Program-made: the position numbers and the translations under genes
The notes under the pieces: model-generated
What the model was told of the DNA's origin: nothing
What the model saw: the letters and a program-made list of their open reading frames with translations, nothing else
Database searches by the model: none
Origin: a virus
Taxonomy: Duplodnaviria; Heunggongvirae; Uroviricota; Caudoviricetes
Virus record (IMG/VR): IMGVR_UViG_2554235419_000004
Reading direction: 5' to 3' (one strand)
Length of the DNA stretch: 32,959 nucleotides
In this document: in pieces, positions 1-32,959 of the stretch
Layout of the letters: each line of letters starts with the position of its first letter
Numbering within the stretch: position 1 is the first letter of the stretch

Positions 1-1362
1 ATGTTTAAACCGGAACTCCTTTCCCCGGCGGGAACGCTGAAAAATATGCGTTACGCTTTCGCTTATGGCGCAGATGCTGTTTATGCGGGCCAGCCGCGTT
101 ATTCCCTGCGTGTGCGCAACAACGAATTCAACCACGAAAATCTTCAGCTCGGCATCAATGAAGCCCACGCGCTGGGGAAAAAGTTTTATGTCGTGGTCAA
201 CATTGCACCGCACAACGCCAAGCTGAAAACCTTTATCCGTGACCTGAAACCGGTGGTGGAAATGGGGCCGGATGCGCTGATTATGTCCGATCCAGGGCTG
301 ATTATGCTGGTGCGTGAGCACTTCCCTGAAATGCCGATCCACCTTTCGGTGCAGGCTAACGCCGTGAACTGGGCGACGGTGAAATTCTGGCAGCAAATGG
401 GCCTGACCCGCGTGATCCTCTCTCGCGAGCTGTCGCTGGAAGAGATTGAAGAGATCCGCAATCAGGTGCCGGATATGGAGATCGAGATCTTCGTTCACGG
501 CGCGCTGTGCATGGCCTACTCCGGTCGCTGCCTGCTCTCTGGCTATATCAACAAGCGCGACCCGAACCAGGGCACCTGCACCAACGCCTGCCGCTGGGAG
601 TACAACGTCCAGGAAGGGAAAGAAGATGATGTTGGCAACATCGTACACAAGTACGAGCCGATTCCGGTGCAAAATGTTGAGCCGACGCTGGGTATCGGCG
701 CACCAACCGACAAAGTGTTTATGATCGAAGAGGCCCAGCGTCCGGGCGAGTATATGACCGCGTTTGAAGATGAGCACGGCACTTACATCATGAACTCGAA
801 AGATCTGCGCGCCATCGCCCATGTAGAACGCCTGACCAAAATGGGCGTGCATTCGCTGAAAATCGAAGGTCGTACCAAATCTTTCTACTATTGTGCACGC
901 ACCGCACAGGTTTACCGCAAAGCTATCGATGACGCCGCTGCGGGAAAACCGTTCGATACCAGCCTGCTGGAAACTCTGGAAGGTCTGGCGCATCGTGGCT
1001 ATACCGAAGGTTTCCTGCGTCGTCATACTCACGACGATTATCAGAACTACGAATACGGTTATTCAGTTTCTGACCGCCAGCAGTTTGTTGGTGAGTTTAC
1101 CGGTGAGCGCAAGGGGGACCTCGCGGCGGTAGCGGTGAAAAATAAATTCTCCGTTGGCGACAGCCTTGAGCTGATGACGCCGCAAGGCAACATTAATTTT
1201 ACCCTTGAGCACATGGAAAACGCCAAAGGCGAAGCTATGCCGATAGCACCAGGCGATGGTTATACTGTGTGGCTCCCGGTCCCGCAGGATCTTGAGCTCA
1301 ATTACGCGCTGCTGATGCGTAATTTCTCCGGGGAAACCACGCGTAATCCCCACGGTAAGTGA
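1..1362 (+). CDS. yegQ: U32-family peptidase YegQ (host gene, complete)
   Basis: 453-aa ORF starting at base 1 (MFKPELLSPAGTLKNMRYAF...); sequence and length match my recollection of E. coli YegQ; GC-rich host-like composition; lies outside the att repeats. Confidence 0.85.
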   Translation: MFKPELLSPAGTLKNMRYAFAYGADAVYAGQPRYSLRVRNNEFNHENLQLGINEAHALGKKFYVVVNIAPHNAKLKTFIRDLKPVVEMGPDALIMSDPGLIMLVREHFPEMPIHLSVQANAVNWATVKFWQQMGLTRVILSRELSLEEIEEIRNQVPDMEIEIFVHGALCMAYSGRCLLSGYINKRDPNQGTCTNACRWEYNVQEGKEDDVGNIVHKYEPIPVQNVEPTLGIGAPTDKVFMIEEAQRPGEYMTAFEDEHGTYIMNSKDLRAIAHVERLTKMGVHSLKIEGRTKSFYYCARTAQVYRKAIDDAAAGKPFDTSLLETLEGLAHRGYTEGFLRRHTHDDYQNYEYGYSVSDRQQFVGEFTGERKGDLAAVAVKNKFSVGDSLELMTPQGNINFTLEHMENAKGEAMPIAPGDGYTVWLPVPQDLELNYALLMRNFSGETTRNPHGK

Positions 1363-1446
1363 TTAATTTCGATTATTTTTCCCGGATGGAAAATTCTTAG
1401 AAACCGATCACATACAGCTGTATTTATTAAGGTTATCATCCGTTTC

Positions 1447-1533
1447 GCTGAAAAACATAACCCATAAAATGCTAGCTGTACCAGGAACCACCTCCTTAGC
1501 CTGTGTAATCTCCCTTACACGGGCTTATTTTTT
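1447..1533 (+). ncRNA. cyaR: CyaR (RyeE) small regulatory RNA; its 3' terminator hairpin and T-run overlap the prophage attL core
   Basis: Sequence GCTGAAAAACATAACCCATAAAATGCTAGCTGTACCAGGAACCACCTCCTTAGCCTGTGTAATCTCCCTTACACGGGCTTATTTTTT matches CyaR as I recall it; ends in hairpin plus T-run. Confidence 0.85.
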
Positions 1534-1534
1534 A
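1507..1534. repeat. attL core (aatctcccttacacgggcttatttttta)
   Basis: Exact 28-bp direct repeat of 32457-32484; overlaps the cyaR terminator. Confidence 0.85.
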
Positions 1535-1597
1535 CGCGTAATACAATGAAATAAAAGGATTTATTTCTGGTCACGTCCACACATTGACCACATCGAC

Positions 1598-1625
1598 AAA
1601 AAAGCCCCTCGACTGAGGGGCTTCC
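1598..1625 (-). terminator. Rho-independent terminator downstream of ogr
   Basis: Inverted repeat agcccctc/gaggggct with a 4-nt loop, followed on the minus strand by a T7 run. Confidence 0.6.
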
Positions 1626-1634
1626 TGTTTGTAA

Positions 1635-1853
1635 TTACATCCACATAATTTGCTGCCCTGACGGCAACGGGTGCGGTCTTACGGCGTGGACTTCTCCCGG
1701 CTTCACGATGTATCGCTGTACCGACTCATAAGTGATGAACGTGGCGCTGCAATTCACGTTCTGGCACTGGTGATAACGCTCTTTTGTCGTGTCAGTGATA
1801 TAGCGACTTGTACGCGCATGTGCGGCATGCTGGCATAAAGGACAATGAAACAT
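1635..1853 (-). CDS. ogr: Ogr late-gene transcriptional activator (zinc-finger), 72 aa
   Basis: MFHCPLCQHAAHARTSRYITDTTKERYHQCQNVNCSATF... with a C-x2-C...C-x4-C zinc motif; matches P2 Ogr / E. coli OgrK as recalled. Start taken at the internal ATG (1853) of the longer 100-aa ORF call. Confidence 0.85.
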   Translation of the reverse strand: MFHCPLCQHAAHARTSRYITDTTKERYHQCQNVNCSATFITYESVQRYIVKPGEVHAVRPHPLPSGQQIMWM

Positions 1854-1933
1854 CGCGAGCACCTCTTCCGGTTTTGTTGATGGTGCCATTTTAGTTAATT
1901 TATCCTTATAAAACAAACAGATAAAACAAAACA

Positions 1934-3097
1934 TCACTCATCATCTTCGGTTTCGTACTCCACATCAGAAAGCCTGACCTCAAGCTCCAAGGACGTCGTG
2001 AAGCCGCTATTATTCAGAAAATGTGTCACCTTAGTGATTGTCCAGTCCTGCTCGTCTATGACGCGCTTAAAGCCTGACACTTTGACCGGCGTTTCCGTGT
2101 AAATATCTGCCCGACCAGTAGCCAGACTGATGGAGAACTCCGCTACACCCCGTTGCAGTTTATCCCACTTCGCCTGAGCGGCGCGCATGGCCTGTGCTTT
2201 CGTGGCATATACCGTGGTCAGGGCAAAAACGTTATCAGCCTCACCGGCCATGTATTCACCTTCACGCGCTTCCGGTACTTTTGGCGCTTTCTTCTGCGTG
2301 ACTGGTTTCGCTTTCGGGTGCTCCAGTGCGCGCAGGTGTTTCTCTTTCTTTTTGCGTTTCAGTTTTACCTTCTGCTTTTGCGGCTTCGGGTCTTTGGTGT
2401 GTAACCACTTTGCCGTTACGCCGGTATAGGCTCCACGGTCAGCAATCGCAAAATGATGACGGTCACCGTCGCTGCGGGTGAGGGTAATCTGCGGGATTTT
2501 TTTACCGCTGGCAGTCACCCCCTGCCCCGCTTTGAGAAACAGCAGTTTTCCCATTTTTACCGACACCTCACCGCCGTTGCGTTCTGCAAGACGGGTCAGA
2601 AATTTCGCATCAGACTCCTGCGACTGGTCGATGTGCGGGATTTTAATTCCGGCCAGTGACGGAGCGACACTGGCTTCCAGCCTGTTACGGGAGGCTATCG
2701 CCTCAACAATCGCACCGAGCGTGGTGTCATGCCATGAGCCTTCACGGCGGGAATTGAGCGTCCCGCGAAAATCTGCACTCCGGGCGCGGATGGTGACCAC
2801 ATCCGGTGCGCCCCGGTGTTCAACCTCATCAACGGTAAATTTCCCTTTGCATACCAGGGCAAAACCTTTCCAGCCGATATACACCGTCAGGACAGCGCCA
2901 CGAATCGGTAGTCCGACCTGCCCGTCGGCATCGTTCAGTTCAATATCAAGCTGGTCAGCCTCAAAGCCCCGGTTATCCGTCAGGGTCATGCTCATCAGAC
3001 GGTCGCTGATATTGCCGGTAATATCCCTGCTGTCGAGCATCAGCATGTAATCCGGCGTCAGCGTACTGCCTGCATCAAATGTCAGCGCATCCAGCAT
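1934..3097 (-). CDS. D: Tail protein gpD, 387 aa
   Basis: 387-aa ORF in the P2 position between ogr and U; length identical to P2 gpD as recalled. Confidence 0.8.
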   Translation of the reverse strand: MLDALTFDAGSTLTPDYMLMLDSRDITGNISDRLMSMTLTDNRGFEADQLDIELNDADGQVGLPIRGAVLTVYIGWKGFALVCKGKFTVDEVEHRGAPDVVTIRARSADFRGTLNSRREGSWHDTTLGAIVEAIASRNRLEASVAPSLAGIKIPHIDQSQESDAKFLTRLAERNGGEVSVKMGKLLFLKAGQGVTASGKKIPQITLTRSDGDRHHFAIADRGAYTGVTAKWLHTKDPKPQKQKVKLKRKKKEKHLRALEHPKAKPVTQKKAPKVPEAREGEYMAGEADNVFALTTVYATKAQAMRAAQAKWDKLQRGVAEFSISLATGRADIYTETPVKVSGFKRVIDEQDWTITKVTHFLNNSGFTTSLELEVRLSDVEYETEDDE

Positions 3098-3576
3098 TAT
3101 CCCGCCCCCGTCATACCCGTGAATTTAGTCGCCATACTGCCAGCCTTACCGATGAGCGATTCCGCCTGTTTACCGATATCGCCATAAAGCGCGGCCAGTG
3201 ATTCATCAACGCGGGTGAGCGACAGCGTAAAATCAATTTTTCGGGGTGTGCCATCTGCAAAGAAAATACTCCCTGTTTCACTCACCTTGCTGATGACATA
3301 CATGCCGTAAATCATTCCGGTGCCATCCAGCAACGGCCACGCCCGGCCTTCCTCTGCCATCAGTCTGAGCGTGGTCATCGTCAGCTTTCCGCCGGTCAGT
3401 TCGGGATAAAGCACACCGGCAAGCGTAATGTTTTCCTCACCCACACCGAGAAACTGAAAGGCATCCCGTTTGCCGATACGGGAATTTGACGGCCAGCGAT
3501 AATCTGATTCACGCTGCATGGTCTGGTGTGGCAGCGTCTGGCGCATAAAAACAAACATACCTAACGCGAGCATCAT
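3097..3576 (-). CDS. U: Tail protein gpU, 159 aa
   Basis: 159-aa ORF between T and D; length and synteny as in P2. Confidence 0.75.
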   Translation of the reverse strand: MMLALGMFVFMRQTLPHQTMQRESDYRWPSNSRIGKRDAFQFLGVGEENITLAGVLYPELTGGKLTMTTLRLMAEEGRAWPLLDGTGMIYGMYVISKVSETGSIFFADGTPRKIDFTLSLTRVDESLAALYGDIGKQAESLIGKAGSMATKFTGMTGAG

Positions 3577-3590
3577 TTTTCGTCACCTCC

Positions 3591-6038
3591 TTAACCGTCA
3601 TGCATCATGCTGGCACGGGCGCGCGCACGTTTATCCCGCTCGTATTTTTCGAGCGCATCCTGTAACTGGCGGTCGAGCTGAGTCCCCGGCGCAGTACCGC
3701 CCGTCAGACTGATGTGATATTCGTTTTTACTCTGGTCCACATAAGAGCGGCCAGCCGGTGCCGTAACCGGCTGATAAGCCTGATAGCCTGCATAAGAGCT
3801 GGTCGCCGGAATATAACCACCGGTGCCATACGTGGCGGCATGAGTTCTGGCGGCAGTCTGGTCAAGTGCGTCAGACTCTTTGTTGATAACACCGAGTTTT
3901 TCCAGTACCCAGTCAATACCACTGCGCAGTTTGTTGAACGCACTAAGCGGCAGCATCAACGCGTCAGCCAGTGCCTGCCCGAACATGACGCCCGTGTCAC
4001 GGCAACGATTCAGGGTGTCCTGGGTGGCTTTGACCGGGGCAATCAGGTTTTTAAACCACTGCCACGCGGCCTGTAACTTTTCACCCAGCCAGTCAAACAC
4101 CGGTTTAAGTGGCGTGAACAGTTCCCCCACCGGCGCAAATGCCGCTTTCAGCCCTTCCACCACACCGCCAAAGAATGCGCTGACAGGCTCCCAGTATTTA
4201 CGGATAAGCAACGCCCCGGCGACAATGGCGGCCACCACGGCCACAACCGGCCAGCTAATCGCCCCGATGGCGGTTATAACAGCACTGCCAACCGTCGTGA
4301 AGATTGCCCCCATTGCGCCTGCTGCCGCGATGATGGCATTGATGCCGGTGATAACCGGCCAGGCTACAAGACCAATGGCACCGATGATGCCAGTAAGTGC
4401 CAGCGCGCCACCGGCAATGAGGCCAATGGTTGACGCCAGTGATTTGTTTTTCTGGATCCAGCCGTCGAGTTTTAACACATACTTTGTGGCCGTCTGCGTG
4501 AGCTTACGCAGCGCGCCTTCCTGCTGGTCAAACAGGTCAGTCCCCACCGCCTCATAAGCGGACTGAAACTCCTTAAAGTCACCGCCGAGGTTGTCCTGCA
4601 TGATATTTACCAGCTCTGCGGTCTTCCCGTCTGAGGCTTTAAACGCAGCGGTCAGTTTGTCCAGCTTTCCGGTTGAGGCGGCAGTCATCAGCACAGCGGC
4701 GGCTGAGCTGGCCTCCTCCCCGAAAATGGTTTTCATGTATTCAGCCTGCTGGGCAGTACCGAGCCGGTTTTTCTCAAAACTGGCCTGCATTTCTTTCAGA
4801 ATGGTAAATACTGGTCGGGTGTTTCCCTTGCTGTCTGAGGTTTTCACACCAAGCTCTTTCAGTGCATCCCATGCTTTTCCCGTCGGTGCCTGCAGGCGGC
4901 TTAACACGGCACGGCTTCCCGTCCCCGCCATTGAACCGGTAATTTTTGCGTCATGCAGCGCCCCGACCATTGCGGCGGTTTCTTCAATGCTGACACCGGC
5001 ATTTTTTGCCACTGGTGCGGCATAGGTCAGCGCATCGCTCATACCGTCAAAATCGGCGGCGGTTTTGTTCATCGTCATGGAGAGAACATCCCCGATATGA
5101 GCGACCTTATCGTTTGAAAGCTGAAAGGCGGATTTCATCCCCATCAGCAGGGCGGCGTTTTCTTCCATCGTGCGGCGGTTCGCCAGCGCCATATTCAGCG
5201 TGACCGGCGTTGCCGCCTGAATGGCATCAACATCCCCACCGGCTTTCGCAATGATAATCTGCGCACCGGCAGCATCATCCGCCGAGGCGGCAGTATTGTC
5301 GCCGAGCTGGCGCGCCTGTTTGCGGAGCGCGGCCATTTCGGCGGAATCTTTTGCCACACCGAGCACGGCCTGCAATTCTGAGTTTTTCTGCGCAAACTCA
5401 TAACCGGGCATCAGCAGCTTAACTCCGGCCATCGTTCCCGCCGCCGCAATCCCCACACCGGCAGCGCCCACTGAGGCCATATTTCCGGCAAGTTCTTTTC
5501 CTGCCTGATAACGCTGTTTGACTGCGTTAAGTTTTGCCTGTTGTGCACTGACACGCGCCAGCGCGTCACGCTGCCGGTTAAGCTGTGCGGTGGTTTCACT
5601 GATACGGTTTTTCAGCCCCTGCTCATCATGTGCAAGATTGCGGGTATTAATTCCCACAGCGGCCAGTTCCCGCTGCTGGCGTTTAACGGAATCCGTCAGG
5701 CGGTTATATTTCGCCTGTAAGTCCTCCGCCGCACGCTTTGCGGATTCCAGCACTTTCGCCTGAGCACGGGTCGGACGTTCAGTGTTTTTAAACTGTGTGG
5801 CAAGTGCTTCGGCCTCCTGCCGTGCCTTTTCAAGTGCATGACCAGTCACGGCGAGCTGTGCACTGGTCTTGCGAAACCCCTCAATACGGGATGCCTGACC
5901 GTTCAGCTCGCGCAGTGATTTTTGTGTTTCCCGGATATCCCCCGACAGCGACTTACTCGCTGTGCGGATGGATTTAAACGGGCGGGATGCCTGGTCAACA
6001 GCCCTGAGCAATACCTGTAATTTTACATTGTTACTCAT
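3591..6038 (-). CDS. T: Tail tape measure protein gpT, 815 aa
   Basis: 815-aa ORF with Ala/Gly-rich coiled and hydrophobic segments; follows E/E' as in P2; length identical to P2 gpT as recalled. Confidence 0.85.
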   Translation of the reverse strand: MSNNVKLQVLLRAVDQASRPFKSIRTASKSLSGDIRETQKSLRELNGQASRIEGFRKTSAQLAVTGHALEKARQEAEALATQFKNTERPTRAQAKVLESAKRAAEDLQAKYNRLTDSVKRQQRELAAVGINTRNLAHDEQGLKNRISETTAQLNRQRDALARVSAQQAKLNAVKQRYQAGKELAGNMASVGAAGVGIAAAGTMAGVKLLMPGYEFAQKNSELQAVLGVAKDSAEMAALRKQARQLGDNTAASADDAAGAQIIIAKAGGDVDAIQAATPVTLNMALANRRTMEENAALLMGMKSAFQLSNDKVAHIGDVLSMTMNKTAADFDGMSDALTYAAPVAKNAGVSIEETAAMVGALHDAKITGSMAGTGSRAVLSRLQAPTGKAWDALKELGVKTSDSKGNTRPVFTILKEMQASFEKNRLGTAQQAEYMKTIFGEEASSAAAVLMTAASTGKLDKLTAAFKASDGKTAELVNIMQDNLGGDFKEFQSAYEAVGTDLFDQQEGALRKLTQTATKYVLKLDGWIQKNKSLASTIGLIAGGALALTGIIGAIGLVAWPVITGINAIIAAAGAMGAIFTTVGSAVITAIGAISWPVVAVVAAIVAGALLIRKYWEPVSAFFGGVVEGLKAAFAPVGELFTPLKPVFDWLGEKLQAAWQWFKNLIAPVKATQDTLNRCRDTGVMFGQALADALMLPLSAFNKLRSGIDWVLEKLGVINKESDALDQTAARTHAATYGTGGYIPATSSYAGYQAYQPVTAPAGRSYVDQSKNEYHISLTGGTAPGTQLDRQLQDALEKYERDKRARARASMMHDG

Positions 6039-6458
6039 TCGTGTTTCCGCTTCGCCGGAGCGCCTTTTCGCGCCATGTGATGAGTTCGGTCAGGCTCATG
6101 GGATACAGTTCTGATGGCGGCCAGTGAAATATCACTGCCACATCCGCCATCAGGTCATCGACCGAGAGATTTTTCGGGAACGTCACTGCACCGAGTTCGG
6201 CGACAAAAAACCGACCACCTTACCGGCCAGCGCCACAAGGTCAGGCAGTTCCAGTGCGGCGACCTCCTGCTCGGTCAGCATCGGTGCCGTCATGCGCGGC
6301 AGCACCTTAATCAGTGCATCGACTTCGGAGTTTGCGACCGCAGCCAGACTGACACCGCGCAGCGTCCCGGCATTGGGTTTCATCAGCGTGACCTGTTCGA
6401 TAACCTGCTCACCACGCTTGACCGGATTGTCCAGGGTAATCACATTTTCTTTGTTCAT
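6031..6458 (-). CDS. gpE+E' tail assembly chaperone made by programmed -1 frameshift, 142 aa predicted
   Basis: Manual translation: after the slip at T TTT TTG (plus 6204-6210) the -1 frame reads VAELGAVTFPKNLSVDDLMADVAVIFHWPPSELYPMSLTELITWREKALRRSGNTNE and stops at TAA overlapping the T start (ATGAGTAA); 85 + 57 = 142 aa, the P2 E+E' length as recalled. Confidence 0.75.
6183..6458 (-). CDS. E: Tail assembly chaperone gpE, 91 aa (zero-frame product)
   Basis: 91-aa ORF ending ...KVVGFLSPNSVQ; contains the GGT TTT TTG slippery site near its 3' end. Confidence 0.8.
   Translation of the reverse strand: MNKENVITLDNPVKRGEQVIEQVTLMKPNAGTLRGVSLAAVANSEVDALIKVLPRMTAPMLTEQEVAALELPDLVALAGKVVGFLSPNSVQ
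6204..6210 (-). promoter_or_regulatory. Slippery heptamer TTTTTTG for the E/E' -1 ribosomal frameshift
   Basis: Plus-strand caaaaaa = minus-strand TTTTTTG within the codons GGT TTT TTG of gpE. Confidence 0.75.
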
Positions 6459-6514
6459 GGTTTTCTCACTTCTGAATCGGGGTTAACCGGTCAGCCAGGC
6501 TGACCGGATGAAAA

Positions 6515-7033
6515 TCACAGGCCGATATTGCGGCGGTGTTGCTCCAGCCGGTCGACGCCGTTCACCTTCTCAATCATGTTGATGGTGTCGATTTCGACCA
6601 GCTCCTTACCGTCCATCGTCAGCCGGAAATAGGTGCAGACCACGGAGATTTTCGACTCGGTGTCTTCTCCCTGTTTGCCCTCGCCGGTGTCGATTTCTTT
6701 CTGACGTCCACGCATGACCACTTCGACGGCCACCGTTTCGCCGGTATCGTCACGCTGGTAAGAGCCTGCAAAACGAATCGGCACAGCATCCACACCGGTT
6801 GCGGCGTAAAGCTCCCAGATAACCGAATCCGGGAAGCCACCGAGCGACCACTCCATTGACAGCGCATCGTCATCAAGGCCGAGGTCTACCGGTGCGCTGC
6901 CGTTCATCCCCGCACCGCGATAGTTTTCGAGCTTACGGGTCAGTTTTGGCAGCGTGACGGACTTTGCAACGCCCTGATAGCTGTAGCCGTTCAGAAAGAC
7001 GTTCATTAACTTGAGTTTGCGCGGCATTGCCAT
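6515..7033 (-). CDS. FII: Tail tube protein gpFII, 172 aa
   Basis: 172-aa ORF directly downstream of FI; length and synteny as in P2. Confidence 0.8.
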   Translation of the reverse strand: MAMPRKLKLMNVFLNGYSYQGVAKSVTLPKLTRKLENYRGAGMNGSAPVDLGLDDDALSMEWSLGGFPDSVIWELYAATGVDAVPIRFAGSYQRDDTGETVAVEVVMRGRQKEIDTGEGKQGEDTESKISVVCTYFRLTMDGKELVEIDTINMIEKVNGVDRLEQHRRNIGL

Positions 7034-7045
7034 CGGTCAGGCTCC

Positions 7046-8236
7046 TTAATTGCTGTTAACCGAGGTGACCAGATTTGCCAGATATTTATCGGTGATACGC
7101 TGGCGCAGGGTCAGGTTTTCGAGAGGAGGCACCGGGGTATAGTCGTAGTCGATATACAGTTTTCCGGCCTTGAGGGTTTCCGCATCGTTGGATTCTTCGC
7201 TGAACCAGCAGGTCGCATCCACGATATAGCCGTTTGTTTTCAGCTCACGGAATTTGGCATTAATGCCGTCAACGATGTCGCGAATCAGCGTTGCGGTGAT
7301 GGGCTTGTCCACCGCCCACATGTGCGCCTCAGCCATCGTGTCGGCCAGCACCTGCGCGGTGCGGGTGTAGTTTTCAAAGAGGAACAGCGGGTCATCAGAG
7401 CAGGTACGGTTACCCCAGAAGCGGAAACCGTCACGGCGAATCAGCGTTGTGACGCCTGACTCGTTAAGCAGGTCAGCATCGGTGCCGGACTCCTGCAAAT
7501 CCCAGAATACAGAGGCACTGATGCCGGTAACACCGTTTACCCCGACATTGGACAGCGTTTTATGCCAGCCCTGCTCCTGGTCGATTTTAGCGCGCAGACC
7601 CAGCGCACGGGCGGTGGCATACGCGGTGGCGGTGGTGCTGCTGACCGTATCCCATGCGAGGAAATCCGGCCAGATGACCATCAGCTCACGCTGGCTGAAA
7701 TTCTGGCGGTAGGCTTTCACCTCGGAAATGGTCTTACAGCCCCATGCGCTGATATATCCGAAAGCGCGCAGCTTCTGACAGACTGATGCCAGTGCAACAG
7801 CCACCTCTTTGGTATCCAGCCCCGGCACACCAAGAATACGCGGTTTAACACCGGTTACCGACTCTGCCGCCAGCAGAGCTTTCAGTCCGGTATACTGACC
7901 ATTTTCGTCGGTGGTGCCGATGATATTGGAAACGGTCTGCGCGAGCTTCGTTTCTTCGTCGTCGCCGGTTCCGTCTTCCACGCGCACGACAACGGTGACC
8001 GGTTTTGACTGGTCAGCGATGGCCTGCAACGACGCCGCCAGCGTACCTTTTTTACCGGCCTTTGCAATTGCGCTCTGCACATTGGTAATCAGCACCGGTT
8101 TATTGAGGGGGAAGCTTTCCGCATCCGCATCGCTGGCCGTGCAGACCATGCCGACAATGGCGGTGGATACAGTGGAAATGACGCGGGTGCCGTCGTTAAT
8201 CTCCAGCACCTGCACGCCATGATGATAGTCGCTCAT
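7046..8236 (-). CDS. FI: Contractile tail sheath protein gpFI, 396 aa
   Basis: 396-aa ORF; length and position as P2 gpFI. Confidence 0.85.
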   Translation of the reverse strand: MSDYHHGVQVLEINDGTRVISTVSTAIVGMVCTASDADAESFPLNKPVLITNVQSAIAKAGKKGTLAASLQAIADQSKPVTVVVRVEDGTGDDEETKLAQTVSNIIGTTDENGQYTGLKALLAAESVTGVKPRILGVPGLDTKEVAVALASVCQKLRAFGYISAWGCKTISEVKAYRQNFSQRELMVIWPDFLAWDTVSSTTATAYATARALGLRAKIDQEQGWHKTLSNVGVNGVTGISASVFWDLQESGTDADLLNESGVTTLIRRDGFRFWGNRTCSDDPLFLFENYTRTAQVLADTMAEAHMWAVDKPITATLIRDIVDGINAKFRELKTNGYIVDATCWFSEESNDAETLKAGKLYIDYDYTPVPPLENLTLRQRITDKYLANLVTSVNSN

Positions 8237-8295
8237 CCGTTTAACTCCGTGGTTAATGGGTGAGTGGTATTTTCAGTTGTGCCGGAGATGTCAGG

Positions 8296-8889
8296 CTATT
8301 TGTCCCGGTTGGCTAAGGGATGACACAATTTATTCTTTGTCGCTGATGAGGGAAATTTTTTATAGAGCGTGGACAGACCAATATCAAAAATCAGTGCCAC
8401 GCGTTGACGTGACTCCCCTGCAGCCAGCAAACGCCCGGCCTGCTCCCACTCACTCGCGGTGAGTTTCGGTCGTCTGCCACCAATACGACCTTTGGCTCTG
8501 GCCGCTTCCAGTCCGGCGCGTGTCCGCTCGACAATGAGTTCTCGTTCCATTTCGGCCAGGGCACCCATCACATGAAAGAAAAAACGCCCCATCGGCGTGC
8601 TGGTATCAATAGCATCCGTCAGGCTGCGAAAATTAACGCCGCGTTCGCGCAGCTCCTCAACCAGAATGACCAGATGCCGCATACTACGCCCCAGCCGGTC
8701 CAGCTTCCAGACTACCAGTGTATCCCCCTCCGATAATGTCCTGAGCAGTTTTTTCAGTCCCGGCCTGTCGGACTTCGTGCCGCTGATTTTGTCCTCAAAA
8801 ATCAGCTCACATCCTGCGCACTCCAGCGCGTTACGCTGCAATTCCGTATTCTGGTCATTTGTTGACACGCGTACATAGCCAATAAGCAT
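8296..8889 (-). CDS. Serine-recombinase DNA invertase (Hin/Gin/Pin/Cin family), 197 aa
   Basis: MLIGYVRVSTNDQNTELQRNALECAGCELIFEDKISG...VVWKLDRLGRSMRHL...GRFFFHVMGALAEMERELIVERTRAGL...: catalytic Ser in the VRVSTNDQ motif and a C-terminal HTH. GGGGGA Shine-Dalgarno 5 nt before the ATG at 8889. Confidence 0.9.
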   Translation of the reverse strand: MLIGYVRVSTNDQNTELQRNALECAGCELIFEDKISGTKSDRPGLKKLLRTLSEGDTLVVWKLDRLGRSMRHLVILVEELRERGVNFRSLTDAIDTSTPMGRFFFHVMGALAEMERELIVERTRAGLEAARAKGRIGGRRPKLTASEWEQAGRLLAAGESRQRVALIFDIGLSTLYKKFPSSATKNKLCHPLANRDK

Positions 8890-8944
8890 GAGCATCCCCC
8901 TGAATAAAAACCGGAGATGATGCCAGTTGCCCGTTATCTCTGCA

Positions 8945-8970
8945 TTTTCATAAACGTTGGTTTGGGAGAA
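8945..8970. other. Invertase crossover site, left (hix/gix-like, 26 bp)
   Basis: ttttcataaacgTTggtttgggagaa; its right half is the exact inverse of the left half of the 10784-10809 site; it encodes the conserved ...GLGE junction in frame. Confidence 0.75.
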
Positions 8971-9333
8971 GCGGCAAAACGGGATGTGGGTAACGGGCAA
9001 AACCAAATTCCTGATATGTCAGCGTGGGAGTGTGGGGGAGATACAACGACGGGATGGAGGCGAAGCCCGGATGGTTATATTGAACAATGGGGGCTAACTG
9101 AGGCCACAACAAATGAAGTTTTGATTAATTTTCCTATCCCATTTCCGACAGCCGTCATTTCTATTAATGAACATGACCAGGCTCCTGTGGCAGGGAAAAT
9201 GTCAGTATGGCAATTCTATAAATTGACTAACTCAAATGTCATAGCAGAGAACCTGGGATCTCTTGATAAAGGAAATCCATCCTTCAATGTTCCAACTGTC
9301 GCTGGTTGCCGCTGGTTTGCTACAGGAAGATAA
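8959..9333 (+). CDS. Alternative tail-fibre C-terminal cassette (Sv'-like), promoterless; would be fused to the H constant part only after inversion
   Basis: Open frame through the crossover site encoding ...NVGLGEAAKRD...; no plausible own start; immediately followed by the alternative assembly gene. Confidence 0.65.
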   Translation, partial: GLGEAAKRDVGNGQNQIPDMSAWECGGDTTTGWRRSPDGYIEQWGLTEATTNEVLINFPIPFPTAVISINEHDQAPVAGKMSVWQFYKLTNSNVIAENLGSLDKGNPSFNVPTVAGCRWFATGR

Positions 9334-9334
9334 A

Positions 9335-9775
9335 ATGAGTAAATATCTTTACGATGCAAAAACTAATATGTTTTACCCATTTACTCTGGAAAGTCAGTAT
9401 AAGGAGTCTGGGTTATGGCCTCATAATGGAGTTGAAGTTGATGAGGATATATTTATTAAGTACCTGTCCCCACCTCCTGGGAAGGTGAGAGTTGCGGGTG
9501 ATGATGGCTATCCTGCATGGGATGACGTACCGCCGCTAACTCATGAAGAACAACTGTCAGAAGCGGAACGAAAAAAACAGGCACTCATAAATCGAGTTAA
9601 TGAATATATTAACAGTAAGCAGTGGCTAGGAAAGGCTGCTATTGGTCGTCTGAAAGGTGAGGAACTGGCGCAATATAATTCATGGCTTGATTATCTGGAC
9701 GCACTGGAAATGGTTGATATTTCCAGTGCTCCAGATATTGAATGGCCTACGCCTCCGGCTGTTCAGGCCAGATGA
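9335..9775 (+). CDS. Alternative tail fibre assembly protein (U'-like), 146 aa
   Basis: MSKYLYDAKTNMFYPF...; C-terminus ...SSAPDIEWPTPPA parallels ...TSTAPDIIWPEQPEA of the convergent assembly gene; the 3' ends overlap on opposite strands, as in Mu U/U'. Confidence 0.75.
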   Translation: MSKYLYDAKTNMFYPFTLESQYKESGLWPHNGVEVDEDIFIKYLSPPPGKVRVAGDDGYPAWDDVPPLTHEEQLSEAERKKQALINRVNEYINSKQWLGKAAIGRLKGEELAQYNSWLDYLDALEMVDISSAPDIEWPTPPAVQAR

Positions 9776-10340
9776 TATCCGGCGCGGTGCTGGTATCTGT
9801 TGCCGTCACCGCGTCAATGTAATCCAGCACAGCGTTAAGCCGGGTTGTTTCTGCCTGCGTCAGTTTCCGCCCGGCCTGTAATTTCAGCTGAATCAGACTA
9901 ATGGAAGCCATTGCTGCATCAATCAGTGACTGGCGCTGTGCTTCTGCCGCTTCTACTGCGGCACCGTGTTGTGCCTCAGTATCTGTCACCCATTTCTCAC
10001 CATCCCATTTATCATATGGCGTTAACGGTGAAAGCGTGACATAACCGTTTTTGATGGCACCGATATAATCCACTGTAACAGCTGCGCCATTTTCGATTGA
10101 GTAAACAGTCTCATTGCGATGGTCTTCCTCATGGCTCCATCCCTTACCTGTAAATACTGCCACTCTTCCCGGAATGTTTTCGTCCGGGTCAATACCAGTG
10201 GAACAGGCGGGCATACTTACGCCAGTATTAATATATTCATCAGACCAGCCCGTATATTCAGACGTTACTGCATCATAATAAAAACAACGCATATCACCCG
10301 GCACTGTAGCCAGCCCATTTTCATCAAAAACAGGTTTCAT
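9747..10340 (-). CDS. G: Tail fibre assembly protein (gpG-like, currently in the expressed orientation), 197 aa
   Basis: 197-aa ORF directly downstream of H, start overlapping the H stop; Tfa-like C-terminus. Confidence 0.8.
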   Translation of the reverse strand: MKPVFDENGLATVPGDMRCFYYDAVTSEYTGWSDEYINTGVSMPACSTGIDPDENIPGRVAVFTGKGWSHEEDHRNETVYSIENGAAVTVDYIGAIKNGYVTLSPLTPYDKWDGEKWVTDTEAQHGAAVEAAEAQRQSLIDAAMASISLIQLKLQAGRKLTQAETTRLNAVLDYIDAVTATDTSTAPDIIWPEQPEA

Positions 10341-11623
10341 TATTTAGCCCTCACCAGAAAGTTAAATGCAATATTTCGCGGTCTGACAGCAACAAAATTC
10401 ACACCATCACCCACAGAGTTACTGTTGAAATTAAATCGTGAAAATCCTGGCTGATTTCCGGCGATGCCATCATGAAAGTTAATTGCGTGTCCAGCACCTC
10501 CGCCTATATTCCCGGCAAACTGAGAAAAGTTTGTAGCTTCCTGCCAGCTTAATAATTCGCGACCACCATCTGCACCTCGCCCGTCATCCCAGACACGAAT
10601 GAAATCACCGCGGGCTTCAGGTAATACCAGCGAAGGAAACACTTTCGCCAGCACAGGGTAATCAGAGGCAGAAAATTTCGCCCCGTTAAACTTCAAAAAC
10701 ACCATACTGGACCAGCTGTCGATTACAGTATTTGGCATTGCCGCGGAGGGCCAGAAGAACGGAACGCCAATAGCTGGAGCACCTTCTCCCAAACCAAGGT
10801 ATGCGAGAAGACCAGCCACATCTTTTCCACTCAAATGAGTCAGCGTCTCATCCAGTGGTTGCTTACCTGACAGCGCATTGTTAATGGTGGTGCTGAATTT
10901 CGGGTCATTGTTAATGGCTGCGGCAATTTCTTTCAGTGTATCCAGCGTGGCAGGCGCACCGTTAATCAGAGCGGTAATAGCGGCCTGAACAAACGCAGTA
11001 GTCGCAATCCGCGTGGTGTTATTTCCTGCGGCAGGCGTCGGCGCTTTTGGTTCTCCGGTAAATGTCGGATTATGTTTCTGGGCATACTGGGTATGAGGGT
11101 CCTGTGCGGCAATGTGGTTTCTCATCTGGTCATCCACATACAGCCTTAATTCCAGGACTTCATCATCCACGTATTTACGGGTCGCCAGTACCACCGACGG
11201 GTCGATTTTCAGCGTGATAGCTTCGGTATTCGTGACAACCAGAATCATGCGGATAGTCTGGGTACGACCGCTGCCTTCCTGTAACTGCGGTTTGTACGTT
11301 TCCGGGCAGTTCGCCACCGCAATGAGTACGCCTTCATCATCATAAAGCCCAATCTCACGGATCCAGAATCCGCCCTCGTTCTCAGGGATGATTTGCTCCG
11401 CAATAATCTGGCTCTGGTTGTTCGGGTCAACACTCAGAAGATTCAGCGGTGCAATGCGTTTCTGATTAATCAGTTTTGTCTGTGCCGGGTCTGGTGTCGG
11501 CAAGACACCATTCGCATCACCAACGGCCATTTGCGTCAGATTCAGCTTACTGCCGAGCATCGTCGCGTTAGCCAGCCGTGCTGCGCCCTGATTAGTCAGA
11601 ATGGCGTAGTATTTCACTGTCAT
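10340..11623 (-). CDS. H: Tail fibre protein gpH (constant N-terminal part plus the currently fused variable C-terminal cassette), 427 aa
   Basis: N-terminus MTVKYYAILTNQGAARLANA...MAVGDANGVLPTPDP...GGFWIREIGLYDDEGVLIAVAN resembles P2 gpH / Mu S N-termini as recalled; the crossover site is embedded at residues about 272-281. Confidence 0.85.
   Translation of the reverse strand: MTVKYYAILTNQGAARLANATMLGSKLNLTQMAVGDANGVLPTPDPAQTKLINQKRIAPLNLLSVDPNNQSQIIAEQIIPENEGGFWIREIGLYDDEGVLIAVANCPETYKPQLQEGSGRTQTIRMILVVTNTEAITLKIDPSVVLATRKYVDDEVLELRLYVDDQMRNHIAAQDPHTQYAQKHNPTFTGEPKAPTPAAGNNTTRIATTAFVQAAITALINGAPATLDTLKEIAAAINNDPKFSTTINNALSGKQPLDETLTHLSGKDVAGLLAYLGLGEGAPAIGVPFFWPSAAMPNTVIDSWSSMVFLKFNGAKFSASDYPVLAKVFPSLVLPEARGDFIRVWDDGRGADGGRELLSWQEATNFSQFAGNIGGGAGHAINFHDGIAGNQPGFSRFNFNSNSVGDGVNFVAVRPRNIAFNFLVRAK
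10784..10809. other. Invertase crossover site, right (hix/gix-like, 26 bp), inside tail fibre gene H
   Basis: ttctcccaaaccAAggtatgcgagaa; inverted relative to the 8945-8970 site with a shared 14-bp arm ttctcccaaaccaa; lies at H residues about 272-281 (YLGLGE). Confidence 0.75.
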
Positions 11624-12231
11624 GCGTTTACTCTCAGGTTATCAATTAAATGAATGGCCGAGGCCGGGAAATAATCCCCTCCGACAATAATGGCCTCCGG
11701 GGTGTAGGGATAAACCGTCAGGGCGTCACCGTGATAGCATCCCGCACCGGCAAAAATGTTGCCGGTTGTACTTAAACTGATAGCCAGTCCCGTCAGATGG
11801 CGGCTCGCCGGTTTTGCATCAGCAACGAGGCGCTCCAGCTCCTGATACATTTTCTCGGTAATACCCTGCTCAAGCACGCCAACAACGATGCGGAACGTCC
11901 CCGGCTCCTCGTTGAGCTGCCACCACTCCCTCACCTCAATCAGATAGCCAAGCGGCTCCACCACACGCCGGATTGCGCCTATGGTGCCCTTATGGCAGTG
12001 AATGAAATACGCATCGCGGATAACAGCGCGTTTTGTCGCTTCCGGCCACTTATCATCCCAGCGGTCAACCGAAAATGACCACGCCAGCCACGGCAGCAGA
12101 TTTGCCGGGCAGGTGTCCGGGTTCCACAGCTCACGAATACTGACCGGCGTTTTTTCAATTTCCGCACAGGCTTTTGCGGCGGCAACTTCAAGCGGTGATG
12201 AGCCGGTCGGCAGCAGTCGCGAATCACTCAT
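11620..12231 (-). CDS. I: Baseplate assembly protein gpI, 203 aa
   Basis: Synteny between J and H; start overlaps the J stop. Confidence 0.7.
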   Translation of the reverse strand: MSDSRLLPTGSSPLEVAAAKACAEIEKTPVSIRELWNPDTCPANLLPWLAWSFSVDRWDDKWPEATKRAVIRDAYFIHCHKGTIGAIRRVVEPLGYLIEVREWWQLNEEPGTFRIVVGVLEQGITEKMYQELERLVADAKPASRHLTGLAISLSTTGNIFAGAGCYHGDALTVYPYTPEAIIVGGDYFPASAIHLIDNLRVNA

Positions 12232-13132
12232 CCGAGCCTCCGGTCACGACGCTGTATTCGGTACAGAAAGACGCCTGCGTATTGTTGAGCACGATGTCGG
12301 CCAGTGGTGCAGCCAGTTCGACACGCTGCACGCCTTCAACATGCAAAGCGGCATAAATGGCAGACAGACGGATGTCGCGCCCCAGCCGGTGCTGTGCCGT
12401 GATGTACGCTTCCAGTTTTTTCACGGCGGCAGCGCGGATGGGTTCGCTTTCGGGGCCAGGGTAAAGGTAAAGCGTGGCGTTTATCTGGTATTCAACGATG
12501 GCGGCAGACTGCACGGTCACGCGGTCGGCCACCGGCCTGACGTCCTCGCCATTAAGGGCGTTACGCACCACGGCCAGCAGGTCTTCGGATGCAACACCGT
12601 TATTTTCACGTGACAGCACAGAGATGGTGACGCAGGCCGGAGACGGACTGGTGACAGAGATATCTGCGACGCGCCCGTCGGCACTGCGACCATGATACTG
12701 ATAGGCTCCCACCGACCCGGCGACGCTTAAACCTTCAAACGCCTGCTGAATACGCAGACGATAATCGGTGTCAGACTCCATCACTGCCGGTGTCGGCGGG
12801 ATGGTCGAATCATCTGCCGGGGTGATAGTCAGGCGCGTGGTGTTGTAATTGGCACCAATCACATCAAGGTCATTACCGGCGGCACAGGCCAGCATCACCG
12901 CCCGCGCAGCCTCATTCACACGCTGACGCCAGATAAGCTCACGATAAGCATTTTCCTCCAGCAGTTTGACGAGAGGCTCAGATTCCAGCGTCAGGGTACG
13001 GGCGACCGCTTCCTGCTGGTCTTCCGGGTAAAGGGAAATCAGTGTCGCCTTGCGTTCGGCAAGAATGGTTTCAAAGTCCAGCTCCTCGACCACATCCGGT
13101 GCGGGTAGCTGGTTCAGGTCGATAATCGGCAT
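12224..13132 (-). CDS. J: Baseplate protein gpJ, 302 aa
   Basis: 302-aa ORF; length and position as P2 gpJ. Confidence 0.8.
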   Translation of the reverse strand: MPIIDLNQLPAPDVVEELDFETILAERKATLISLYPEDQQEAVARTLTLESEPLVKLLEENAYRELIWRQRVNEAARAVMLACAAGNDLDVIGANYNTTRLTITPADDSTIPPTPAVMESDTDYRLRIQQAFEGLSVAGSVGAYQYHGRSADGRVADISVTSPSPACVTISVLSRENNGVASEDLLAVVRNALNGEDVRPVADRVTVQSAAIVEYQINATLYLYPGPESEPIRAAAVKKLEAYITAQHRLGRDIRLSAIYAALHVEGVQRVELAAPLADIVLNNTQASFCTEYSVVTGGSDE

Positions 13133-13136
13133 GGTT

Positions 13137-13484
13137 TCAACTCACAGGGATGGTTAACGAAAGTGGCTGGCCGGTGTCGTTGTGCTGACCGGTTAACGTG
13201 ACCGTCATTCGCCCGTCAAAACTGCGCGCCGTGGTGACGGATGACAGGGTGACGCGGGGTTCCCATTTCAGCACCGCCATGTAACAGGCGACCTTAATCT
13301 GCAACTCAAGCGCCGGGGTCTGCGGCTGGTCAATCATTGATGCCAGCAACGAGCCGTAATCACGACGCATCACCCGTGAGCCGACCGGTGTGCGCAGGAT
13401 ATCGCCGATACTCTGGCTGATATGCTCAAGGTCAGTGACCGTCAGGCCATCACTGCGATTCATTCCGAGATAACGCGCTGTCAT
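13137..13484 (-). CDS. W: Baseplate protein gpW, 115 aa
   Basis: 115-aa ORF between V and J; length as P2 gpW. Confidence 0.75.
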   Translation of the reverse strand: MTARYLGMNRSDGLTVTDLEHISQSIGDILRTPVGSRVMRRDYGSLLASMIDQPQTPALELQIKVACYMAVLKWEPRVTLSSVTTARSFDGRMTVTLTGQHNDTGQPLSLTIPVS

Positions 13485-14116
13485 AAAGGACTCCCGGTTG
13501 TGCCGCCGCTGTCGCCGGGGTGTTTGTGGGTATGCAGTACCTTACCGTTTGATGAGAGTTCACCGCCGGTGTGTTCAATGTTGCCGCGCATCGTCCCGCC
13601 CTTCTGCACTTCCAGCGTGCCGGTAGTCAGTTTGTTAGTGCAGACCACTTCCGGTGTGTCCAGGGTGACACGGGTTGACGCTTTCACCGTGACCACCGGT
13701 ACCGTGGCAGTAACAGAATCAGAAGCCGTCACGCTGGCCGTTTTAATTCCGCTTACCGTGAGTGCACTGGTTTCGGGTTCATACTCAATCACCGCCCCGT
13801 CAGGGAAACGGATATGCAGGGCATCCGCCGACGCAGACGGCGCGGGGTTATCGCCGGAATAAATCCCCGGCAGAACGAACGCCGTGTCGAGTTCACCGCC
13901 CACGGCCAGAATCAGCACCTGTTCCCCCACGGAAGGTGCCCACCATGTGCGCGAACGTCCTGCGCGATGGGTCAGCCACTGAAGCCAGTCGGTGCACATG
14001 CCGCCGGTCTGCACACGGCAGCGACCGGCGTTAAGGTCGGTTTCGACGATAATGCCGGTGCGGATCATGTTGCGCAGTGCGCGCGCGAGTTCCTGAATAT
14101 TTGCGAGAGTGTTCAT
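13481..14116 (-). CDS. V: Baseplate spike protein gpV, 211 aa
   Basis: 211-aa ORF; length and position as P2 gpV. Confidence 0.8.
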   Translation of the reverse strand: MNTLANIQELARALRNMIRTGIIVETDLNAGRCRVQTGGMCTDWLQWLTHRAGRSRTWWAPSVGEQVLILAVGGELDTAFVLPGIYSGDNPAPSASADALHIRFPDGAVIEYEPETSALTVSGIKTASVTASDSVTATVPVVTVKASTRVTLDTPEVVCTNKLTTGTLEVQKGGTMRGNIEHTGGELSSNGKVLHTHKHPGDSGGTTGSPL

Positions 14117-14182
14117 AACGGGAAGGATGCCGCCGGGTCATACCGGCGGCAATGTGACGATGAGGTGTCGGGAATGGCACAA

Positions 14183-14635
14183 CTAACGGTCGAGGTGAGC
14201 CAGGATAATCTCTTCAATCATCTGCACATCCTCACCGGTAAAGCCGAGCAGAGGACGCGCCGGATAATCAATCTTCTTACCGTCTTTCCGGTTTTCTTCC
14301 GACAGACCGAACTGATGCACACTGGCGATTTTCGGTGACTTTCCGCCGTAAAACTCCATTGAGGCCTGTTCAGGGCTGGCGCGGATATGCAAAAAACGAC
14401 TGGTGATAAGTTTCGCAAACATTTTTCGCTTAACGCGACCGGTCTTTTTTCTGGCGCTCTGCTGCTGACGTGGCGCGTAGGGTGTGCCGTCCGGGGCTTT
14501 CTGTGCCATCACCCGACGCTGCTGACTCTGCCGCAGACGCTTCGCCAGTTCGGCACTCAGTCGCCGACGCCCTGACGGTGACAGCGATTCAATCAGTCCG
14601 GTCAGCCGGTCTTCAAAACGCTTAAACTCATTCAT
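14183..14635 (-). CDS. S: Tail completion protein gpS, 150 aa
   Basis: 150-aa ORF; synteny and length as P2 gpS. Confidence 0.75.
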   Translation of the reverse strand: MNEFKRFEDRLTGLIESLSPSGRRRLSAELAKRLRQSQQRRVMAQKAPDGTPYAPRQQQSARKKTGRVKRKMFAKLITSRFLHIRASPEQASMEFYGGKSPKIASVHQFGLSEENRKDGKKIDYPARPLLGFTGEDVQMIEEIILAHLDR

Positions 14636-15095
14636 CCCACTTGCTCACCAGTTCGCCATTGATATAAAGCTCCACCGGGCGGGTGACCGGCTCCGGCGGC
14701 GGGGGTTCCGGGATATTCTTCACATGCAGTGCGCCGTCCACCTCACTGACCAGCGTGCGCTCGGTCAGCATCAGGCTGATGCTGATATCAAAGCTGCTGT
14801 CATTGTTGATGTCTGCATAAAACGTGAAGCCCTTTTTCTGGCCTGCGTCGGTGGTCATGATGTCGGGCTGATTTTCCCGCAGCCACGCCAGCACCGGCAC
14901 GATGAGCAGGTCAAAATCACCGGTAAAGTCGGTCACAATCACATTGAGCGTGTAACGCTTTTCGAATGACAACGACGTCGCCAGCGTGGAGGCAATACTC
15001 CCGTTATCAACGAATATCCGCAGCATCTCGGGACTGGTTTTCAGCACCGTGACGGCATCAGTCAGCGCCCTGCGCAGGCTGTCGGGTTTGAGCAT
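14628..15095 (-). CDS. R: Tail completion protein gpR, 155 aa
   Basis: 155-aa ORF; synteny and length as P2 gpR. Confidence 0.75.
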   Translation of the reverse strand: MLKPDSLRRALTDAVTVLKTSPEMLRIFVDNGSIASTLATSLSFEKRYTLNVIVTDFTGDFDLLIVPVLAWLRENQPDIMTTDAGQKKGFTFYADINNDSSFDISISLMLTERTLVSEVDGALHVKNIPEPPPPEPVTRPVELYINGELVSKWDE

Positions 15096-15348
15096 CGTTT
15101 TCGTCCTGACAGTGTTTAATCATTTTTACCTGGCTGGCACAGCGTGCCAGCGCGTTCTCAAGCTGTCGGATATCGGCACTTAAATCGCCGTTCGTCTCCG
15201 GGTCACTGCCCGGCATCTGGCAAAGGCTCACTTTCGGGCAGGCGTTGGCGACAATCACTGGCGTCTGTGCAGGCCGGGCGCTGGTGCAACCGGCGCACAG
15301 CATCAGGCAGGCCAGCACCATACCAGCGGCGAAAATCTTCGTTTTCAT
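15058..15348 (-). CDS. lysC: LysC, o-spanin-like outer-membrane lipoprotein, out of frame across the lysB/R junction, 96 aa
   Basis: MKTKIFAAGMVLACLMLCAGCTS...: signal peptide with lipobox LCAGC; overlaps lysB 3' end and R 5' end in another frame. Confidence 0.65.
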   Translation of the reverse strand: MKTKIFAAGMVLACLMLCAGCTSARPAQTPVIVANACPKVSLCQMPGSDPETNGDLSADIRQLENALARCASQVKMIKHCQDENDAQTRQPAQGAD

Positions 15349-15628
15349 TCAGTAACCTCGTGATGGTTTTCTCGCGCTGTGCTTCACGCTTCGCGGCGTT
15401 CTCCAGTTCCTGACGCAGTGCCACCTGCGCCAGCTCGTTTTTGTCTGCCCTGGTGAGGGCAACATGAAGCTGATTTTTCAGCATGGTGATGGTCGTCTGC
15501 TGTTCACTGGCGACGTTGTTCACCCTGTCCAGCGAGGCGCGCAGGCTGGCGTTTTCATGCTTCGCCAGAAACAGCCCCGCCACCGCCAGCGATAACAACA
15601 CAACCATCACAATCATCAGCTTTGACAT
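15203..15628 (-). CDS. lysB: LysB, i-spanin-like lysis protein, 141 aa
   Basis: N-terminal transmembrane segment (MSKLMIVMVVLLSLAVAGLFLA) then a charged coiled region; position after lysA. Confidence 0.75.
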   Translation of the reverse strand: MSKLMIVMVVLLSLAVAGLFLAKHENASLRASLDRVNNVASEQQTTITMLKNQLHVALTRADKNELAQVALRQELENAAKREAQREKTITRLLNENEDFRRWYGAGLPDAVRRLHQRPACTDASDCRQRLPESEPLPDAGQ

Positions 15629-16041
15629 GGTTCCCGCCCCTCAAAACGCTGACGGCAGGCCGTACGTATCAGCCGGAAGAACACCGACGCCACGAGATAA
15701 ATCAGCGCGGTAAAAATCCACCCGGCAGCGACCAGCGAGATAAACGTCGCCACCATCACCACCAGAGCCACCGCCCGTCTGCGCCACGGCACCGGCTGCA
15801 AAAACAGCGACGTGACAATCTTCACGGCCAGCGATTCCGGCGGAAGCTCCCGCCCGTAGCGTTCCAGCACATACTCAGTGGCATACACGCCGACACCACC
15901 GGCAACCACACAGATAACCGTCGCCAGAATCGCCCAGGCGGCGACAAAATTGACGGCCACGCTCTGCGGGTAAATCAGGGACAGTGCCAGCATCAGCGCC
16001 AGCGACACGTTCAGCATCAGTGAAAGGGATAATTTCTTCAT
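15616..16041 (-). CDS. lysA: LysA, membrane protein (lysis timing / antiholin-like), 141 aa
   Basis: Several hydrophobic helices; position between K and lysB as in P2. Confidence 0.7.
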   Translation of the reverse strand: MKKLSLSLMLNVSLALMLALSLIYPQSVAVNFVAAWAILATVICVVAGGVGVYATEYVLERYGRELPPESLAVKIVTSLFLQPVPWRRRAVALVVMVATFISLVAAGWIFTALIYLVASVFFRLIRTACRQRFEGREPCQS

Positions 16042-16055
16042 GGTGTTTACTCCGT

Positions 16056-16553
16056 TTAAACCGGTACGCCGCCAGCGGTACGCCAGACGGTGACCAGTTT
16101 TTCCAGTGAATGCTCACGCTGACCGTAACCGGCACCCGGCAGGGACGCCCAGATATTGCGACAGCGTGAAATGGCTCGCTCAATGCGTCCCGCCCGGATG
16201 TCATCCAGTGCACCGCGTTCGCGGATCAACTGAATGGCAAGTCTGTCCTGTGACAACGGACTGAAATCCGGCAGGGCAAGCTGTTTGCGGTAATGCGGCC
16301 AGAACAGGTAAAGCTGCTGATAGCGACCGGAGGCCGTGGATTTTTCACCGCGACGGTTAAACACCTTCGCCGGTCGGCCATGTGCGAACGGGTGGTCACT
16401 GTAGTCGGTGAAAATTTCCGGCTTCCCGTCCAGTCCGGTGACTATCACGTCATAGCCCCGGTTTTTCGTCAGCGGATGATTCGCCGTCCCTTCGGACACG
16501 GCCAGCATGTCGAGAAAGGCGGCGATATTCTGATGTGTGCTAATTACCGGCAT
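16056..16553 (-). CDS. K: Endolysin gpK, 165 aa
   Basis: MPVISTHQNIAAFLDMLAVSEGT...; 165 aa, directly after holin Y; matches P2 gpK as recalled. Confidence 0.8.
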   Translation of the reverse strand: MPVISTHQNIAAFLDMLAVSEGTANHPLTKNRGYDVIVTGLDGKPEIFTDYSDHPFAHGRPAKVFNRRGEKSTASGRYQQLYLFWPHYRKQLALPDFSPLSQDRLAIQLIRERGALDDIRAGRIERAISRCRNIWASLPGAGYGQREHSLEKLVTVWRTAGGVPV

Positions 16554-16834
16554 TACGGTTTCCCCCTGCCCTTAAAGCGGCGCTGAATGGCAATCTCAAT
16601 CACCTGATAACCGGCGATACCCAGCATGGAGCCGATGCCGCACACCGCAGGCAGTGACAGGTCAGGAAACTGCACCAGAACAACACCGGCAACCATCGAG
16701 ACAAAACCACCGAGCAACATGCGCCCGATAAACAGACGCGGAGTGATGGGTTCACCACCGGCAAGCACCTTGCCGACAACAATCAGCACCCCAATCATGA
16801 AAAGCGACAGGACGCTTTTTTCTTCTGCTGTCAT
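16553..16834 (-). CDS. Y: Holin gpY, 93 aa
   Basis: Small protein with transmembrane segments directly upstream of the endolysin; length as P2 gpY. Confidence 0.75.
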   Translation of the reverse strand: MTAEEKSVLSLFMIGVLIVVGKVLAGGEPITPRLFIGRMLLGGFVSMVAGVVLVQFPDLSLPAVCGIGSMLGIAGYQVIEIAIQRRFKGRGKP

Positions 16835-16837
16835 GCG

Positions 16838-17041
16838 TTACTCCCACAGATTGACAGTTTCAGCCACGGGCGCGGTCTGAACGTCGGGCAGTTCGACGGC
16901 GGTGCCGTGTGGCAGCACCGCCCCCAGTTCAGCCAGTCCCGGATTTGCGGCGAGCACGGCCTCGACCACGCCCTCAGTGCGCCCGTAATACCGGACACAA
17001 ATGGCGTCGAGCGTGTCGCCCTGTAGCGCAAAGGTCTTCAT
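16838..17041 (-). CDS. X: Tail protein gpX, 67 aa
   Basis: MKTFALQGDTLDAICVRYYGRTEGVVEAVLAANPGLAELG... (LysM-like); start at the internal ATG of the 90-aa ORF call; overlaps the L stop by 1 nt (ATGA). Confidence 0.75.
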   Translation of the reverse strand: MKTFALQGDTLDAICVRYYGRTEGVVEAVLAANPGLAELGAVLPHGTAVELPDVQTAPVAETVNLWE

Positions 17042-17550
17042 CAGATTTGACTCACGATACAGCGCGGCTTGTCCTGGATACGCGCCACCGCCCAGCGCAT
17101 ATCCCGCCACAGCTCATCAATGGTGCTGTCAATGCTGTCGGCCTTCTTGTCGCCCTTGGCACTGGCATCCACGCCGCGGTAACGCTCATAAAGCGACGCG
17201 GTCGCCATCGCACACACAGCGCGCTCGTAGTAAAAAACTTTGATGCTTTCACCGTCGATGCCGTCCGCCGGGACGTCAGCCAGACGCGAAAAACCGGCAG
17301 CAATTTTCTGTTCGCGGTACTCGTACAGCTCCGCATTCGTCTCCGCCATGCCTGACTTGATGGCCTCACGCAGACGGGCGGGGGCGACGGTCTGCTCAAG
17401 GCGCATACGTTCCCGGACGCGCTTCGGGTCAATATCGGGAAAAAAGAACGTGTTTTTAATCACCGGCTCGTCGCCTGCCGGTTGCGGGATGACCACCGTA
17501 CCCTCACCGGACACGGGAGCCTCCTTTCGCGGAATAATCAGCGTCATCAT
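17041..17550 (-). CDS. L: Capsid (head) completion protein gpL, 169 aa
   Basis: MMTLIIPRKEAPVSGEG...; internal start chosen to match the P2 gpL length. Confidence 0.75.
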   Translation of the reverse strand: MMTLIIPRKEAPVSGEGTVVIPQPAGDEPVIKNTFFFPDIDPKRVRERMRLEQTVAPARLREAIKSGMAETNAELYEYREQKIAAGFSRLADVPADGIDGESIKVFYYERAVCAMATASLYERYRGVDASAKGDKKADSIDSTIDELWRDMRWAVARIQDKPRCIVSQI

Positions 17551-17649
17551 GACTACCTCTGAAAAGTCGGGCGGTGGACGCCGGTGCAGTGTCAGGTGAT
17601 TCACCGTCACTGACCGGCGTGCCGCCCTGGCGCGGGGCGCATTCGGTTG

Positions 17650-18393
17650 TTAACTGGCTTTCTTTTTCGGGCGTCCACGTTTTGCCGGTGTCACGCTCCG
17701 GGTCTTACGCGGAGTGCGGGTGGCCGCTTTGGGCTGCGGCTCCGGCTTCGGTTTCAGCTCCCGCTCCAGTCGTTCAATCTCTTTTTTGACGCCTGCCTGA
17801 CAGTCGAGCTGTGTCGCACGTTGCAGGTGAGCCAGCGCACCGGCGGCATCACCAGCGTCACGCAGAAACAGACCGGTGATTTTGTGCAGCTTTGCGCGCA
17901 CTTCATCAGGCATGTCTGCCGTGGCGGTCAGTGCAAGGGTGTCCGTCAGCAGGCGGGGATCCACAGACTCACCGGCAGCGTGAGCGCGCATGGCCGCAAG
18001 CGCCACCTCCTCGGTGAACATGTACGGCGGGGTGCGGCGGTGTTTACCCGGCATGGTCAGACCGTACTTCAGGGCATAACGGGCAATCTCCAGCGCACCG
18101 GCAATATCGCCGGTATCCAGACGCCACAGCATGACCGTCATCAGAATGTCATCCTGTGCACCTTTGCCCTGCTCCAGCACGCCGTTCACCCACGGCAACC
18201 AGAACGGCAGCAGTTCGCGTTTTTTCGCGGCCTTCAGCTCTTTTGAATAAATCGCTTTCAGTGTGCGCTGGTCTGCGGCGAGCTTAACCAGCATCTGCTC
18301 ATAGACAGTTGCATGTCGCAGCGGGGCGGCTTCACGCTGCGCGGTCATCGCTGCCGAGACCCGCATCATGTGGCGCTGTGCGGGACTCGTCAT
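17650..18393 (-). CDS. M: Terminase small (endonuclease) subunit gpM, 247 aa
   Basis: 247-aa ORF with a basic C-terminus; position between N and L. Confidence 0.8.
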   Translation of the reverse strand: MTSPAQRHMMRVSAAMTAQREAAPLRHATVYEQMLVKLAADQRTLKAIYSKELKAAKKRELLPFWLPWVNGVLEQGKGAQDDILMTVMLWRLDTGDIAGALEIARYALKYGLTMPGKHRRTPPYMFTEEVALAAMRAHAAGESVDPRLLTDTLALTATADMPDEVRAKLHKITGLFLRDAGDAAGALAHLQRATQLDCQAGVKKEIERLERELKPKPEPQPKAATRTPRKTRSVTPAKRGRPKKKAS

Positions 18394-18396
18394 CGG

Positions 18397-19470
18397 TTAC
18401 GCTCCCGGCTCTGCGGTCGCTTTAGCCAGTGTGGAGAAATCACCGACCTTAATTTTTTCCACCAGACAACCGGCGGCGTAGTCTTCCACCACGTAATCAA
18501 TGTTCATTGACTCGTAGTTCTCCACGCGGTCGAGTTTCGGGTTTTCCTCAATCACGCGGCGATGGCTGTCATCCATGTAGTAGATGGACAGGTTTTCCAG
18601 CTTTGTGATGAGCATCGCATCCGCCGGGAAGTACGGGACGCGTACCGCCGGCAGGTTACCGATGCGTTTCTGGCTGATGATGACGTCAGCGGCCAGCATT
18701 TCGCTGTTGTCCTGCTCCTTGTTGACGATGGGAAAATACTTGTCCGCCAGTAGCTGACGTCCCACAATCACCACAAGGTCAGGGTCTTCCTGATACCACG
18801 GCTCAATCAGGTTGTTGGTCGCATCCATCACCAGTGCGTCAAGGCTGGCATAATCACCGCCCTTACCCACGCGGATAACCTCAGAGGTGGTGCGGCCTTC
18901 CTCGTCAGTGACCTTGCTCATCACGCGCGCCGGGGCTTCATTGCGGTATTTCTGCAGCCAGCCGACCGCCACATCCTGCAGCATCGGATTGCTGCTGCGG
19001 TCAGAGGTTTCGGCACGCCTCACGCCGTTAAAACCGGCCATGATTAAATCAAGGGACTGGCGTTTGATAATGGCGTTACGGACACGGAGCTGGAAATCCT
19101 GATAACGCGCCCACAGGTCAAGCGTTTTGTAGCGGATATAAAAATCGAAGTTAATCTGGTCGCATTCGTACTTGTTTGACGCCAGCTTCGAGAAGTCCTT
19201 CGGCTGACGCTCGGTGCCACCGGCGGTGTCGGTGGTGCTGGCGATGGAGCCGGTGACACCGATACCAATTTTTTCCCCTTTCATTTCGCTGACCGGCACA
19301 ATGTTGATGCGGGTCAGAAAGTCAGAGGACTCCTGCATGGTGTTCATCAGGGTCTGGGTGACCGACGGTTCAACGGTGAATTTTTTCGACACATCACCGG
19401 CGTCGATGCCGTTCAGCTCGGCAACACGGGACAGGTAAGCATTAAATTTAAAGCGGGTTTCCTGGCGCAT
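18397..19470 (-). CDS. N: Major capsid protein gpN, 357 aa
   Basis: 357-aa ORF; length and position as P2 gpN. Confidence 0.85.
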   Translation of the reverse strand: MRQETRFKFNAYLSRVAELNGIDAGDVSKKFTVEPSVTQTLMNTMQESSDFLTRINIVPVSEMKGEKIGIGVTGSIASTTDTAGGTERQPKDFSKLASNKYECDQINFDFYIRYKTLDLWARYQDFQLRVRNAIIKRQSLDLIMAGFNGVRRAETSDRSSNPMLQDVAVGWLQKYRNEAPARVMSKVTDEEGRTTSEVIRVGKGGDYASLDALVMDATNNLIEPWYQEDPDLVVIVGRQLLADKYFPIVNKEQDNSEMLAADVIISQKRIGNLPAVRVPYFPADAMLITKLENLSIYYMDDSHRRVIEENPKLDRVENYESMNIDYVVEDYAAGCLVEKIKVGDFSTLAKATAEPGA

Positions 19471-19528
19471 AGTTTTTCCTGAAATTAAGGGTTAATCGTG
19501 AAGGTTTTCCCGGACTGACTGACGCCGG

Positions 19529-20383
19529 TCAGCAGTTCGTCATCAGGGCGTCACCGCCACCGCCGGTGGCCTTGCTGCGGCGCTGCTGGGTCAGACTTTC
19601 GGTGTGGTCGAGACTGTTTTTCAGGCGGGTGAATGCCTGGCTGGTTTCATCCGCCCTGTCAGTCACATCCTGCTTAAGTGCGGAAAAAGCGGTTTCCATC
19701 TCAGCGAGGCGCTGCTCAGTGGCGCTCAGTTTTTCCTGCACATGCTCAGCGACAGCGGTCACCGCTTCATGCACGTCATTCAGACGGGCGTCATCGCTGG
19801 CCTGTTTGCGGCCAAAAATGGATTTCACCTTTTCGGTCAGGGCTGTGAACACGGTTTCAGGCAGGTCTTCAAATTCCAGCTCAACCGGCGTTGCCACTGA
19901 AATCAGGTTTTCAGGGCTTAATTTGAAGCGGTTCAGGGGGTTGTGTTTTGCCGTGCGGCAGAATTCCAGGTATTCCGTGCCGAGGCTTGCCGGGTCATCG
20001 GTGACGGCCAGCCCCACCAGATAACATTTGCCGGTATTGGCAAAGTTCGGCTGAATTTCCATTGAGGTATAGACCTTCTGCGCGGCCTTGTTCATCGCGA
20101 TAAGGTCATCGGTCGGGGTGATTTTCGCAAACAGCGCCCATTTGCCTTTCAGCGCCGAATCATCGTCAATCTTTTCGGCCTTCAGTTCGGCCACATCGCC
20201 ATAACGCTTAAAAATACCGTCAGGCAGGATGCCGCGCAGATGTTCCAGGTTAATGCGGCAACCATAGACTCGCGGGTCAAAGGTTTCGGCCATTTCCTGA
20301 ATATCCTGCGCACTGATGACACGCCCGTCACAGGTGTCACCCTCAACGCCGATACGAAAGAATTTTGAGACTTTTTTTGCCAT
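19529..20383 (-). CDS. O: Capsid scaffolding protein gpO, 284 aa
   Basis: MAKKVSKFFRIGVEGDTCDGR...; internal ATG at 20383 chosen over the longer 306-aa call. Confidence 0.8.
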   Translation of the reverse strand: MAKKVSKFFRIGVEGDTCDGRVISAQDIQEMAETFDPRVYGCRINLEHLRGILPDGIFKRYGDVAELKAEKIDDDSALKGKWALFAKITPTDDLIAMNKAAQKVYTSMEIQPNFANTGKCYLVGLAVTDDPASLGTEYLEFCRTAKHNPLNRFKLSPENLISVATPVELEFEDLPETVFTALTEKVKSIFGRKQASDDARLNDVHEAVTAVAEHVQEKLSATEQRLAEMETAFSALKQDVTDRADETSQAFTRLKNSLDHTESLTQQRRSKATGGGGDALMTNC

Positions 20384-20556
20384 TGTCAGGAGTCCTGAAT
20401 AGTGATTAGAGGAGTCACATGTCGGCATCAGTTTCCCGACGATGCGCATCCTCCGCCATCAGTCCCGGATGGCTTATCACTGGCACAACAGCACCTTAGC
20501 GAATCGCGGGGCGCGACTCAGTAGCCTTGCCATGGATTCATCACGGCGAGGTATTC
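20384..20556. promoter_or_regulatory. Divergent late promoter region (P_O leftward, P_P rightward), expected Ogr-dependent
   Basis: 173-bp intergenic region between divergent O and P starts; contains the partial dyad TGTCGG-N10-CCGACG (20420-20441), resembling the TGT-N12-ACA element of P2 late promoters. Confidence 0.4.
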
Positions 20557-22329
20557 ATGACCATCACCACAGACACCACTCTTTTACACGACCCGCGTCG
20601 TCAGGCGGCGCTGCTGTACTGGCAGGGATTTTCCGTGCCGCAGATTGCCGCCATGTTGCAGATGAAACGCCCGACGGTGCAGAGCTGGAAACAGCGCGAC
20701 GGCTGGGACAGCGTTGCCCCCATCAGCCGTGTCGAAATGAGTCTGGAAGCGCGGCTGACCCAGCTCATCATCAAACCGCAGAAAACCGGCGGTGACTTCA
20801 AGGAAATTGACCTGCTCGGACGCCAGATTGAACGACTGGCACGGGTCAACCGTTACAGTCAGACCGGCAACGAGGCAGACCTTAATCCGAACGTCGCTAA
20901 CCGCAACAAAGGCGGGCGTCGCAAACCGAAAAAGAATTTTTTCAGTGACGAGGCCATCGAAAAGCTGGAGCAGATTTTCTTTGAGCAGTCTTTCGAATAT
21001 CAGTTGCACTGGTATCGCGCCGGGCTTGAGCACCGCATCCGCGATATCCTGAAATCCCGCCAGATTGGCGCGACGTTTTATTTTTCCCGCGAGGCGCTGC
21101 TGCGCGCCCTGAAAACCGGTCATAACCAGATTTTTCTGTCGGCCAGTAAAACGCAGGCGTATGTGTTCCGCGAATACATCATCGCCTTTGCCCGGCTGGT
21201 TGACGTTGACCTGACCGGTGACCCAATTGTCCTGGGCAATAACGGCGCAAAACTGATTTTTCTCGGCACCAACTCCAACACCGCGCAGAGCCATAACGGC
21301 GACCTGTACGTCGACGAGATTTTCTGGATCCCGAATTTTCAGGTGCTCCGTAAGGTGGCATCAGGTATGGCCTCACAGAGTCACCTGCGCTCGACCTATT
21401 TCTCCACCCCATCCACGCTGGCGCACGACGCCTACCCGTTCTGGTCCGGTGAACTGTTTAACCGGGGACGCGCCAGCGCCGCCGAACGCGTGGAAATCGA
21501 CGTCAGTCATAACGCCCTTGCCGGAGGTCTTCTCTGTGCGGACGGCCAGTGGCGGCAGATTGTCACCATTGAGGACGCCCTGAAAGGTGGCTGCACTCTG
21601 TTCGACATTGAGCAGCTCAAACGCGAAAACAGCGCCGACGATTTTAAAAACCTGTTCATGTGTGAATTTGTTGACGACAAGGCATCGGTGTTCCCGTTCG
21701 AGGAGCTGCAACGCTGCATGGTCGACACGCTGGAAGAATGGGAAGACTATGCGCCGTTTGCCGCAAATCCGTTCGGCTCACGTCCGGTATGGATTGGTTA
21801 CGACCCGTCACACCGTGGCGACAGCGCCGGATGCGTGGTACTGGCACCGCCGGTGGTGGCCGGTGGCAAATTCAGAATACTTGAGCGTCACCAGTGGAAA
21901 GGCATGGACTTTGCCACCCAGGCGGAATCCATCCGCAAACTCACCGAAAAATACAACGTCGAATACATCGGAATTGATGCCACCGGCCTCGGTGTCGGCG
22001 TGTTCCAGCTCGTGCGCTCGTTCTATCCCGCCGCGCGCGATATCCGCTACACGCCGGAAATGAAAACCGCAATGGTGCTCAAGGCAAAAGACGTTATCCG
22101 CCGTGGCTGTCTGGAATATGACGTCAGCGCCACCGACATCACCAGCTCGTTTATGGCTATCCGCAAGACCATGACCAGCAGCGGACGCAGTGCCACCTAT
22201 GAGGCCAGCCGCAGCGAGGAAGCCAGCCACGCCGACCTCGCCTGGGCGACCATGCACGCCCTGTTAAATGAGCCACTCACCGCCGGTATCAGCACCCCGC
22301 TGACATCCACCATTCTGGAGTTTTACTGA
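20557..22329 (+). CDS. P: Terminase large (ATPase) subunit gpP, 590 aa
   Basis: MTITTDTTLLHDPRRQAALLYWQGFSV...; GAGG Shine-Dalgarno 8 nt upstream; length as P2 gpP; followed by Q with overlapping stop/start. Confidence 0.85.
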   Translation: MTITTDTTLLHDPRRQAALLYWQGFSVPQIAAMLQMKRPTVQSWKQRDGWDSVAPISRVEMSLEARLTQLIIKPQKTGGDFKEIDLLGRQIERLARVNRYSQTGNEADLNPNVANRNKGGRRKPKKNFFSDEAIEKLEQIFFEQSFEYQLHWYRAGLEHRIRDILKSRQIGATFYFSREALLRALKTGHNQIFLSASKTQAYVFREYIIAFARLVDVDLTGDPIVLGNNGAKLIFLGTNSNTAQSHNGDLYVDEIFWIPNFQVLRKVASGMASQSHLRSTYFSTPSTLAHDAYPFWSGELFNRGRASAAERVEIDVSHNALAGGLLCADGQWRQIVTIEDALKGGCTLFDIEQLKRENSADDFKNLFMCEFVDDKASVFPFEELQRCMVDTLEEWEDYAPFAANPFGSRPVWIGYDPSHRGDSAGCVVLAPPVVAGGKFRILERHQWKGMDFATQAESIRKLTEKYNVEYIGIDATGLGVGVFQLVRSFYPAARDIRYTPEMKTAMVLKAKDVIRRGCLEYDVSATDITSSFMAIRKTMTSSGRSATYEASRSEEASHADLAWATMHALLNEPLTAGISTPLTSTILEFY

Positions 22330-23357
22330 TGAGCAAGAAAAAAGGGAAAACACCGCAACCTGCGGCAAAAAAAATGACCGCCAGCGCCCCGAAAATGGAG
22401 GCATTCACCTTTGGTGAGCCGGTGCCGGTACTCGACCGGCGTGACATTCTGGATTACGTCGAGTGCATCAGTAACGGCAGATGGTATGAGCCACCGGTCA
22501 GCTTTACCGGTCTGGCGAAAAGCCTGCGTGCTGCCGTGCATCACAGCTCACCGATTTACGTCAAACGTAATATTCTGGCTTCAACGTTTATCCCGCACCC
22601 GTGGCTTTCCCAGCAGGATTTCAGCCGTTTTGTGCTGGATTTTCTGGTGTTCGGTAATGCGTTTCTGGAAAAGCGTTACAGCACCACCGGTAAGGTTATC
22701 AGGCTGGAAACCTCGCCGGCAAAATATACCCGCCGTGGCGTGGAGGAGGATGTTTACTGGTGGGTGCCGTCCTTCAACGAGCCGACAGCCTTCGCGCCCG
22801 GCTCCGTGTTTCACCTGCTGGAGCCGGATATCAATCAGGAGCTGTACGGCCTGCCGGAATATCTCAGCGCCCTTAACTCTGCCTGGCTGAATGAGTCAGC
22901 CACGCTGTTCCGCCGCAAGTATTACGAAAACGGCGCTCATGCCGGATACATCATGTACGTCACTGATGCCGTGCAGGATCGCAACGATATCGAAATGCTT
23001 CGCGAAAACATGGTCAAGTCGAAAGGCCGCAACAACTTTAAAAACCTGTTTCTCTATGCCCCACAGGGGAAAGCCGACGGCATTAAAATTATCCCCCTCA
23101 GTGAAGTGGCGACGAAGGACGATTTTTTTAATATCAAAAAAGCCAGCGCCGCTGACCTGCTGGACGCGCACCGCATCCCCTTTCAGTTGATGGGCGGCAA
23201 GCCGGAGAACGTCGGGTCACTGGGTGATATTGAGAAAGTGGCAAAGGTCTTTGTCCGCAATGAGCTTATCCCGCTACAGGACAGGATCCGCGAGATAAAC
23301 GGCTGGCTCAGCGCCGAAGTTATTCAATTCAAAAATTACTCTTTAGACGATAATTAA
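22329..23357 (+). CDS. Q: Portal protein gpQ, 342 aa
   Basis: 342-aa ORF downstream of P and translationally coupled to it; synteny with P2 Q. Confidence 0.85.
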   Translation: MSKKKGKTPQPAAKKMTASAPKMEAFTFGEPVPVLDRRDILDYVECISNGRWYEPPVSFTGLAKSLRAAVHHSSPIYVKRNILASTFIPHPWLSQQDFSRFVLDFLVFGNAFLEKRYSTTGKVIRLETSPAKYTRRGVEEDVYWWVPSFNEPTAFAPGSVFHLLEPDINQELYGLPEYLSALNSAWLNESATLFRRKYYENGAHAGYIMYVTDAVQDRNDIEMLRENMVKSKGRNNFKNLFLYAPQGKADGIKIIPLSEVATKDDFFNIKKASAADLLDAHRIPFQLMGGKPENVGSLGDIEKVAKVFVRNELIPLQDRIREINGWLSAEVIQFKNYSLDDN

Positions 23358-23376
23358 CCCAATATTTAGATGATAA

Positions 23377-23424
23377 TTAGCCCTAGCATTTGCCGGGGCT
23401 AATAATTGCAGGATTTTATTTTTT
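23377..23424. terminator. Hairpin plus T-rich tract between convergent Q and the cargo operon (candidate bidirectional terminator)
   Basis: ttagccc...gggctaa inverted repeat (23377-23402) followed by attttatttttt on the plus strand. Confidence 0.35.
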
Positions 23425-23988
23425 CATATTGTATATAAAGTCACAAATATGCGCCAGTGATAATCTGTTATAGTTTTCCAATGTAAACACAGGATAATTA
23501 TAGCAAATTTCAGGAGGAGGCAATTGCGAGCGAACAGTTGTTTTTTTAGCTGATTGCTGCCTCCTCGATAATTTACTTATTACACCAATGTAATCCACTT
23601 TTCTTGACAAATGCCCATGTAAATTCAATACAGAATATAGCCACTTACAAAAATGAATGCCAGTAACTACCTGTTTAGCCGCACCATTTGAGTTATAAGA
23701 TTTGAGATCTATTACGATAAAATAATCTACGTCTTTGTGCGACGTAACAAAAATTCCATCACAAACAGAGCATACTCCTGGTAAAGCAGAAGATTTTAAA
23801 AATTTCCAGACTGGTTTAGAAATACTATTAGAATCTAGCGAAAATCCATAGATACCATTTCCGTTTACCAGTAATTTTTTATTTGTAGCACCTGGGTTCT
23901 CTTCGCATACAACCCAGCATTCCTGCTCTCGCATTAATTGAAATGTAGGATCGATGCAACTTTGTATTACATTGATAATATTACTCAT
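23416..23988 (-). CDS. Unknown 190-aa protein, second gene of the AT-rich cargo operon; candidate effector of a defence system
   Basis: ATG overlaps the stop of the upstream ATPase gene (ATGAGTAA, 8-nt gene overlap); GAGGA Shine-Dalgarno; AT-rich codon usage unlike the phage backbone; no motif I can assign with confidence. Confidence 0.7.
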   Translation of the reverse strand: MSNIINVIQSCIDPTFQLMREQECWVVCEENPGATNKKLLVNGNGIYGFSLDSNSISKPVWKFLKSSALPGVCSVCDGIFVTSHKDVDYFIVIDLKSYNSNGAAKQVVTGIHFCKWLYSVLNLHGHLSRKVDYIGVISKLSRRQQSAKKTTVRSQLPPPEICYNYPVFTLENYNRLSLAHICDFIYNMKK

Positions 23989-25414
23989 CTACATCCTCAC
24001 TATCAGAGGCATTCTCCACCAAGGAGTAATATATTTCATCATTATCGTCATTAATGGCATTAATTACTTCATCAAAAGTTACAGCATTAATCCCTTCATT
24101 TGACTTCTGCATTTCATTGACTGAGCCATTATCAAATAAATACGCAGCGACTAGGTTAGAGTCTAAAATTGAGTCGATGCTAATCCCTTGCTTCTGCATG
24201 ATAGCGTTTCGTTTTTCAATCATATTTTCAGAAACGCCATGCAACATAATCAAGCTATTGATTTCTTTCACAAAATAATCACTGTGAGTACTAACAATAA
24301 CCCGAATACCAGAGTTAACTAGCTTTGCTAAAAATCTTGCAATTACTCGCTGATTTGACGGGTGTAAATTTAACTCGGGTTCGTCAATCATTAAAATATC
24401 ACCAGTTTTTGCTTGGTGCTCTAAATAAAACCACAGGCCAAACAAACTTTTAACAGTGGATGACGATAAATGAAGTTCAATTTTACTTGCAGGTGTCTTA
24501 CCTTTCTTATACGTTGAAAAATAAATCTGCCCTTCAGGATCAACTGAATATTTTCCTGAAATTATTTTTTTTACTTCTTCTGCTAATTTATGAAATTGGC
24601 CATTTTTATTTTTCCTATTAACCTTAATTTCATTAAGCCAGTCTATGTAATTTGCTATAGGAGCAGAATACTTAGACTTCATTACATCCATTAATAGTGA
24701 GTTCAGATCGAACTGTTCTTTTGAGGCGTGGTGCAATAACGCAGTTCTTCTGGAACTTAATTCATTGAAAAAAAGGTGCAAGCCATTTCTTTCTGCGGGA
24801 ATTAAAAATGCTGGGCTTTCATCATACTCTATCTTTAATAACTGACTTAGAGTTAAGTTTATAAACCCATCAATTCTGGGAAAAGCAGAATCTAGCAGCG
24901 TCATTTGTATGATATTGCTATTTTTATCTTTGGATAATAGCATTACTTCTTTTTTGCCGGTTCCTATGACGAGGCTAACATCCAATTTTTTTTCATAAAC
25001 ACTTGATACTAATGATTCTTCATCTATAACCCAGTCAAATGTTGAATTAGAAAAAATTTCCTTATCATTAGTGTTGAATACATCTTTAAGCATTAAAGAT
25101 GAATCTTTATTAAATTCTCTTTTGATTAACGTAAAATTATCTTTTATCCACTCAATTACATCTAATTCAAACTTACCATTTTCACGAAGAGTTTTGGCAA
25201 AATTTGCAACTTGAGGCAATTTTAAAGATGGTGATGGCATATTTAGGAAGCCATATAACCCATACATAACCCATGTTTTACCAGTATTATTTTTTCCGCA
25301 TAAAAGCGTTAAAGGTTTTGCATTAATTTCTCCTGTAGAGATACACCCAATGTTTTTAAATGAAAATCTCCATGATGCTAATTTTTTTACGTTAATTTCA
25401 CTTTGCTTTTTCAT
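23981..25414 (-). CDS. ABC-type / AAA15-AAA21-like ATPase (OLD/SMC-like fold), 477 aa; first gene of the cargo operon
   Basis: Walker A LLCGKNNTGKT (res 38-47); Walker B/D-loop ILMIDEPELNLHP; H-loop VSTHSD; acidic C-terminal tail; AAGGA Shine-Dalgarno; AT-rich. Confidence 0.8.
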   Translation of the reverse strand: MKKQSEINVKKLASWRFSFKNIGCISTGEINAKPLTLLCGKNNTGKTWVMYGLYGFLNMPSPSLKLPQVANFAKTLRENGKFELDVIEWIKDNFTLIKREFNKDSSLMLKDVFNTNDKEIFSNSTFDWVIDEESLVSSVYEKKLDVSLVIGTGKKEVMLLSKDKNSNIIQMTLLDSAFPRIDGFINLTLSQLLKIEYDESPAFLIPAERNGLHLFFNELSSRRTALLHHASKEQFDLNSLLMDVMKSKYSAPIANYIDWLNEIKVNRKNKNGQFHKLAEEVKKIISGKYSVDPEGQIYFSTYKKGKTPASKIELHLSSSTVKSLFGLWFYLEHQAKTGDILMIDEPELNLHPSNQRVIARFLAKLVNSGIRVIVSTHSDYFVKEINSLIMLHGVSENMIEKRNAIMQKQGISIDSILDSNLVAAYLFDNGSVNEMQKSNEGINAVTFDEVINAINDDNDEIYYSLVENASDSEDVDE

Positions 25415-25665
25415 TGAGTTTCCTTAATCAATTACATACGAACTGATCAAACCATTGATCGTGTTGAAAAGTCAATACTATACTAAATAACCACGAAGAA
25501 TAGTGCTTCATTTTCCGTCAGTCCTAATAGGTTAAGATATATGGACTGTTTTCTCAAACTTGTTGCGCTCTGCTGAATCTCTCGTATGTTACTTCAATAT
25601 GATGAACATCCTAACTCTGAAACGGTAAGTCTATCGGTATTACATTTTCACATTGCATGAGCGCG

Positions 25666-25684
25666 GTGCTTTCCCCGCCTCGCC
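25666..25684. other. cos site (19-nt cohesive-end sequence)
   Basis: gtgctttccccgcctcgcc is the reverse complement of GGCGAGGCGGGGAAAGCAC, the P2 cohesive end as I recall it; sits in a GC-rich island inside AT-rich surroundings. Confidence 0.75.
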
Positions 25685-25968
25685 CGCCCGCTTCACGGGG
25701 CGGTTTTAATGCAGTTGCATAGATACTATGGATCCGCACCAGTCCTGACCGCACGCAGCCTGAACGGACATCCCCAGCGCATGCAAAAACATTCACTTGT
25801 TGCATGCATAGCTTTTTAAGTACGCCATACCGCAACTGTACATTTTTAAGCAATTGGCAACTTTAAAAAATTTACATTGCTTTCAAGACCTTATCATCCG
25901 TAGTCTCTGTTTTTTACTTTGAGCTACATCAATAAAATCTCAAACATGTTTAATGCAAAGCCCTTGTT

Positions 25969-26022
25969 ACACAACATAGAATGTATGTCTAGAAACAACG
26001 ACATACTATATGTTGTGTTTTT
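25969..26022 (+). terminator. Long imperfect hairpin plus T-run (candidate intrinsic terminator, attenuator or sRNA 3' end)
   Basis: acacaacatagaatgtatgtc / gacatactatatgttgtgt arms (7 bp + internal loop + 10 bp) followed by TTTTT. Confidence 0.45.
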
Positions 26023-26074
26023 CCGGCTCTCTGTTCGGTGATATGCCAAATCACTTTGCGTTTAAACAGAGCAT

Positions 26075-26089
26075 TATTTCAGGGCAAGA
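26075..26089. repeat. 15-bp direct repeat caagacttcgctcaa, copy 1
   Basis: Exact match to 26349-26363; the two copies flank the small ORF and terminator. Confidence 0.6.
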
Positions 26090-26162
26090 CTTCGCTCAAA
26101 AGTCATTCCACCTAAGAAGCGCATATACCGGTGGAAGTTGCCCTCTACTTACAGGAGGCAAT

Positions 26163-26276
26163 ATGAAGAAATGCTATTACTGCATTCTCGTTCTGGCCCT
26201 CTTTGGCTATCCAAACGGTAGTCCAAGTGGTTTGTCAGTAAACGTCAGTAATATCAATGTCAGCATTATGCTTTAA
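26163..26276 (+). CDS. Small hydrophobic peptide, 37 aa (possible membrane peptide or moron product)
   Basis: AGGAGG Shine-Dalgarno 4 nt before the ATG; MKKCYYCILVLALFGYPNGSPSGLSVNVSNINVSIML; immediately followed by a strong terminator. Confidence 0.4.
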   Translation: MKKCYYCILVLALFGYPNGSPSGLSVNVSNINVSIML

Positions 26277-26285
26277 TATGCTTCA

Positions 26286-26320
26286 AACAAAAAAACCACC
26301 TGCCAGGGTGGTTTTTTTGC
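26286..26320. terminator. Bidirectional Rho-independent terminator (A7-hairpin-T7)
   Basis: aaaaaaaccacctgccagggtggttttttt: GC stem flanked by an A-run and a T-run; can terminate the small-ORF transcript (plus) and the early operon ending with A (minus). Confidence 0.7.
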
Positions 26321-26348
26321 GCCCATCATCAATACGATGAAAGACTGA

Positions 26349-26363
26349 CAAGACTTCGCTCAA
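26349..26363. repeat. 15-bp direct repeat caagacttcgctcaa, copy 2
   Basis: Exact match to 26075-26089. Confidence 0.6.
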
Positions 26364-26578
26364 GACGAATTATGCGTCGACATAAGGTTACCCGCAATGA
26401 TTTTATTAGACTAAATGGATGGCCTTTTATGACCCGGATCAAACGGCTGTCCTTACCGACATGCTAGTCACTCAATAGCATTTAGCCTTCTAATTCAGCA
26501 TGCTATTGACCTTCTGCTGCCCCATAACTGCTCCGCATAAGCCATTCAATGCCATATCAAATCACGTTGTGTTTTTAC

Positions 26579-28897
26579 TCAAATGGGTAACGAGAACCCC
26601 GGCCACTCATCAGCAACCGGATACGTGAATTTTTTCCCGTCATAATTTACGGTCGCGCCACGCGCCAGCGCCTCAAGCTCCCATCGTTGCGGCCTGATAC
26701 CGTTCTGAGCGAGGTCAACGCGGATACGGGTAATTTGCAATCGTTCAGACCTGGTCAGTCTGGCAGATGGTGCAATTTCATGCGGTTTTAACGGGATTCC
26801 GTTTCTTTGCTGACGATTTGGTGTTCTCAGTCCGTGTTTTAATGCGCCCCTGAGCACCATCACGACCTCCGGGTCACTCCATTCGATAACACCGTCATCT
26901 ACCAGATTAAGCACTGCTGCGGCGTGCTCAGAAGGTGTGGGAGCCGGTAACGAAGTATCACCACCGGTGAGCTTTCCACAGTTATTGACAGGACTCCGAG
27001 GCGCGGCGATGCCGCTTTTTAAAGTCAAAGGCTCGACGACCGGAACTTTCGGCACAATGCGCCAGTTCGTCGTTCTGGTGATATGAATATGACGCGCGCC
27101 GAGATGCGGCGCGTAAATGCCGACCACTCTCTCGACCTCTTCCTCGTACTCGTTAACGTCATCCGACGGGCTACGGGCGACCCTGACAGTCTGACAATCG
27201 CGCGGGACATTTGCCCCACCCTGCGCGCTGATATACAACGCAAAATCACCACTGTCTGCGGCGGCGCGTGCAGCCTCGACGCGCTCGTCAAACTCATCAG
27301 CAATGCTGACGCCGCGAGGCAATTTGCGTAGTTCACGGTAAGCCCCCATTGTCGGCAGGCCAACCGTTTTAAATTGCGGGATGCGCCACGTTGACGCCCA
27401 TGCGGTAACAGCCGCTGCAGTGTCTTTCAGCGGCCTGCCGGTGTCGTTATCGAGCTGACCATCCAGTGCATAGCCGTCGATGTTTTTTGAAATGTATTTC
27501 GCGATATATCCCGCAGCACCGCCCCGGTTAAGGTGTTTTGCCTGAAAACGGTTTCGCGCGGCTCCTCTTTCATCGCCATCCTCTTTGAGCGCATAGCGAC
27601 GCATGATTTCGATAATCTGGTTACGCTGGCGTGGATTACAAAAAAGCATCATATGCCAGTGCGGCGTTCCGTCGTGGTGTGGCTCGACGACACGCAAACC
27701 GTAGACCTGTAAATCATTATCCTTGAATGCCGTGCGCATCAGGCTCCAGATACGGCAGAGATAACGCTGCGCATCCTTTGGATTAAATGCCTCATCGTTC
27801 CAGCCGTGATTAAGCTGCACGGTTTTACTTTCGCCTTTTCCTACCTGACGTGTCGGATGATACTTTGACGGCGCGGTCAGCGTGATAAACATCCCCACAT
27901 CACCCTCTGCAGCGGCGTAACGCTCAATACCGGCAATGGTGTTCATCAGCTCCATCCGGCGAATTTCAGGATTAGAAATACTGCCCATCACCTTACTGAT
28001 AAGGTCGATGCGCTCGCCGGTTTCCCTATTTTCAAGGTCACACGATTTAAGAAATTCCAGATTTGCCTGGCGGCGCGCACGCACATCACGAATGGCGTGT
28101 TTACTGGCATAAGGAGAACGGTCTTTATTGACCTCCCCGACAGCTATCAGTAACGCTTCATGCCAGCGCATACGCTGGCCTTTAAGCTGATGAGTCCACC
28201 ACTCATCGTTAAACAGACGGGCAATGGCAGAATATGCCTGCCTCGTGGTCATCTGTCCTTTACGGTATTTTTTCCAGTAAAGCGGGGAAATATTGAAAGC
28301 ACGTGCAGCGCCAGCAACATGACCATACAGATGCGCCTGCGCCTCATCCGTAAACAGCGATTCTTTTTCGCCATGCGCATCCACCCAGGCATCGCAGAGT
28401 TCCTCATACATCATGAAAAGCTGCGATGAGATACGGGCGGCAAACTTTTTCAGCTCCTTGTCATTCATCCCCGGCAGACGCGCATACTGGTCACGCTCTG
28501 CCAGAAACAGCAACGACGCGTCGGTGTTCATTTCATGGCGCTGATTCACACGCTCAATGCGCGGCCATAAACGACGCTGAAAAGTGGATGTGAGGAAATA
28601 AAACCCGTGTACCGGGCTTTTATTGCGCCGGATGTAGTCATAGCGTGAAGTAAACAGCGAGCGCAAAAAGTAAGGCAGGCGGTTAATCGTGGATAAAACA
28701 CCTTGCACCTGACGCATCTCGTCACGTGTAAGGGGTCTTTCGCGCCCGACAGCCTCGCGTGGCGCGTTCCATGCATAAGCACCGGTAAACGCCTTACCGG
28801 TGCCTGCGGCAAATGCTGACGGAGGGACAAAACGCCCGGAGGCTTTAACGGCCATATGAGCCAAAAGCCTCTGAACAACGCTTGCTGAGTTGCTCAA
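26579..28897 (-). CDS. A: Replication initiation protein gpA (rolling-circle nickase), 772 aa
   Basis: 772-aa ORF at the end of the early operon; size and position as P2 gpA (761 aa as recalled). Confidence 0.85.
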   Translation of the reverse strand: MSNSASVVQRLLAHMAVKASGRFVPPSAFAAGTGKAFTGAYAWNAPREAVGRERPLTRDEMRQVQGVLSTINRLPYFLRSLFTSRYDYIRRNKSPVHGFYFLTSTFQRRLWPRIERVNQRHEMNTDASLLFLAERDQYARLPGMNDKELKKFAARISSQLFMMYEELCDAWVDAHGEKESLFTDEAQAHLYGHVAGAARAFNISPLYWKKYRKGQMTTRQAYSAIARLFNDEWWTHQLKGQRMRWHEALLIAVGEVNKDRSPYASKHAIRDVRARRQANLEFLKSCDLENRETGERIDLISKVMGSISNPEIRRMELMNTIAGIERYAAAEGDVGMFITLTAPSKYHPTRQVGKGESKTVQLNHGWNDEAFNPKDAQRYLCRIWSLMRTAFKDNDLQVYGLRVVEPHHDGTPHWHMMLFCNPRQRNQIIEIMRRYALKEDGDERGAARNRFQAKHLNRGGAAGYIAKYISKNIDGYALDGQLDNDTGRPLKDTAAAVTAWASTWRIPQFKTVGLPTMGAYRELRKLPRGVSIADEFDERVEAARAAADSGDFALYISAQGGANVPRDCQTVRVARSPSDDVNEYEEEVERVVGIYAPHLGARHIHITRTTNWRIVPKVPVVEPLTLKSGIAAPRSPVNNCGKLTGGDTSLPAPTPSEHAAAVLNLVDDGVIEWSDPEVVMVLRGALKHGLRTPNRQQRNGIPLKPHEIAPSARLTRSERLQITRIRVDLAQNGIRPQRWELEALARGATVNYDGKKFTYPVADEWPGFSLPI

Positions 28898-29120
28898 CCT
28901 GCGCGTTTAAATCAGCAAAAGACTTTGCGCTTCCGGTCAGAATATCGTGATGCATCAGGCCGGAAACGAGCTGGCTTAATTTCGGGTAATAACCAACCAC
29001 CGCCAGCCATTCCTGACCGGCGTTTTTACCGCTTTCCGCTCTCTTTTTCTCGTGGAGAATAAACTGAAAGCTGTCACTGGTAACGACATAACGTTCGCCA
29101 ATTTCAATACGAATACTCAT
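28845..29120 (-). CDS. P2 orf83-like hypothetical protein, 91 aa
   Basis: Synteny immediately upstream of A; overlapping starts and stops with its neighbours. Confidence 0.55.
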   Translation of the reverse strand: MSIRIEIGERYVVTSDSFQFILHEKKRAESGKNAGQEWLAVVGYYPKLSQLVSGLMHHDILTGSAKSFADLNAQVEQLSKRCSEAFGSYGR

Positions 29121-29341
29121 GCCGTTCTCCGGTAATGTTTGTTTTTTGCTTCAAAGACTGACTGACAGGAAACACAACGCGTGGCTGACGGATAAGCCGC
29201 ACGACGGGCAGCAGGTATTGGTGCGTCACACTCTTCGCAAACCAGCGCAGAAACACCGCAATGTTTTACCCTTGCCGCGTTAATCTGACGCTCCAGTAAT
29301 TCAGCCTGTTGTTCCTGAATAAAATCTACGTTGTCCGGCAT
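29117..29341 (-). CDS. TraR/DksA-family C4 zinc-finger protein (P2 orf82-like), 74 aa
   Basis: C-x2-C ... C-x2-C pattern (VCEECDAPIP...RCVSCQ); position in the early operon. Confidence 0.65.
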   Translation of the reverse strand: MPDNVDFIQEQQAELLERQINAARVKHCGVSALVCEECDAPIPAARRAAYPSATRCVSCQSVFEAKNKHYRRTA

Positions 29342-29343
29342 TA

Positions 29344-29643
29344 TCAGCTCCTTTTATCGTTAAGTTTCCTGGATACATCAGCGCAATAACTGGCAAGTTC
29401 TGTCGTTAATTTTGTCAGTTCATCCACTGAGGAAATTTGCTTGTGGAATACAGCGCGTTTAACAAGTAAATTGACCACATCAGACAGGAGGTTTAATTCA
29501 TTCTGATAAATCGCGATTACAGATTCAGTTATGTCGCGTTTTTCTTTATCAAGACAAAGTTGAATAAGAGACAAATCGCCATTTTCCATAACGGCGATTT
29601 TTAAGGCGTTATTCAGTAATACAACTGAATAAGAACAGGACAT
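29344..29643 (-). CDS. P2 orf81-like hypothetical protein, about 99 aa
   Basis: ORF in the early operon; probable ATG at 29643 directly after TTG. Confidence 0.55.
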   Translation of the reverse strand: MSCSYSVVLLNNALKIAVMENGDLSLIQLCLDKEKRDITESVIAIYQNELNLLSDVVNLLVKRAVFHKQISSVDELTKLTTELASYCADVSRKLNDKRS

Positions 29644-29756
29644 CAAAGCACCTCCCCGCGAGACAATCCGATATTGTGAAATTTTTCCGACTCCTGACTG
29701 AGCAGCTCGACTATCTCCACGCGGGATAACTCCGCCTTTGTGATGTGGCGAATCAT
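29643..29756 (-). CDS. Small ORF (37 aa), possible P2 orf80 equivalent
   Basis: Manual translation [37 protein letters not shown]; stop overlaps the next start (TGATG); no strong Shine-Dalgarno. Confidence 0.3.
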
Positions 29757-29873
29757 GGCGTCAAGATGAGAAGAAAAGCGCGTTGCAGCGTCGGCCTGTG
29801 CTTCGGTTCTGGCCTGTTGCAGCAGTAATGCGTATTTACCGCATTAAGTACGTTAAAAACTCTGGTTAATTAT

Positions 29874-30374
29874 TTAATGCAGATATTGCTCTGGTTTTAC
29901 CGACGTCAGAATTGTCGGTGCATACTCAAACAGGCTGAATAATTCACGTAATGCACGGAATAAAGCATCACGCCAGTAACATGATTCTTCATTAATTCGC
30001 CAGTATGGCTGGTTGAATTCTTTTTCAGTCAATCCGGCATGCATAAATAAAGTACGACGCTGACTGACTGTTAAAAAACTAATATATGCATACTCACTTG
30101 CGCCAACCCGACGGCGTTTTGAGAATGCCCCACGCAATTCATCAATTGCACAAACCAGCCGTTCACGTTCGACGTCGTTCATTTCTTCAAAACGCATCGT
30201 TGCGTGACGCTGTTTTAACTGCGCATGGAAGCAAACCGTTAGCCGTTCGCGTTCCATCATCTGATTATAATAATCGCATGTCTCCTGCCAGCGAGGGACG
30301 GCCAGATGCTTACCAATTATCCGGCGCATAGCTGCAGGCTGTTTTTCAACGAGATTGAGCGTCATCACTGTCAT
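29874..30374 (-). CDS. B: Replication protein gpB (helicase-loader-like), 166 aa
   Basis: 166-aa ORF; length and position as P2 gpB. Confidence 0.8.
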   Translation of the reverse strand: MTVMTLNLVEKQPAAMRRIIGKHLAVPRWQETCDYYNQMMERERLTVCFHAQLKQRHATMRFEEMNDVERERLVCAIDELRGAFSKRRRVGASEYAYISFLTVSQRRTLFMHAGLTEKEFNQPYWRINEESCYWRDALFRALRELFSLFEYAPTILTSVKPEQYLH

Positions 30375-30565
30375 TTCCAGACCCTCCGGCTTTTCAGAAA
30401 GGTCAGAGCCTTTTTTAACGGACTCTGTTTTTTGGTGCGGATAATGATTCCCTTACGCCCCTTACCGTGGGTGATGGTGAAGTCAATCGCCCTGGGGCTT
30501 TCGTTACGCAATAACTGAGCAATACAACGAGGCTCATTCATACGGTTCTCCTTAACGAGGTTCAC
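30371..30565 (-). CDS. P2 orf78-like small basic protein, 64 aa
   Basis: Between cox and B; start/stop overlaps with both neighbours. Confidence 0.5.
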   Translation of the reverse strand: MNLVKENRMNEPRCIAQLLRNESPRAIDFTITHGKGRKGIIIRTKKQSPLKKALTFLKSRRVWK

Positions 30566-30827
30566 CGAGACCTAACCACATCAACCAGCCGTCACGAATC
30601 TCTTTAGGACGGCTTTCATAAGCCAGTTTTAGTCCGTTATTCCATGCCGGAAGGTATACCCAATATTCACCAGCACGCCCCGATACTGACTGAGGGTCAG
30701 TAATCTCAATAACTGGTAATTTCCCTTTCTCAATCATGCCCCTTACAGCTCTTGGAGTTTTACCAATGAGTTTTGCAAACTCCTGATAAGGCACGGCATC
30801 AGTCACGCTTACAAGCTGTCTATTCAT
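30552..30827 (-). CDS. cox: Cox (excisionase and repressor of the lysogenic promoter), 91 aa
   Basis: 91 aa; ...YQEFAKLIGKTPRAVRGMIEKGKLPVIEI...GRAGEYWVYLPAWNNGLKLAYE...; divergent from C. Confidence 0.8.
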   Translation of the reverse strand: MNRQLVSVTDAVPYQEFAKLIGKTPRAVRGMIEKGKLPVIEITDPQSVSGRAGEYWVYLPAWNNGLKLAYESRPKEIRDGWLMWLGLGEPR

Positions 30828-30852
30828 CTGCTACGATTCTCCCTTAGTGCTT

Positions 30853-30871
30853 CTAATGGCTCCTAATGGCT
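30853..30871. promoter_or_regulatory. Candidate C-repressor operator: two direct 9-bp repeats ctaatggct spaced 10 bp, in the cox/C switch region
   Basis: tctaatggctcctaatggct in the 121-bp divergent intergenic region; P2 C is known to bind direct repeats over the early promoter. Confidence 0.45.
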
Positions 30872-30948
30872 AATTATTGCCTAAAAGGATAACTCCAGAA
30901 GTACAACGCTTCACACCATCAGCAAGAAATTACGCAATCGGAGTAATT

Positions 30949-31248
30949 ATGTCAATAGACGTTTCGGAGAAGTTGAAGCTAATCCGTGAATCTGAAAGGT
31001 TAAACCGTAAAGAATTCAGTGAATTAACTGGTGTAGCCTACAGCTCACTTTCGAGCTATGAGAGCCGGTCAAAAAACGCTGGAGTTGAAGCCATAATGAA
31101 GGTCTTACAACATCCTAGATTTACTAAATATACTTTGTGGTTCATGACTGATCAGGTAGCTCCAGAAGCCGGGCAAATTGCGCCCGCTCTCGCACACTTT
31201 GGGCAAAACGAAACAACGTCGCCCCACTCCGGTCAAAAGACTGGTTAA
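30949..31248 (+). CDS. C: Immunity repressor C, 99 aa
   Basis: MSIDVSEKLKLIRESERLNRKEFSELTGVAYSSLSSYE...: HTH; GGAG Shine-Dalgarno; upstream of int on the same strand; 99 aa as P2 C. Confidence 0.8.
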   Translation: MSIDVSEKLKLIRESERLNRKEFSELTGVAYSSLSSYESRSKNAGVEAIMKVLQHPRFTKYTLWFMTDQVAPEAGQIAPALAHFGQNETTSPHSGQKTG

Positions 31249-31363
31249 CAATTTATCGTGAATATATTCATCACAAGTGCCTACTATTGGTGGCTAAATT
31301 TCAGCCACCACGAAAAAAGCGATTAGTAGTAGCAAAAAAAAGTACCACTCGGAGGGTTTTCTG

Positions 31364-32377
31364 ATGGCAATCAAAAAACTCGATGATGGTCGATATGAAG
31401 TGGACATCCGCCCTACTGGACGTAACGGAAAACGCATCCGTAGGAAGTTTGATAAGAAAAGCGAAGCTGTCGCTTTCGAAAAATACACGTTGTACAACCA
31501 CCACAATAAAGAATGGCTATCAAAACCAACAGACAAACGACGTCTGTCGGAACTGACACAGATCTGGTGGGATTTAAAGGGTAAACACGAAGAGCATGGG
31601 AAATCTAATCTTGGAAAAATTGAAATCTTCACAAAAATAACGAATGACCCATGCGCATTTCAAATCACGAAATCCCTTATCAGCCAGTACTGCGCCACCC
31701 GAAGAAGTCAGGGTATTAAACCTTCGAGTATCAATCGTGATTTAACATGTATTAGCGGCATGTTTACAGCCCTGATTGAAGCGGAGTTATTCTTTGGTGA
31801 GCACCCTATCAGAGGGACAAAGAGGCTTAAGGAGGAAAAACCAGAAACAGGCTATCTCACACAGGAAGAAATTGCCTTACTGCTTGCAGCACTTGACGGC
31901 GACAATAAAAAGATTGCGATTCTTTGCCTGAGTACAGGAGCACGTTGGGGAGAAGCAGCTCGTTTGAAAGCAGAAAATATCATCCATAACCGCGTCACGT
32001 TTGTTAAAACGAAAACAAACAAACCACGCACCGTCCCGATCTCAGAGGCTGTTGCCAAAATGATCGCGGATAACAAACGAGGTTTTTTATTCCCTGATGC
32101 TGATTACCCTCGCTTCAGACGAACAATGAAAGCAATAAAACCAGATTTGCCAATGGGGCAAGCCACACATGCACTAAGGCACAGCTTTGCCACTCATTTC
32201 ATGATTAATGGAGGAAGTATTATCACGCTACAACGGATACTAGGTCACACGCGGATTGAGCAAACTATGGTTTACGCTCATTTTGCGCCAGAGTACCTTC
32301 AGGACGCCATTTCTCTTAATCCGCTAAGAGGTGGTACTGAGGCCGAGAGTGTCCACACAGTGTCCACAGTAGAGTAA
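31364..32377 (+). CDS. int: Tyrosine integrase, 337 aa
   Basis: C-terminal catalytic residues ...ATHALRHSFATHFM...LGHTRIEQTMVYAHF (R, H-x-x-R, Y); adjacent to attR. Confidence 0.9.
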   Translation: MAIKKLDDGRYEVDIRPTGRNGKRIRRKFDKKSEAVAFEKYTLYNHHNKEWLSKPTDKRRLSELTQIWWDLKGKHEEHGKSNLGKIEIFTKITNDPCAFQITKSLISQYCATRRSQGIKPSSINRDLTCISGMFTALIEAELFFGEHPIRGTKRLKEEKPETGYLTQEEIALLLAALDGDNKKIAILCLSTGARWGEAARLKAENIIHNRVTFVKTKTNKPRTVPISEAVAKMIADNKRGFLFPDADYPRFRRTMKAIKPDLPMGQATHALRHSFATHFMINGGSIITLQRILGHTRIEQTMVYAHFAPEYLQDAISLNPLRGGTEAESVHTVSTVE

Positions 32378-32456
32378 CGTTTAAGGGCTTTCAGTGGTAA
32401 TTTATGCCGCTCAAACCCGCATTGTACCGTTGAAAGCCCCTACAGGTGACACCCTA

Positions 32457-32484
32457 AATCTCCCTTACACGGGCTTATTTTTTA
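32457..32484. repeat. attR core (aatctcccttacacgggcttatttttta)
   Basis: Exact 28-bp direct repeat of 1507-1534, about 80 bp after the int stop. Confidence 0.85.
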
Positions 32485-32641
32485 TGCATAAGCCCTATCC
32501 CTGGTCACCGTCTTCCATTGACCACATCGATAGAATCTCCCTTCATAGCACGATGCCTTTCACGTAACGGCATCGTGCTCGCACAGGTTCCGGCTAAGCA
32601 CAACCAGAACGCGCATGTTTGACGCTTACCAAAAAATATTC

Positions 32642-32959
32642 TCACTCTCCACATTTGAATGTCAGACGAGCGACGCCATGTAATCCTGCACCTTCTGTCT
32701 TCAGGTCAACTATCTGCATTTTTTTGCCCTGAGTAACACAGAAATGGGCTGCATCATTTTTTACTATATTTTCTGCACCAGATATTCTGCCCCTGGCTAA
32801 AGAAGCTTCGGCTTCGGTGTAGTATTGGTTATCGAGTTTACGCTGAATATTACTTTTATATGCAAGACCAAATTTACCGATACTTGTCTCATCATTATGC
32901 ACAGCACAACCAGACACAATAAAAATACTAATTAATGATATAGCAGCTATCTTTTTCAT
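32642..32959 (-). CDS. yegR: Putative lipoprotein YegR (host gene), 105 aa
   Basis: MKKIAAISLISIFIVSGCAVHN...: lipobox VSGC; 105 aa, as E. coli YegR; start codon at the window edge. Confidence 0.7.
   Translation of the reverse strand: MKKIAAISLISIFIVSGCAVHNDETSIGKFGLAYKSNIQRKLDNQYYTEAEASLARGRISGAENIVKNDAAHFCVTQGKKMQIVDLKTEGAGLHGVARLTFKCGE

Follow-up and report, generated by a model that had tools for sequence, protein, structure and literature searches.

A remnant of phage P2 was reportedly described at the primary attachment site of Escherichia coli K-12 by Barreiro and Haggard-Ljungquist in 1992, and CyaR is said to have been characterised in the same strain as a functional sRNA. In the genome paper of E. 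coli W, "cyaR RNA" is given as the insertion site of Wphi2 (P2), of ogr-D' in K-12 and of P2*B in strain B (PMC3032704); going by Table 2 of that paper alone, Wphi2 and P2*B are alike in target gene and phage family to the element described here. According to Bobay, Rocha and Touchon, who refer to Wassarman et al. 2001, phages had already been known to target ryeE in E. coli (PMC3603311). In the work of Nilsson et al., P2 integrates at coordinate 2165238 of MG1655, and P2-type sites are placed between genes, with no mention of cyaR (PMC3448106). The attP cores of phage 186 (tRNA-Ile), of Fels-2 and SopEPhi (ssrA) and of Salmonella phages at ryeB/sdsR likewise copy the 3' part of an RNA gene; in these integrations the gene stays intact and the target is conserved and contains a dyad (PMC3448106, PMC3603311, PMC3333887).

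The DNA analysed here, referred to as the window, is a stretch of 32,959 nucleotides. It almost certainly comes from a lysogen in which a temperate phage of the P2 type has integrated into the 3' end of cyaR, the primary attachment site of P2. The chromosomal place is that of P2 and of the K-12 remnant (yegQ-cyaR, prophage, yegR-yegS). With P2 the prophage has in common an identical core (27/28 bp), identical Int and Ogr proteins, and the same layout of arm-type, IHF and Cox sites. The difference from the other RNA-gene systems lies in the target, which is the terminator of an Hfq-dependent sRNA and not a tRNA-like fold, and of which the core contains the loop, the 3' arm and the U-run only. 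No evidence contradicting the P2-lysogen explanation was found in the sequence. The insertion of a prophage in the cyaR terminator is genuine; it is frequent in E. coli and has been described before.

The cyaR gene, the attachment core and the junctions

The left end of the window contains yegQ/trhP (positions 1–1362, plus strand), coding for a peptidase U32 family tRNA hydroxylase with matches to Pfam Peptidase_U32 and Peptidase_U32_C; the matching E. coli records annotate the same left neighbour as yegQ/trhP. In its conserved place downstream of yegQ, the complete sRNA gene cyaR (ryeE) is located at 1447–1533 on the plus strand, as judged from Rfam and from identity with K-12 cyaR. When the whole window was compared with Rfam, model RF00112 (CyaR_RyeE) matched at 1445–1530 (plus strand) over model positions 1–85 of 85, with a covariance-model score of 100.7 bits against a gathering score of 47 (E 3.2e-19). 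This is the sole Rfam match above threshold anywhere in the window, and no tRNA or tmRNA was found in it. The span of 1447–1534 previously assigned to cyaR holds the 87-nt RNA and one base beyond it. CyaR folds with the expected small hairpin, containing a CCUCC loop, upstream of a terminal stem of 11 pairs. The latter belongs to the intrinsic terminator (1498–1533, plus strand; MFE −19.8 kcal/mol), also recovered by the terminator scan, in which an 11-bp stem (1498–1508 paired with 1515–1525) closes a loop TCTCCC (UCUCCC in the RNA). The stem is followed by TATTTTTT, or UAUUUUUU as RNA, with the U-run at 1527–1533. By fold and scan, the gene has the U-tail for Hfq binding and the rho-independent terminator of CyaR. 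Upstream of cyaR, the sequence is that of K-12 save for position 1421 (about −26), a T where K-12 has a C; this base, some 26 nt upstream of the CyaR start, falls between a likely CRP half-site and the −10 region. A scan for the sigma-70 consensus upstream of cyaR gave no match.

A 28-bp exact direct repeat, AATCTCCCTTACACGGGCTTATTTTTTA, is present at 1507–1534 and 32457–32484. The repeat search found these two copies only, also when three mismatches were allowed, and none of 100 shuffles gave any match; a repeat of this length at these positions is far beyond chance. It can be extended to 35 nt with two mismatches. The repeat begins at the penultimate base of the 5' stem arm and takes in the loop, all of the 3' arm and the U-run. 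In the preliminary description the att core was said to coincide with the terminator hairpin and T-run, which is right for the loop, the 3' arm and the U-run, while 9 of the 11 nt of the 5' arm fall outside it. Present at both ends of the prophage, the repeat has the very sequence annotated in P2 as the attP core (AF063097, 24356–24382, 27 bp).

At the left, cyaR-side junction (core 1507–1534), the order is cyaR 5' part, core, P2 P arm, ogr terminator and ogr; at the right, int-side junction (core 32457–32484, placed by the exact repeat and by alignment to an empty site), it is int, P2 P' arm, core and chromosomal DNA. This anatomy and its identity to the P2 att elements are directly visible. 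In the P2 record, the interval between ogr and int holds first an Int site of the P arm and an IHF site, then the attP core, and after it a Cox-binding region and an Int site of the P' arm. Transfer of its protein-binding features puts a predicted IHF site (about 1532–1565) and two predicted arm-type Int sites (about 1569–1596) in the P arm (1532–1596), the latter reading TGTGGTCA and TGTGGACG on the minus strand; core and P-arm flank are 95.5% identical to P2 over 134 nt. Likewise, the P' arm (32343–32440) would contain two arm-type Int sites (about 32343–32369), which are two copies of TGTGGACA on the minus strand, overlapping the 3' end of int, and a Cox-binding region (about 32367–32440); the 50 nt to the left of the right-hand core differ from P2 at a single base. 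The consensus of the arm-type Int site is tgTGGaCa (PMC3448106). The left junction may be called attL in the orientation of the window, as it was at the outset; by the P2 convention it is attR, a name derived by us from the labels of the P2 record, where the ogr side is P and the int side P'.

P2 and the free phages P2_2H4, P2_2H1 and P2_4C9 all have the P' arm, the same 28 bases and the P arm in succession. The unoccupied site of E. coli FORC_029 consists of exactly the left flank, one core and the right flank, so that the empty site is reconstructed directly; that of strain 4/4 is the same but for a one-base allele difference. Such a junction structure is, by sequence, the signature of integrase-mediated site-specific recombination. 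An origin of the repeat by chance, homologous recombination or transposition, without an integrase, is so improbable that it can in practice be set aside: no shuffle gives any match, the repeat is the same as the attP core annotated from experiments on P2, and the Int, IHF and Cox sites lie where they are expected, other strains have the empty site precisely restored, and neither a transposase nor inverted-repeat ends are present. The P2 core match, the FORC_029 site and the shuffles led to its rejection. Also rejected was the idea of a phage carrying the whole of cyaR, as the free phage genomes have the 28-bp core only and the Rfam scan gives one CyaR.

The proposed course of integration begins with the circular phage, with an attP between ogr and int made up of the 27/28-bp core and the arm-type Int, IHF and Cox sites. 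The attP core duplicates part of the CyaR terminator, namely its loop, 3' stem arm and U-run, and would be recombined with the identical chromosomal sequence by the tyrosine integrase and the IHF of the host; from established P2 biology we infer that Int and IHF serve integration and that Cox serves excision. In one product, the 5' part of cyaR would be joined to a phage-derived distal core, with the P arm and ogr behind it; in the other, int and the P' arm would lead into a host-derived distal core and the former downstream DNA. Since the segments exchanged do not differ in this case, the promoter, the seed regions, the terminator and the Hfq-binding U-tail of CyaR are unchanged, and for this reason integration is proposed to be neutral for the sRNA.

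At 32471–32495, an 8-bp hairpin (arms GGGCTTAT and ATAAGCCC, loop of 9 nt) is formed by the core end together with the bases that follow it. It exists at the int-side junction and in empty sites, and is missing from the cyaR-side junction of lysogens, where the phage arm takes the place of ATGCATAAGCCC.

The gene order in K-12 MG1655 is yegQ-cyaR-ogrK-(truncated D)-yegR-yegS. The K-12 sequence maps to positions 1300–2148 of the window and resumes at 32466, within the right-hand core; K-12 has thus kept ogr and the junction on the cyaR side, together with some 210 bp of D and a portion of the second core. A decayed P2-like remnant (ogrK, yegZ) had been surmised for K-12, and K-12 does have this junction, with ogrK and a truncated D gene behind it. 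Between 1300 and 1700, the two sequences differ at 1421, 1631, 1677 and 1684 only, and all four positions fall outside cyaR, core, arm and both terminators, the junction being base-for-base that of the window through the ogr terminator. The view that a complete cyaR is preserved is borne out by this identity, which runs through cyaR, core, phage arm and ogr terminator. The terminator stem, for which a departure from functional CyaR had been named as the point to look for, is unchanged in the window.

Transcription of cyaR does read towards ogr, as the preliminary description noted: cyaR (plus strand) converges on ogr and the late F operon (minus strand), with about 100 bp in between. Between the cyaR terminator and the ogr stop codon is a 9-bp GC-rich hairpin (1602–1623), the terminator hairpin of ogr and the late F operon according to the P2 annotation and our scan, which scores as terminator-like on the plus strand as well. 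The convergence of the two units at such a short distance speaks for a reading in which integration is not neutral, and read-through from cyaR or late phage transcription alters CyaR or ogr by convergent interference. We consider this unlikely, given that the sequence of CyaR and its terminator is unchanged, that the plus-strand terminator-like hairpin stands before the ogr stop codon, and that the identical junction is found in K-12, where CyaR is said to be a functional sRNA. A P2 lysogen, furthermore, should keep ogr and the late operon silent. A published read-through of 41% for the CyaR terminator, measured by plasmid assay in a delta-hfq strain (PMC9765468), counts in favour of interference and makes some transcription into the phage arm plausible.

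Gene content of the prophage

The prophage body, of P2 type (Peduovirus), measures 30.9 kb (1535–32456) and was delimited by megablast and by tblastn, with translations of all annotated P2 (AF063097) proteins as queries on the window. Genes are arranged in the order ogr-D-U-T-E-FII-FI-(invertase cassette)-G-H-I-J-W-V-S-R-lysis-K-Y-X-L-M-N-O, continuing with P-Q-(defence cargo)-cos-A-orf83..80-B-orf78-cox / C-int. The tyrosine integrase gene int (31364–32377, plus strand), supported by matches to the tyrosine recombinase family, encodes a protein identical to P2 Int at 337 of 337 residues, and its stop codon is 79 bp before the right-hand core. The late-gene activator gene ogr (1635–1853, minus strand; NCBIfam PRK09678) has a product with 100% amino acid identity to P2 Ogr. 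D, U, T, E, FII, FI, J, W, V, S and R, and also K, Y, X, L, M, N, O, P, Q, A and B, are full length and 96–100% identical to P2, while the gene I product is 82% identical. A 19-nt cos sequence is present at 25666. In a megablast comparison with phage genomes, many Peduovirus genomes are about 97% identical over 72–78% of the query.

The differences from P2 are confined to a few places. The C repressor is 65% and Cox 84% identical to their P2 counterparts, making the prophage a heteroimmune relative of P2 and not P2 itself. These two diverged genes (C, 30949–31248; Cox, 30552–30827) accompany an Int (100% identity) and an att site that are P2's own, an arrangement that reads as a swapped immunity module with integration specificity kept. 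In the tail fibre protein H, the amino-terminal 256 of 669 residues match P2 at 42% identity and the carboxy-terminal part has been replaced. P2 G has no tblastn match in the window, which has a different tail-fibre assembly gene at 9747–10340; there is likewise no tblastn match in the window for orf30, fun(Z), orf91 or tin, and the similarity to old is limited to a fragment of 43 residues.

In the place of old and tin in P2, the window has a predicted two-gene anti-phage system, PD-T4-4 (23416–25414, minus strand), with a 477-aa AAA_15 ATPase matching PD-T4-4_A (E 2e-112) and a 190-aa protein matching PD-T4-4_B (E 1e-15). The position of fun(Z) is taken by a serine invertase (8296–9006, Resolvase and HTH_7) at the start of a cassette (8296–10809). 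Here, inverted repeats of 27 nt (8945–8971 and 10783–10809) flank the tail-fibre carboxy-terminus, the assembly gene and alternative open reading frames on the opposite strand. The whole looks like an invertible host-range cassette of the Mu/P1 type.

The absence or replacement of orf30, fun(Z), orf91, tin, old and the tail-fibre carboxy-terminus could point to a defective, cryptic prophage like that of K-12 and not to a complete, potentially active one, and remnants are indeed common at this site, the ogr-side junction being found in about 355 more genomes than the int-side one. A cryptic state is nevertheless quite unlikely. The essential P2 genes are all full length, with 82–100% identity, no truncation and the P2 order; cos, both att junctions, int, cox and C are all there; and orf30, fun(Z), orf91, tin and old are marked as non-essential in the P2 record. 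The earlier statement that a full prophage occupies the locus therefore agrees with the two cores, the essential P2 genes, cos, int and ogr found in the window: where the ogrK-yegZ(D') remnant of K-12 is incomplete, the prophage of the window is complete.

Transfer of the cyaR 3' end

As the two cores of the window are identical, the origin of the cyaR 3' end is not visible there. The 3' stem arm varies among unoccupied E. coli sites, with three alleles (ACGGGC, ACAGGC and GCAGGC; window 1519–1521). The commonest is that of the window (TTACACGGGC), a second (TTACACAGGC) is found at unoccupied sites in roughly 520 genomes and a third (TTACGCAGGC) is rare; GCAGGC occurs in 29 of 5,426 genomes, among them the type strain ATCC 11775. 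Since U residues of the invariant 5' arm face the variable positions, the stem stays paired with each of the three; in some other lysogens its sequence does change, but only between U-A and U-G pairs.

A near-isogenic pair of Swedish faecal isolates, 4/4 (unoccupied) and 4/1-1 (a P2-type lysogen), was compared; their flanks have no mismatches in 250 nt on each side. The empty site of 4/4 reads ...ACACAGGC..., whereas 4/1-1 has the P2 allele ...ACACGGGC..., as do all four free phages, on the cyaR side, and the host allele ...ACACAGGC... in its int-side core. Strains 4/1-1 and ATCC 11775 share one protein accession for Int, and the Int of ATCC 11775 equals that of the window. Whether the prophage was gained or lost, this comparison places the exchange point for P2 Int 5' of core position 15 (window 1521), so that the distal 3' arm and the U-run of CyaR in a lysogen are phage DNA. 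Both cleavage sites are predicted to lie 5' of position 15, probably within AATCTCCCTTACAC. That the 3' end of cyaR is supplied by the phage, as had been proposed from the window, thus finds its evidence in the allele transfer between these related strains, where the direction is directly observed, and not in the window itself.

Counted by exact match, ACAGGC occupies the int-side junction of 19 genomes and the cyaR-side junction of two, population counts that agree with a transfer from phage to cyaR. On the cyaR side, GCAGGC is present in ATCC 11775 and APEC O1; the int side of ATCC 11775 reads ACGGGC. In UTAK-6 and EC11, a cyaR-side GCAGGC is located beside the arm of a second P2-like phage; in UTAK-6, where Int is 83% identical and the int side is ACGGGC, phage homology starts at CCCTTAC. 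The alleles of these four strains fit the same direction of transfer; by themselves such heteroallelic lysogens are no proof of it, because host alleles vary. Mapping of the crossover from ATCC 11775 and UTAK-6 alone was abandoned as ambiguous, the empty sites being polymorphic, and it was the pair 4/4 and 4/1-1 that settled position 15. The phage collection contains no free-phage attP of the UTAK-6/EC11 type, and the parental core allele of that type is consequently one that we infer.

Use of the site in enterobacteria and the yegR islet

Among 5,426 complete E. coli genomes, the cyaR-core-P arm-ogr junction is present in 1,166 and the int-core-yegR junction in 811, which means that the site is occupied in about 15–21% of them. 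Roughly 15% carry an int-bearing P2-type element and a further 6–7% a K-12-like remnant. In E. coli DETEC-P622, similarity to the window ends at position 1445 and is followed by an IS1 element (locus 1647–2359); cyaR appears to be deleted or disrupted in this strain.

Other species were represented by one genome each and scanned for the CyaR seed and the start of the terminator, yielding at least 120 loci. Among the matches listed, yegQ is upstream of cyaR in 117 of 120 loci, and in 11 of the 120 a P2-type arm directly follows the U-run of cyaR. These 11 come from Citrobacter, Buttiauxella, Enterobacter, E. albertii and further Enterobacteriaceae, and their arm reads GAAATAAAAGGATTTATTTC, then GTCCACACATTGACCACATCGA; in four of them Ogr homologues are found downstream, mostly together with D. 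The terminator stem varies between genera and is still paired in nine of the 11 occupied sites, one Buttiauxella locus having a C:A mismatch in it. Judged from these junctions, the 3' end of cyaR is an attachment site of the P2 family across the bacterial family. In E. albertii NBRC 107761, cyaR is followed by a P2 arm that is cut after the first arm-type site and then by IS-like sequence, a junction that would be a further independent remnant at the site.

The right neighbour of the prophage is yegR (32642–32959, minus strand), annotated in matching records as coding for a 105-aa protein, in one of them as lipoprotein YegR. Between the right-hand core and yegR, local alignment reveals a decayed P2 P arm in the chromosomal flank (32496–32544), as a repeat of 1562–1610. 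The alignment score is 38, against a maximum of 26 for shuffled sequences (reached by none of 2,000). One arm-type Int site is intact in this relic, the second is degenerate and the IHF site has been deleted; unoccupied E. coli sites have the same relic sequence. Of the 120 loci listed for other species, 101 have yegS next after cyaR, in the same orientation and with a median gap of 104 nt, and yegR is absent from the cyaR locus in all 120. In the Escherichia cryptic-clade genome E1V33, cyaR is joined directly to the spacer that precedes yegS in E. coli, a contiguous arrangement found in none of the 5,426 complete E. coli genomes. Empty E. coli sites instead have an islet of 810 bp (FORC_029 locus 1735–2544), with a G+C content of 40% compared to 54% for yegQ, which opens with the decayed P arm, contains yegR and ends at the ancestral cyaR-yegS spacer.

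We put at even chances the reading that the "unoccupied" E. coli site is itself the fossil of an earlier P2-like integration, of which the arm relic and yegR are all that is left. If so, yegR would be a fixed leftover of an ancient prophage or of its cargo, the P2 landing pad would be older than the diversification of E. coli, and each new lysogen would have a junction resembling P' arm, core and old P arm. Linked to this reading, and put forward at the same strength, is the idea that integration and excision of phages with slightly differing cores swap the 3'-arm alleles of CyaR without ever breaking the stem.

P2 homology within the islet amounts to a 31-nt match to the P arm, a 25-nt match to the orf30 region (E 0.03) having been disregarded. 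A possible decayed right-hand core at the end of the islet gives a plausible-looking alignment, but 383 of 5,000 shuffles score as well. A phage origin of YegR received no support from a tblastn search of 50,697 phage records, in which two only, vB_EcoM-720R8 and "Phage TP", matched, apparently through host or K-12-like flank. YegR could be assigned to no family in Pfam, NCBIfam or PADLOC. Immediately beyond the arm relic, at 32534–32543, there is a second copy of the first ten bases of the core, AATCTCCCTT; K-12 and BL21 have AATCCTCCTT at the equivalent position. This copy could be due to chance (p about 0.003 by a rough estimate) or be another old att layer.

What is known of the function of CyaR and of P2 integration is unaffected by these findings. 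Their main use is in annotation, where cyaR should be recorded as intact and the prophage as 1535–32456 plus one copy of the core. The locus is a clean textbook case of a phage that enters the 3' end of a regulatory RNA gene and rebuilds the gene. Two points, both evolutionary, are mildly new: in some lineages the incoming phage alters one or two bases of the CyaR stem (U-A to U-G wobble), and the site has been reused across many enterobacterial genera.

Follow-up and report, generated by a model that had tools for sequence, protein, structure and literature searches.

A probable Gin-like inversion switch for the tail-fibre tip of Wphi2, a P2-like prophage of Escherichia coli W

In phage P2 itself the gene fun(Z) is located between G and FI. 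In the prophage of E. coli W named Wphi2, what stands at this position, and does it exchange the end of the tail fibre? The DNA analyzed here, a stretch of 32,959 nucleotides (the window), is as a whole this P2-like prophage. It is assigned to the P2-like phages (Peduovirus) by its P2-like gene order (ogr-D-U-T-E-FII-FI ... H-I-J-W-V) and by a nucleotide identity to P2 (NC_001895) of 94-98% over most of its length, in the modules for structure, lysis, replication and immunity. Wphi2 is inserted at cyaR/yegQ (PMC3032704), and it resembles a complete P2-type prophage with every morphogenetic gene intact. Homology to P2 is lost at 8317-11800, in 64 bp at 14117-14180 and in a cargo region at 23310-26591. 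Since the interval 8317-11800 as a whole lacks nucleotide homology to P2, the 3' end of I, the whole of H, G and Z/fun have been replaced as one block; the N-terminal part of H is 42% identical to P2 H. A preliminary description of this DNA had reported an invertase and an invertible segment in place of the Z/fun locus; they are indeed found there, but the exchange was not limited to Z/fun.

The invertase gene (8296..8889, minus strand; the same coordinates are given by PGAP) encodes a Din-family serine DNA invertase of 197 amino acids with the start MLIGYVRVSTNDQ and the catalytic residue Ser9. It lies just outside the segment, between a fibre-assembly gene and the sheath gene FI, as had been described. 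The assignment was made from Pfam (Resolvase, 2e-52; HTH_7, 1e-12), PHROG 125 (DNA invertase, 6e-101), the PDB structures of Gin (3uj3, E=1.6e-94; 3uj3/4m6f, E about 1e-94) and an alignment with Mu Gin, to which the protein is 80% identical across 181 amino acids. By its N-terminal catalytic domain with the nucleophilic serine and its C-terminal helix-turn-helix it is a small serine recombinase; the VRVSTNDQ motif aligns with Gin, the EQAGRLL motif of helix 1 is identical in Gin, and RPGLKKLLR has basic residues at the helix-B positions (47, 48 and 51). Invertase-specific residues for which contacts with Fis or the enhancer have been proposed are thereby present; in the EQAGRLL region of Hin these are Gln151, Arg154 and Leu155, with a proposed interaction with Fis (PMC3798978).

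A predicted recombinational enhancer (8805..8867, minus strand), identified by a scan with the degenerate motif GNNYRNNWNNYRNNC, lies inside the invertase gene at its 5' end. It consists of two Fis-like 15-bp cores, 8853-8867 (TGTCAACAAATGACC) and 8805-8819 (GCGCAGGATGTGAGC), the centres of which have the positions +29 and +77 relative to the start codon and are 48 bp apart. Two Fis sites 48 bp apart are said to be the enhancer rule of Johnson et al. from 1987. The same scan found Fis-like cores at matching positions and codons of Mu gin. The centre of the proximal predicted core is about 97 bp away from the crossover centre, and in Hin the distance from hixL to the proximal Fis site is about 100 bp (PMC3798978). 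Inversion may, as judged from these motifs, depend on Fis and the enhancer. At its other end the invertase gene runs into the P2 pF late promoter region for FI (8237..8328, minus strand), which was located by alignment to the annotated P2 region: homology to pF begins at TTGTG (window position about 8328), the invertase stop codon TAG (8296-8298) is within the conserved block, and the activator-binding site of pF, as aligned with P2, overlaps the last ten or so codons of the invertase ORF and its stop codon.

The segment next to the invertase is bounded by an inverted repeat of 27 nt (8945-8971 and 10783-10809; 81% complementary, 1811 nt between the arms), within which a 15-nt core, TTGGTTTGGGAGAAG, is identical at 8957-8971 on the plus strand and 10783-10797 on the minus strand. 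As a repeat this is unremarkable, further 26-nt repeats of 73% being present within the same 4.5 kb. We then scanned the window with TTNTCNNAAACCNNGGTTTNNGANAA, the 26-bp hix/gix consensus of Hin and Gin sites. The 32,959 bp contain two matches and no more, each with one mismatch (8945-8970 and 10784-10809), the number expected by chance being 0.00 (100 shuffles). The invertase-proximal site (8945..8970) reads TTTTCATAAACG-TT-GGTTTGGGAGAA, its outer half-site TTTTCATAAACG being degenerate, and the H-proximal site (10784..10809) reads TTCTCGCATACC-TT-GGTTTGGGAGAA on the minus strand; the central TT is the same at both sites when they are read in one sense. As is characteristic of the Din family, the two are imperfect palindromes of 26 bp that lie in inverted orientation and have the same central dinucleotide. 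Both encode the tetrapeptide GLGE in the fibre frame, on the minus strand as ...LLAYLGLGEGAPAIG and on the plus strand as ...IFINVGLGEAAKRDVG. The paired sites and the GLGE junction had been put forward in the preliminary description, together with the caveat that careful alignment might show the inverted partner to be absent; both the repeat search and the consensus scan recover it. No third site was found in the window using either the 15-bp core with up to three mismatches or the 26-bp consensus. A shufflon, as in one P2-like prophage of EPEC, is therefore ruled out, only two sites being present in the window.

The invertible segment (8957..10797) is delimited by the identical 15-bp cores and measures 1,841 bp, in agreement with the earlier estimate of about 1.84 kb. 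Its GC content is 0.40-0.47, compared with 0.56-0.60 in the backbone, and its GC skew switches sign in the middle. It contains two convergent sets, each composed of a fibre C-terminus and a fibre-assembly chaperone. In the present orientation, the tail fibre gene H (10340-11623, minus strand; 427 amino acids) is one ORF, in which a constant N-terminal part of about 275 amino acids (10798..11623; Pfam Phage_tail_fib N-terminal, 2.5e-62) is continuous with the expressed C-terminus Hv (10340..10795; 151 amino acids from GLGE), which matches PHROG 3100 (tail fibre, 3e-52) and PHROG 523 (tail collar fibre, 6e-41). The chaperone of this cassette follows downstream (9747..10340, minus strand; 197 amino acids; Caudo_TAP, 4e-28; PHROG 105, 1e-83). 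On the plus strand, the silent C-terminus H'v (8959..9333; 124 amino acids from GLGE to the stop codon) has a Gp53-like_C domain (2.6e-12) and also matches PHROG families of tail fibre and virion structural proteins; its chaperone (9335..9775; 146 amino acids) has matches to Caudo_TAP (2.8e-34) and PHROG 188 (9e-57). The two chaperone genes converge with an overlap of 29 bp. Within the segment H'v lacks its own start codon, the in-frame ATG codons at 8917 and 8920 being outside it.

The claim that inversion would bring in this second cassette along with its assembly gene is borne out in silico: flipping the segment converts the 427-amino-acid H into an intact H' of 400 amino acids, in frame. 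In E. coli B-766, PGAP annotates H' as an intact phage tail protein (WP_096147429.1). A constant exon outside the segment and two C-terminal exons with their own chaperones inside it, in frame in both orientations, are the organization of the Mu G and P1 C type. Among the sigma-70 promoter-like sites predicted in the interval 8200-11700 (four, with 4.7 in shuffled sequences, thus no excess), none stands ahead of the silent cassette. Terminator-like hairpins in the same interval are in slight excess (seven, as compared with 3.2 +/- 1.7 in shuffles), none of them a convincing terminator, including the hairpin at 8909-8928 between the crossover site and the invertase start.

Whether the segment is inverted in nature was assessed by searching with a query of 3,501 nt, both unflipped and flipped in silico, so that differences in orientation are differences between separate assemblies. 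The unflipped query is 100% identical in seven W-derived assemblies, and B-766 and CM135829 match the flipped one over its whole length (100% identity, 100% coverage). B-766 carries the prophage at the yegQ site of W and Mu at the Flag-2/fliJ junction of W, and since both insertion sites are common to W, it belongs to the W lineage. In the BLAST alignment with B-766 the breakpoints are located at 8954/8971 and 10783/10797, in the 15-bp core. Among related prophages with at least 80% query coverage the orientations are split 17:17, with 17 genomes for each. In the IMG/VR loci, one and the same cassette is beside the invertase in five cases and beside the constant part of H in three. The existence of a flipped form with 100% identity and the 17:17 split indicate that inversion really happens; by this comparative evidence both orientations occur in one lineage, as is expected from in vivo inversion by a Din-family enzyme. 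The preliminary description would have been contradicted by finding one orientation only, and this is not the case either within the W lineage or among its relatives.

Taken with the gene content, these observations suggest, with a probability of about 0.9, a two-state inversion switch of the Din type (Gin/Cin/Pin/Hin-like) that changes the receptor-binding end of the Wphi2 tail fibre. Under the Hin/Gin model, invertase dimers would bind both 26-bp sites and, assisted by Fis bound to the enhancer in the 5' end of the invertase gene, would cut both sites at the central TT/AA; rotation of the subunits and religation would then invert 8957-10797. The annotated V operon of P2 suggests, by analogy, that H is transcribed from the late promoter of this operon and is not expressed in lysogens. 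The late transcript would always encode the first 275 or so amino acids of H. At GLGE these would be joined, as the segment now lies, to a tail-collar-like tip of 151 amino acids, with its chaperone following, and in the flipped orientation to a Gp53-like tip of 124 amino acids followed by a different chaperone. With such alternative fusions, a lysogen population would release two kinds of virions differing in adsorption specificity, and a flip would presumably change the host range.

The enzyme responsible is probably the invertase encoded in cis, but it could be argued that an invertase acting in trans, the resident Mu Gin or that of a second P2-like prophage, mainly or solely flips the segment and that the cis gene is dispensable or inactive. 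The Mu prophage of E. coli W carries gin with 100% identity, and the orientation of the Mu G segment differs between two W assemblies, which indicates that Din recombination is active in this strain; the W chromosome has five places matching the 3.5-kb query. Moreover, PinQ inverts the P segment of e14, so that Din invertases work in trans on each other's sites (PMC12529663). Given the resident gin and such trans action, the activity of the cis enzyme is probable rather than certain. Nevertheless, the ORF of the cis gene is uninterrupted and encodes the catalytic serine in a protein 80% identical to Gin, the invertase is in all cases accompanied by the crossover site in the IMG/VR loci, and close relatives are known in either orientation from many unrelated E. 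coli hosts, which may also carry Mu. We therefore regard flipping mainly or solely in trans as unlikely. It is hardly credible that the differences in orientation reflect assembly artefacts or rare RecA recombination at short repeats rather than programmed inversion. The original assembly of W was troubled by its two P2-like prophages (PMC3032704), and the flipped record CP026085 ('DH5alpha'), which we rejected as a clean example of the flipped form, has an anomalous, frameshifted H junction that joins window position 9090 near 10677 and suggests that a mixed population was assembled wrongly. On the other hand, B-766 and CM135829 equal the in-silico flip over all 3,501 nt with breakpoints inside the 15-bp core, and this core, which lies exactly at consensus Din sites, does not have the length that RecA needs to recombine efficiently. 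An artefact is excluded by the balanced split among the relatives and by the presence of the identical module in 120 or more viral contigs.

A further possibility concerns not whether the segment flips but whom the flip serves. In a lysogen, the fibre-derived protein of one orientation might block adsorption of other phages to the benefit of the host, virion host range being secondary. Such a blocking role has been reported for StfE2 of the cryptic prophage e14, the product of a fibre gene that is inverted there (PMC12529663), and the silent cassette of Wphi2, with its in-frame ATG at 8917/8920, is called by PGAP as a free-standing gp53-like protein. Against this, Wphi2 looks like a complete P2-type prophage, the silent cassette is not preceded by a promoter-like site, and H, as part of a late operon, would be silent in lysogens; hence we consider a switch serving primarily the host very improbable. 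Equally speculative is a lysogen-level function in which a fibre-tip protein made without induction, for example from the gp53-like ORF, alters phage susceptibility like StfE2, with cross-talk between Mu Gin and the Wphi2 invertase forming a network that sets several fibre switches.

The locus resembles several known systems. The order of elements is shared with the Mu G segment and Gin: constant part, site, tip and chaperone, convergent chaperone' and tip', site, invertase. In both Mu and Wphi2 the invertase gene lies immediately beyond the segment and points the same way as the fibre gene, the crossover sites have a length of 26 bp and encode an LGL-x-E motif, and the Fis-like cores are at the same codons. 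The two differ in the length of the segment (1.84 kb in Wphi2, about 3.06 kb between the annotated boundaries of the Mu G segment), in the constant part (about 275 and about 170 amino acids, respectively) and in the central dinucleotide (TT/AA in Wphi2, TC/GA in Mu). The backbone is that of P2, not Mu, and the chaperones have no more than a weak match to Mu, that of chaperone' to U'. Homology of the tips to Mu S/S' or to the C-terminus of P2 H was considered and dropped, as BLASTP detected no similarity of either tip to S/S', to the C-terminus of P2 H or to the receptor-mapped fibres compared. The preliminary comparison of this locus on a P2 backbone with the switches of Mu G and P1 C thus holds, with a Gin-like invertase, paired sites, convergent cassettes and in-frame fusions. 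The P1 C segment with Cin, the e14 P segment with Pin, Fin of Fels-2 and carotovoricin Er are likewise Fis-dependent invertase systems switching fibre C-termini, and Salmonella Fels-2 and carotovoricin have P2-type tails; these were likened to Wphi2 by description, not by sequence. In Fels-2, programmed inversion is likely (PMC7953296).

Closer counterparts are found among P2-like phages. Escherichia phage P2 from O157:H43 T22 (KC618326), pro483, S164 and Salmonella phage MET_P1_103_31 have an annotated invertase between G and FI, with the invertase and the double chaperone genes positioned as in Wphi2 and a backbone 96-97% identical over 81-85% of a 24-kb query. The constant part of H is 98% identical to that of KC618326 over amino acids 1-257, whereas the variable cassettes of these phages differ from those of Wphi2 (42-62% amino acid identity); no phage record covering at least 80% of the 3.5-kb query was found. 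The proximal site of KC618326 has 16 extra bp relative to Wphi2, and we abandoned the idea that the Wphi2 site is a 16-bp deletion product of this longer repeat: at least 120 IMG/VR contigs have the proximal site in its Wphi2 form, and none has it in the KC618326 form, so that the short form is the norm and KC618326 the oddity.

In P2-like prophages of EPEC E2348/69, coexisting orientations have been demonstrated by sequencing and PCR (Goldberg et al. 2014, PMC4272514). By description, these prophages carry an invertase of the hin family together with alternative C-termini of the fibre; of their two loci, one is a simple two-state switch like that of Wphi2, and the other is a three-site shufflon with four variants, unlike the two sites in the Wphi2 window. 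According to the survey by Egorov et al. (2024, bioRxiv 10.1101/2024.10.15.618418), P2-like phages exchange tail fibre and assembly genes in the Z/fun hotspot, and this hotspot often encodes a DNA invertase with adjacent genes inverted; the description is at the survey level and does not appear to discuss Wphi2. In view of the PCR-verified inversions, the invertases in the hotspot and the at least 120 contigs with the site, the Wphi2 locus is not novel: it is an ordinary, probable phage host-range switch of a well-known kind, already reported for P2-like phages. The arrangement singled out as noteworthy in the preliminary description is present, but it is common. For biology, Wphi2 probably adds one more case of textbook bet-hedging in phage host range and contributes nothing new on the mechanism.

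The switch has consequences for annotation and assembly. In E. coli W, automatic annotation splits the expressed H into two fragments of a pseudogene and treats the silent cassette as a gene in its own right; because of the switch, both calls are artefacts. Assemblies of this same industrial strain differ at the segment only because of the flip, and mixed orientations can corrupt assemblies.

Inversion of a tail-fibre segment is well supported as a mechanism in the window. Across 8200-11700, the sequence matches E. coli W at 100% identity, and it does so equally in six derivatives of that strain (KO11FL, AQ15, SL112, HBUT-L, hubt-sl and a second W assembly). The window corresponds to NC_017664.1 2301721-2334679, from yegQ to yegR, and contains a complete P2-type prophage in the order ogr-D-U-T-E-FII-FI ... 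H-I-J-W-V ... int, with 94-98% identity to phage P2 (NC_001895) across most of its length. Archer et al. name this prophage of W 'Wphi2 (P2)', at the cyaR site, and report that genes of note are absent from all large mobile elements of this strain (PMC3032704).

We inverted 8957-10797 in silico within this 3,501-nt region and used the flipped sequence as a query against all complete E. coli genomes; B-766 (NZ_CP118014.1) and NZ_CM135829.1 match it at 100% identity with 100% of the query covered. The B-766 prophage occupies the same yegQ site as that of W, and the junction of a Mu prophage, adjoining the Flag-2 fliJ-fliI-fliH genes, is identical in the two strains; since Mu insertion is nearly random, B-766 and W represent one lineage. 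BLAST comparison of the window with B-766 placed the breakpoints at 8954-8971 and 10783-10797, within the 15-bp core of the crossover sites, the segment flanks being 99.5-100% identical. More distant relatives, counted for each orientation at a query coverage of at least 80%, were divided into 17 genomes with the window orientation and 17 with the flipped one. We also examined 80 IMG/VR loci retrieved by the sequence of the proximal site (the one beside the invertase): 54 have two consensus sites 1.0-2.0 kb apart, and cassettes (a fibre tip with its assembly chaperone) 85-98% identical to the expressed one adjoin the invertase in five loci and the constant part of the fibre gene H in three. 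The preliminary description had named a single orientation as evidence against a switch; both were found in the W lineage, in relatives and in IMG/VR loci. A further genome, NZ_CP026085.1 (22392-22516), carries the W-type prophage and its flanks with the segment flipped, its H junction being aberrant and frameshifted (window 9090 joined near 10677), probably through mis-assembly of a mixed-orientation population; its label, DH5alpha, looks wrong, given that DH5alpha is a K-12 derivative.

The segment is bounded by a 27-nt inverted repeat (8945-8971 and 10783-10809, 81% complementary) with an identical 15-nt core TTGGTTTGGGAGAAG at 8957-8971 (+) and 10783-10797 (-). Repeat quality alone is unremarkable, a 26-nt pair of 73% being present in the same region. 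The 26-bp hix/gix consensus TTNTCNNAAACCNNGGTTTNNGANAA of Hin and Gin sites has exactly two matches in 32,959 bp, at 8945-8970 (proximal) and 10784-10809 (distal, beside the constant part of H), with one mismatch each and 0.00 expected in the shuffled window. Written in a common direction, the two sites are TTTTCATAAACG-TT-GGTTTGGGAGAA and TTCTCGCATACC-TT-GGTTTGGGAGAA. Their central dinucleotides are the same, a requirement for inversion by serine invertases, and each site encodes GLGE in the fibre frame; the proposed pair of inverted 26-bp sites is borne out. The same scan found no third site in the window, which indicates a two-state switch; a shufflon reading was dropped, there being just two sites. 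The window form of the proximal site has exact matches in at least 120 IMG/VR contigs. At the corresponding position KC618326.1 (~3700-3760) is longer by 16 bp, GGTATGCGAGAAGACC, which duplicate the distal site on its H-constant side; IMG/VR contains no exact match to this longer form.

Domain and PHROG matches agree with the gene content proposed earlier. H (10340-11623, -; 427 aa) has a P2-type N-terminal fibre domain and, as its last 151 aa, the expressed tip, matching tail fibre and tail collar PHROGs; it is followed by a Caudo_TAP chaperone gene (9747-10340, -). The silent tip (8959-9333, +; 124 aa, Gp53-like C-terminal domain) lacks a start codon of its own within the segment and has its own Caudo_TAP chaperone (9335-9775, +); the two chaperone genes are convergent and overlap by 29 bp. 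Inversion of 8957-10797 yields an uninterrupted 400-aa fibre, H', as expected if the alternative tip is swapped in. The GC content is 0.40-0.47 in the segment vs 0.56-0.60 in the backbone. In E. coli W, PGAP splits the intact 427-aa H ORF into two partial pseudogenes and annotates the silent cassette (8920-9333) as a free-standing 'gp53-like domain-containing protein', while in flipped B-766 it gives H' as intact and the remaining cassette as partial; the invertible segment accounts for these calls, which are artefacts of annotation.

The serine invertase (8296-8889, -; 197 aa, Resolvase and HTH_7 domains) shows 80% identity to Mu Gin across 181 residues, matches Gin crystal structures at E ~1e-94 and retains the catalytic serine within MLIGYVRVSTNDQ. 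It also retains the EQAGRLL and RPGLKK..R motifs, corresponding to residues that are specific to Fis/enhancer-dependent invertases according to McLean et al. (PMC3798978). A motif scan found Fis-like cores matching GNNYRNNWNNYRNNC at 8853-8867 and 8805-8819, whose centres, at +29 and +77 of the gene, are separated by 48 bp and coincide in position with the motif matches in Mu gin; the proximal core lies ~97 bp from the crossover centre, the corresponding distance in Hin being ~100 bp (PMC3798978). At the level of motifs, these features suggest that inversion in Wphi2 may be Fis-dependent. The flipping enzyme in W may be this cis invertase or another Din enzyme such as Mu Gin. The gin gene of the Mu prophage in W is 100% identical to Mu gin, and the Mu G segment differs in orientation between two W assemblies (NC_017664.1 293568-294718 vs NC_017635.1), so a second Din switch flips in the same strain; Din invertases also act on each other's sites, the e14 P segment being inverted by PinQ (PMC12529663).

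In gene layout (constant exon, site, tip and chaperone, convergent chaperone' and tip', site, invertase) Wphi2 equals Mu G/gin, and this, with the identity to Gin, upholds the likeness to a Mu G style switch. The switch is an instance of an already known system, P2-type cases including Fels-2 Fin and carotovoricin Er, both of which PMC4272514 cites. In the deposited P2-like phages KC618326, pro483, S164 and MET_P1_103_31, annotation places an invertase together with two chaperone genes at the same position. For EPEC E2348/69, Goldberg et al. found different orientations side by side in each of two P2-like prophages, one with a four-variant shufflon locus confirmed by PCR and the other with a simple two-state switch (PMC4272514). 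We found no earlier work that explicitly describes the Wphi2 switch.

In P2 the opposite strand carries fun(Z) between G and FI, which places the Wphi2 invertase in the Z/fun hotspot; Egorov et al. describe this hotspot as often encoding a DNA invertase, with adjacent genes inverted (bioRxiv 10.1101/2024.10.15.618418). Replacement of Z/fun, as originally proposed, thus holds for position but understates the exchange: nucleotide homology to P2 is absent throughout 8317-11800 and identity of H to P2 H is as low as 42% over the N-terminal part, indicating that the 3' end of I, H, G and Z/fun were replaced together as a single module. Towards FI, P2 homology restarts exactly within the pF activator-binding site, whose conserved P2 sequence forms the last ~10 codons and TAG stop of the invertase ORF (8296-8328); the module boundary is therefore at the extreme 3' end of this gene. 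Among the 80 IMG/VR loci, the proximal site and a Gin-like invertase occur on several backbones (FI ~97% identical, ~70% identical or not detectable), and chaperone and tip cassettes are mosaic, which indicates that phage lineages exchange the inversion module.

Two other differences from P2 were observed. The orf30 of P2, which occupies P2 9439-10224 between genes S and V, is missing, the P2-homologous blocks being just 64 bp apart at window 14117-14180. In the old/tin hotspot (23416-25414, -), P2 old and tin are replaced by a two-gene PD-T4-4 anti-phage system, PD-T4-4_A (477 aa, AAA_15 ATPase, E=2e-112) and PD-T4-4_B (190 aa, E=1e-15).

What the first reader, a model, noticed from the sequence alone, without database searches (positions are those of the whole stretch)
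23345..26578. Compositional island spanning Q to A with cos in the middle; the cargo sits on the Q side of cos rather than at the old/tin position
The stretch from the Q stop to the A stop is conspicuously AT-rich except for a GC-rich islet carrying the cos sequence (25666-25684). In P2 as I recall it, cos lies about 0.1 kb from the end of Q and the accessory genes orf91/tin/old lie between A and cos. Here about 2.3 kb including the ATPase operon is inserted between Q and cos, and the A-to-cos interval has no large gene. So the cargo occupies a different insertion point within the same packaging-proximal region, suggesting a second hotspot or a rearranged one.
Basis: partly seen in the sequence, partly recalled or inferred. 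Interest (0 to 1): 0.55.

Follow-up and report, generated by a model that had tools for sequence, protein, structure and literature searches.

The report
Defence operon between portal and cos
In this P2-like prophage of E. coli W, a foreign, AT-rich two-gene anti-phage operon (PD-T4-4 type) sits between the portal gene and the DNA-packaging site instead of on the other side where phage P2 keeps old and tin; this is real, but it is a long-known second cargo slot and this exact locus is already in a published hotspot catalogue.

Summary
Observation confirmed. The window is the intact P2-like prophage at the yegQ/cyaR site of E. coli W. Between the Q stop (23357) and an exact P2 cos 19-mer (25666-25684) lie 2,308 bp at 33% GC, against 54-57% in the backbone. 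They carry a PD-T4-4-type operon: an ABC-type ATPase (23981-25414) and a small putative PD-(D/E)XK nuclease (23416-23988), both on the minus strand. The cos-to-A interval (894 bp) has no large gene, and its cargo slot is empty.

An otherwise near-identical "empty" E. coli prophage shows that 187 bp (Q 3' end, terminator tQ, spacer) were replaced by 2.3 kb. The right junction lies 5 bp from the cos 19-mer.

Interpretation supported as a second slot, not a rearrangement. In my surveys the Q-to-cos interval holds cargo in:
- 4 of 79 close P2-type relatives;
- 8 of 79 186-type relatives (at least 1.3 kb);
- 29 of 76 species-level relatives.

That cargo includes Lamassu, Olokun, Avs5 and AbiL.

It is not new. 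PhiCTX ctx and retrons Ec86/Ec67 occupy the same slot (Nakayama 1999; Dodd and Egan 1996). Rousset 2022 Table S5 already lists this E. coli W locus. Modest additions: cos is asymmetric, the two slots assort independently, and their occupancy trades off.

The parts
22329..23357 (+). Portal gene Q (342 aa). The last ~47 nt (23311-23357) are AT-rich and recoded, giving ...VIQFKNYSLDDN* instead of the canonical ...VIRFKNYSLDTDNG*. The left recombination junction lies here.
   Evidence: 98% aa identity to P2 Q over residues 1-342 of 344. Pfam Phage_portal. Junction comparison. GC 0.30 for the last 47 nt.
23342..25660 (.). The replaced stretch: 2,319 bp of foreign DNA at 33% GC. It takes the place of the canonical 187 bp (Q 3' end, terminator tQ and spacer).
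   Evidence: blastn break points against the 'empty' locus L002, against L004 and against P2. GC figures.
23372..23407 (.). Hairpin between the convergent Q and PD-T4-4_B genes. It is a putative bidirectional terminator standing in for tQ (inference).
   Evidence: Fold energies of -16.4 and -17.3 kcal/mol, z -1.6 and -2.0. The stem is kept in L003 with a different inner stem and loop. It was not detected by the terminator scan.
23416..23988 (-). PD-T4-4_B-type small protein (190 aa), a putative PD-(D/E)XK nuclease effector. D77 and D94-L-K96 are invariant in 8 homologues.
23981..25414 (-). PD-T4-4_A-type ABC/OLD-like ATPase (477 aa). Motifs present: Walker A GKNNTGKT, Walker B ILMIDEPE and an STHS H-loop. 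It overlaps B by 8 nt, so the two genes form one operon.
   Evidence: PADLOC PD-T4-4_A, 2.1e-112 over the full length. Pfam AAA_15 and AAA_21. Translation. RefSeq WP_000744812.1.
25415..25660 (-). Leader and promoter region of the operon, read from the cos side towards Q. No promoter has been mapped.
   Evidence: The consensus scan found no minus-strand sigma-70 match here. The RBS AAGGAA upstream of the ATG was read directly from the sequence.
25659..25713 (-). 55-bp cos core, containing the 19-nt cohesive-end sequence at 25666-25684. Conserved sequence begins only about 5-7 bp on the Q side.
   Evidence: Exact 19-mer. 53 bp at 98% identity to P2. cos-anchored conservation profile across 154 loci. 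Junction listing.
25685..25819 (.). A-side conserved cos flank, the presumed terminase recognition side. It is shared with both P2-type and 186-type relatives and ends sharply at about 25808-25819.
   Evidence: blastn of the A-side interval against all loci. Conservation patches at +70-80 and +110-130. Matches to the right ends of phage genomes.
25820..26578 (.). A-proximal segment at 40% GC, shared with a subset of P2-like prophages. In those relatives the A-side cargo is inserted between the cos flank and this segment. Here the two abut, so the A-side (old/tin-equivalent) slot is empty. The segment contains a conserved 37-aa ORF (26163-26276, +) and a bidirectional terminator (26288-26319).
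   Evidence: RefSeq annotates no gene here.
26579..28855 (-). Replication gene A, the right-hand backbone flank of the hotspot.
   Evidence: 98% aa identity to P2 A. Pfam Phage_GPA, 3e-124.

Best explanation
The AT-rich island is horizontally acquired defence cargo in the 'left' (cos-to-portal) slot of the cos-proximal accessory region of a P2-like prophage. The prophage is at the yegQ/cyaR site of E. coli W, which appears to be the one named Wphi2.

The region has two slots separated by the packaging site: [Q] - slot L - [cos core and A-side flank, about 160 bp] - slot R - [A-proximal segment / A]. In P2, slot R holds old, tin and orf91, and slot L is only the 167-bp tQ spacer. Here slot R is empty and slot L holds a PD-T4-4-type operon.

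The operon is read from the cos side towards Q, convergent with the P-Q operon. It encodes an ABC-type ATPase and a small putative PD-(D/E)XK nuclease. By analogy with characterised nuclease-NTPase systems, the ATPase would sense or license and the nuclease would cut nucleic acid during infection by another phage. That mechanism is inferred from family membership and was not tested here.

The cassette arrived by allelic replacement between P2-like phages. One crossover lay in the 3' end of Q, which carries the donor's AT-rich codons. The other lay at the conserved cos core. Slot L can reach to within 5-7 bp of the nick site because the conserved, presumably terminase-binding part of cos lies entirely on the A side.
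For: Shown:
- Exact cos and gene order.
- Replacement junctions against an empty allele, at 23341/25661.
- The same A side (99.3-99.7% identity) occurs with three different Q-side alleles: the window, L002 (empty) and L004 (DUF262). The same cargo, at 89% identity, occurs with a different A side in L003.
- PADLOC PD-T4-4_A at 2e-112 and PD-T4-4_B at 1e-15. ATPase motifs and an invariant D...DxK.
- Slot L is filled in 4 of 79, 8 of 79 (at least 1.3 kb) and 29 of 76 surveyed loci, always with AT-rich DNA and with diverse defence systems.
- cos conservation is asymmetric: about -10 to +55, with patches to about +130 on the A side.
- PD-T4-4-like homologues in Pantoea and Cronobacter prophages also lie between cos and the portal gene.
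- phiCTX ctx lies between cosL and Q with its own promoter. Retron Ec86 lies between a cos remnant and the portal gene in REL606.

From the literature:
- PD-T4-4 is an experimentally selected defence system (PMC9519451).
- It is classed as a PD-(D/E)XK nuclease plus P-loop NTPase that forms complexes (bioRxiv 10.1101/2025.07.10.664194).
Against: - No virion-end or induction data exist for this prophage, so cos function with a foreign left flank is inferred. Position -1 is G rather than the usual A, as in L004.
- No promoter was found by the consensus scan.
- The validated PD-T4-4 came from an ICE-like element, not a P2 prophage, so activity of this homologue is untested.
- Survey samples are the top 80 hits by similarity. 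They were not dereplicated or phylogenetically corrected.
Confidence: 0.85

Rival explanations
1. Rearranged hotspot. The cargo was originally in the old/tin (A-side) position, and an inversion or transposition of the cos segment put cos on its other side.
For: Both sides of cos are AT-rich.
Against: cos has the same orientation relative to Q and A as in P2. The A-side flank and A-proximal segment are collinear and 99.7% identical with a prophage whose Q side is canonical (L002). The break points are the Q 3' end and -5 from cos, the same junction class seen in many unrelated cargos.
Confidence: 0.03
2. Decay of a defective prophage. Foreign DNA landed next to cos because packaging is no longer under selection, so the position has no biological meaning.
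For: There are no induction data. Position -1 next to the nick differs from the majority. The E. coli W genome paper reports nothing of note in its mobile elements.
Against: Every essential P2 gene is present at 93-100% aa identity. The cos 19-mer is exact, and the 53 bp of the core that align to P2 are 98% identical. The same slot is filled in many independent lineages and in phages sequenced as phage genomes, namely phiCTX and phiRSY1. The prophage is conserved at 99% identity or more in 15 E. coli genome records.
Confidence: 0.07
3. The two genes are not a defence system. They would be another kind of ATPase-nuclease module, such as a PARIS- or OLD-like relative, an addiction module, or a phage replication or packaging accessory.
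For: The A protein also hits AriA (1.8e-29), NsnB and the Old ATPase region. There is no Pfam or NCBIfam family for B. The B family is narrow, with 9 clusters, all from Enterobacterales where a source names the organism.
Against: The best hit by far is the full-length PD-T4-4_A model (375 bits, against 102 for AriA). B hits only PD-T4-4_B models. There is no DUF4435/TOPRIM partner as in PARIS or OLD. The position is one where defence systems accumulate.
Confidence: 0.05

Closest known systems
P2 old/tin/orf91 'TO region', i.e. the gpA-gpQ defence hotspot of P2-like phages (Odegrip 2006; Rousset 2022; Vassallo 2022)
   Same: Same inter-backbone interval (A to Q). It is AT-rich and cos-adjacent, and it holds non-essential anti-phage cargo transcribed away from cos and convergent with a backbone operon. 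Rousset's Table S5 lists this very locus.
   Different: P2's cargo is on the A side of cos. Here that side is empty and the cargo is on the Q side. The hotspot papers I text-searched for 'cos' do not separate the two sides.
Retrons Ec86 (Eco1) and Ec67 (Eco2) in 186-related prophages (Dodd & Egan 1996)
   Same: They replace about 180 bp between cos and the terminator of a packaging gene. Here 187 bp of the same interval are replaced. In REL606 the retron lies between a cos remnant and the portal gene.
   Different: The cargo differs (a retron against PD-T4-4). In REL606 the replacement runs into the cos 19-mer and the prophage is defective. Here cos is intact.
phiCTX cytotoxin gene ctx (Nakayama 1999)
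   Same: Cargo lies between cosL (1-21) and Q (1417-2469). It has its own promoter next to cos and is read towards Q.
   Different: The cargo is a virulence toxin rather than phage defence, and the phage is a Pseudomonas phage with a 21-nt cos.
PD-T4-4 (Vassallo et al. 2022)
   Same: A two-gene operon of an AAA_15/21 ATPase and a small nuclease-like protein. The full-length HMM matches.
   Different: The validated system was in an ICE-like element. This homologue lineage lives in the cos-portal slot of P2-like prophages of E. coli, Cronobacter and Pantoea and is untested.
P4 satellite defence hotspot adjacent to cos (Rousset 2022)
   Same: Variable defence cargo directly abuts the shared 55-bp P2/P4 cos core.
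   Different: A different element and different flanking genes. It was not examined here.

Membership tests
P2-like cos-proximal accessory hotspot (gpA-gpQ) | Lies between the portal gene Q and the replication gene A of a P2-family genome | tested here: met
   Q is 22329-23357 and A is 26579-28855. Both are 98% identical in aa to P2.
P2-like cos-proximal accessory hotspot (gpA-gpQ) | Contains the P2-type cos site | tested here: met
   Exact 19-mer at 25666-25684 and a 53-bp core at 98% identity to P2.
P2-like cos-proximal accessory hotspot (gpA-gpQ) | Content varies between otherwise syntenic relatives and is compositionally foreign | tested here: met
   Empty, DUF262 and PD-T4-4 alleles on the same backbone. 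GC is 0.33 against 0.54-0.57.
cos-to-portal ('left') slot, sensu Dodd & Egan 1996 / Nakayama 1999 | Cargo lies between cos and the stop or terminator of the portal gene, replacing the ~170-180 bp spacer | tested here: met
   2,319 bp replace 187 bp of L002. The same layout occurs in phiCTX and REL606.
cos-to-portal ('left') slot, sensu Dodd & Egan 1996 / Nakayama 1999 | cos remains functional for packaging | not testable with these tools
   Only sequence integrity can be shown. Virion end mapping is needed.
P2 TO region (old/tin position, A side of cos) | Cargo lies between A/orf91 and cos | tested here: not met
   The cos flank (to 25819) abuts the A-proximal segment, which in relatives lies beyond the cargo. 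There are no tblastn hits for orf91 or tin, and old matches only a 43-aa stretch inside the PD-T4-4_A ATPase gene.
PD-T4-4 defence system | A-type ATPase matching the PD-T4-4_A profile over its full length | tested here: met
   PDLC04033, 2.1e-112, residues 16-465 on profile positions 2-458 of 460. Walker A and B present.
PD-T4-4 defence system | Adjacent B-type small protein (PD-(D/E)XK nuclease) | tested here: inconclusive
PD-T4-4 defence system | The two genes form one operon | tested here: met
   Same strand with an 8-nt overlap (23981-23988).
PD-T4-4 defence system | Protects against phage (T4 in the original screen) | not testable with these tools
   Needs cloning and a plaque assay.
PARIS (AriA/AriB) | AriA ATPase plus an AriB DUF4435/TOPRIM partner | tested here: not met
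   AriA is a secondary hit (1.8e-29, against 2e-112 for PD-T4-4_A). The partner protein hits only PD-T4-4_B models.

The most novel reading that the evidence does not exclude
The published 'single' gpA-gpQ hotspot of P2-like phages is really two independently assorting cargo slots, insulated by an asymmetric cos. The left slot can reach to 5-7 bp from the nick. The two slots share one packaging budget: when the left slot is filled, the right interval is about half as long (median 1.4 against 2.8 kb, n=106, p=6e-6, uncorrected for relatedness). The left slot is minor in E. coli P2-type phages (about 5%) but common across Enterobacterales (about 38% of species-level loci). Catalogues that pool the two sides may therefore mis-score co-occurrence and exchange of defence systems.
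Probability: 0.55. Interest if true: 0.35.

Novelty: already known. Interest (0 to 1): 0.25.

Why it matters
For annotation, the island is a PD-T4-4-type anti-phage operon carried by a probably intact P2-like prophage of the industrial strain E. coli W. RefSeq calls the two genes only 'AAA family ATPase' and 'hypothetical protein'.

For phage biology, the locus is a clean example that the cos-proximal hotspot has two sides, a point the older literature noted. After cos cleavage, the left-slot cargo lies at the extreme left end of the virion DNA. Because cos recognition lies on the A side, foreign DNA is tolerated almost up to the nick.

The slot trade-off and the independent assortment I measured could refine how defence-system turnover in P2-like phages is analysed. 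Neither changes what is known about the kind of element.

Tried and rejected
- Rfam scan of 23200-26800 at E<=1: only sub-threshold noise (RNAI-like and Phe-leader-like hits on the terminator hairpin).
- Consensus promoter scan: no minus-strand promoter upstream of the operon, and fewer hits than in shuffles.
- NCBIfam: nothing specific for either cargo protein or for the small ORF.
- Megablast of the island against the phage collection: no deposited phage carries this cassette. Only the cos region and the A-side segment match.
- The window is not phage Wphi, although it comes from the same host strain. Wphi has the canonical 188-bp Q end.
- An exact-pattern cos search in REL606 failed because only the first 13 nt of cos survive there. 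The remnant was found by blastn instead.
- Odegrip 2006 (PMC1367236) is not held in the library.
- The 'rearranged hotspot' reading was rejected. See the rival explanations.
Full report
**What the window is.** The 4.4 kb around the finding is 100% identical to E. coli W (NC_017664, NC_017635) and to derived strains. tblastn with all P2 proteins shows a complete P2-type prophage in prophage order, from ogr at 1638-1853 to int at 31364-32374. Every essential gene is 93-100% identical to P2. There are no matches to orf30, fun(Z), orf91 or tin, and old matches only a 43-aa stretch inside the cargo ATPase gene. The left end of the window is a peptidase-U32 host gene, which I take to be yegQ. The E. 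coli W genome paper lists a P2 prophage 'Wphi2' at the cyaR locus (PMC3032704), so this is probably that prophage; the link rests on my recollection that yegQ neighbours cyaR. It is not the sequenced phage Wphi, whose Q ends 188 bp from the genome end.

- Sliding GC falls from 51-60% to 29-36% between about 23300 and 25600. It rises to about 46% over cos and stays at 38-43% until the A stop.
- The stretch 23342-25660 is 33.1% GC. The two genes in it have GC3 of 0.28, against 0.55-0.70 for P, Q and A.
- The 55-bp cos core is 69% GC, and 25820-26578 is 40%.
- The P2 cohesive-end 19-mer occurs once, exactly, at 25666-25684, in the orientation expected from the gene order.
- In the P2 reference, cosL is 1-19, tQ is 160-181 and the Q stop is 187. 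orf91, tin and old lie between A and cosR.
- Here Q-to-cos is 2,308 bp and cos-to-A is 894 bp.

**What the cargo is.**
- The 477-aa protein (23981-25414, minus strand) matches PADLOC PD-T4-4_A over its full length (2e-112). AriA, NsnB and the Old ATPase region are far weaker. It also matches Pfam AAA_15 and AAA_21.
- It has Walker A (GKNNTGKT), Walker B (ILMIDEPE) and STHS motifs.
- The 190-aa protein (23416-23988, minus strand) overlaps it by 8 nt and hits only PD-T4-4_B models (1e-15).
- Its nine homologue clusters come from Enterobacterales wherever a source names the organism, and the eight aligned members share an invariant D77 and D94-L-K96. This fits the published classification of PD-T4-4 as a PD-(D/E)XK nuclease plus a P-loop NTPase that form a complex (bioRxiv 10.1101/2025.07.10.664194).
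- PD-T4-4 was recovered experimentally as an anti-T4 system from an ICE-like element (PMC9519451). Activity of this homologue is inferred, not shown.

**How the cargo got there.**
- An E. coli prophage with a canonical Q side (L002) is collinear with the window up to 23341 and again from 25661. Its A side is 99.7% identical to the window's. So 187 bp (Q 3' end, tQ and spacer) were replaced by 2,319 bp.
- L004 has the same A side (99.3%) but a DUF262 gene pair in the Q-side position. L003 has the PD-T4-4 cassette at 89% identity with a different A side carrying three small genes and DUF3850. The two sides therefore assort independently.
- The right junction is always 5-7 bp from the 19-mer, after a conserved GCGCG(CA).
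- The left junction falls either just after tQ (L026, L044) or inside the last codons of Q. In the second case those codons are rewritten in AT-rich codons that encode nearly the same peptide (window, L003, L004, L070, L089).
- This is the signature of allelic exchange between P2-like phages with crossovers in Q and at cos. E. coli W itself carries three P2-type elements.

**Why DNA can be inserted so close to the nick.** I anchored 154 loci on cos. Conservation runs from about -10 to +55, with further patches to about +130, all on the A side. On the Q side it falls to background beyond -10. blastn shows that the A-side flank is shared with both P2-type and 186-type relatives and ends sharply at window 25808-25819. 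In L049, L053 and L065 the A-side cargo lies between that flank and a 764-bp A-proximal segment. In the window these two abut, so the old/tin-equivalent slot here is literally empty.

**How common the left slot is.**

| Sample | Loci with cos found | Canonical Q-to-cos | Enlarged Q-to-cos |
|---|---|---|---|
| IMG/VR, closest P2-type (80 loci) | 79 | 74 at 156-170 bp | 4 at 1.4-2.3 kb (one is this prophage); 1 is shortened |
| IMG/VR, 186-type (80 loci) | 79 | 61 | 10 at 380-488 bp; 8 at 1.3-1.7 kb |
| One genome per species (80 loci) | 76 | the rest | 29 at 0.56-4.0 kb |

- All this cargo is AT-rich relative to Q, and most of it is read towards Q.
- PADLOC finds Lamassu, Olokun, Avs5, an AbiLi-like ATPase, an NsnA/PD-T4-2-like protein, PDC-M03, PDC-M11, PDC-M18, PDC-S49 and PDC-S02. 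About half of the proteins have no hit.
- PD-T4-4-like operons whose B proteins are 54% (Pantoea-type) and 67% (Cronobacter) identical to this one also lie between cos and the portal gene of P2-like prophages.
- When the left slot is filled, the cos-to-A interval is shorter (median 1.4 against 2.8 kb; Mann-Whitney p=6e-6, n=106). The total stays at about 3.0-3.7 kb, which suggests a shared packaging budget.
- These samples are similarity-ranked, not dereplicated and not phylogenetically corrected.

**Comparison with what is known.**
- PhiCTX carries ctx, with its own promoter, between cosL and Q.
[quoted passage not shown] I confirmed in REL606 that the Ec86 effector and reverse-transcriptase genes lie between a cos remnant and the portal gene.
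- Askora et al. [quoted passage not shown]
- The modern defence literature treats gpA-gpQ as one hotspot 'adjacent to the cos site' (PMC9122126; PMC13586616).
- Rousset's Table S5 already lists 'NC_017635 AAA_15/AAA_15/AAA_21 + hypothetical, WP_000744812 + WP_001350078', which is this locus.

**Verdict.** The finding is an already catalogued instance of an already described arrangement. The modest additions here are:
- the PD-T4-4 assignment;
- the exact junctions;
- the empty right slot;
- the asymmetry of cos;
- the occupancy figures and the trade-off.

Interest is low to moderate.

Noticed in passing
window 26163-26276 (+), with 26085-26099 and 26349-26363: A conserved 37-aa ORF (MKKCYYCILVLALFGYPNGSPSGLSVNVSNINVSIML) has a perfect RBS (ACAGGAGG) and is followed by a strong bidirectional terminator at 26288-26319. 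The ORF is kept, mostly through synonymous changes, in loci that are 86% identical (L041, L065). RefSeq does not annotate it, and it has no Pfam, NCBIfam or PADLOC hit. An exact 15-nt direct repeat (CAAGACTTCGCTCAA) flanks it. It may be a small hydrophobic, toxin-like peptide.
   Followed up: partly
window 8296-10340: At the P2 Z/fun position there is a serine DNA invertase (Resolvase + HTH_7, 8296-9006, minus strand). Next to it are oppositely oriented tail-fibre C-terminus and tail-fibre-assembly genes. This looks like a Mu Gin / P1 Cin-type invertible host-range switch. The tail-fibre gene H (10340-11623) is only 42% identical to P2 H over its N-terminal part.
   Followed up: partly
window 23311-23357: The last ~15 codons of the portal gene are rewritten in AT-rich codons that encode almost the same C-terminus, two residues shorter than in P2. 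The same is true in other prophages with left-slot cargo. The end of an essential gene therefore travels with the cargo cassette.
   Followed up: yes
NZ_CP026085.1 and NZ_CM135829.1: Two RefSeq genomes labelled 'DH5alpha' carry this region at 100% identity. As far as I know, K-12 DH5alpha should have no intact P2-like prophage, so these records are probably mislabelled W-type strains.
   Followed up: no
L249 (REL606) 39800-39826: In the retron Ec86 prophage of E. coli B only the first 13 nt of the 186-type cos 19-mer survive (GGCGTGGCGGGGA, then divergent sequence). The retron replacement therefore appears to run into cos in this defective prophage.
   Followed up: partly
L109 13275-14387: Left-slot cargo in a Kosakonia prophage has a PDC-M11A homologue split into two adjacent ORFs (176 and 193 aa) that match the N- and C-terminal halves of the profile. 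It is either a frameshifted pseudogene or a natural split.
   Followed up: no
L187, L189, L192, L193, L195, L197, L215, L227, L229, L237: Ten 186-type prophages have an intermediate Q-to-cos interval of 380-488 bp at 42-48% GC. That is too short for a typical defence gene. The content was not examined and could be a small ORF or an sRNA.
   Followed up: no

Follow-up and report, generated by a model that had tools for sequence, protein, structure and literature searches.

An OLD-type ATPase and nuclease operon beside cos of a P2-like prophage, a probable member of the PD-T4-4 defence family

Introduction

Which function does an AT-rich pair of genes serve that sits between the portal gene Q and the cohesive end of a P2-like prophage, and does it represent a defence system yet to be described? 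The question arises for a stretch of 32,959 nucleotides (IMG/VR record IMGVR_UViG_2554235419_000004), to which we refer as the window. It contains a nearly complete P2-like prophage that runs from the tail genes through to the integrase. For P2-like phages, the gpA-cos-Q interval has been described as a hotspot of defence systems (PMC9122126; PMC9519451), and an earlier note on this DNA had proposed an uncharacterised, prophage-encoded anti-phage system. The defence part of the proposal gains support by homology, and an OLD-type ABC ATPase with a partner does sit in the known P2 hotspot, while the attribute "uncharacterised" does not hold. Instead, the operon, a cos-proximal moron of a P2-like prophage in E. 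coli W-type strains, very probably belongs to the PD-T4-4 family.

Operon layout and prophage setting

The features relevant for the following are (window coordinates):

23981..25414, minus strand: gene A (PD-T4-4_A), OLD-type ABC ATPase; ORF, 477 aa
23416..23988, minus strand: gene B (PD-T4-4_B), predicted PD-(D/E)xK-type nuclease; ORF, 190 aa
23981..23988, minus strand: A/B overlap of 8 nt, ATGAGTAA, read directly from the sequence
25415-25660: putative 5' untranslated/promoter region of the operon
25666..25684, minus strand: cos, 19-nt P2-type cohesive end GGCGAGGCGGGGAAAGCAC; exact match, 251 nt upstream of gene A
22329..23357, plus strand: portal gene Q; ORF, RefSeq 'phage portal protein'; conserved flank, convergent with gene B
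26579..28897, minus strand: replication gene A (gpA); ORF, RefSeq 'replication endonuclease'; the other hotspot flank
23342..25660: cargo segment (operon plus 5' region), from blastn against Wphi and the drop in GC
31364-32377: integrase, at the window end opposite the host gene

Gene B starts within the last codons of gene A, and this overlap implies translational coupling. A simple promoter scan 5' of gene A gave nothing convincing. The operon is the lowest-GC stretch within the whole window, with a GC content of 0.328 compared to 0.531 for the rest of the window and 0.555 for P and Q. This also holds for third codon positions, i.e., GC3 is 0.28 for both cargo genes but 0.65 for Q and 0.70 for P. 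The earlier note had described two overlapping genes antisense to Q, a composition far from that of the phage backbone and an accessory P2 locus between Q and cos that is known as a defence hotspot; each of these points is borne out by the features above, with the cargo lying between gpA and gpQ and adjoining cos.

The linear Wphi record has the cos 19-mer as its bases 1-19, and 100 shuffles gave no chance match to it. An E. coli variant (L007) has cos at the same relative position, just 5' of the ATPase gene. Within blastn alignments, Wphi 1-24 corresponds to window 25684-25661 and Wphi 210-351 to window 23341-23200, i.e., about 2.3 kb of cargo stand in place of about 185 bp of the Wphi cos-Q spacer. 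In Wphi itself, Q is 188 nt away from cos with nothing between. We thus rejected the reference Wphi as the identity of this prophage at the cos-Q locus, where Wphi lacks the cargo.

The pair has already been catalogued as hotspot cargo. Table S5A of Rousset et al. 2022 lists WP_000744812 and WP_001350078 of E. coli W in the P2-hotspot arrangement (PMC9122126), labelled 'AAA_15/AAA_15/AAA_21 + hypothetical' (NC_017635; PMC9122126). The three additional P2-hotspot systems for which the main text of that study reports defence activity do not include it (PMC9122126), and a search of literature main texts for the two accessions returned nothing beyond this supplement. The same table holds two P2-hotspot entries for NC_017635 (PMC9122126), which implies two P2-like prophages in E. 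coli W. The second entry, 'hypothetical + DinI + hypothetical + DUF262', presumably stands for the true Wphi.

Other parts of the window were also inspected. The window opens in a host gene (1-1362) whose product is a U32-family peptidase (Pfam 5e-89), and the prophage ends just downstream of it. The cos-gpA side, i.e., the classic tin/old side (25685-26578), spans about 0.9 kb of 38-43% GC without a RefSeq gene or PADLOC match; it shows only small mechanical ORFs (e.g., 26010-26276) and a minus-strand hairpin with a T-run behind it (near 26290-26320). The Z/fun hotspot slot (8296-11623) starts with a Hin/Gin-type serine invertase (8296-9006; Resolvase 3e-52 plus HTH_7), and a tail-fibre assembly gene (9263-9775, plus strand) opposes fibre genes (9747-11623, minus strand). 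An inverted repeat of 27 nt with 81% identity (8945-8971 / 10783-10809) encloses about 1.8 kb. The arrangement probably represents a host-range switch by inversion, comparable to Mu G or P1 C.

The ATPase encoded by gene A

All catalytic motifs of an ABC ATPase are intact in gene A: Walker A GKNNTGKT at residues 40-47 (K46), Walker B ILMIDEPE at 340-347 (D344/E345), the D-loop LNLHP at 348-352 and the H-loop STHS at 375-378 (H377). Walker A, Walker B/D-loop and H-loop are found exactly where the earlier note had placed them. Further, we observe an OLD-type PAERN motif at 206-210 (R209) and the signature LSSST at 316-320. Pfam reports only AAA_15 (6e-26) and AAA_21 (8e-17), i.e., no TOPRIM, HNH or other nuclease domain, such that the description as an ATPase without fused nuclease was correct. 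No Pfam domain covers the C-terminal ~90 residues, which close with an acidic tail.

Among 91 PADLOC matches of gene A, the best is the PD-T4-4_A model PDLC04033 (E 2.1e-112, 374.7 bits), which aligns at full length (residues 16-465 on profile 2-458/460). A functional selection against T4 had yielded PD-T4-4 ('ATPase, nuclease') from E. coli ECOR58, and the system was validated (PMC9519451). NCBIfam provides no model above cut-off for either of the two proteins.

Matches to models of other systems raise the question whether the pair is instead a variant of PARIS AriAB, Septu PtuAB, Gabija, AbiL, OLD or the candidate system PDC-M47. Gene A does match PDC-M47A (1.5e-81), AriA (1.8e-29), Old, PtuA and GajA, mostly in the Walker B/H-loop region: the Old and GajA models cover it only at ~334-391 and the PtuA models only at ~335-420. 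Furthermore, 9 of 60 sampled relatives of the partner also match PDC-M47B. The PD-T4-4_A score, however, exceeds that of PDC-M47A by ~100 bits and that of AriA by ~270 bits, no TOPRIM is fused to the ATPase, and the partner itself has no match to the AriB/DUF4435, TOPRIM, HNH/PtuB or PDC-M47B models of PADLOC and Pfam. Given these values, assignment to one of the other systems is highly improbable, and we continue with PD-T4-4.

The partner encoded by gene B

Gene B matches the PD-T4-4_B model PDLC04037 (E 1.2e-15, 56 bits). The match is moderate, i.e., residues 2-155 align to profile positions 3-160/190 and the last 35 residues remain outside. The assignment is shared by the partner's relatives: an exhaustive profile search for the family yielded 133 cluster representatives, nearly all of them full-length proteins of about 175-200 aa, and the PD-T4-4_B model is matched by 58 of the 60 sampled relatives (best E 1.9e-39).

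Conservation was assessed in an alignment of 60 sequences with 20-79% identity to the window protein. Here, D77 and Q106 are invariant, while K96, D52, R143 and K148 are conserved to at least 90%. Position 94 is D or E in the printed alignment rows and in the consensus. Together, the conservation of D77, D/E94, K96 and Q106 gives the classic D...(D/E)xK...Q layout, and we predict D77, D94, K96 and Q106 as the catalytic residues of gene B, plus the conserved D52. The 60-sequence alignment was also used to build an AF2 model (pLDDT 63 for the version from a shallow alignment). Its nearest fold matches are restriction enzymes, McrC and NucS, with Can2 and SLFN11 also among the matches; a Foldseek search against PDB returned nothing significant. 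From motif and modelled fold, the partner is thus a predicted PD-(D/E)xK nuclease. This is in accordance with other papers, whereas a 2026 preprint calls the PD-T4-4 effector an HNH nuclease.

The earlier note had seen no recognisable effector in the 190-aa protein and had taken the system to be novel, a claim it would have withdrawn for matches of both proteins to a characterised system. The first statement is overturned by the PD-T4-4_B match together with the PD-(D/E)xK motif and fold, and the claim of novelty falls with it, since both proteins match the models of the validated PD-T4-4 system (2.1e-112 and 1.2e-15). It is easy to see how a new, undescribed system with the partner as novel effector could be suspected: RefSeq labels the pair 'AAA family ATPase' and 'hypothetical protein', both are of 'unknown function' in PHROGs, Pfam has no match for the partner at E<=1 nor does NCBIfam, and a PDB sequence search with the gene pair is without matches. 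Such a reading is hardly conceivable once the relatives are considered, which match the models of this experimentally validated family as well. Judged by its profile matches, the operon is a divergent P2-borne member of a known family.

Distribution, relatives and selection

E. coli W and its derivatives match the window at 100% identity. We find the full cargo in 19 of 5,426 complete E. coli genomes, while some part of the query is present in 854, mostly the phage flanks. Two records labelled E. coli 'DH5alpha' (NZ_CP026085.1, NZ_CM135829.1) show the W-type cargo at 100% identity. To our knowledge, K-12 derivatives should not carry cargo of an E. coli W-type prophage, so both look like mislabelled W-lineage strains. 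The phage collection contains no isolated phage record with the cargo or a partner homologue. Among plasmids, only distant ATPase relatives are observed, and tblastn finds no homologue of the partner.

At 90% identity, the close relatives of the partner fall into only about 11 clusters, every one from Enterobacterales. The partner, the clade profile and the family profile, used as queries in word-index searches, gave no more than 9-12 clusters, which either belong to this clade or are unnamed. A scan with the clade alignment was positive for 1 of about 185,000 species-representative genomes. Pantoea, Cronobacter and another E. coli lineage show gpA, ATPase and partner convergent with Q, i.e., the same place and orientation as in the window, with partner identities of 54%, 67% and 79%, respectively. 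The order A-then-B is kept in the relatives L003-L007, L009, L010, L011 and L012, and overlapping or abutting A-B junctions recur among them. In three unrelated settings outside phages, a distant homologue of the partner (21-28% identity) follows directly on an AAA_15/AAA_21 ATPase gene. Since distant pairs, chromosomal as well as on a ColE1-type plasmid, keep both ATPase and partner, the two-gene module is a conserved unit.

Some of the relatives deserve individual mention. The E. coli plasmid pSCU-105-5 (L012, 1352-3350), a small non-mobilizable ColE1-type plasmid of 4.8 kb, largely consists of another PD-T4-4 subtype (A: PDLC04032, 410 bits; B: PDLC04035, 147 bits). Klebsiella plasmids of ~4.3 kb that resemble it carry related ATPases. 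In Cronobacter sakazakii (L006, 6570-8008), the ATPase gene is split into ORFs of 143 and 322 aa and gpA is cut to 491 aa while the nuclease gene is intact; this is a decaying prophage whose system is probably inactivated. In L011 (496-3941), the gene immediately downstream of a distant PD-T4-4-like pair encodes 780 aa with domains of the DEAD/ResIII helicase and EcoEI_R_C (type I restriction R subunit) kinds, and such a neighbour points to a defence island. At only 183 aa, the ATPase of that pair may be truncated.

We also compared how fast both genes change. Identities to the window for ATPase/nuclease are 93/79, 81/67, 65/54, 50/28 and 42/23%, i.e., the ATPase value is always the higher one. 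With respect to the L007 allele, dN/dS is 0.059 for A and 0.283 for B, with 0.062 for the neighbouring Q. These ratios indicate that both genes are under purifying selection. Since both also have strong profile matches, they are no chance ORFs. Synonymous divergence from L007 is higher for the cargo (0.38-0.59) than for Q (0.14), a pattern that allele exchange at a hotspot would produce.

Proposed mechanism

For the defence phenotype, complex formation, an abortive outcome and an RNA target, we infer from the literature on related systems. The T4 defence of EcPD-T4-4 was confirmed by Ragucci et al. (10.1101/2025.07.10.664194), who observed a higher-order complex by mass photometry and found that the purified system cleaved 0 of 11 DNA substrates in vitro (10.1101/2025.07.10.664194). 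A second guide is WonAB from the Vibrio cholerae WASA-1 prophage (Adams et al. 2025, PMC12137116). Its defence depends on each of the two genes, on the ATPase motifs and on the lysine of the nuclease; it is abortive without lysis, DNA stays intact and translation stops (PMC12137116). From this combination, Adams et al. propose rRNA or tRNA as the target of WonB (PMC12137116).

By analogy, A and B would be translated together from one operon, with the overlap coupling their synthesis. The ATPase may form a dimer with composite ATP sites that acts as sensor and regulator. In a probable complex as for PD-T4-4 and WonAB, this dimer would hold and control the nuclease. It would sense a cue from the infecting phage, after which ATP binding and hydrolysis could license the nuclease, i.e., the effector whose activity would halt phage production. 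The most likely route would be abortive infection via cleavage of RNA needed for translation, as proposed for WonAB.

An RNA target with abortive outcome is what we favour, if only tentatively, because EcPD-T4-4 cuts no DNA in vitro and WonB stops translation with DNA intact. Within the same PD-T4-4 family, the nuclease could instead provide direct immunity by degrading phage DNA, without abortive RNA cleavage. PD-(D/E)xK enzymes are mostly DNases, the nearest folds of the partner are in line with this, and direct immunity was provided by 7 of 11 nuclease-like systems in Vassallo et al. (PMC9519451). The 11 uncleaved substrates and the intact genomic DNA in the presence of WonB speak against it, as does the presence of Can2 and SLFN11 among the fold matches. 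Both of these act on RNA as well. We regard direct immunity as possible but unlikely and DNA cutting by gene B as less likely than an attack on RNA.

A non-defence role would follow if the pair were a toxin-antitoxin/addiction module, or another moron, that mainly serves prophage maintenance; the nuclease would then be the toxin and the ATPase the antitoxin. In favour of such a role, the nuclease is small and potentially toxic and its gene overlaps the one before it, the Pfam text for AAA_21 reads 'putative AbiEii toxin, type IV TA', and WonB is toxic on overproduction (PMC12137116). This toxicity, however, requires active WonA, which excludes simple sequestration (PMC12137116). Furthermore, PD-T4-4 has a phage-defence phenotype and the pair also occurs in chromosomal non-mobile contexts. 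An addiction function is therefore improbable.

Significance

The results open no new class of immunity, and the scientific gain is small. They provide a name and a predicted nuclease function for two genes that bear only generic labels in RefSeq and PHROGs, in the widely used industrial strain E. coli W and its derivatives KO11FL and LY180. They also show that PD-T4-4, whose first known carrier was an ICE-like element, can occupy the Q side of cos in the P2 hotspot. Mildly interesting are the fixed position and the fast-evolving nuclease: in four enterobacterial genera the P2-borne module keeps to the cos-Q slot, and identities range from 93 to 42% for the ATPase versus 79 to 23% for the nuclease. 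The natural allelic series in one slot (partner identities of 79%, 67% and 54%) is usable for specificity studies.

Whether the P2-borne clade is a functionally distinct PD-T4-4 subtype is rather doubtful. If so, the effector and not the sensor could be the part involved in an arms race (e.g., against phage-encoded nuclease inhibitors), and target or trigger could differ from the ECOR58 system, perhaps tuned to competitors of P2-like phages.

Comparison with known systems

The closest system is PD-T4-4 of ECOR58 (RCO57999.1 and RCO57988.1; Vassallo et al. 2022, PMC9519451). Both operons encode the ATPase first and a ~190-aa nuclease second, within 1973 bp (ECOR58) versus 1999 bp (window). The ATPase is of the OLD-type ABC class with AAA_15/AAA_21, and both window proteins match the family profiles. 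For the validated PD-T4-4B, weak REase HHpred matches span residues 77-106/119 (Vassallo supplement, PMC9519451), i.e., the PD-(D/E)xK core is found at residues ~77-106 in ECOR58 as well as in the window. The carriers differ: ECOR58 PD-T4-4 sits in an ICE-like element (PMC9519451), the window operon in the cos-Q slot of a P2-like prophage. Moreover, the partner of the window clade is divergent, with 23-28% identity to the out-of-clade members compared and a profile match of 56 bits for the window protein.

PARIS, P2 Old, Gabija GajA and Septu PtuAB share an OLD-type ABC ATPase as sensor or regulator. P2 Old occupies the gpA-Q hotspot as does the window cargo, while PARIS is found in the P4 satellite hotspot. 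The difference is in the effectors, i.e., TOPRIM in AriB, Old and GajA and HNH in PtuB versus a separate PD-(D/E)xK protein in the window. PARIS was rejected since the partner has no AriB (PADLOC) or Pfam match and AriA is only a secondary match of the ATPase, Septu since the partner matches neither PtuB nor HNH, OLD and Gabija since Pfam gives AAA_15/AAA_21 only and no fused TOPRIM, and AbiL on the identity of the partner.

The computational class 'OLD-ABC ATPase + novel REase' of Krishnan et al. 2020, as cited in PMC12137116, resembles the window pair in its conceptual architecture, compared here by that description. It is probably a superfamily that covers both WonAB and PD-T4-4.

WonAB differs from the window pair in phage family and host as well as in the size of the nuclease (WonB 16 kDa versus about 22 kDa for gene B), and its authors report differing ATPase insert regions and C-terminal extensions (PMC12137116). 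Still, both are prophage-borne and combine an OLD-type ABC ATPase with a small PD-(D/E)xK nuclease in one operon. An arginine-containing motif replaces the Q-loop in both (WonA R182; R209 within PAERN in the window), as compared by motif and not by alignment, and the essential K71 of WonB has its equivalent in K96. Likened by architecture and motifs, WonAB is the best mechanistic model for the operon, i.e., for a defence that would be abortive, independent of lysis and based on translation arrest.

Follow-up and report, generated by a model that had tools for sequence, protein, structure and literature searches.

A divergent PD-T4-4-type gene pair with a predicted PD-(D/E)xK effector in the P2-like prophage of Escherichia coli W

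A 190-aa open reading frame on the minus strand of a P2-like prophage in E. coli W (gene and product here called B) was placed by profile comparison in a small clade that diverges from the rest of the PD-T4-4_B family, and the gene lies directly after that of an OLD-type ABC ATPase (A). The analysis covered the gene pair, its family, the fold and catalytic signature of B, the ATPase motifs of A, and the prophage context. We consider it probable that B is the PD-(D/E)xK effector of a PD-T4-4 system carried as prophage cargo and coupled to its ATPase, and that it would act by ATPase-licensed abortive infection with RNA as the likelier target. RefSeq, Pfam, NCBIfam and PHROGs list this gene as hypothetical or assign it no function; in E. 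coli W, which is in wide laboratory and industrial use, and in the strains derived from it, the gene can now be annotated as the likely nuclease half of a PD-T4-4-type defence system in the resident prophage. PD-T4-4 has already been described, and the locus reveals no new kind of system.

Gene organization and family assignment

The window, which is the whole 32,959-nucleotide stretch of DNA that was analysed, contains the features listed in Table 1. The B gene in E. coli W corresponds to WP_001350078.1, labelled "hypothetical protein" in RefSeq, while the A gene is labelled "AAA family ATPase"; in PHROGs both are families without an assigned function. Homologues of B were found in other Enterobacterales and in metagenomes. 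The residues of B to which the earlier note had drawn attention (C73, C76, D77, H84, D86, D88, FIVIDLK at 90-96, H112, C114, H124 and H126) were all found where it had placed them.

As in a PD-T4-4 operon, the A gene directly precedes the B gene on one strand, an order that was also seen in six relatives, close and distant. The genes overlap by 8 nt and a GAGGA motif lies a few bases 5' of the B ATG, which together indicate that A and B form one translationally coupled operon. Their GC content is ~0.33, whereas the window as a whole has 0.52 and the phage genes next to the pair have 0.55; the drop to ~0.33 spans roughly 23360-25600. A promoter scan of the minus strand gave no sigma-70-like site ahead of A. 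The inverted repeat between the B and portal genes is a possible bidirectional terminator of these convergent genes; the terminator scan did not call it because its loop is longer than 8 nt.

Table 1. Features of the A/B locus and its borders, with positions in the window. Percentages are over 126 aligned B sequences.
Feature	Position	Strand	Basis
Inverted repeat, 8 bp, ATTAGCCC-N12-GGGCTAAT, in the 58-nt convergent gap between portal and B genes	23376..23403	.	Read from sequence
B, PD-T4-4_B-type effector gene, 190 aa, predicted PD-(D/E)xK (restriction-endonuclease-like) fold	23416..23988	-	Reading frame read from sequence
B Q106, first turn of helix 103-123, near-invariant fourth active-site candidate	23671..23673	-	99%; AlphaFold2
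B D94-L-K96, putative (D/E)xK motif, end of strand 87-96	23701..23709	-	94: E 79%, D 21%; K96 98%
B D77, invariant predicted first catalytic Asp ("PD" position), just before strand 78-84	23758..23760	-	100% of 126; AlphaFold2 secondary structure
B D52 (FSLD motif), acidic, after strand 47-49	23833..23835	-	D 88%, E 10%
B E29, acidic, after strand 24-28	23902..23904	-	E 81%, D 7%
A-stop/B-start overlap, 8 nt, ATGAGTAA	23981..23988	-	Direct sequence reading
A, PD-T4-4_A-type OLD-family ABC ATPase gene, 477 aa, putative sensor/regulator partner	23981..25414	-	PADLOC, Pfam, closest solved sequence
A H-loop region VSTHSDY, residues 374-380	24275..24295	-	Conserved in 6 relatives
A Walker B / D-loop ILMIDEPELNLHP, residues 340-352	24359..24397	-	Conserved in 6 relatives
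A ABC-signature-like LSSSTVKSLF, residues 316-325	24440..24469	-	Conserved in 6 relatives
A Walker A GKNNTGKT, residues 40-47	25274..25297	-	Motif position; conserved in 6 relatives
P2 cos 19-mer, exact match to GGCGAGGCGGGGAAAGCAC; bounds the low-GC A/B cargo opposite the portal side	25666..25684	-	0 expected by chance

B matched the PADLOC model PD-T4-4_B (PDLC04037) with an E-value of 1.2e-15 (55.8 bits, residues 2-155 against model positions 3-160 of 190), and no further PADLOC family matched it at E ≤ 1. The match is remote but specific at the level of sequence profiles. Neither Pfam nor NCBIfam has a family for B. A word-index search with B returned only nine close relatives, all from Enterobacterales. 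When these nine were used as the query profile for a HMMER scan of 1.84 billion representatives, 135 representative clusters were obtained, nearly all of them stand-alone proteins of 165-215 aa (about 185 aa). PD-T4-4_B was matched by 122 of the 126 aligned homologues (best E-value 4.7e-86), which places B in a divergent clade of that family; 23 of the 126 also matched the related candidate family PDC-M47B. Identity to B was 54-99% within the clade and 30-35% for the nearest relatives outside it. Scanning all 126 members against Pfam and NCBIfam gave isolated sub-threshold matches only, several of them to PD-(D/E)xK families.

A word-index protein search with the 126-sequence profile gained few distant members, and a related-locus search with the alignment of close relatives returned one locus. 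No match to B was found by tblastn in the phage and plasmid collections, and in a megablast of the locus against phages the cos flank alone was matched. The clade of B is limited to P2-like prophages of Enterobacterales.

For A, the PADLOC model PD-T4-4_A (PDLC04033) gave an E-value of 2.1e-112 (374.7 bits, residues 16-465 against model positions 2-458 of 460), followed by PDC-M47A (1.5e-81), AriA (1.8e-29) and Old (2.2e-15), and also PtuA and GajA. The earlier note had regarded the fold of B as unassigned, a statement that is out of date now that both members of the pair match PD-T4-4 models. In Pfam, A matched AAA_15 (6.1e-26) and AAA_21 (7.7e-17), both above the cut-offs, and its closest solved sequence was the OLD-family protein 6p74 (E-value 1e-06). 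Judged by these matches and its motifs, A is an OLD-type ABC ATPase with the motifs intact; LSSSTVKSLF is taken as the signature motif from its position ahead of Walker B.

Fold and active site of B

Conservation was computed over the 126 aligned sequences, in which mean column identity was 16%. The earlier note had pointed to a resemblance to PD-(D/E)xK nucleases, naming the D-x-K of FIVIDLK and three acidic residues before it. Part of this stood: D77 and an acidic residue at 94 were each present in 100% of the sequences, and K96 in 98%. The near-invariance of these positions in so diverse an alignment argues that the D77/D94-x-K96 pattern is beyond chance. The other two acids, D86 (22%) and D88 (23%), were rejected as catalytic residues; they lie in or beside the hairpin turn.

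An AlphaFold2 model of B built on the 126-sequence alignment was confident (pLDDT 90, pTM 0.88). It consisted of helix 4-11, three short strands, a long hairpin (78-84/87-96), helix 103-123, strand 131-139 and a C-terminal beta/alpha unit, so that the alpha-beta-beta-beta-alpha-beta core of the PD-(D/E)xK superfamily was found in the model. D77 precedes the first hairpin strand, D94-x-K96 lies in the second, and Q106 is in the first turn of the next helix; this matches the superfamily pattern, in which the second core strand has a conserved Asp at its N-terminal end and the third carries (D/E)xK. By its order along the predicted secondary structure, the layout is the canonical PD-(D/E)xK arrangement. 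Such a model had been proposed in the earlier note as a check, and the elements and conserved residues came out in nuclease order rather than in a fold unrelated to nucleases. Foldseek searches of the PDB and BFVD with the B model gave nothing at E ≤ 1e-3, while the best weak matches (McrC, DdmD, PaqCI, bunyaviral cap-snatching endonucleases and UL24) all belong to this superfamily. A sequence search of the PDB with the B family profile gave no match even at E ≤ 10.

D77, D94, K96 and Q106 are the predicted metal-binding and catalytic residues. E29 and D52 would probably assist the active site, a role that we infer only. Residues 141-159 (~23512-23568), between strand 131-139 and the C-terminal unit, form a basic loop modelled with low confidence (pLDDT ~59) that is partly conserved (R143 72%, K148 63%, T151 70%) and is a candidate for surface contacts with nucleic acid or with the ATPase. 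Compared to the solved nucleases NucS (2vld), Can2 (8q3y), McrC (6hz4) and the FokI cleavage domain (2fok), to which its identity is just 6-16%, B is a free-standing protein of ~190 aa that carries an additional beta-meander at its N-terminus and is extended by a beta/alpha element at its C-terminus.

The earlier note had offered a second reading, in which B is a degenerate HNH or zinc nuclease like Septu PtuB with a metal site drawn from C73, C76, H84, H112, C114, H124 and H126. Some of these residues are partly kept (C76 75%, H124 62%, H126 49%, C114 48%) and tend to co-occur, with an odds ratio of 7.5 for C76/C114 when kinship among the sequences is ignored. The hairpin 78-96 followed by a helix bears a superficial likeness to a beta-beta-alpha unit, and a side remark in a 2026 preprint assigns an HNH nuclease to PD-T4-4 (10.64898/2026.07.10.737580). 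Against this, H84 (20%), C73 (14%) and H112 (10%) are poorly conserved, and C76, C114, H124 and H126 occur together in 28 of the 126 sequences (22%). B matched no PtuB or HNH profile in PADLOC or Pfam, and named HNH enzymes were absent from the Foldseek match lists for the PDB and BFVD. In addition, C114 and H124 are predicted to be unable to share a metal ion because they are ten residues apart on one helix. We regard this reading as hardly credible. The four residues C76, C114, H124 and H126 might instead give the clade a feature, structural or regulatory (metal or redox), that is absent from most of the family.

Published sources are in conflict on the PD-T4-4 effector, which is HNH in one (10.64898/2026.07.10.737580) and PD-(D/E)xK in others (PMC12137116, PMC10952713, 10.1101/2025.07.10.664194). 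For the founding PD-T4-4B, HHpred matched PD-(D/E)xK families only, weakly (34-76% probability) and over residues 77-119 (Vassallo et al., PMC9519451). The conservation and fold data obtained here support the PD-(D/E)xK sources over the HNH preprint. Taken together, the conservation of positions 77, 94, 96 and 106 as opposed to the Cys/His residues, the AlphaFold2 model and the weak fold matches support the PD-(D/E)xK reading and reject the HNH/Septu one, and the interpretation in the earlier note was partly supported.

Prophage setting and distribution

On one side the A/B pair is flanked by P2-family capsid, scaffold, terminase and portal genes, and on the other by the exact 19-mer of P2 cos, GGCGAGGCGGGGAAAGCAC, and the gpA replication-endonuclease gene. 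As low-GC cargo, the pair sits between the portal gene Q and cos, in the variable region of the E. coli W P2-like prophage. As cos lies between the ATPase gene and gpA, the cargo is on the portal (Q) side of cos, which would be the extreme left of the packaged DNA. On the P2 map, old and tin are on the gpA side. Vassallo et al. described the variable region between gpA and the portal gene of P2-like phages as a defence hotspot (PMC9519451).

The locus was 100% identical in E. coli W and in strains derived from it (LY180, KO11FL and DH5alpha-labelled records); among 5,426 complete E. coli genomes, just 19 carried the whole system. In Pantoea, Cronobacter and Scandinavium, close relatives are found at the corresponding site, in the order cos, ATPase, B, portal gene. 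Three distant metagenomic relatives have other settings, and in these B is always directly 3' of an AAA_15/AAA_21 gene of 424-456 aa.

The cos-like 19-mers of the Scandinavium, Pantoea and Cronobacter relatives differ from P2 cos at 2-3 positions; the cos or cos-like 19-mer is at 4463-4481 in relative locus L002, 4414-4432 in L007 and L008, and 4473-4491 in L009. In the last of these, from Cronobacter sakazakii (QIRX01000003.1), the ATPase at 4570-6008 was called as two ORFs of 143 and 322 aa with an intact B downstream, and the system in this prophage is probably inactivated (a pseudogene).

Two other observations were made near cos in the window. A GC-rich hairpin, CCGCCCGCTTCACGGGGCGG, followed by a T-rich tail, TTTTAATGCA, is found at 25684-25703 (plus strand), its first base coinciding with the final one of the cos 19-mer. 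The hairpin was scored as a terminator-like element but may rather belong to the cos/terminase recognition region. Between cos and gpA, a moderately low-GC stretch contains an ORF of 37 aa without annotation, MKKCYYCILVLALFGYPNGSPSGLSVNVSNINVSIML (26163-26276, plus strand), with AGGAGG a few bases 5' and a strong stem-loop with a T-run, aaaaaaaccacctgccagggtggttttttt, 3' of it (~26288-26318). This ORF could be a second cargo gene, encoding a small hydrophobic peptide.

Proposed mechanism and comparison with known systems

PD-T4-4 of E. coli ECOR58 (RCO57999.1 and RCO57988.1) was validated experimentally as an anti-T4 system by Vassallo et al. in 2022 (PMC9519451), and its protection against T4 is also reported in 10.1101/2025.07.10.664194. 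Like the pair described here, it encodes an ABC ATPase (AAA_15/AAA_21, ~460-480 aa) and, after it, a protein of ~190 aa, with operon lengths of 1973 nt in ECOR58 and 1999 nt here, and in both the PD-(D/E)xK-like core begins at about residue 77. The E. coli W pair differs in that the sequence of B is remote from the PD-T4-4_B model, position 94 is D rather than the family-majority E, its clade carries a specific Cys/His set unlike the founding system, and its place is between portal and cos of P2-like prophages, in contrast to the ICE-like element that carries the ECOR58 system. Family membership is assigned from profiles and an anti-phage role would follow by homology.

WonAB, from the WASA-1 prophage of Vibrio cholerae, is likewise a prophage-borne OLD-type ABC ATPase with a small PD-(D/E)xK-variant nuclease, and its authors related it to PD-T4-4 by structural modelling (PMC12137116). 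Its defence depends on both genes, on the ATPase motifs and on the nuclease lysine. It is a lysis-independent abortive infection in which translation ceases while the chromosome remains intact and phage DNA continues to replicate, and an rRNA or tRNA target was suggested (PMC12137116). Of the known systems, WonAB provides the best model for the mechanism of the A/B pair. WonB (16.1 kDa) is smaller than B; the WonA-type ATPase differs in its inserts and C-terminal extension, and the nuclease is distinct in some related operons (PMC12137116).

Complex formation, ATP dependence, the abortive outcome and the substrate are drawn here from homologous systems. A dimer of A would hold B and regulate it by binding and hydrolysing ATP, a phage cue arising after infection would license the B nuclease, and its activity would shut down the infected cell, giving abortive infection. 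By analogy with WonAB, the substrate would more likely be a tRNA or rRNA of the translation apparatus than bulk DNA, and this step is the weakest part of the mechanism. The specific proposal that the B clade comprises RNA-directed PD-(D/E)xK tRNases or rRNases, licensed by an OLD-type ABC ATPase during infection, is offered tentatively and is open to serious doubt. If true, the pattern of an ABC ATPase sensor with a translation-killing RNase would reach a restriction-enzyme fold. This emerging pattern has been proposed or reported for PARIS AriB and WonAB, and for P2 Old in a 2026 preprint.

It is also conceivable, and in our view unlikely, that B is a DNA-cutting, restriction-like effector modelled on Hachiman, AbpAB or Shedu, in which case the ATPase would sense foreign DNA or a phage cue and phage DNA, or phage and host DNA, would be degraded. 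Purified A and B of the ECOR58 system (EcPD-T4-4) formed higher-order complexes and cut none of 11 DNAs in vitro (E. coli, a plasmid and nine phages; 10.1101/2025.07.10.664194), although a missing activator could explain this inactivity. The intact chromosome and replicating phage DNA in WonAB-protected cells (PMC12137116) also argue against DNA cutting. The compact A/B pair of E. coli W is a convenient model for the question of RNA versus DNA cutting, with clear target residues in B (D77, D94, K96 and Q106) and in A (Walker A K46).

A simple toxin-antitoxin pair acting by sequestration, or a catalytically dead adaptor with a restriction-enzyme fold, is highly improbable. Pfam does label AAA_21 as "putative AbiEii toxin, Type IV TA system", the A and B genes overlap as in many toxin-antitoxin pairs, and overproduced WonB is toxic (PMC12137116). 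However, WonB is toxic only together with WonA and the ATPase activity of WonA, so that simple sequestration is ruled out, and WonB K71A lost both defence and toxicity (PMC12137116). In B itself, the near-absolute conservation of D77, [DE]94, K96 and Q106 at a mean column identity of 16% suggests catalysis and not a dead scaffold.

Operons of the type "OLD-ABC ATPase + novel REase" were reportedly described by Krishnan et al. in 2020 and are grouped here with WonAB. PARIS (AriA/AriB), P2 Old, Gabija GajA and Septu PtuAB combine an OLD-family ABC ATPase sensor with a nuclease effector, as here, and Old and PARIS occupy P2/P4 hotspots. Their effectors are TOPRIM in Old, AriB and GajA and HNH in PtuB, from which the PD-(D/E)xK of B differs; B matched none of the PARIS, Old, GajA and PtuB effectors in PADLOC, and no AriB, Old or TOPRIM (DUF4435) match was found for it in PADLOC or Pfam, just the ATPase resembling AriA and Old. 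Because the pair shows the features of PD-T4-4 and of PD-(D/E)xK nucleases and lacks those of HNH/Septu and TOPRIM effectors, it is best described, from its profiles, as a divergent example of the PD-T4-4 family.

Follow-up and report, generated by a model that had tools for sequence, protein, structure and literature searches.

The locus described here raises the question of whether a phage-borne ABC ATPase with a strikingly acidic C-terminal end is a new, stand-alone protein or part of a system that is already known, and of what this end might do. The gene lies in a window of 32,959 nucleotides (the whole stretch of DNA that was analysed), and a first-pass annotation had described its product as a stand-alone ABC/AAA15-like ATPase lacking a fused nuclease, distinct from OLD and GajA and carrying an 80-aa extension that ends in an acidic tail, which was proposed to be an autoinhibitory or partner-binding element.

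The ATPase and its 190-residue partner

The ATPase gene occupies positions 23981..25414 on the minus strand, begins with ATG, ends with TAA and encodes 477 residues. Its Shine-Dalgarno sequence, AAGGA, is placed 6 nt 5' of the ATG (25421..25425, minus strand), and a promoter scan found no sigma-70 consensus promoter 5' of the gene on the minus strand. The ORF together with Pfam, PADLOC, PHROG and AF2 results identifies the product as a PD-T4-4_A-type ABC ATPase (OLD-family-like, AAA_15): Pfam places AAA_15 on residues 20-382 (E 6e-26) and AAA_21 on residues 227-382, PHROG 13167 matches over the full length, and the AF2 model (pLDDT 83) presents an ABC-head fold. In NCBIfam, ABC and PtuA models matched below threshold only.

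All the motifs expected of such a head are intact and, in an alignment of 118 homologues, invariant or nearly so. On the minus strand they comprise the Walker A GKNNTGKT (residues 40-47, 25274..25297), with K46 as the catalytic lysine and with G40, N42, N43, K46 and T47 invariant; the Q-loop equivalent PAER (residues 206-209, 24788..24799; P206, E208 and R209 invariant); the ABC-signature-like LSSS (residues 316-319, 24458..24469; S318 and S319 invariant); the Walker B ILMIDE (residues 340-345, 24380..24397), followed by the D-loop PELNLHP, with M342, D344 and P346 to P352 invariant; and the H-loop STHS (residues 375-378, 24281..24292), invariant at all 4 positions (S375, T376, H377 and S378). 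Beyond the H-loop the protein has only about 95 residues left. Pfam searches with the whole protein and with its C-terminal 97 aa detected no TOPRIM, and fold searches aligned the ABC head exclusively, so that both the ATPase assignment and the lack of a fused nuclease were borne out.

The description of the ATPase as stand-alone did not survive, since its stop codon overlaps by 8 nt the start of a 190-aa partner gene (23416..23988, minus strand) at the junction ATGAGTAA (23981..23988, minus strand), an arrangement by which the 2 genes are translationally coupled. The partner has a pI of 9.0, matches PADLOC and PHROG 14491, and is predicted to be a PD-T4-4_B-type, PD-(D/E)xK-like nuclease belonging to a family of 134 representatives, nearly all of them 175-200 aa long. 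Conservation and the AF2 model point to a putative catalytic core, D77 … D94-L-K96, on a beta-hairpin (23701..23760, minus strand), and to Q106 on the helix after it (23671-23673, minus strand). All of 74 diverse members have D77 and Q106, at least 90% of them keep K96 and D52, and position 94 carries either E or D; the model places the hairpin at 78-84/87-94, the helix at 103-123 and a further strand at 130-139. The reference PD-T4-4B has HHpred matches to PD-(D/E)xK proteins at residues 77-106, with a weak signature. Searches with the partner returned no Pfam match at E<=1, no match to the AriB model of PADLOC and nothing in NCBIfam.

The pairing itself is recurrent. A partner-HMM-positive ORF lies just downstream of the ATPase in 69 of 78 related loci spread over many phyla, and the 2 genes overlap or abut in 53 of these 69 operons. 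Inspection by hand of 4 lineages (Aeromonas, Acinetobacter, Herbaspirillum and Vibrio) confirmed a homologous partner 3' of the ATPase homologue, and some homologous pairs, for example in Aeromonas and Acinetobacter, are chromosomal and outside any prophage. The Vibrio relatives sit among ParE/Phd cassettes. This recurrence, combined with the PADLOC matches detailed below, upholds the earlier suggestion that the ATPase works with its 190-aa neighbour.

A known two-gene system in the P2 defence hotspot

The operon lies in a low-GC variable island (23358..26578) between the portal gene Q (22329-23357, plus strand) and the replication gene A (26579-28897, minus strand), which corresponds to the P2 defence hotspot as defined by Rousset 2022 and Vassallo 2022 (PMC9519451). 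GC content is 36% in the island and 33% in the operon, compared with 52% in the window. A P2-type cos 19-mer, GGCGAGGCGGGGAAAGCAC, is found as an exact match at 25666..25684 (minus strand; 0 expected by chance); it is identical to P2 cosL/cosR, the surrounding ~53 bp are 98% identical to P2, and the ATPase-partner operon sits between this site and the portal gene. In the gap between Q and the partner gene, whose stop codons converge, a possible hairpin (TTAGCCC / GGGCTAA with a 12-nt loop, 23377..23402) was read by eye as a weak candidate for a bidirectional terminator; the terminator scan did not flag it. In the cos-to-A spacer, Rfam matched a terminator hairpin below threshold only.

The 2.8-kb island used as query is shared at 100% identity by an E. 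coli W prophage, and the order GPA, cos, ATPase, partner, portal is repeated in 2 further P2-like prophages, one from Cronobacter and one metagenomic. In the collection of phage genomes the island is present in no sequenced phage record, where only cos-proximal fragments match. The cargo appears in only 18 of 5426 complete E. coli genomes, and the pair is therefore not a core function of P2.

Comparison with the PADLOC families assigned both proteins to one system. The ATPase matches PD-T4-4_A (PDLC04033) with E 2.1e-112 and 374.7 bits, aligning residues 16-465 to positions 2-458 of the 460 in the profile, and a second PD-T4-4_A model, PDLC04032, with 5e-61; the partner matches PD-T4-4_B (PDLC04037) with E 1.2e-15, aligning residues 2-155 to positions 3-160 of 190. 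Since the partner match is weaker and limited to this segment, we consider the partner a divergent PD-T4-4_B allele. The comparison with AriA, PtuA, AbiLi and Old that the first-pass annotation had proposed placed all of them far below PD-T4-4_A: AriA reached 1.8e-29 (102 bits, residues 18-382), Old 2e-15, PtuA 4e-11 at best (41 bits), GajA 3e-10 and AbiLi 5e-10. The low Old and GajA scores, together with the absence of a fused TOPRIM, sustain the separation from OLD and GajA; the novelty of the ATPase is lost, as it is orthologous to a described family with a matching partner, PD-T4-4_A with PD-T4-4_B.

Vassallo et al. 2022 (PMC9519451) described PD-T4-4, an 'ATPase, nuclease' pair from E. 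coli ECOR58 (RCO57999.1 and RCO57988.1) selected on T4, and validated it as a defence system. The reference pair has the layout of ours, with a ~190-aa protein of weak PD-(D/E)xK signature encoded behind an AAA_15 ABC ATPase of ~460-480 aa, and the ORFs span 1973 bp there and 1999 bp here. The 2 copies differ in their setting, an ICE-like element for the reference and the P2 portal/cos hotspot for the window copy, and in the start of the window ATPase, ~14 residues earlier relative to the profile. A pair identical to ours, WP_000744812 and WP_001350078 from E. coli W, is included in the P2-hotspot cargo list of Rousset et al. 2022; within the tables of that study the exact pair occurs solely in the hotspot content list, and a full-text search of the literature by accession found no paper naming these 2 proteins, which appear only in the supplementary table.

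Filing the ATPase with PARIS (AriA) or Septu (PtuA), as one of their ATPases with a swapped effector, would take as its support the position of AriA as the next-best named PADLOC family and a preprint that gives PD-T4-4 an HNH effector like that of Septu. This option appears extremely improbable when 375 bits for PD-T4-4_A are set against 102 for AriA and 41 for PtuA, and when the partner, which matches PD-T4-4_B, shows neither DUF4435/TOPRIM nor HNH at E<=1-10, as is also the case for members of its family; moreover, 3 other papers give the PD-T4-4 effector as PD-(D/E)xK. The HNH effector proposed in the preprint is thus unsupported here, with no HNH match in the partner or its 74 relatives.

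A different function could also be imagined for the pair, as an addiction (toxin-antitoxin-like) module stabilising the prophage or as a cos-proximal accessory of P2, with no anti-phage role at this site. The pair adjoins cos on the portal side in 3 P2-like prophages, AAA_21 is annotated as 'putative AbiEii toxin, type IV TA', and the ParE/Phd surroundings of the Vibrio relatives would fit such a module. We hold this to be very unlikely, given that the slot is a documented variable defence hotspot, that homologous pairs also exist at Aeromonas and Acinetobacter chromosomal sites outside prophages, and that anti-phage activity has been measured for 2 members of the family, PD-T4-4 and WonAB (PMC9519451, PMC12137116).

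With high probability, the locus encodes a two-gene anti-phage system of the PD-T4-4 type, which a P2-like prophage bears in its cos-proximal defence hotspot as cargo gained by horizontal transfer (33% GC). The system is already known and its novelty is low: a PADLOC-type scan would label the locus PD-T4-4 and the proteins are in a published P2-hotspot list, which leaves little value as a discovery.

The C-terminal extension and the acidic tail

The ATPase does continue beyond its core, as the first-pass annotation had noted, but what had been taken as a single 80-aa extension proved to be made of 3 parts: a folded region, a conserved helix and a variable acidic tail. The folded region (residues 383-439; 24098..24268, minus strand) is modelled by AF2 as 2 helices and a beta-hairpin with pLDDT about 88-94; it is moderately conserved, with a mean commonest-residue frequency of 0.54 per column and 8 invariant positions, and Pfam found no match on it. 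Residues 440-464 (24023..24097, minus strand) carry the helix motif E-G-I-x-A-x-T-F-D-x-x-I-x-x-L-N-x-x-S-D-x-I-Y-Y, in which 9 of 25 positions are invariant and whose pLDDT is low in the AF2 monomer model. By analogy, this motif is a candidate dimerisation or partner-docking element. Docking is more plausible for it than for the tail; WonB, the nuclease of the related WonAB system, is predicted to sit on the dimerised C-terminal extensions of WonA (PMC12137116).

The acidic tail, LVENASDSEDVDE (residues 465-477; 23984..24022, minus strand; net charge -6), is present as originally reported, with 6 acidic and no basic residues in the final 13 and 10 acidic and no basic in the final 25. Its acidity exceeds chance: the tail is net-negative in 91.5% of 118 close homologues, compared with 38.9% of equal-length windows elsewhere in the same proteins, and the longest and most acidic tails, with net charges of -5 to -6, are those of the P2-borne enterobacterial clade. 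These figures favour a selected, protein-level regulator, either an autoinhibitory plug that mimics nucleic acid and occupies the basic partner (pI 9.0) or a latch that binds it, and the predicted docking of WonB on the C-terminal extensions of WonA (PMC12137116) also speaks for this reading.

The coding sequence, however, offers another source for this composition. The codons of the tail hold the Shine-Dalgarno sequence (GAGGA) and the start codon of the partner gene, and these elements encode 4 of the 6 acidic residues. Across 63 diverse loci, D/E content is 35% within the initiation zone of the partner and 14% in the remaining tail, which is the level of the protein body, although in this comparison the initiation zone is confounded with the extreme C-terminus, so that it makes a protein-level role less probable. 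Moreover, 13% of the tails carry a net positive charge, those of one clade being both long and basic, some distant members have basic tails, and the tail sequence is poorly conserved, with a mean commonest-residue frequency of 0.25 per column. With the excess acidity confined to the partner-initiation codons and with tails of the opposite charge in the family, the proposal of an autoinhibitory or partner-binding tail is not supported as it was stated, and we regard a selected regulator as unlikely. The acidity of the tail is instead, at least in part, a side effect of coding for the translation-start signals of the partner gene, its Shine-Dalgarno sequence and start codon, with which the tail largely coincides.

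A narrower version of the regulatory idea could apply to the P2-borne enterobacterial clade, in which the helix 440-464 and the long -6 tail would together form a latch that docks and silences the basic PD-(D/E)xK partner, the tail occupying the substrate groove as a nucleic-acid mimic until a phage cue and ATP turnover release it, and the overlap with the Shine-Dalgarno sequence and start codon reflecting evolutionary co-option and not the sole cause of the acidity. We offer this as a speculation with quite a small chance of being correct. The analysis directs functional interest to the invariant helix motif 440-464 and away from the conspicuous acidic tail, and the case advises caution, as a striking composition at the end of a protein can be largely the shadow of the ribosome-binding site of the downstream gene.

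Proposed mechanism and comparison with known systems

Returning to the PD-T4-4 assignment, the most likely mechanism, by analogy with WonAB, is that of an ATP-driven sensor whose C-terminal extensions would hold a docked PD-(D/E)xK effector, which the sensor would activate. The ATPase would dimerise through its ABC heads and, as predicted for WonAB, the conserved extension (383-464) may act as the platform that holds the nuclease. A phage-derived cue would then alter the ATP cycle and license the effector, which could cut a specific nucleic acid, not necessarily DNA, and this cutting would stop the infection and protect the lysogen population along with its prophage. Purified EcPD-T4-4 proteins form higher-order complexes in mass photometry and do not cut DNA in vitro. 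The compact P2-borne allele, which the laboratory strain E. coli W carries, is a convenient model in which to study trigger, substrate and structure of PD-T4-4 and WonAB.

The WonAB system, from the WASA-1 prophage of Vibrio cholerae (AWB73975.1 and AWB73976.1; PMC12137116), resembles the window pair as judged by architecture and motif order alone. Both are prophage-borne and combine an OLD-type ABC ATPase without fused nuclease with a small PD-(D/E)xK-like partner, and both ATPases present the order Walker A, R (Q-loop), Walker B and H-loop and bear C-terminal extensions; the type of prophage and the host are different. WonA is more compact, with K34, R182, E300 and H333 where the window ATPase has K46, R209, E345 and H377, a difference in spacing in line with the variation that has been reported for Insert 1/2 and for the C-terminal extensions (PMC12137116). 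Following motif order, R209 would correspond to WonA R182, and the R182A mutation abolishes defence. In that study, whose authors explicitly relate WonAB to PD-T4-4, both genes are required for defence, as are the ATPase motifs and the nuclease lysine; ATPase-dead mutants lose WonB, and defence operates as a lysis-independent abortive infection after the onset of phage DNA replication and without bulk DNA degradation (PMC12137116). An ABC-ATPase survey by the Aravind group, as cited in PMC12137116, reports operons of the type 'OLD-ABC ATPase + novel REase', with all detected WonAB homologues among them, from 0.96% of bacterial genomes; as far as that citation describes it, the window pair shares this class of architecture.

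Other systems are less close. PARIS (AriA/AriB) also combines a separate AAA_15 ABC ATPase with a separate nuclease, is likewise found in P2/P4 hotspots and provides the second-best named profile, but its effector AriB is a DUF4435/TOPRIM protein, a domain absent from the window partner, and AriA scores 102 bits against 375. P2 Old, Gabija GajA and Septu PtuAB have in common with the window ATPase an OLD-type ABC head; Old and GajA differ by their fused TOPRIM, absent here, and Septu by the pairing of PtuA with the HNH protein PtuB, HNH being absent from the window partner. The old gene of phage P2 itself occupies the same hotspot, but in P2 old/tin are found on the A side of cos and not, like the operon of the window, on the portal side.

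A known two-gene system in the Q-to-A interval

The ATPase gene lies on the minus strand, running from an ATG at 25414 down to a TAA stop at 23981 (477 aa), with a Shine-Dalgarno sequence (AAGGA) 6 nt 5' of the start codon. Pfam assigns AAA_15 to residues 20-382 (E 6e-26) and AAA_21 to residues 227-382, and the protein contains a Walker A motif (GKNNTGKT, residues 40-47), the Q-loop equivalent PAER (206-209), LSSS (316-319), a Walker B motif (ILMIDE, 340-345) followed by PELNLHP, and STHS (375-378). Since all these catalytic motifs are present and each is invariant or almost so in an alignment of 118 homologues, the first-pass annotation was correct at the sequence level. The lowest conservation in the protein is found in Insert 1 (residues 59-200), where the median identity to distant homologues is 25%, the kind of variability that a specificity or sensor region would be expected to show.

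The same annotation had described the ATPase as stand-alone. The 3' end of its gene shares 8 nt (ATGAGTAA) with the start of a second minus-strand ORF (23416-23988) encoding a 190-aa partner, and comparison with PADLOC profiles matched the ATPase over its full length to PD-T4-4_A (E 2.1e-112) and the partner to PD-T4-4_B (E 1.2e-15). The other families listed for comparison fall far below PD-T4-4_A (AriA 1.8e-29, Old 2e-15, PtuA 4e-11, GajA 3e-10, AbiLi 5e-10), and LmuB is absent from the best 25 profile matches of the ATPase. PD-T4-4 was obtained from E. coli ECOR58 by functional selection on T4 and is entered as "ATPase, nuclease", validated (Vassallo et al. 2022, PMC9519451); its ORFs span 1973 bp, compared with 1999 bp in the window. 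The identical E. coli W locus is represented in RefSeq by WP_000744812 (AAA family ATPase) and WP_001350078 (hypothetical protein), and this pair appears in a published hotspot-content table as "AAA_15/AAA_21 + hypothetical" (Rousset et al. 2022). Given these profile matches and the exact pair in that table, the ATPase belongs to a described family with a matching partner, so that the view of a defence ATPase with no nuclease domain fused to it holds and that of a new, stand-alone protein does not. Both the system, PD-T4-4, and the hotspot are therefore known, and the allele is already catalogued; its own defence activity is predicted from profiles and relatives.

The pair is widely conserved. 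The ATPase family exceeds 2,500 matches; a single-sequence search retrieved only 9 relatives of the partner, and an exhaustive profile search 134 cluster representatives, nearly all of them stand-alone proteins of 175-200 aa. ATPase homologues in Aeromonas, Acinetobacter, Herbaspirillum and Vibrio (45-51% identity) each have a protein of 183-188 aa encoded downstream, with 29-37% identity to the window partner, and all of these match PD-T4-4_B. We surveyed the junction in 80 loci from species-representative genomes of Proteobacteria, Campylobacterota, Firmicutes, Fusobacteria, Cyanobacteria, Bacteroidota, Chloroflexi and others. The ATPase C-terminus was covered in 78 of the 80, a downstream ORF was present in 72 of these 78 and matched the partner-family HMM in 69 of the 72, with overlapping or abutting junctions in 53 of the 69. 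The vehicles carrying pair homologues in Herbaspirillum (L006), Vibrio (L008/L009) and a Klebsiella-like metagenome (L010) are very diverse and include a filamentous prophage (Zot / secretin / Rep), a ParE/Phd cassette array beside an IS66 element, and the tail-fibre end of a different prophage.

Prophage context and position relative to cos

Almost all of a P2-like prophage is contained in the window. The left end of the window holds a host peptidase-U32 gene (1-1362), followed by the CyaR/RyeE sRNA (1445-1530, 100.7 bits), and because the right arm of the prophage begins just past this sRNA, integration appears to have occurred beside cyaR. Tail, capsid, terminase and portal genes come next, with replication gene A at 26579-28897 and the integrase at 31364-32377. 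The operon has a GC content of 33% versus 52% for the window, and lies in a low-GC island that extends from portal gene Q (end at 23357) to gene A, an interval documented as a variable defence hotspot of P2-like phages (Rousset 2022; Vassallo 2022). As a 2.8-kb query, the island showed 100% DNA identity to E. coli W and its derivatives, was found at ≥80% coverage in 18 of 5426 complete E. coli genomes and was absent from sequenced phage records. Two records of ~4.83 Mb labelled "DH5alpha" (NZ_CP026085.1 and NZ_CM135829.1) carry it at 100% identity, as E. coli W does. K-12 derivatives are not known to harbour an intact P2-like prophage, so a wrong label or contamination is possible for these two records.

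The P2 cos 19-mer is found at 25666-25684, and ~53 bp around it, no more, are shared with P2. In reference P2, Q starts 187 nt past cosL and old and tin are located between A and cosR; the window cassette lies between cos and Q, whereas old/tin lie between A and cos. The same P2 slot is held by closer ATPase relatives in Cronobacter (L011, 79% identity) and in a metagenomic P2-like prophage (L012, 64%), where a cos-like 19-mer with 2 mismatches (L011 4883-4901) and 3 mismatches (L012 4892-4910), respectively, precedes the ATPase gene by ~100 nt and the order cos, ATPase, partner, portal recurs. Once packaged, the linear genome would carry the operon at its extreme left end.

Two perfect direct copies of a 15-nt sequence (CAAGACTTCGCTCAA, 26085-26099 and 26349-26363; chance expectation in the region roughly estimated at ~0.005 pairs) bracket a 264-bp module located between cos and gene A. 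It contains a strong hairpin of the bidirectional terminator type (~26285-26325) and a small ORF, whose inner ATG yields MKKCYYCILVLALFGYPNGSPSGLSVNVSNINVSIML. The module has no Pfam match and no Rfam match at threshold, and is unannotated in E. coli W. Elsewhere in the prophage, a serine DNA invertase gene (Resolvase + HTH_7; 8296-9006, minus) adjoins a tail-fibre C-terminal fragment (8917-9333, plus) and opposed tail-fibre-assembly genes (9263-9775, plus; 9747-10340, minus). This segment (8296-10340) resembles the invertible host-range segments of the Gin/Cin/Pin type, is placed at the second (Z/fun) hotspot of P2 and has a GC content of ~46-48%.

The C-terminal extension and its acidic tail

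The extension beyond the H-loop, initially described as a single 80-aa element, does carry the acidic tail but is made up of three parts: a confidently modelled folded segment of two helices and a hairpin (residues 383-439), a helix modelled with low confidence in the monomer whose motif is very strongly conserved (440-464), and the variable acidic tail (465-477). Tail acidity is statistically real, as 91.5% of 118 homologues have net-negative tails versus 38.9% of control windows, and D/E make up 28.6% of tail residues versus 13.2% of protein bodies. The tail codons (…GAT AGT GAG GAT GTA GAT GAG TAA, window 23984-24022) include GAGGA, the Shine-Dalgarno sequence of the partner, and gATGag, which holds its start codon; four of the six acidic residues are fixed because these signals encode them, and the same was seen in 7 of 8 loci checked by hand. 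At the junctions of L002-L012 and L015-L094, the ATPase/partner loci examined, the last ATPase codons read GAG/GAT/GAA and contain the partner Shine-Dalgarno and start. Across 63 diverse loci, D/E account for 35% of the tail residues encoded between -14 and +3 relative to the partner start and for 14% of those outside this zone, the body level, a comparison confounded with "extreme C-terminus" that consequently weakens, rather than refutes, a role of the tail at the protein level. Tails are net-positive in 13% of these loci, among them a betaproteobacterial clade whose tails are long and basic.

Partner initiation signals thus account for most of the family-wide acidity, which lessens the case for the autoinhibitory or partner-binding element first proposed. 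The 440-464 motif (E-G-I-x-A-x-T-F-D…L-N-x-x-S-D-x-I-Y-Y), with 9 of its 25 positions invariant and located well upstream of the partner start, is the stronger candidate for a C-terminal element with a function. A distant ATPase subclade from Limnohabitans, Tepidimonas, Rhodoferax and Sideroxydans (L050, L052, L057, L059, L061, L069; ~33-36% identity over most full-length matches) ends in long tails that are strongly basic (…KVLKARKGKV, …PKVAKKSKVRT), the opposite of that in the window, and its partners match the partner HMM at ~1e-12.

The putative effector and comparison with WonAB

D77 and Q106 are invariant among 74 diverse partner-family members, conservation of K96 and D52 reaches at least 90%, and position 94 is E in most and D in the window protein, resulting in a D…(D/E)xK…Q signature. 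The AF2 model, poor overall (pLDDT 57), places these residues on a β-hairpin (78-84, 87-94), after which come a helix (103-123) and a strand (130-139), a predicted order that corresponds to the canonical PD-(D/E)xK core topology. The reference PD-T4-4 partner gave weak HHpred PD-(D/E)xK matches at residues 77-106 (Vassallo et al. 2022, PMC9519451), and the effector is assigned to this fold in that study, in the WonAB paper (PMC12137116) and in a nuclease-NTPase preprint. One introduction instead describes it as an HNH nuclease like that of Septu (bioRxiv 10.64898/2026.07.10.737580), a reading that is at odds with these three papers and for which we found no support, as the partner family gave no HNH match. 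As the model is poor and partner profiles matched no PDB or Pfam family, a PD-(D/E)xK nuclease is consistent with our tests, short of proof.

The related WonAB system, from the WASA-1 prophage of Vibrio cholerae, requires both genes for defence, which is abolished by mutations in Walker A, the Q-loop R, Walker B, the H-loop and the nuclease lysine; WonB is lost when WonA is ATPase-dead, and its predicted docking site is formed by the dimerised C-terminal extensions of WonA (PMC12137116). By motif order, the equivalent residues would be K46, R209, E345 and H377 in the ATPase and K96 in the partner. WonAB acts once phage DNA replication has begun, by lysis-independent abortive infection and with no bulk DNA degradation (PMC12137116), and purified EcPD-T4-4 forms higher-order complexes and cut 0 of 11 DNA substrates. 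From these WonAB genetics and EcPD-T4-4 properties we infer a model in which the ATPase would work as an ATP-driven sensor dimer, whose C-terminal platform would hold and license a PD-(D/E)xK effector with a substrate that need not be DNA.

Follow-up and report, generated by a model that had tools for sequence, protein, structure and literature searches.

The window, i.e. the whole stretch of viral DNA analysed here (32,959 nt; Caudoviricetes), carries the 19-nt cohesive end of phage P2 at positions 25666-25684, and positions 25666-25713 are a 100% match to the right end of P2. Gene A is located on the minus strand (26579-28897), with its 3' end at 26579. P2 itself encodes orf91-tin-old between A and cosR; the longest open reading frame (ORF) in the A-cos interval of the window is 88 aa at most, and the old/tin slot is therefore empty of any large gene, as an earlier note on this DNA had described it. 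The interval, from gene A to cos, is the slot of the P2 old/tin genes and of the gpA-gpQ defence hotspot. The survey of that hotspot was protein-based and covered annotated genes only (Rousset et al. 2022, PMC9122126), whereas the elements described below carry no PGAP annotation. The recognisable defence system of the window, PD-T4-4, lies on the other side of cos.

The hairpin, ORF, terminator and repeats that the earlier note had listed for this interval were all found in the sequence, and belong to one conserved module of approximately 500 bp (about 25905-26410). Its elements, together with the upstream DNA, are as follows.

25863-25988, plus strand: copy of the host's nrdDG promoter DNA, preceding the start of the peptide mRNA; assigned by homology and geometry
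25919-25932, plus strand: FNR-2-like box TTGAGCTACATCAA, one mismatch to TTGAT-N4-ATCAA
25950-25963, plus strand: FNR-1-like box TTAATGCAAAGCCC, degenerate in the clade of the window
25969-25984, no strand assigned: NrdR-box-like site 1' ACACAACATAGAATGT, left arm of the hairpin, 10.9 bits
26003-26018, no strand assigned: NrdR-box-like site 2 ATACTATATGTTGTGT, right arm of the hairpin, 19.9 bits
25989-26162, plus strand: predicted 5'UTR of the peptide mRNA
26085-26099, plus strand: direct repeat 1, predicted antisense-RNA target within the 5'UTR, 64 nt ahead of the start codon
26153-26158, plus strand: Shine-Dalgarno sequence (SD) AGGAGG, of which GGAGG is invariant across all variants
26163-26276, plus strand: 37-aa peptide gene MKKCYYCILVLALFGYPNGSPSGLSVNVSNINVSIML, with ORF, AGGAGG ribosome-binding site (RBS) and coding signature
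26288-26319, no strand assigned: bidirectional intrinsic terminator, common to both convergent RNAs
26287-26362, minus strand: predicted antisense small RNA of about 76 nt, with 5' seed, stem-loop 1 and terminator
26349-26363, minus strand: direct repeat 2, from which the small-RNA 5' seed would be transcribed
26369-26397, minus strand: predicted small-RNA promoter, with -35 TTGCGG (26397-26392), 17-nt spacer and -10 CATAAT (26374-26369)

Homologues were gathered by DNA-pattern scans. The module is present in 151 of 5426 complete E. coli genomes (2.8%), in P2-like prophages, and on 388 plasmids at a coverage of at least 80%, with hundreds of Klebsiella plasmids among its carriers; further copies were found in Citrobacter and in a divergent Salmonella-plasmid subfamily (L047), and one contig carries two copies, as tandem paralogues. 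It is absent from the first 150 kb of pKPN3 of K. pneumoniae MGH 78578, the strain of a dRNA-seq study (PMC10907235). To judge from this distribution, the module is horizontally mobile.

The ORF with its near-consensus AGGAGG, to which the earlier note had pointed, was confirmed. Its length is constant (114 nt) in 68 of 68 loci, which comprise 16 nucleotide variants and 12 peptide variants, with a dN/dS of 0.08-0.29 and with 19, 13 and 32 variable columns at codon positions 1, 2 and 3, respectively (p = 0.004); by these signatures, the ORF is a genuine coding gene under purifying selection. An in-frame extension to an 88-aa ORF was considered and rejected, because the sister clades carry a TAG within it. 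Its product is annotated as a hypothetical protein in Salmonella phage MET_P1_103_31 and also in E. coli W, where the peptide is identical (ECW_m2278). Scans of five peptide variants against Pfam, PHROGs, PADLOC and NCBIfam gave no family match, neither with the Fst/Ldr models of Pfam/NCBIfam at E <= 10 nor with the defence-protein models of PADLOC, and a literature search with the peptide and repeat sequences as strings returned no relevant paper; on the evidence of these searches, the peptide fits no known family. Its hydrophobic stretch comprises only about 13 residues, and the C-terminal half is polar and uncharged; in both respects it is unlike classical type I toxins, which speaks against a toxin-antitoxin (TA) reading.

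The DNA upstream of the peptide mRNA resembles the promoter region of the host genes for anaerobic ribonucleotide reductase. Positions 25863-25964 share about 80% aligned identity with the DNA upstream of nrdD in K-12, and positions 25895-25959 match the treC-nrdD intergenic region of Salmonella (E = 4e-8); a search of the nrdD intergenic region against Rfam gave no match. The FNR-2-like box has the same sequence as K-12 nrdD at the equivalent position, and the counterpart of the FNR-1-like box in K-12 nrdD is TTGATGCAAAGCAC; most other variants have TTGATGCAAA... in this place. The register of FNR-2, FNR-1 and -10 is that of the host nrdDG promoter, with identical spacing (FNR-2, 17 nt, FNR-1, 13 nt, -10) in K-12 and in 35 of 35 unique module sequences, and the two FNR boxes lie about 31 bp apart upstream of the -10, as is typical of an FNR-dependent promoter of the nrdDG type. 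By homology and geometry, then, the peptide gene sits behind a copy of this host promoter, for which binding and control by FNR and NrdR are predicted; the host promoter drives ribonucleotide reductase, whereas its copy would drive a 37-aa peptide gene on mobile elements.

Candidate NrdR boxes were scored with a PWM derived from six E. coli NrdR boxes (oligonucleotides of PMC12176259). Site 2 ranks first of 32944 window positions, exceeds every training box and is invariant across three E. coli clades; site 1', which encloses the -10 TAGAAT (25977-25982), ranks second. An NrdR operator consists of two 16-bp boxes with a 15-16-bp linker, i.e. 31-32 bp from centre to centre, and overlaps the promoter (PMC2892513, PMC12176259). 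The NrdR-like boxes are spaced by 34 bp in the clade of the window, by 32 bp in the sister clades, by 31 bp in L047 and L067, and by 41-42 bp in Cf and L064b; they lie at exactly the host offsets (+10/+41) in L047 and L067, are displaced to +19/+51-53 in the E. coli P2 clades, and are weak or degenerate in the commonest Klebsiella variant (plasmids). The ST131 clade differs from the K-12 nrdDG promoter by approximately one nucleotide in 55. The 34-bp spacing (canonical 31-32) and the degenerate FNR-1 box, both in the clade of the window, and the weak NrdR boxes of the commonest Klebsiella variant count against a TA reading with nrdDG-type control.

The same two sites form the arms of the hairpin (25969-25978 and 26009-26018, with the inner stem TGTATGTC/GACATAC), which is followed by five T residues (26018-26022). 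The earlier note had taken hairpin and T-run (25969-26022) as the end of a plus-strand RNA of about 100 nt, transcribed from a sigma70-like promoter (TTTACA...TATCAT, 25873-25899); on this account, the RNA would regulate the peptide gene. Hairpin and T-run are indeed present, and in the clade of the window the predicted RNA fold is stable (-20.1 kcal/mol; z = -5.5 against shuffles). However, they are confined to this clade (at least 99%): in two sister E. coli clades the inner stem and the T-run are lost (TTGTT), and the long hairpin with its U-run is absent from all plasmid copies, and the hairpin from the Citrobacter, Klebsiella, L067 and L047 copies; among relatives, in which the earlier note had proposed to look for hairpin and repeats, it is the repeats that are kept in every homologue. 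The promoter hexamers exist, but with a spacer of 15 nt, and they were not reported by a consensus scan; furthermore, the proposed RNA lacks complementarity to the peptide mRNA. The hairpin arms match NrdR boxes and lie in the nrdDG promoter copy; the hairpin is not an RNA terminator, and such a plus-strand regulator is very improbable.

The start of the peptide mRNA is placed at about 25988-25991 from the position of the -10. Its predicted 5'UTR contains a conserved 5' hairpin CUCUGUU...AACAGAG (26029-26071) with two compensatory pairs, and an anti-SD UUGCCCUCU (26138-26146) that pairs with the SD; on folding, the SD was mostly paired in all variants, and the fold of the whole peptide mRNA has a z of -4.8.

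Downstream of the peptide gene, the A7-stem-T7 bidirectional terminator that had been proposed for 26286-26320 proved to have 13-nt arms of 100% complementarity (CAAAAAAACCACC/GGTGGTTTTTTTG at 26288-26300 and 26307-26319) with A7/T7 flanks, and every variant, even the divergent L047, retains 31-32 of its 32 positions. On the minus strand, a promoter is predicted that faces this terminator: in 35 of 35 unique modules it comprises -35 TTGCG[G/A/T] and -10 CATAAT, followed after exactly 7 nt by GAGC, with a spacer of 17 nt (18 nt in L047). Against the Citrobacter copy, its hexamers are conserved (6/6 and 11/11), and the spacer is 47% identical. The small RNA from this promoter would consist of the seed (26348-26362), stem-loop 1 (26321-26345) and the terminator, with a predicted fold of -29.5 kcal/mol (z = -4.4). 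Stem-loop 1 was analysed by per-sequence folds and a covariance-model alignment; a MAFFT/RNAalifold version misaligned it and was dropped. The stem-loop is kept despite differing sequences, in 10 of 11 variants folds more stably on the minus than on the plus strand, being made strand-specific by G.U pairs, and shows compensatory change in 7 of 9 pairs, with a covariation score that was reached by 0 of 500 shuffles (on an alignment fitted to the model).

Rfam searches of both strands (E <= 10) gave only sub-threshold, terminator-driven matches, the best being RNAI (score 24.8, gathering threshold 47) and OrzO-P (21.3, threshold 60); none of the antitoxin families tisB/istR, zorO/orzO, shoB/ohsC, sib, sok and rdlD was above its gathering score. 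Gene A is transcribed toward the terminator, and the minus-strand features might accordingly represent no more than the 3' end of the gene A early operon and its terminator, with repeat 2 conserved at the DNA level, e.g. as a protein-binding site, and no small RNA. This explanation is unlikely in view of the plasmid copies, which have no gene A upstream and yet retain the arrangement -35/17 nt/-10/7 nt/seed exactly, and of stem-loop 1, whose pairs covary and whose fold favours the minus strand; in addition, the two repeats differ only in ways that RNA pairing allows, G.U included. A minus-strand location of the regulatory RNA, from repeat 2 to the shared terminator, is more plausible than one on the plus strand.

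The repeats themselves are exact, as had been claimed, with the 15-bp sequence CAAGACTTCGCTCAA at 26085-26099 and 26349-26363; their distance is 264 bp from start to start and not 274 bp. By our own estimate, about 8e-4 such repeat pairs are expected by chance per 1.3 kb. Both copies are present in every homologue, and repeat 1 is conserved at 15 of 15 positions against the Citrobacter copy, where its flanks are 67-73% identical. In L047 the same three substitutions occur in both repeats, L067 has GAC in both repeats, and in L064b the inter-repeat difference is G.U-compatible; across all variants, every inter-repeat difference still permits an RNA pair (G:C, G:U or A:U).

The repeats flank ORF and terminator, and were taken by the earlier note to bracket them; they might thus be scars of an inserted cassette in spacer DNA, i.e. 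a target-site duplication or recombination sites. However, an "empty site" with a single repeat was not found among 2.9 million viral contigs, conservation of the module continues for about 180 bp ahead of repeat 1 and for about 45 bp past repeat 2, and both repeats co-vary in L047, so that an origin as insertion scars is hardly credible. The repeats are better understood as the two putative halves of an antisense pair.

The small RNA is predicted to pair with repeat 1 because its 5' end is the reverse complement of repeat 2. Exact complementarity of small RNA and repeat 1 extends over 14-18 nt in all variants, and the seed duplexes range from -25.6 to -34 kcal/mol; the L047 small RNA reaches -29.8 kcal/mol on its own site, compared to -13 to -21 kcal/mol on the sites of the main family. 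These energies were calculated from the seed only, and full-length duplexfold predictions, which over-extended, were discarded. With 64 nt between repeat 1 and the AUG, repression by simple occlusion of the RBS is impossible. A switch in which the small RNA on repeat 1 would free the anti-SD and thereby close the SD was also considered; on constrained partition-function folding of 10 variants, blocking of repeat 1 led to no consistent change in SD accessibility, and the switch was dropped for this inconsistency.

Taken together, ORF, terminator and repeats are conserved throughout, as would be expected of functional parts, and are wired differently from the hairpin scheme proposed earlier. The suspicion of a miniature moron or a type I/sRNA-like module rather than spacer is well matched by a conserved, self-contained peptide/small-RNA module with a type-I-TA-like architecture. 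We consider it probable, with some reserve, that the region is an autonomous, mobile two-RNA module of the type I TA kind; this reading is based on sequence conservation and the coding signature, on homology of the promoter, on covarying antisense complementarity and on RNA structure, from which we infer that both RNAs are transcribed, that the small RNA represses and that the peptide is toxic.

The module might operate as follows. The mRNA for the 37-aa hydrophobic peptide, on the plus strand and approximately 330 nt long (about 25989 to 26320), would be transcribed from the nrdDG-type promoter, with activation by FNR under anaerobiosis and, at least ancestrally, repression by NrdR in response to ATP/dATP status; its SD would be held in an intramolecular helix. 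The convergent sigma70-type promoter would yield the minus-strand small RNA of about 76 nt, whose first 14-18 nt would pair with direct repeat 1 in the 5'UTR, and both RNAs would stop at the common bidirectional terminator. The small RNA would silence the peptide via a block of translation or via decay; when the mRNA is in excess over the small RNA, the peptide may act on the membrane, and the outcome could be stabilisation of prophage or plasmid, or growth arrest under anaerobic or nucleotide stress.

As in type I TA systems in general, a small (<60 aa) hydrophobic peptide gene under purifying selection stands together with a predicted antisense RNA. Short sRNA 5' seeds that pair far upstream of the RBS, in a long structured 5'UTR and visible as a DNA direct repeat, are known from tisB/istR-1, dinQ/agrB, zorO/orzO and shoB/ohsC, and their toxins are transcribed as part of a stress regulon (that of LexA in tisB and dinQ). 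In the module, the predicted layout of seed, 5'UTR and direct repeat is similar, as is the putative link to a stress regulon. The sRNAs of these systems, however, are divergent and located upstream, whereas that of the module is convergent with a shared terminator, and the regulon mimicked is nrdDG (FNR/NrdR) and not SOS as in tisB/dinQ. The hok/sok system of plasmid R1, with its prophage and chromosomal copies, is a post-segregational-killing-type module, likewise found on enterobacterial plasmids and prophages and with an SD sequestered in the mRNA; Hok, however, has about 50 aa, Pfam/NCBIfam families of its own, a mok frame and a cis-overlapping Sok, none of which is seen in the module.

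Par-like type I TA loci are defined by convergent promoters, direct repeats and a shared terminator (PMC7472228). With par (Fst/RNA I-RNA II) of Enterococcus faecalis pAD1 the module shares the convergent promoters and the shared bidirectional intrinsic terminator with complementary loops, an mRNA for a small hydrophobic peptide, an antisense RNA (predicted for the module) across DNA direct repeats, an SD sequestered within the mRNA, and plasmids and phages as carriers. It differs in having one repeat pair instead of DRa and DRb; this pair would be transcribed in both directions but lies off the translation initiation region, with repeat 1 ending 64 nt upstream of the AUG, whereas the par repeats lie over the start codon. 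Furthermore, the peptide lacks the hydrophobic PXXXG motif and the charged tail of Fst/Ldr, and the hosts are Enterobacteriaceae.

The same two-RNA arrangement could also serve a non-toxic peptide, i.e. a benign small protein, exported or in the membrane, whose level the antisense RNA would adjust and which would aid anaerobic growth as a moron or accessory factor. The short hydrophobic N-terminal segment, the polar uncharged tail and the lack of a toxin-family match are in line with this, and co-regulation with nrdDG suggests an anaerobic physiological role; but carriage on plasmids and prophages, tandem paralogues, a sequestered SD and a par-like layout typify addiction-type modules, and a dedicated antisense RNA with co-evolving specificity is rare for purely beneficial small proteins. 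A benign function is thus the less likely alternative, to be kept in mind as a real one.

For the module as a toxin-antitoxin-type system, we further suggest, tentatively and as a rather doubtful extension, that a mobile type-I-TA-like family took over the whole nrdDG regulatory region, in part still exchanging sequence with it, so that the toxin reports oxygen and ATP/dATP in an addiction or abortive-infection switch. If so, transcription of the toxin would read the oxygen status through FNR and the ATP/dATP balance through NrdR, and the P2 defence hotspot as well as large Klebsiella plasmids would carry a switch that senses the nucleotide pool and is restrained by an antisense RNA that co-evolves.

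The module looks like an apparently undescribed toxin-antitoxin-type system, and the "empty" slot of a classic phage thereby gains a concrete, testable function, through a module that standard annotation overlooks. The peptide/small-RNA family that it represents is apparently unnamed and occurs in 2.8% of complete E. coli genomes as well as on hundreds of Klebsiella plasmids of clinical relevance. Among Enterobacteriaceae, it would exemplify the convergent type I TA layout of the par type. If its promoter acts like the nrdDG template, a toxin-like peptide would be linked to anaerobiosis and deoxynucleotide status, an input for which, to our knowledge, no type I system has been described. The finding may bear on gut colonisation, plasmid maintenance and phage defence, and is a warning that protein-based hotspot surveys miss RNA-regulated mini-genes.

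The window is a P2-like prophage in reverse reading direction: 25666-25713 is a 100% match to the right end of P2, and 26592-29843 is a 96.8% match to P2 gene A. In P2, orf91, tin and old are located between A and cosR; the gene A-cos interval of the window contains no ORF above 88 aa, and the "empty old/tin position" of the earlier note is therefore correct. All four features listed there (hairpin, peptide ORF, bidirectional terminator, 15-bp direct repeats) are found in the sequence; the repeats lie at a distance of 264 bp instead of the 274 bp given there.

Features of the gene A-cos interval and its surroundings (window positions)
22329-23357, plus strand: portal gene Q
23416-25414, minus strand: PD-T4-4 A/B two-gene anti-phage pair, between portal gene Q and cos
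25666-25684: P2 19-nt cohesive end
25969-25978 and 26009-26018: arms of the inverted repeat, with inner stem and T5 at 26018-26022
26085-26099 and 26349-26363: exact 15-bp repeat (repeat 1 and repeat 2)
26163-26276, plus strand: ORF, AGGAGG upstream
26288-26300 and 26307-26319: terminator arms, 100% complementary
26362 to 26287, minus strand: predicted small RNA of ~76 nt (5' single-stranded seed, stem-loop, terminator)
26579-28897, minus strand: gene A

The recognisable defence cargo, PD-T4-4 (A, AAA_15 ATPase, 477 aa, E = 2e-112; B, 190 aa, E = 1e-15), is separated by cos from the old/tin position of P2. This cargo differs among the prophages that carry the module (PD-T4-4, retron Ec48, or an ImmA/IrrE gene set), the latter two occupying the PD-T4-4 slot in related prophages. 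A GC-rich hairpin with a TTTT tail (CCGCCCGCTTCACGGGGCGG TTTT, 25684-25703) adjoins the cohesive end; the right end of P2 has it in identical form, which makes it part of the conserved cos region.

Of 5426 complete E. coli genomes, 151 contain the interval, in every case in a P2-like prophage and with no PGAP annotation at this position. The copies form three clades (>=99%, ~88% and ~87% identity to the window), i.e. the window clade and its sister clades, ST131 and P2_OU. Among 185,579 species representatives, Citrobacter freundii M-21 was the sole carrier; its copy is 75% identical and sits on DNA common to an Enterobacter IncFIB plasmid, and comparison with it delimits a conserved block from ~25905 to ~26410, with ~20-40% identity in the outside flanks. 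This copy as query matched 414 plasmids (388 at >=80% of its length), mostly conjugative IncFIB/FII Klebsiella plasmids, the module spot being unannotated in all. Further variants came from 28 metagenome contigs, including one (L064) with two paralogues 2.9 kb apart (3367-3442 and 6230-6900), and a divergent subfamily, L047, is carried by Salmonella IncFII plasmids (L047 1480-2000 corresponds to plasmid NC_019343.1; 13 Salmonella plasmids matched). In RefSeq E. coli chromosomes (e.g. NZ_CM130731.1, NZ_AP027869.1, NZ_CP148323.1) the module often lies at exactly 2276-3156 or 2486-2836; these chromosomes were apparently rotated to begin at P2 gene A ('replication endonuclease'), mistaken by rotation software for the replication-initiator start gene. 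One prophage interval 100% identical to the window is from a record labelled 'Escherichia coli strain DH5alpha' (NZ_CP026085.1, 4.83 Mb), which suggests a mislabelled strain, the interval being unexpected in a K-12 derivative.

The 37-aa ORF is a gene. Its length is 114 nt without exception in 68 loci (16 nucleotide and 12 peptide variants), pairwise dN/dS is 0.08-0.29, and variable columns are distributed 19/13/32 over the codon positions (p = 0.004), with M1, C7, L9-V10-L11, L13, G15-Y16-P17, G19, S22 and S25 invariant; the near-consensus ribosome-binding site noted earlier is in place. An in-frame extension to 88 aa was rejected, as it is broken in the sister clades. The peptide had no family match in Pfam, NCBIfam, PHROG or PADLOC, and is deposited solely as "hypothetical" (e.g. 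ECW_m2278 of E. coli W). The L047 peptide has 39 aa (MDRRDCMCLFILTLISHLITGQESWMVYLNHISLTVQFY); this subfamily also differs in its 5'UTR, and its repeats are separated by 274 bp.

Beyond the terminator, every module carries a minus-strand promoter (-35 TTGCG[G/A/T], 17-nt spacer, 18 in L047, -10 CATAAT), and the distance from CATAAT to GAGC is exactly 7 nt throughout. Compared with Citrobacter, the hexamers are kept at 6/6 and 11/11 positions while the spacer is merely 47% identical; conserved hexamers with a diverged spacer are the typical pattern of a working promoter. Plasmid copies retain this promoter without gene A upstream, so it does not need transcription running on from the early operon of the phage. 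The predicted small RNA folds at -29.5 kcal/mol (z = -4.4). Its stem-loop is maintained across quite different sequences; in 10 of 11 variants G.U pairs make the minus-strand version more stable than its plus-strand counterpart. In a covariance-model alignment, compensatory change is seen at seven of nine pairs, and the paired cells amount to 97.6%, versus 52-65% with partners slid; the covariation score was reached by 0 of 500 shuffles, with the alignment fitted to the model. The regulatory RNA of the module is thus predicted on the minus strand.

Its seed is the reverse complement of repeat 2 and, with transcription in opposite directions, is complementary to repeat 1 in the 5'UTR of the peptide mRNA (duplex of 14-18 bp, -25.6 to -34 kcal/mol). 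The earlier note described the repeats as bracketing the ORF and terminator; a reading in which they bracket a cassette is not supported. A single-repeat "empty site" was found in none of 2.9 million viral contigs, and all differences between the repeats remain compatible with RNA pairing. A G/A difference in the window and L064 gives G.U, as does CAAGGC versus CAAGAC in the second L064 paralogue (a change in its repeat 1), and L067, another variant locus, has GAC in both repeats. In L047 both repeats read GGTAAGGCTTTGCTCA, with three identical substitutions in each relative to GGCAAGACTTCGCTCA, and its small RNA binds its own site at -29.8 kcal/mol versus only -13 to -21 for main-family sites. 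Together these observations argue for repeats that represent a co-evolving RNA-RNA specificity rather than insertion scars, and we consider it very probable that the two-RNA antisense module is real.

The plus-strand hairpin RNA of the earlier note did not hold. The inverted repeat folds well as RNA (-20.1 kcal/mol, z = -5.5); its inner stem and U-run are restricted to the window clade: the sister clades lack 2 bp and read TTGTT, and the plasmid copies do not fold into such a hairpin. The proposed promoter hexamers TTTACA and TATCAT exist, with only 15 nt between them, and a consensus scan did not report the pair. When a position weight matrix based on the six NrdR boxes of E. coli in the binding oligonucleotides of PMC12176259 was run over the window, the top two of 32,944 positions were 26003 (19.9 bits) and 25969 (10.9 bits), which coincide exactly with the right and left hairpin arms. 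NrdR boxes are palindromic and alike one another, so that a box pair reads as an inverted repeat; by sequence, the "hairpin" would be promoter/operator DNA.

A BLAST search for distant matches to the region hit the DNA between treC and nrdD in Salmonella (E = 4e-8), and the K-12 nrdD upstream sequence is alignable over ~25863-25964, with ~1 difference from the ST131 clade in a 55-nt stretch covering both FNR boxes. The arrangement FNR-2 box/17 nt/FNR-1 box/13 nt/-10 (TAGAAT or TAAAAT) is constant in 35 of 35 unique modules and the same in K-12 nrdDG; from the -10 at 25977-25982, an mRNA start is inferred near 25989, within the "hairpin". By the accepted NrdR rule, the two boxes have a spacing of 31-32 bp (PMC2892513; PMC12176259). 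Offsets from FNR-1 are +10/+41 (31 bp) in L047 and L067, as in the host, +19/+51 (32 bp) in the ST131 and P2_OU clades, and +19/+53 (34 bp) in the window clade; spacing is 41-42 bp in Citrobacter and the second L064 paralogue (42 bp between strong boxes of 15.2 and 17.7 bits), and in the commonest Klebsiella variant the boxes are only weak. The L047 boxes have the canonical 15-bp linker, and the second (CCCCTACAGGTAGGGG), whose core is common with nrdAB box 2, doubles as the first mRNA hairpin. Since the FNR/-10 geometry is constant while NrdR-box spacing varies, FNR dependence of the whole family is a reasonable inference; NrdR control is likely ancestral and uncertain for the window. An nrdDG-derived, FNR-type promoter appears probable; active NrdR control in the window clade is a tentative prediction, somewhat below even odds. 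The promoters of E. coli modules are similar to the nrdD promoter of E. coli (TTGAGC...AAAGC), and those of Citrobacter, Klebsiella and Salmonella modules to the Salmonella type (TTGTTC...AAATCAC), in a mosaic (25863-25964 versus loci L038, L037, L040, L042 and L047), which suggests that module promoters may recombine with the resident nrdD promoter.

In the mRNA leader (5'UTR ~174 nt), a 5' hairpin at 26029-71 is conserved and includes two compensatory pairs; part of it recurs beside the gene A stop codon as a 30-nt direct repeat of 73% identity (26034-26063 versus 26545-26574), perhaps a coincidence or the remnant of another module. An anti-SD located upstream (UUGCCCUCU, 26138-46) forms base pairs with AGGAGGCAA, and the SD is predicted mostly paired in all ten variants tested (unpaired probability 0.03-0.33). 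Blocking repeat 1 in silico gave no consistent shift in SD accessibility; the small RNA might repress by blocking a standby site or by way of RNase III cleavage, as in tisB/istR-1.

Type I TA loci of the par/Fst type are defined by promoters that face each other, a common bidirectional terminator whose loops are complementary, direct repeats read in both directions, and sequestration of the SD (PMC7472228). By sequence the module shares this layout; it departs from par in having a single repeat pair, which lies 64 nt before the AUG, in its peptide, which lacks Fst/Ldr features, and in its hosts, which are enterobacterial. A seed that targets the 5'UTR and a stress-regulon promoter are known from tisB/istR-1, dinQ/agrB and zorO/orzO, which the module recalls in its 5' seed and promoter. 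No Rfam model matched, and none of the papers that could be searched contained the peptide or repeat strings or connected type I TA systems to P2-like phages. That the peptide is a toxin has about an even chance. The analysis supports the general idea of a miniature moron or type-I-like module; given the differences from par and the Rfam result it is placed in no named family, and is best described as a module that would function as type I TA systems do, with its parts wired in a par-like way.
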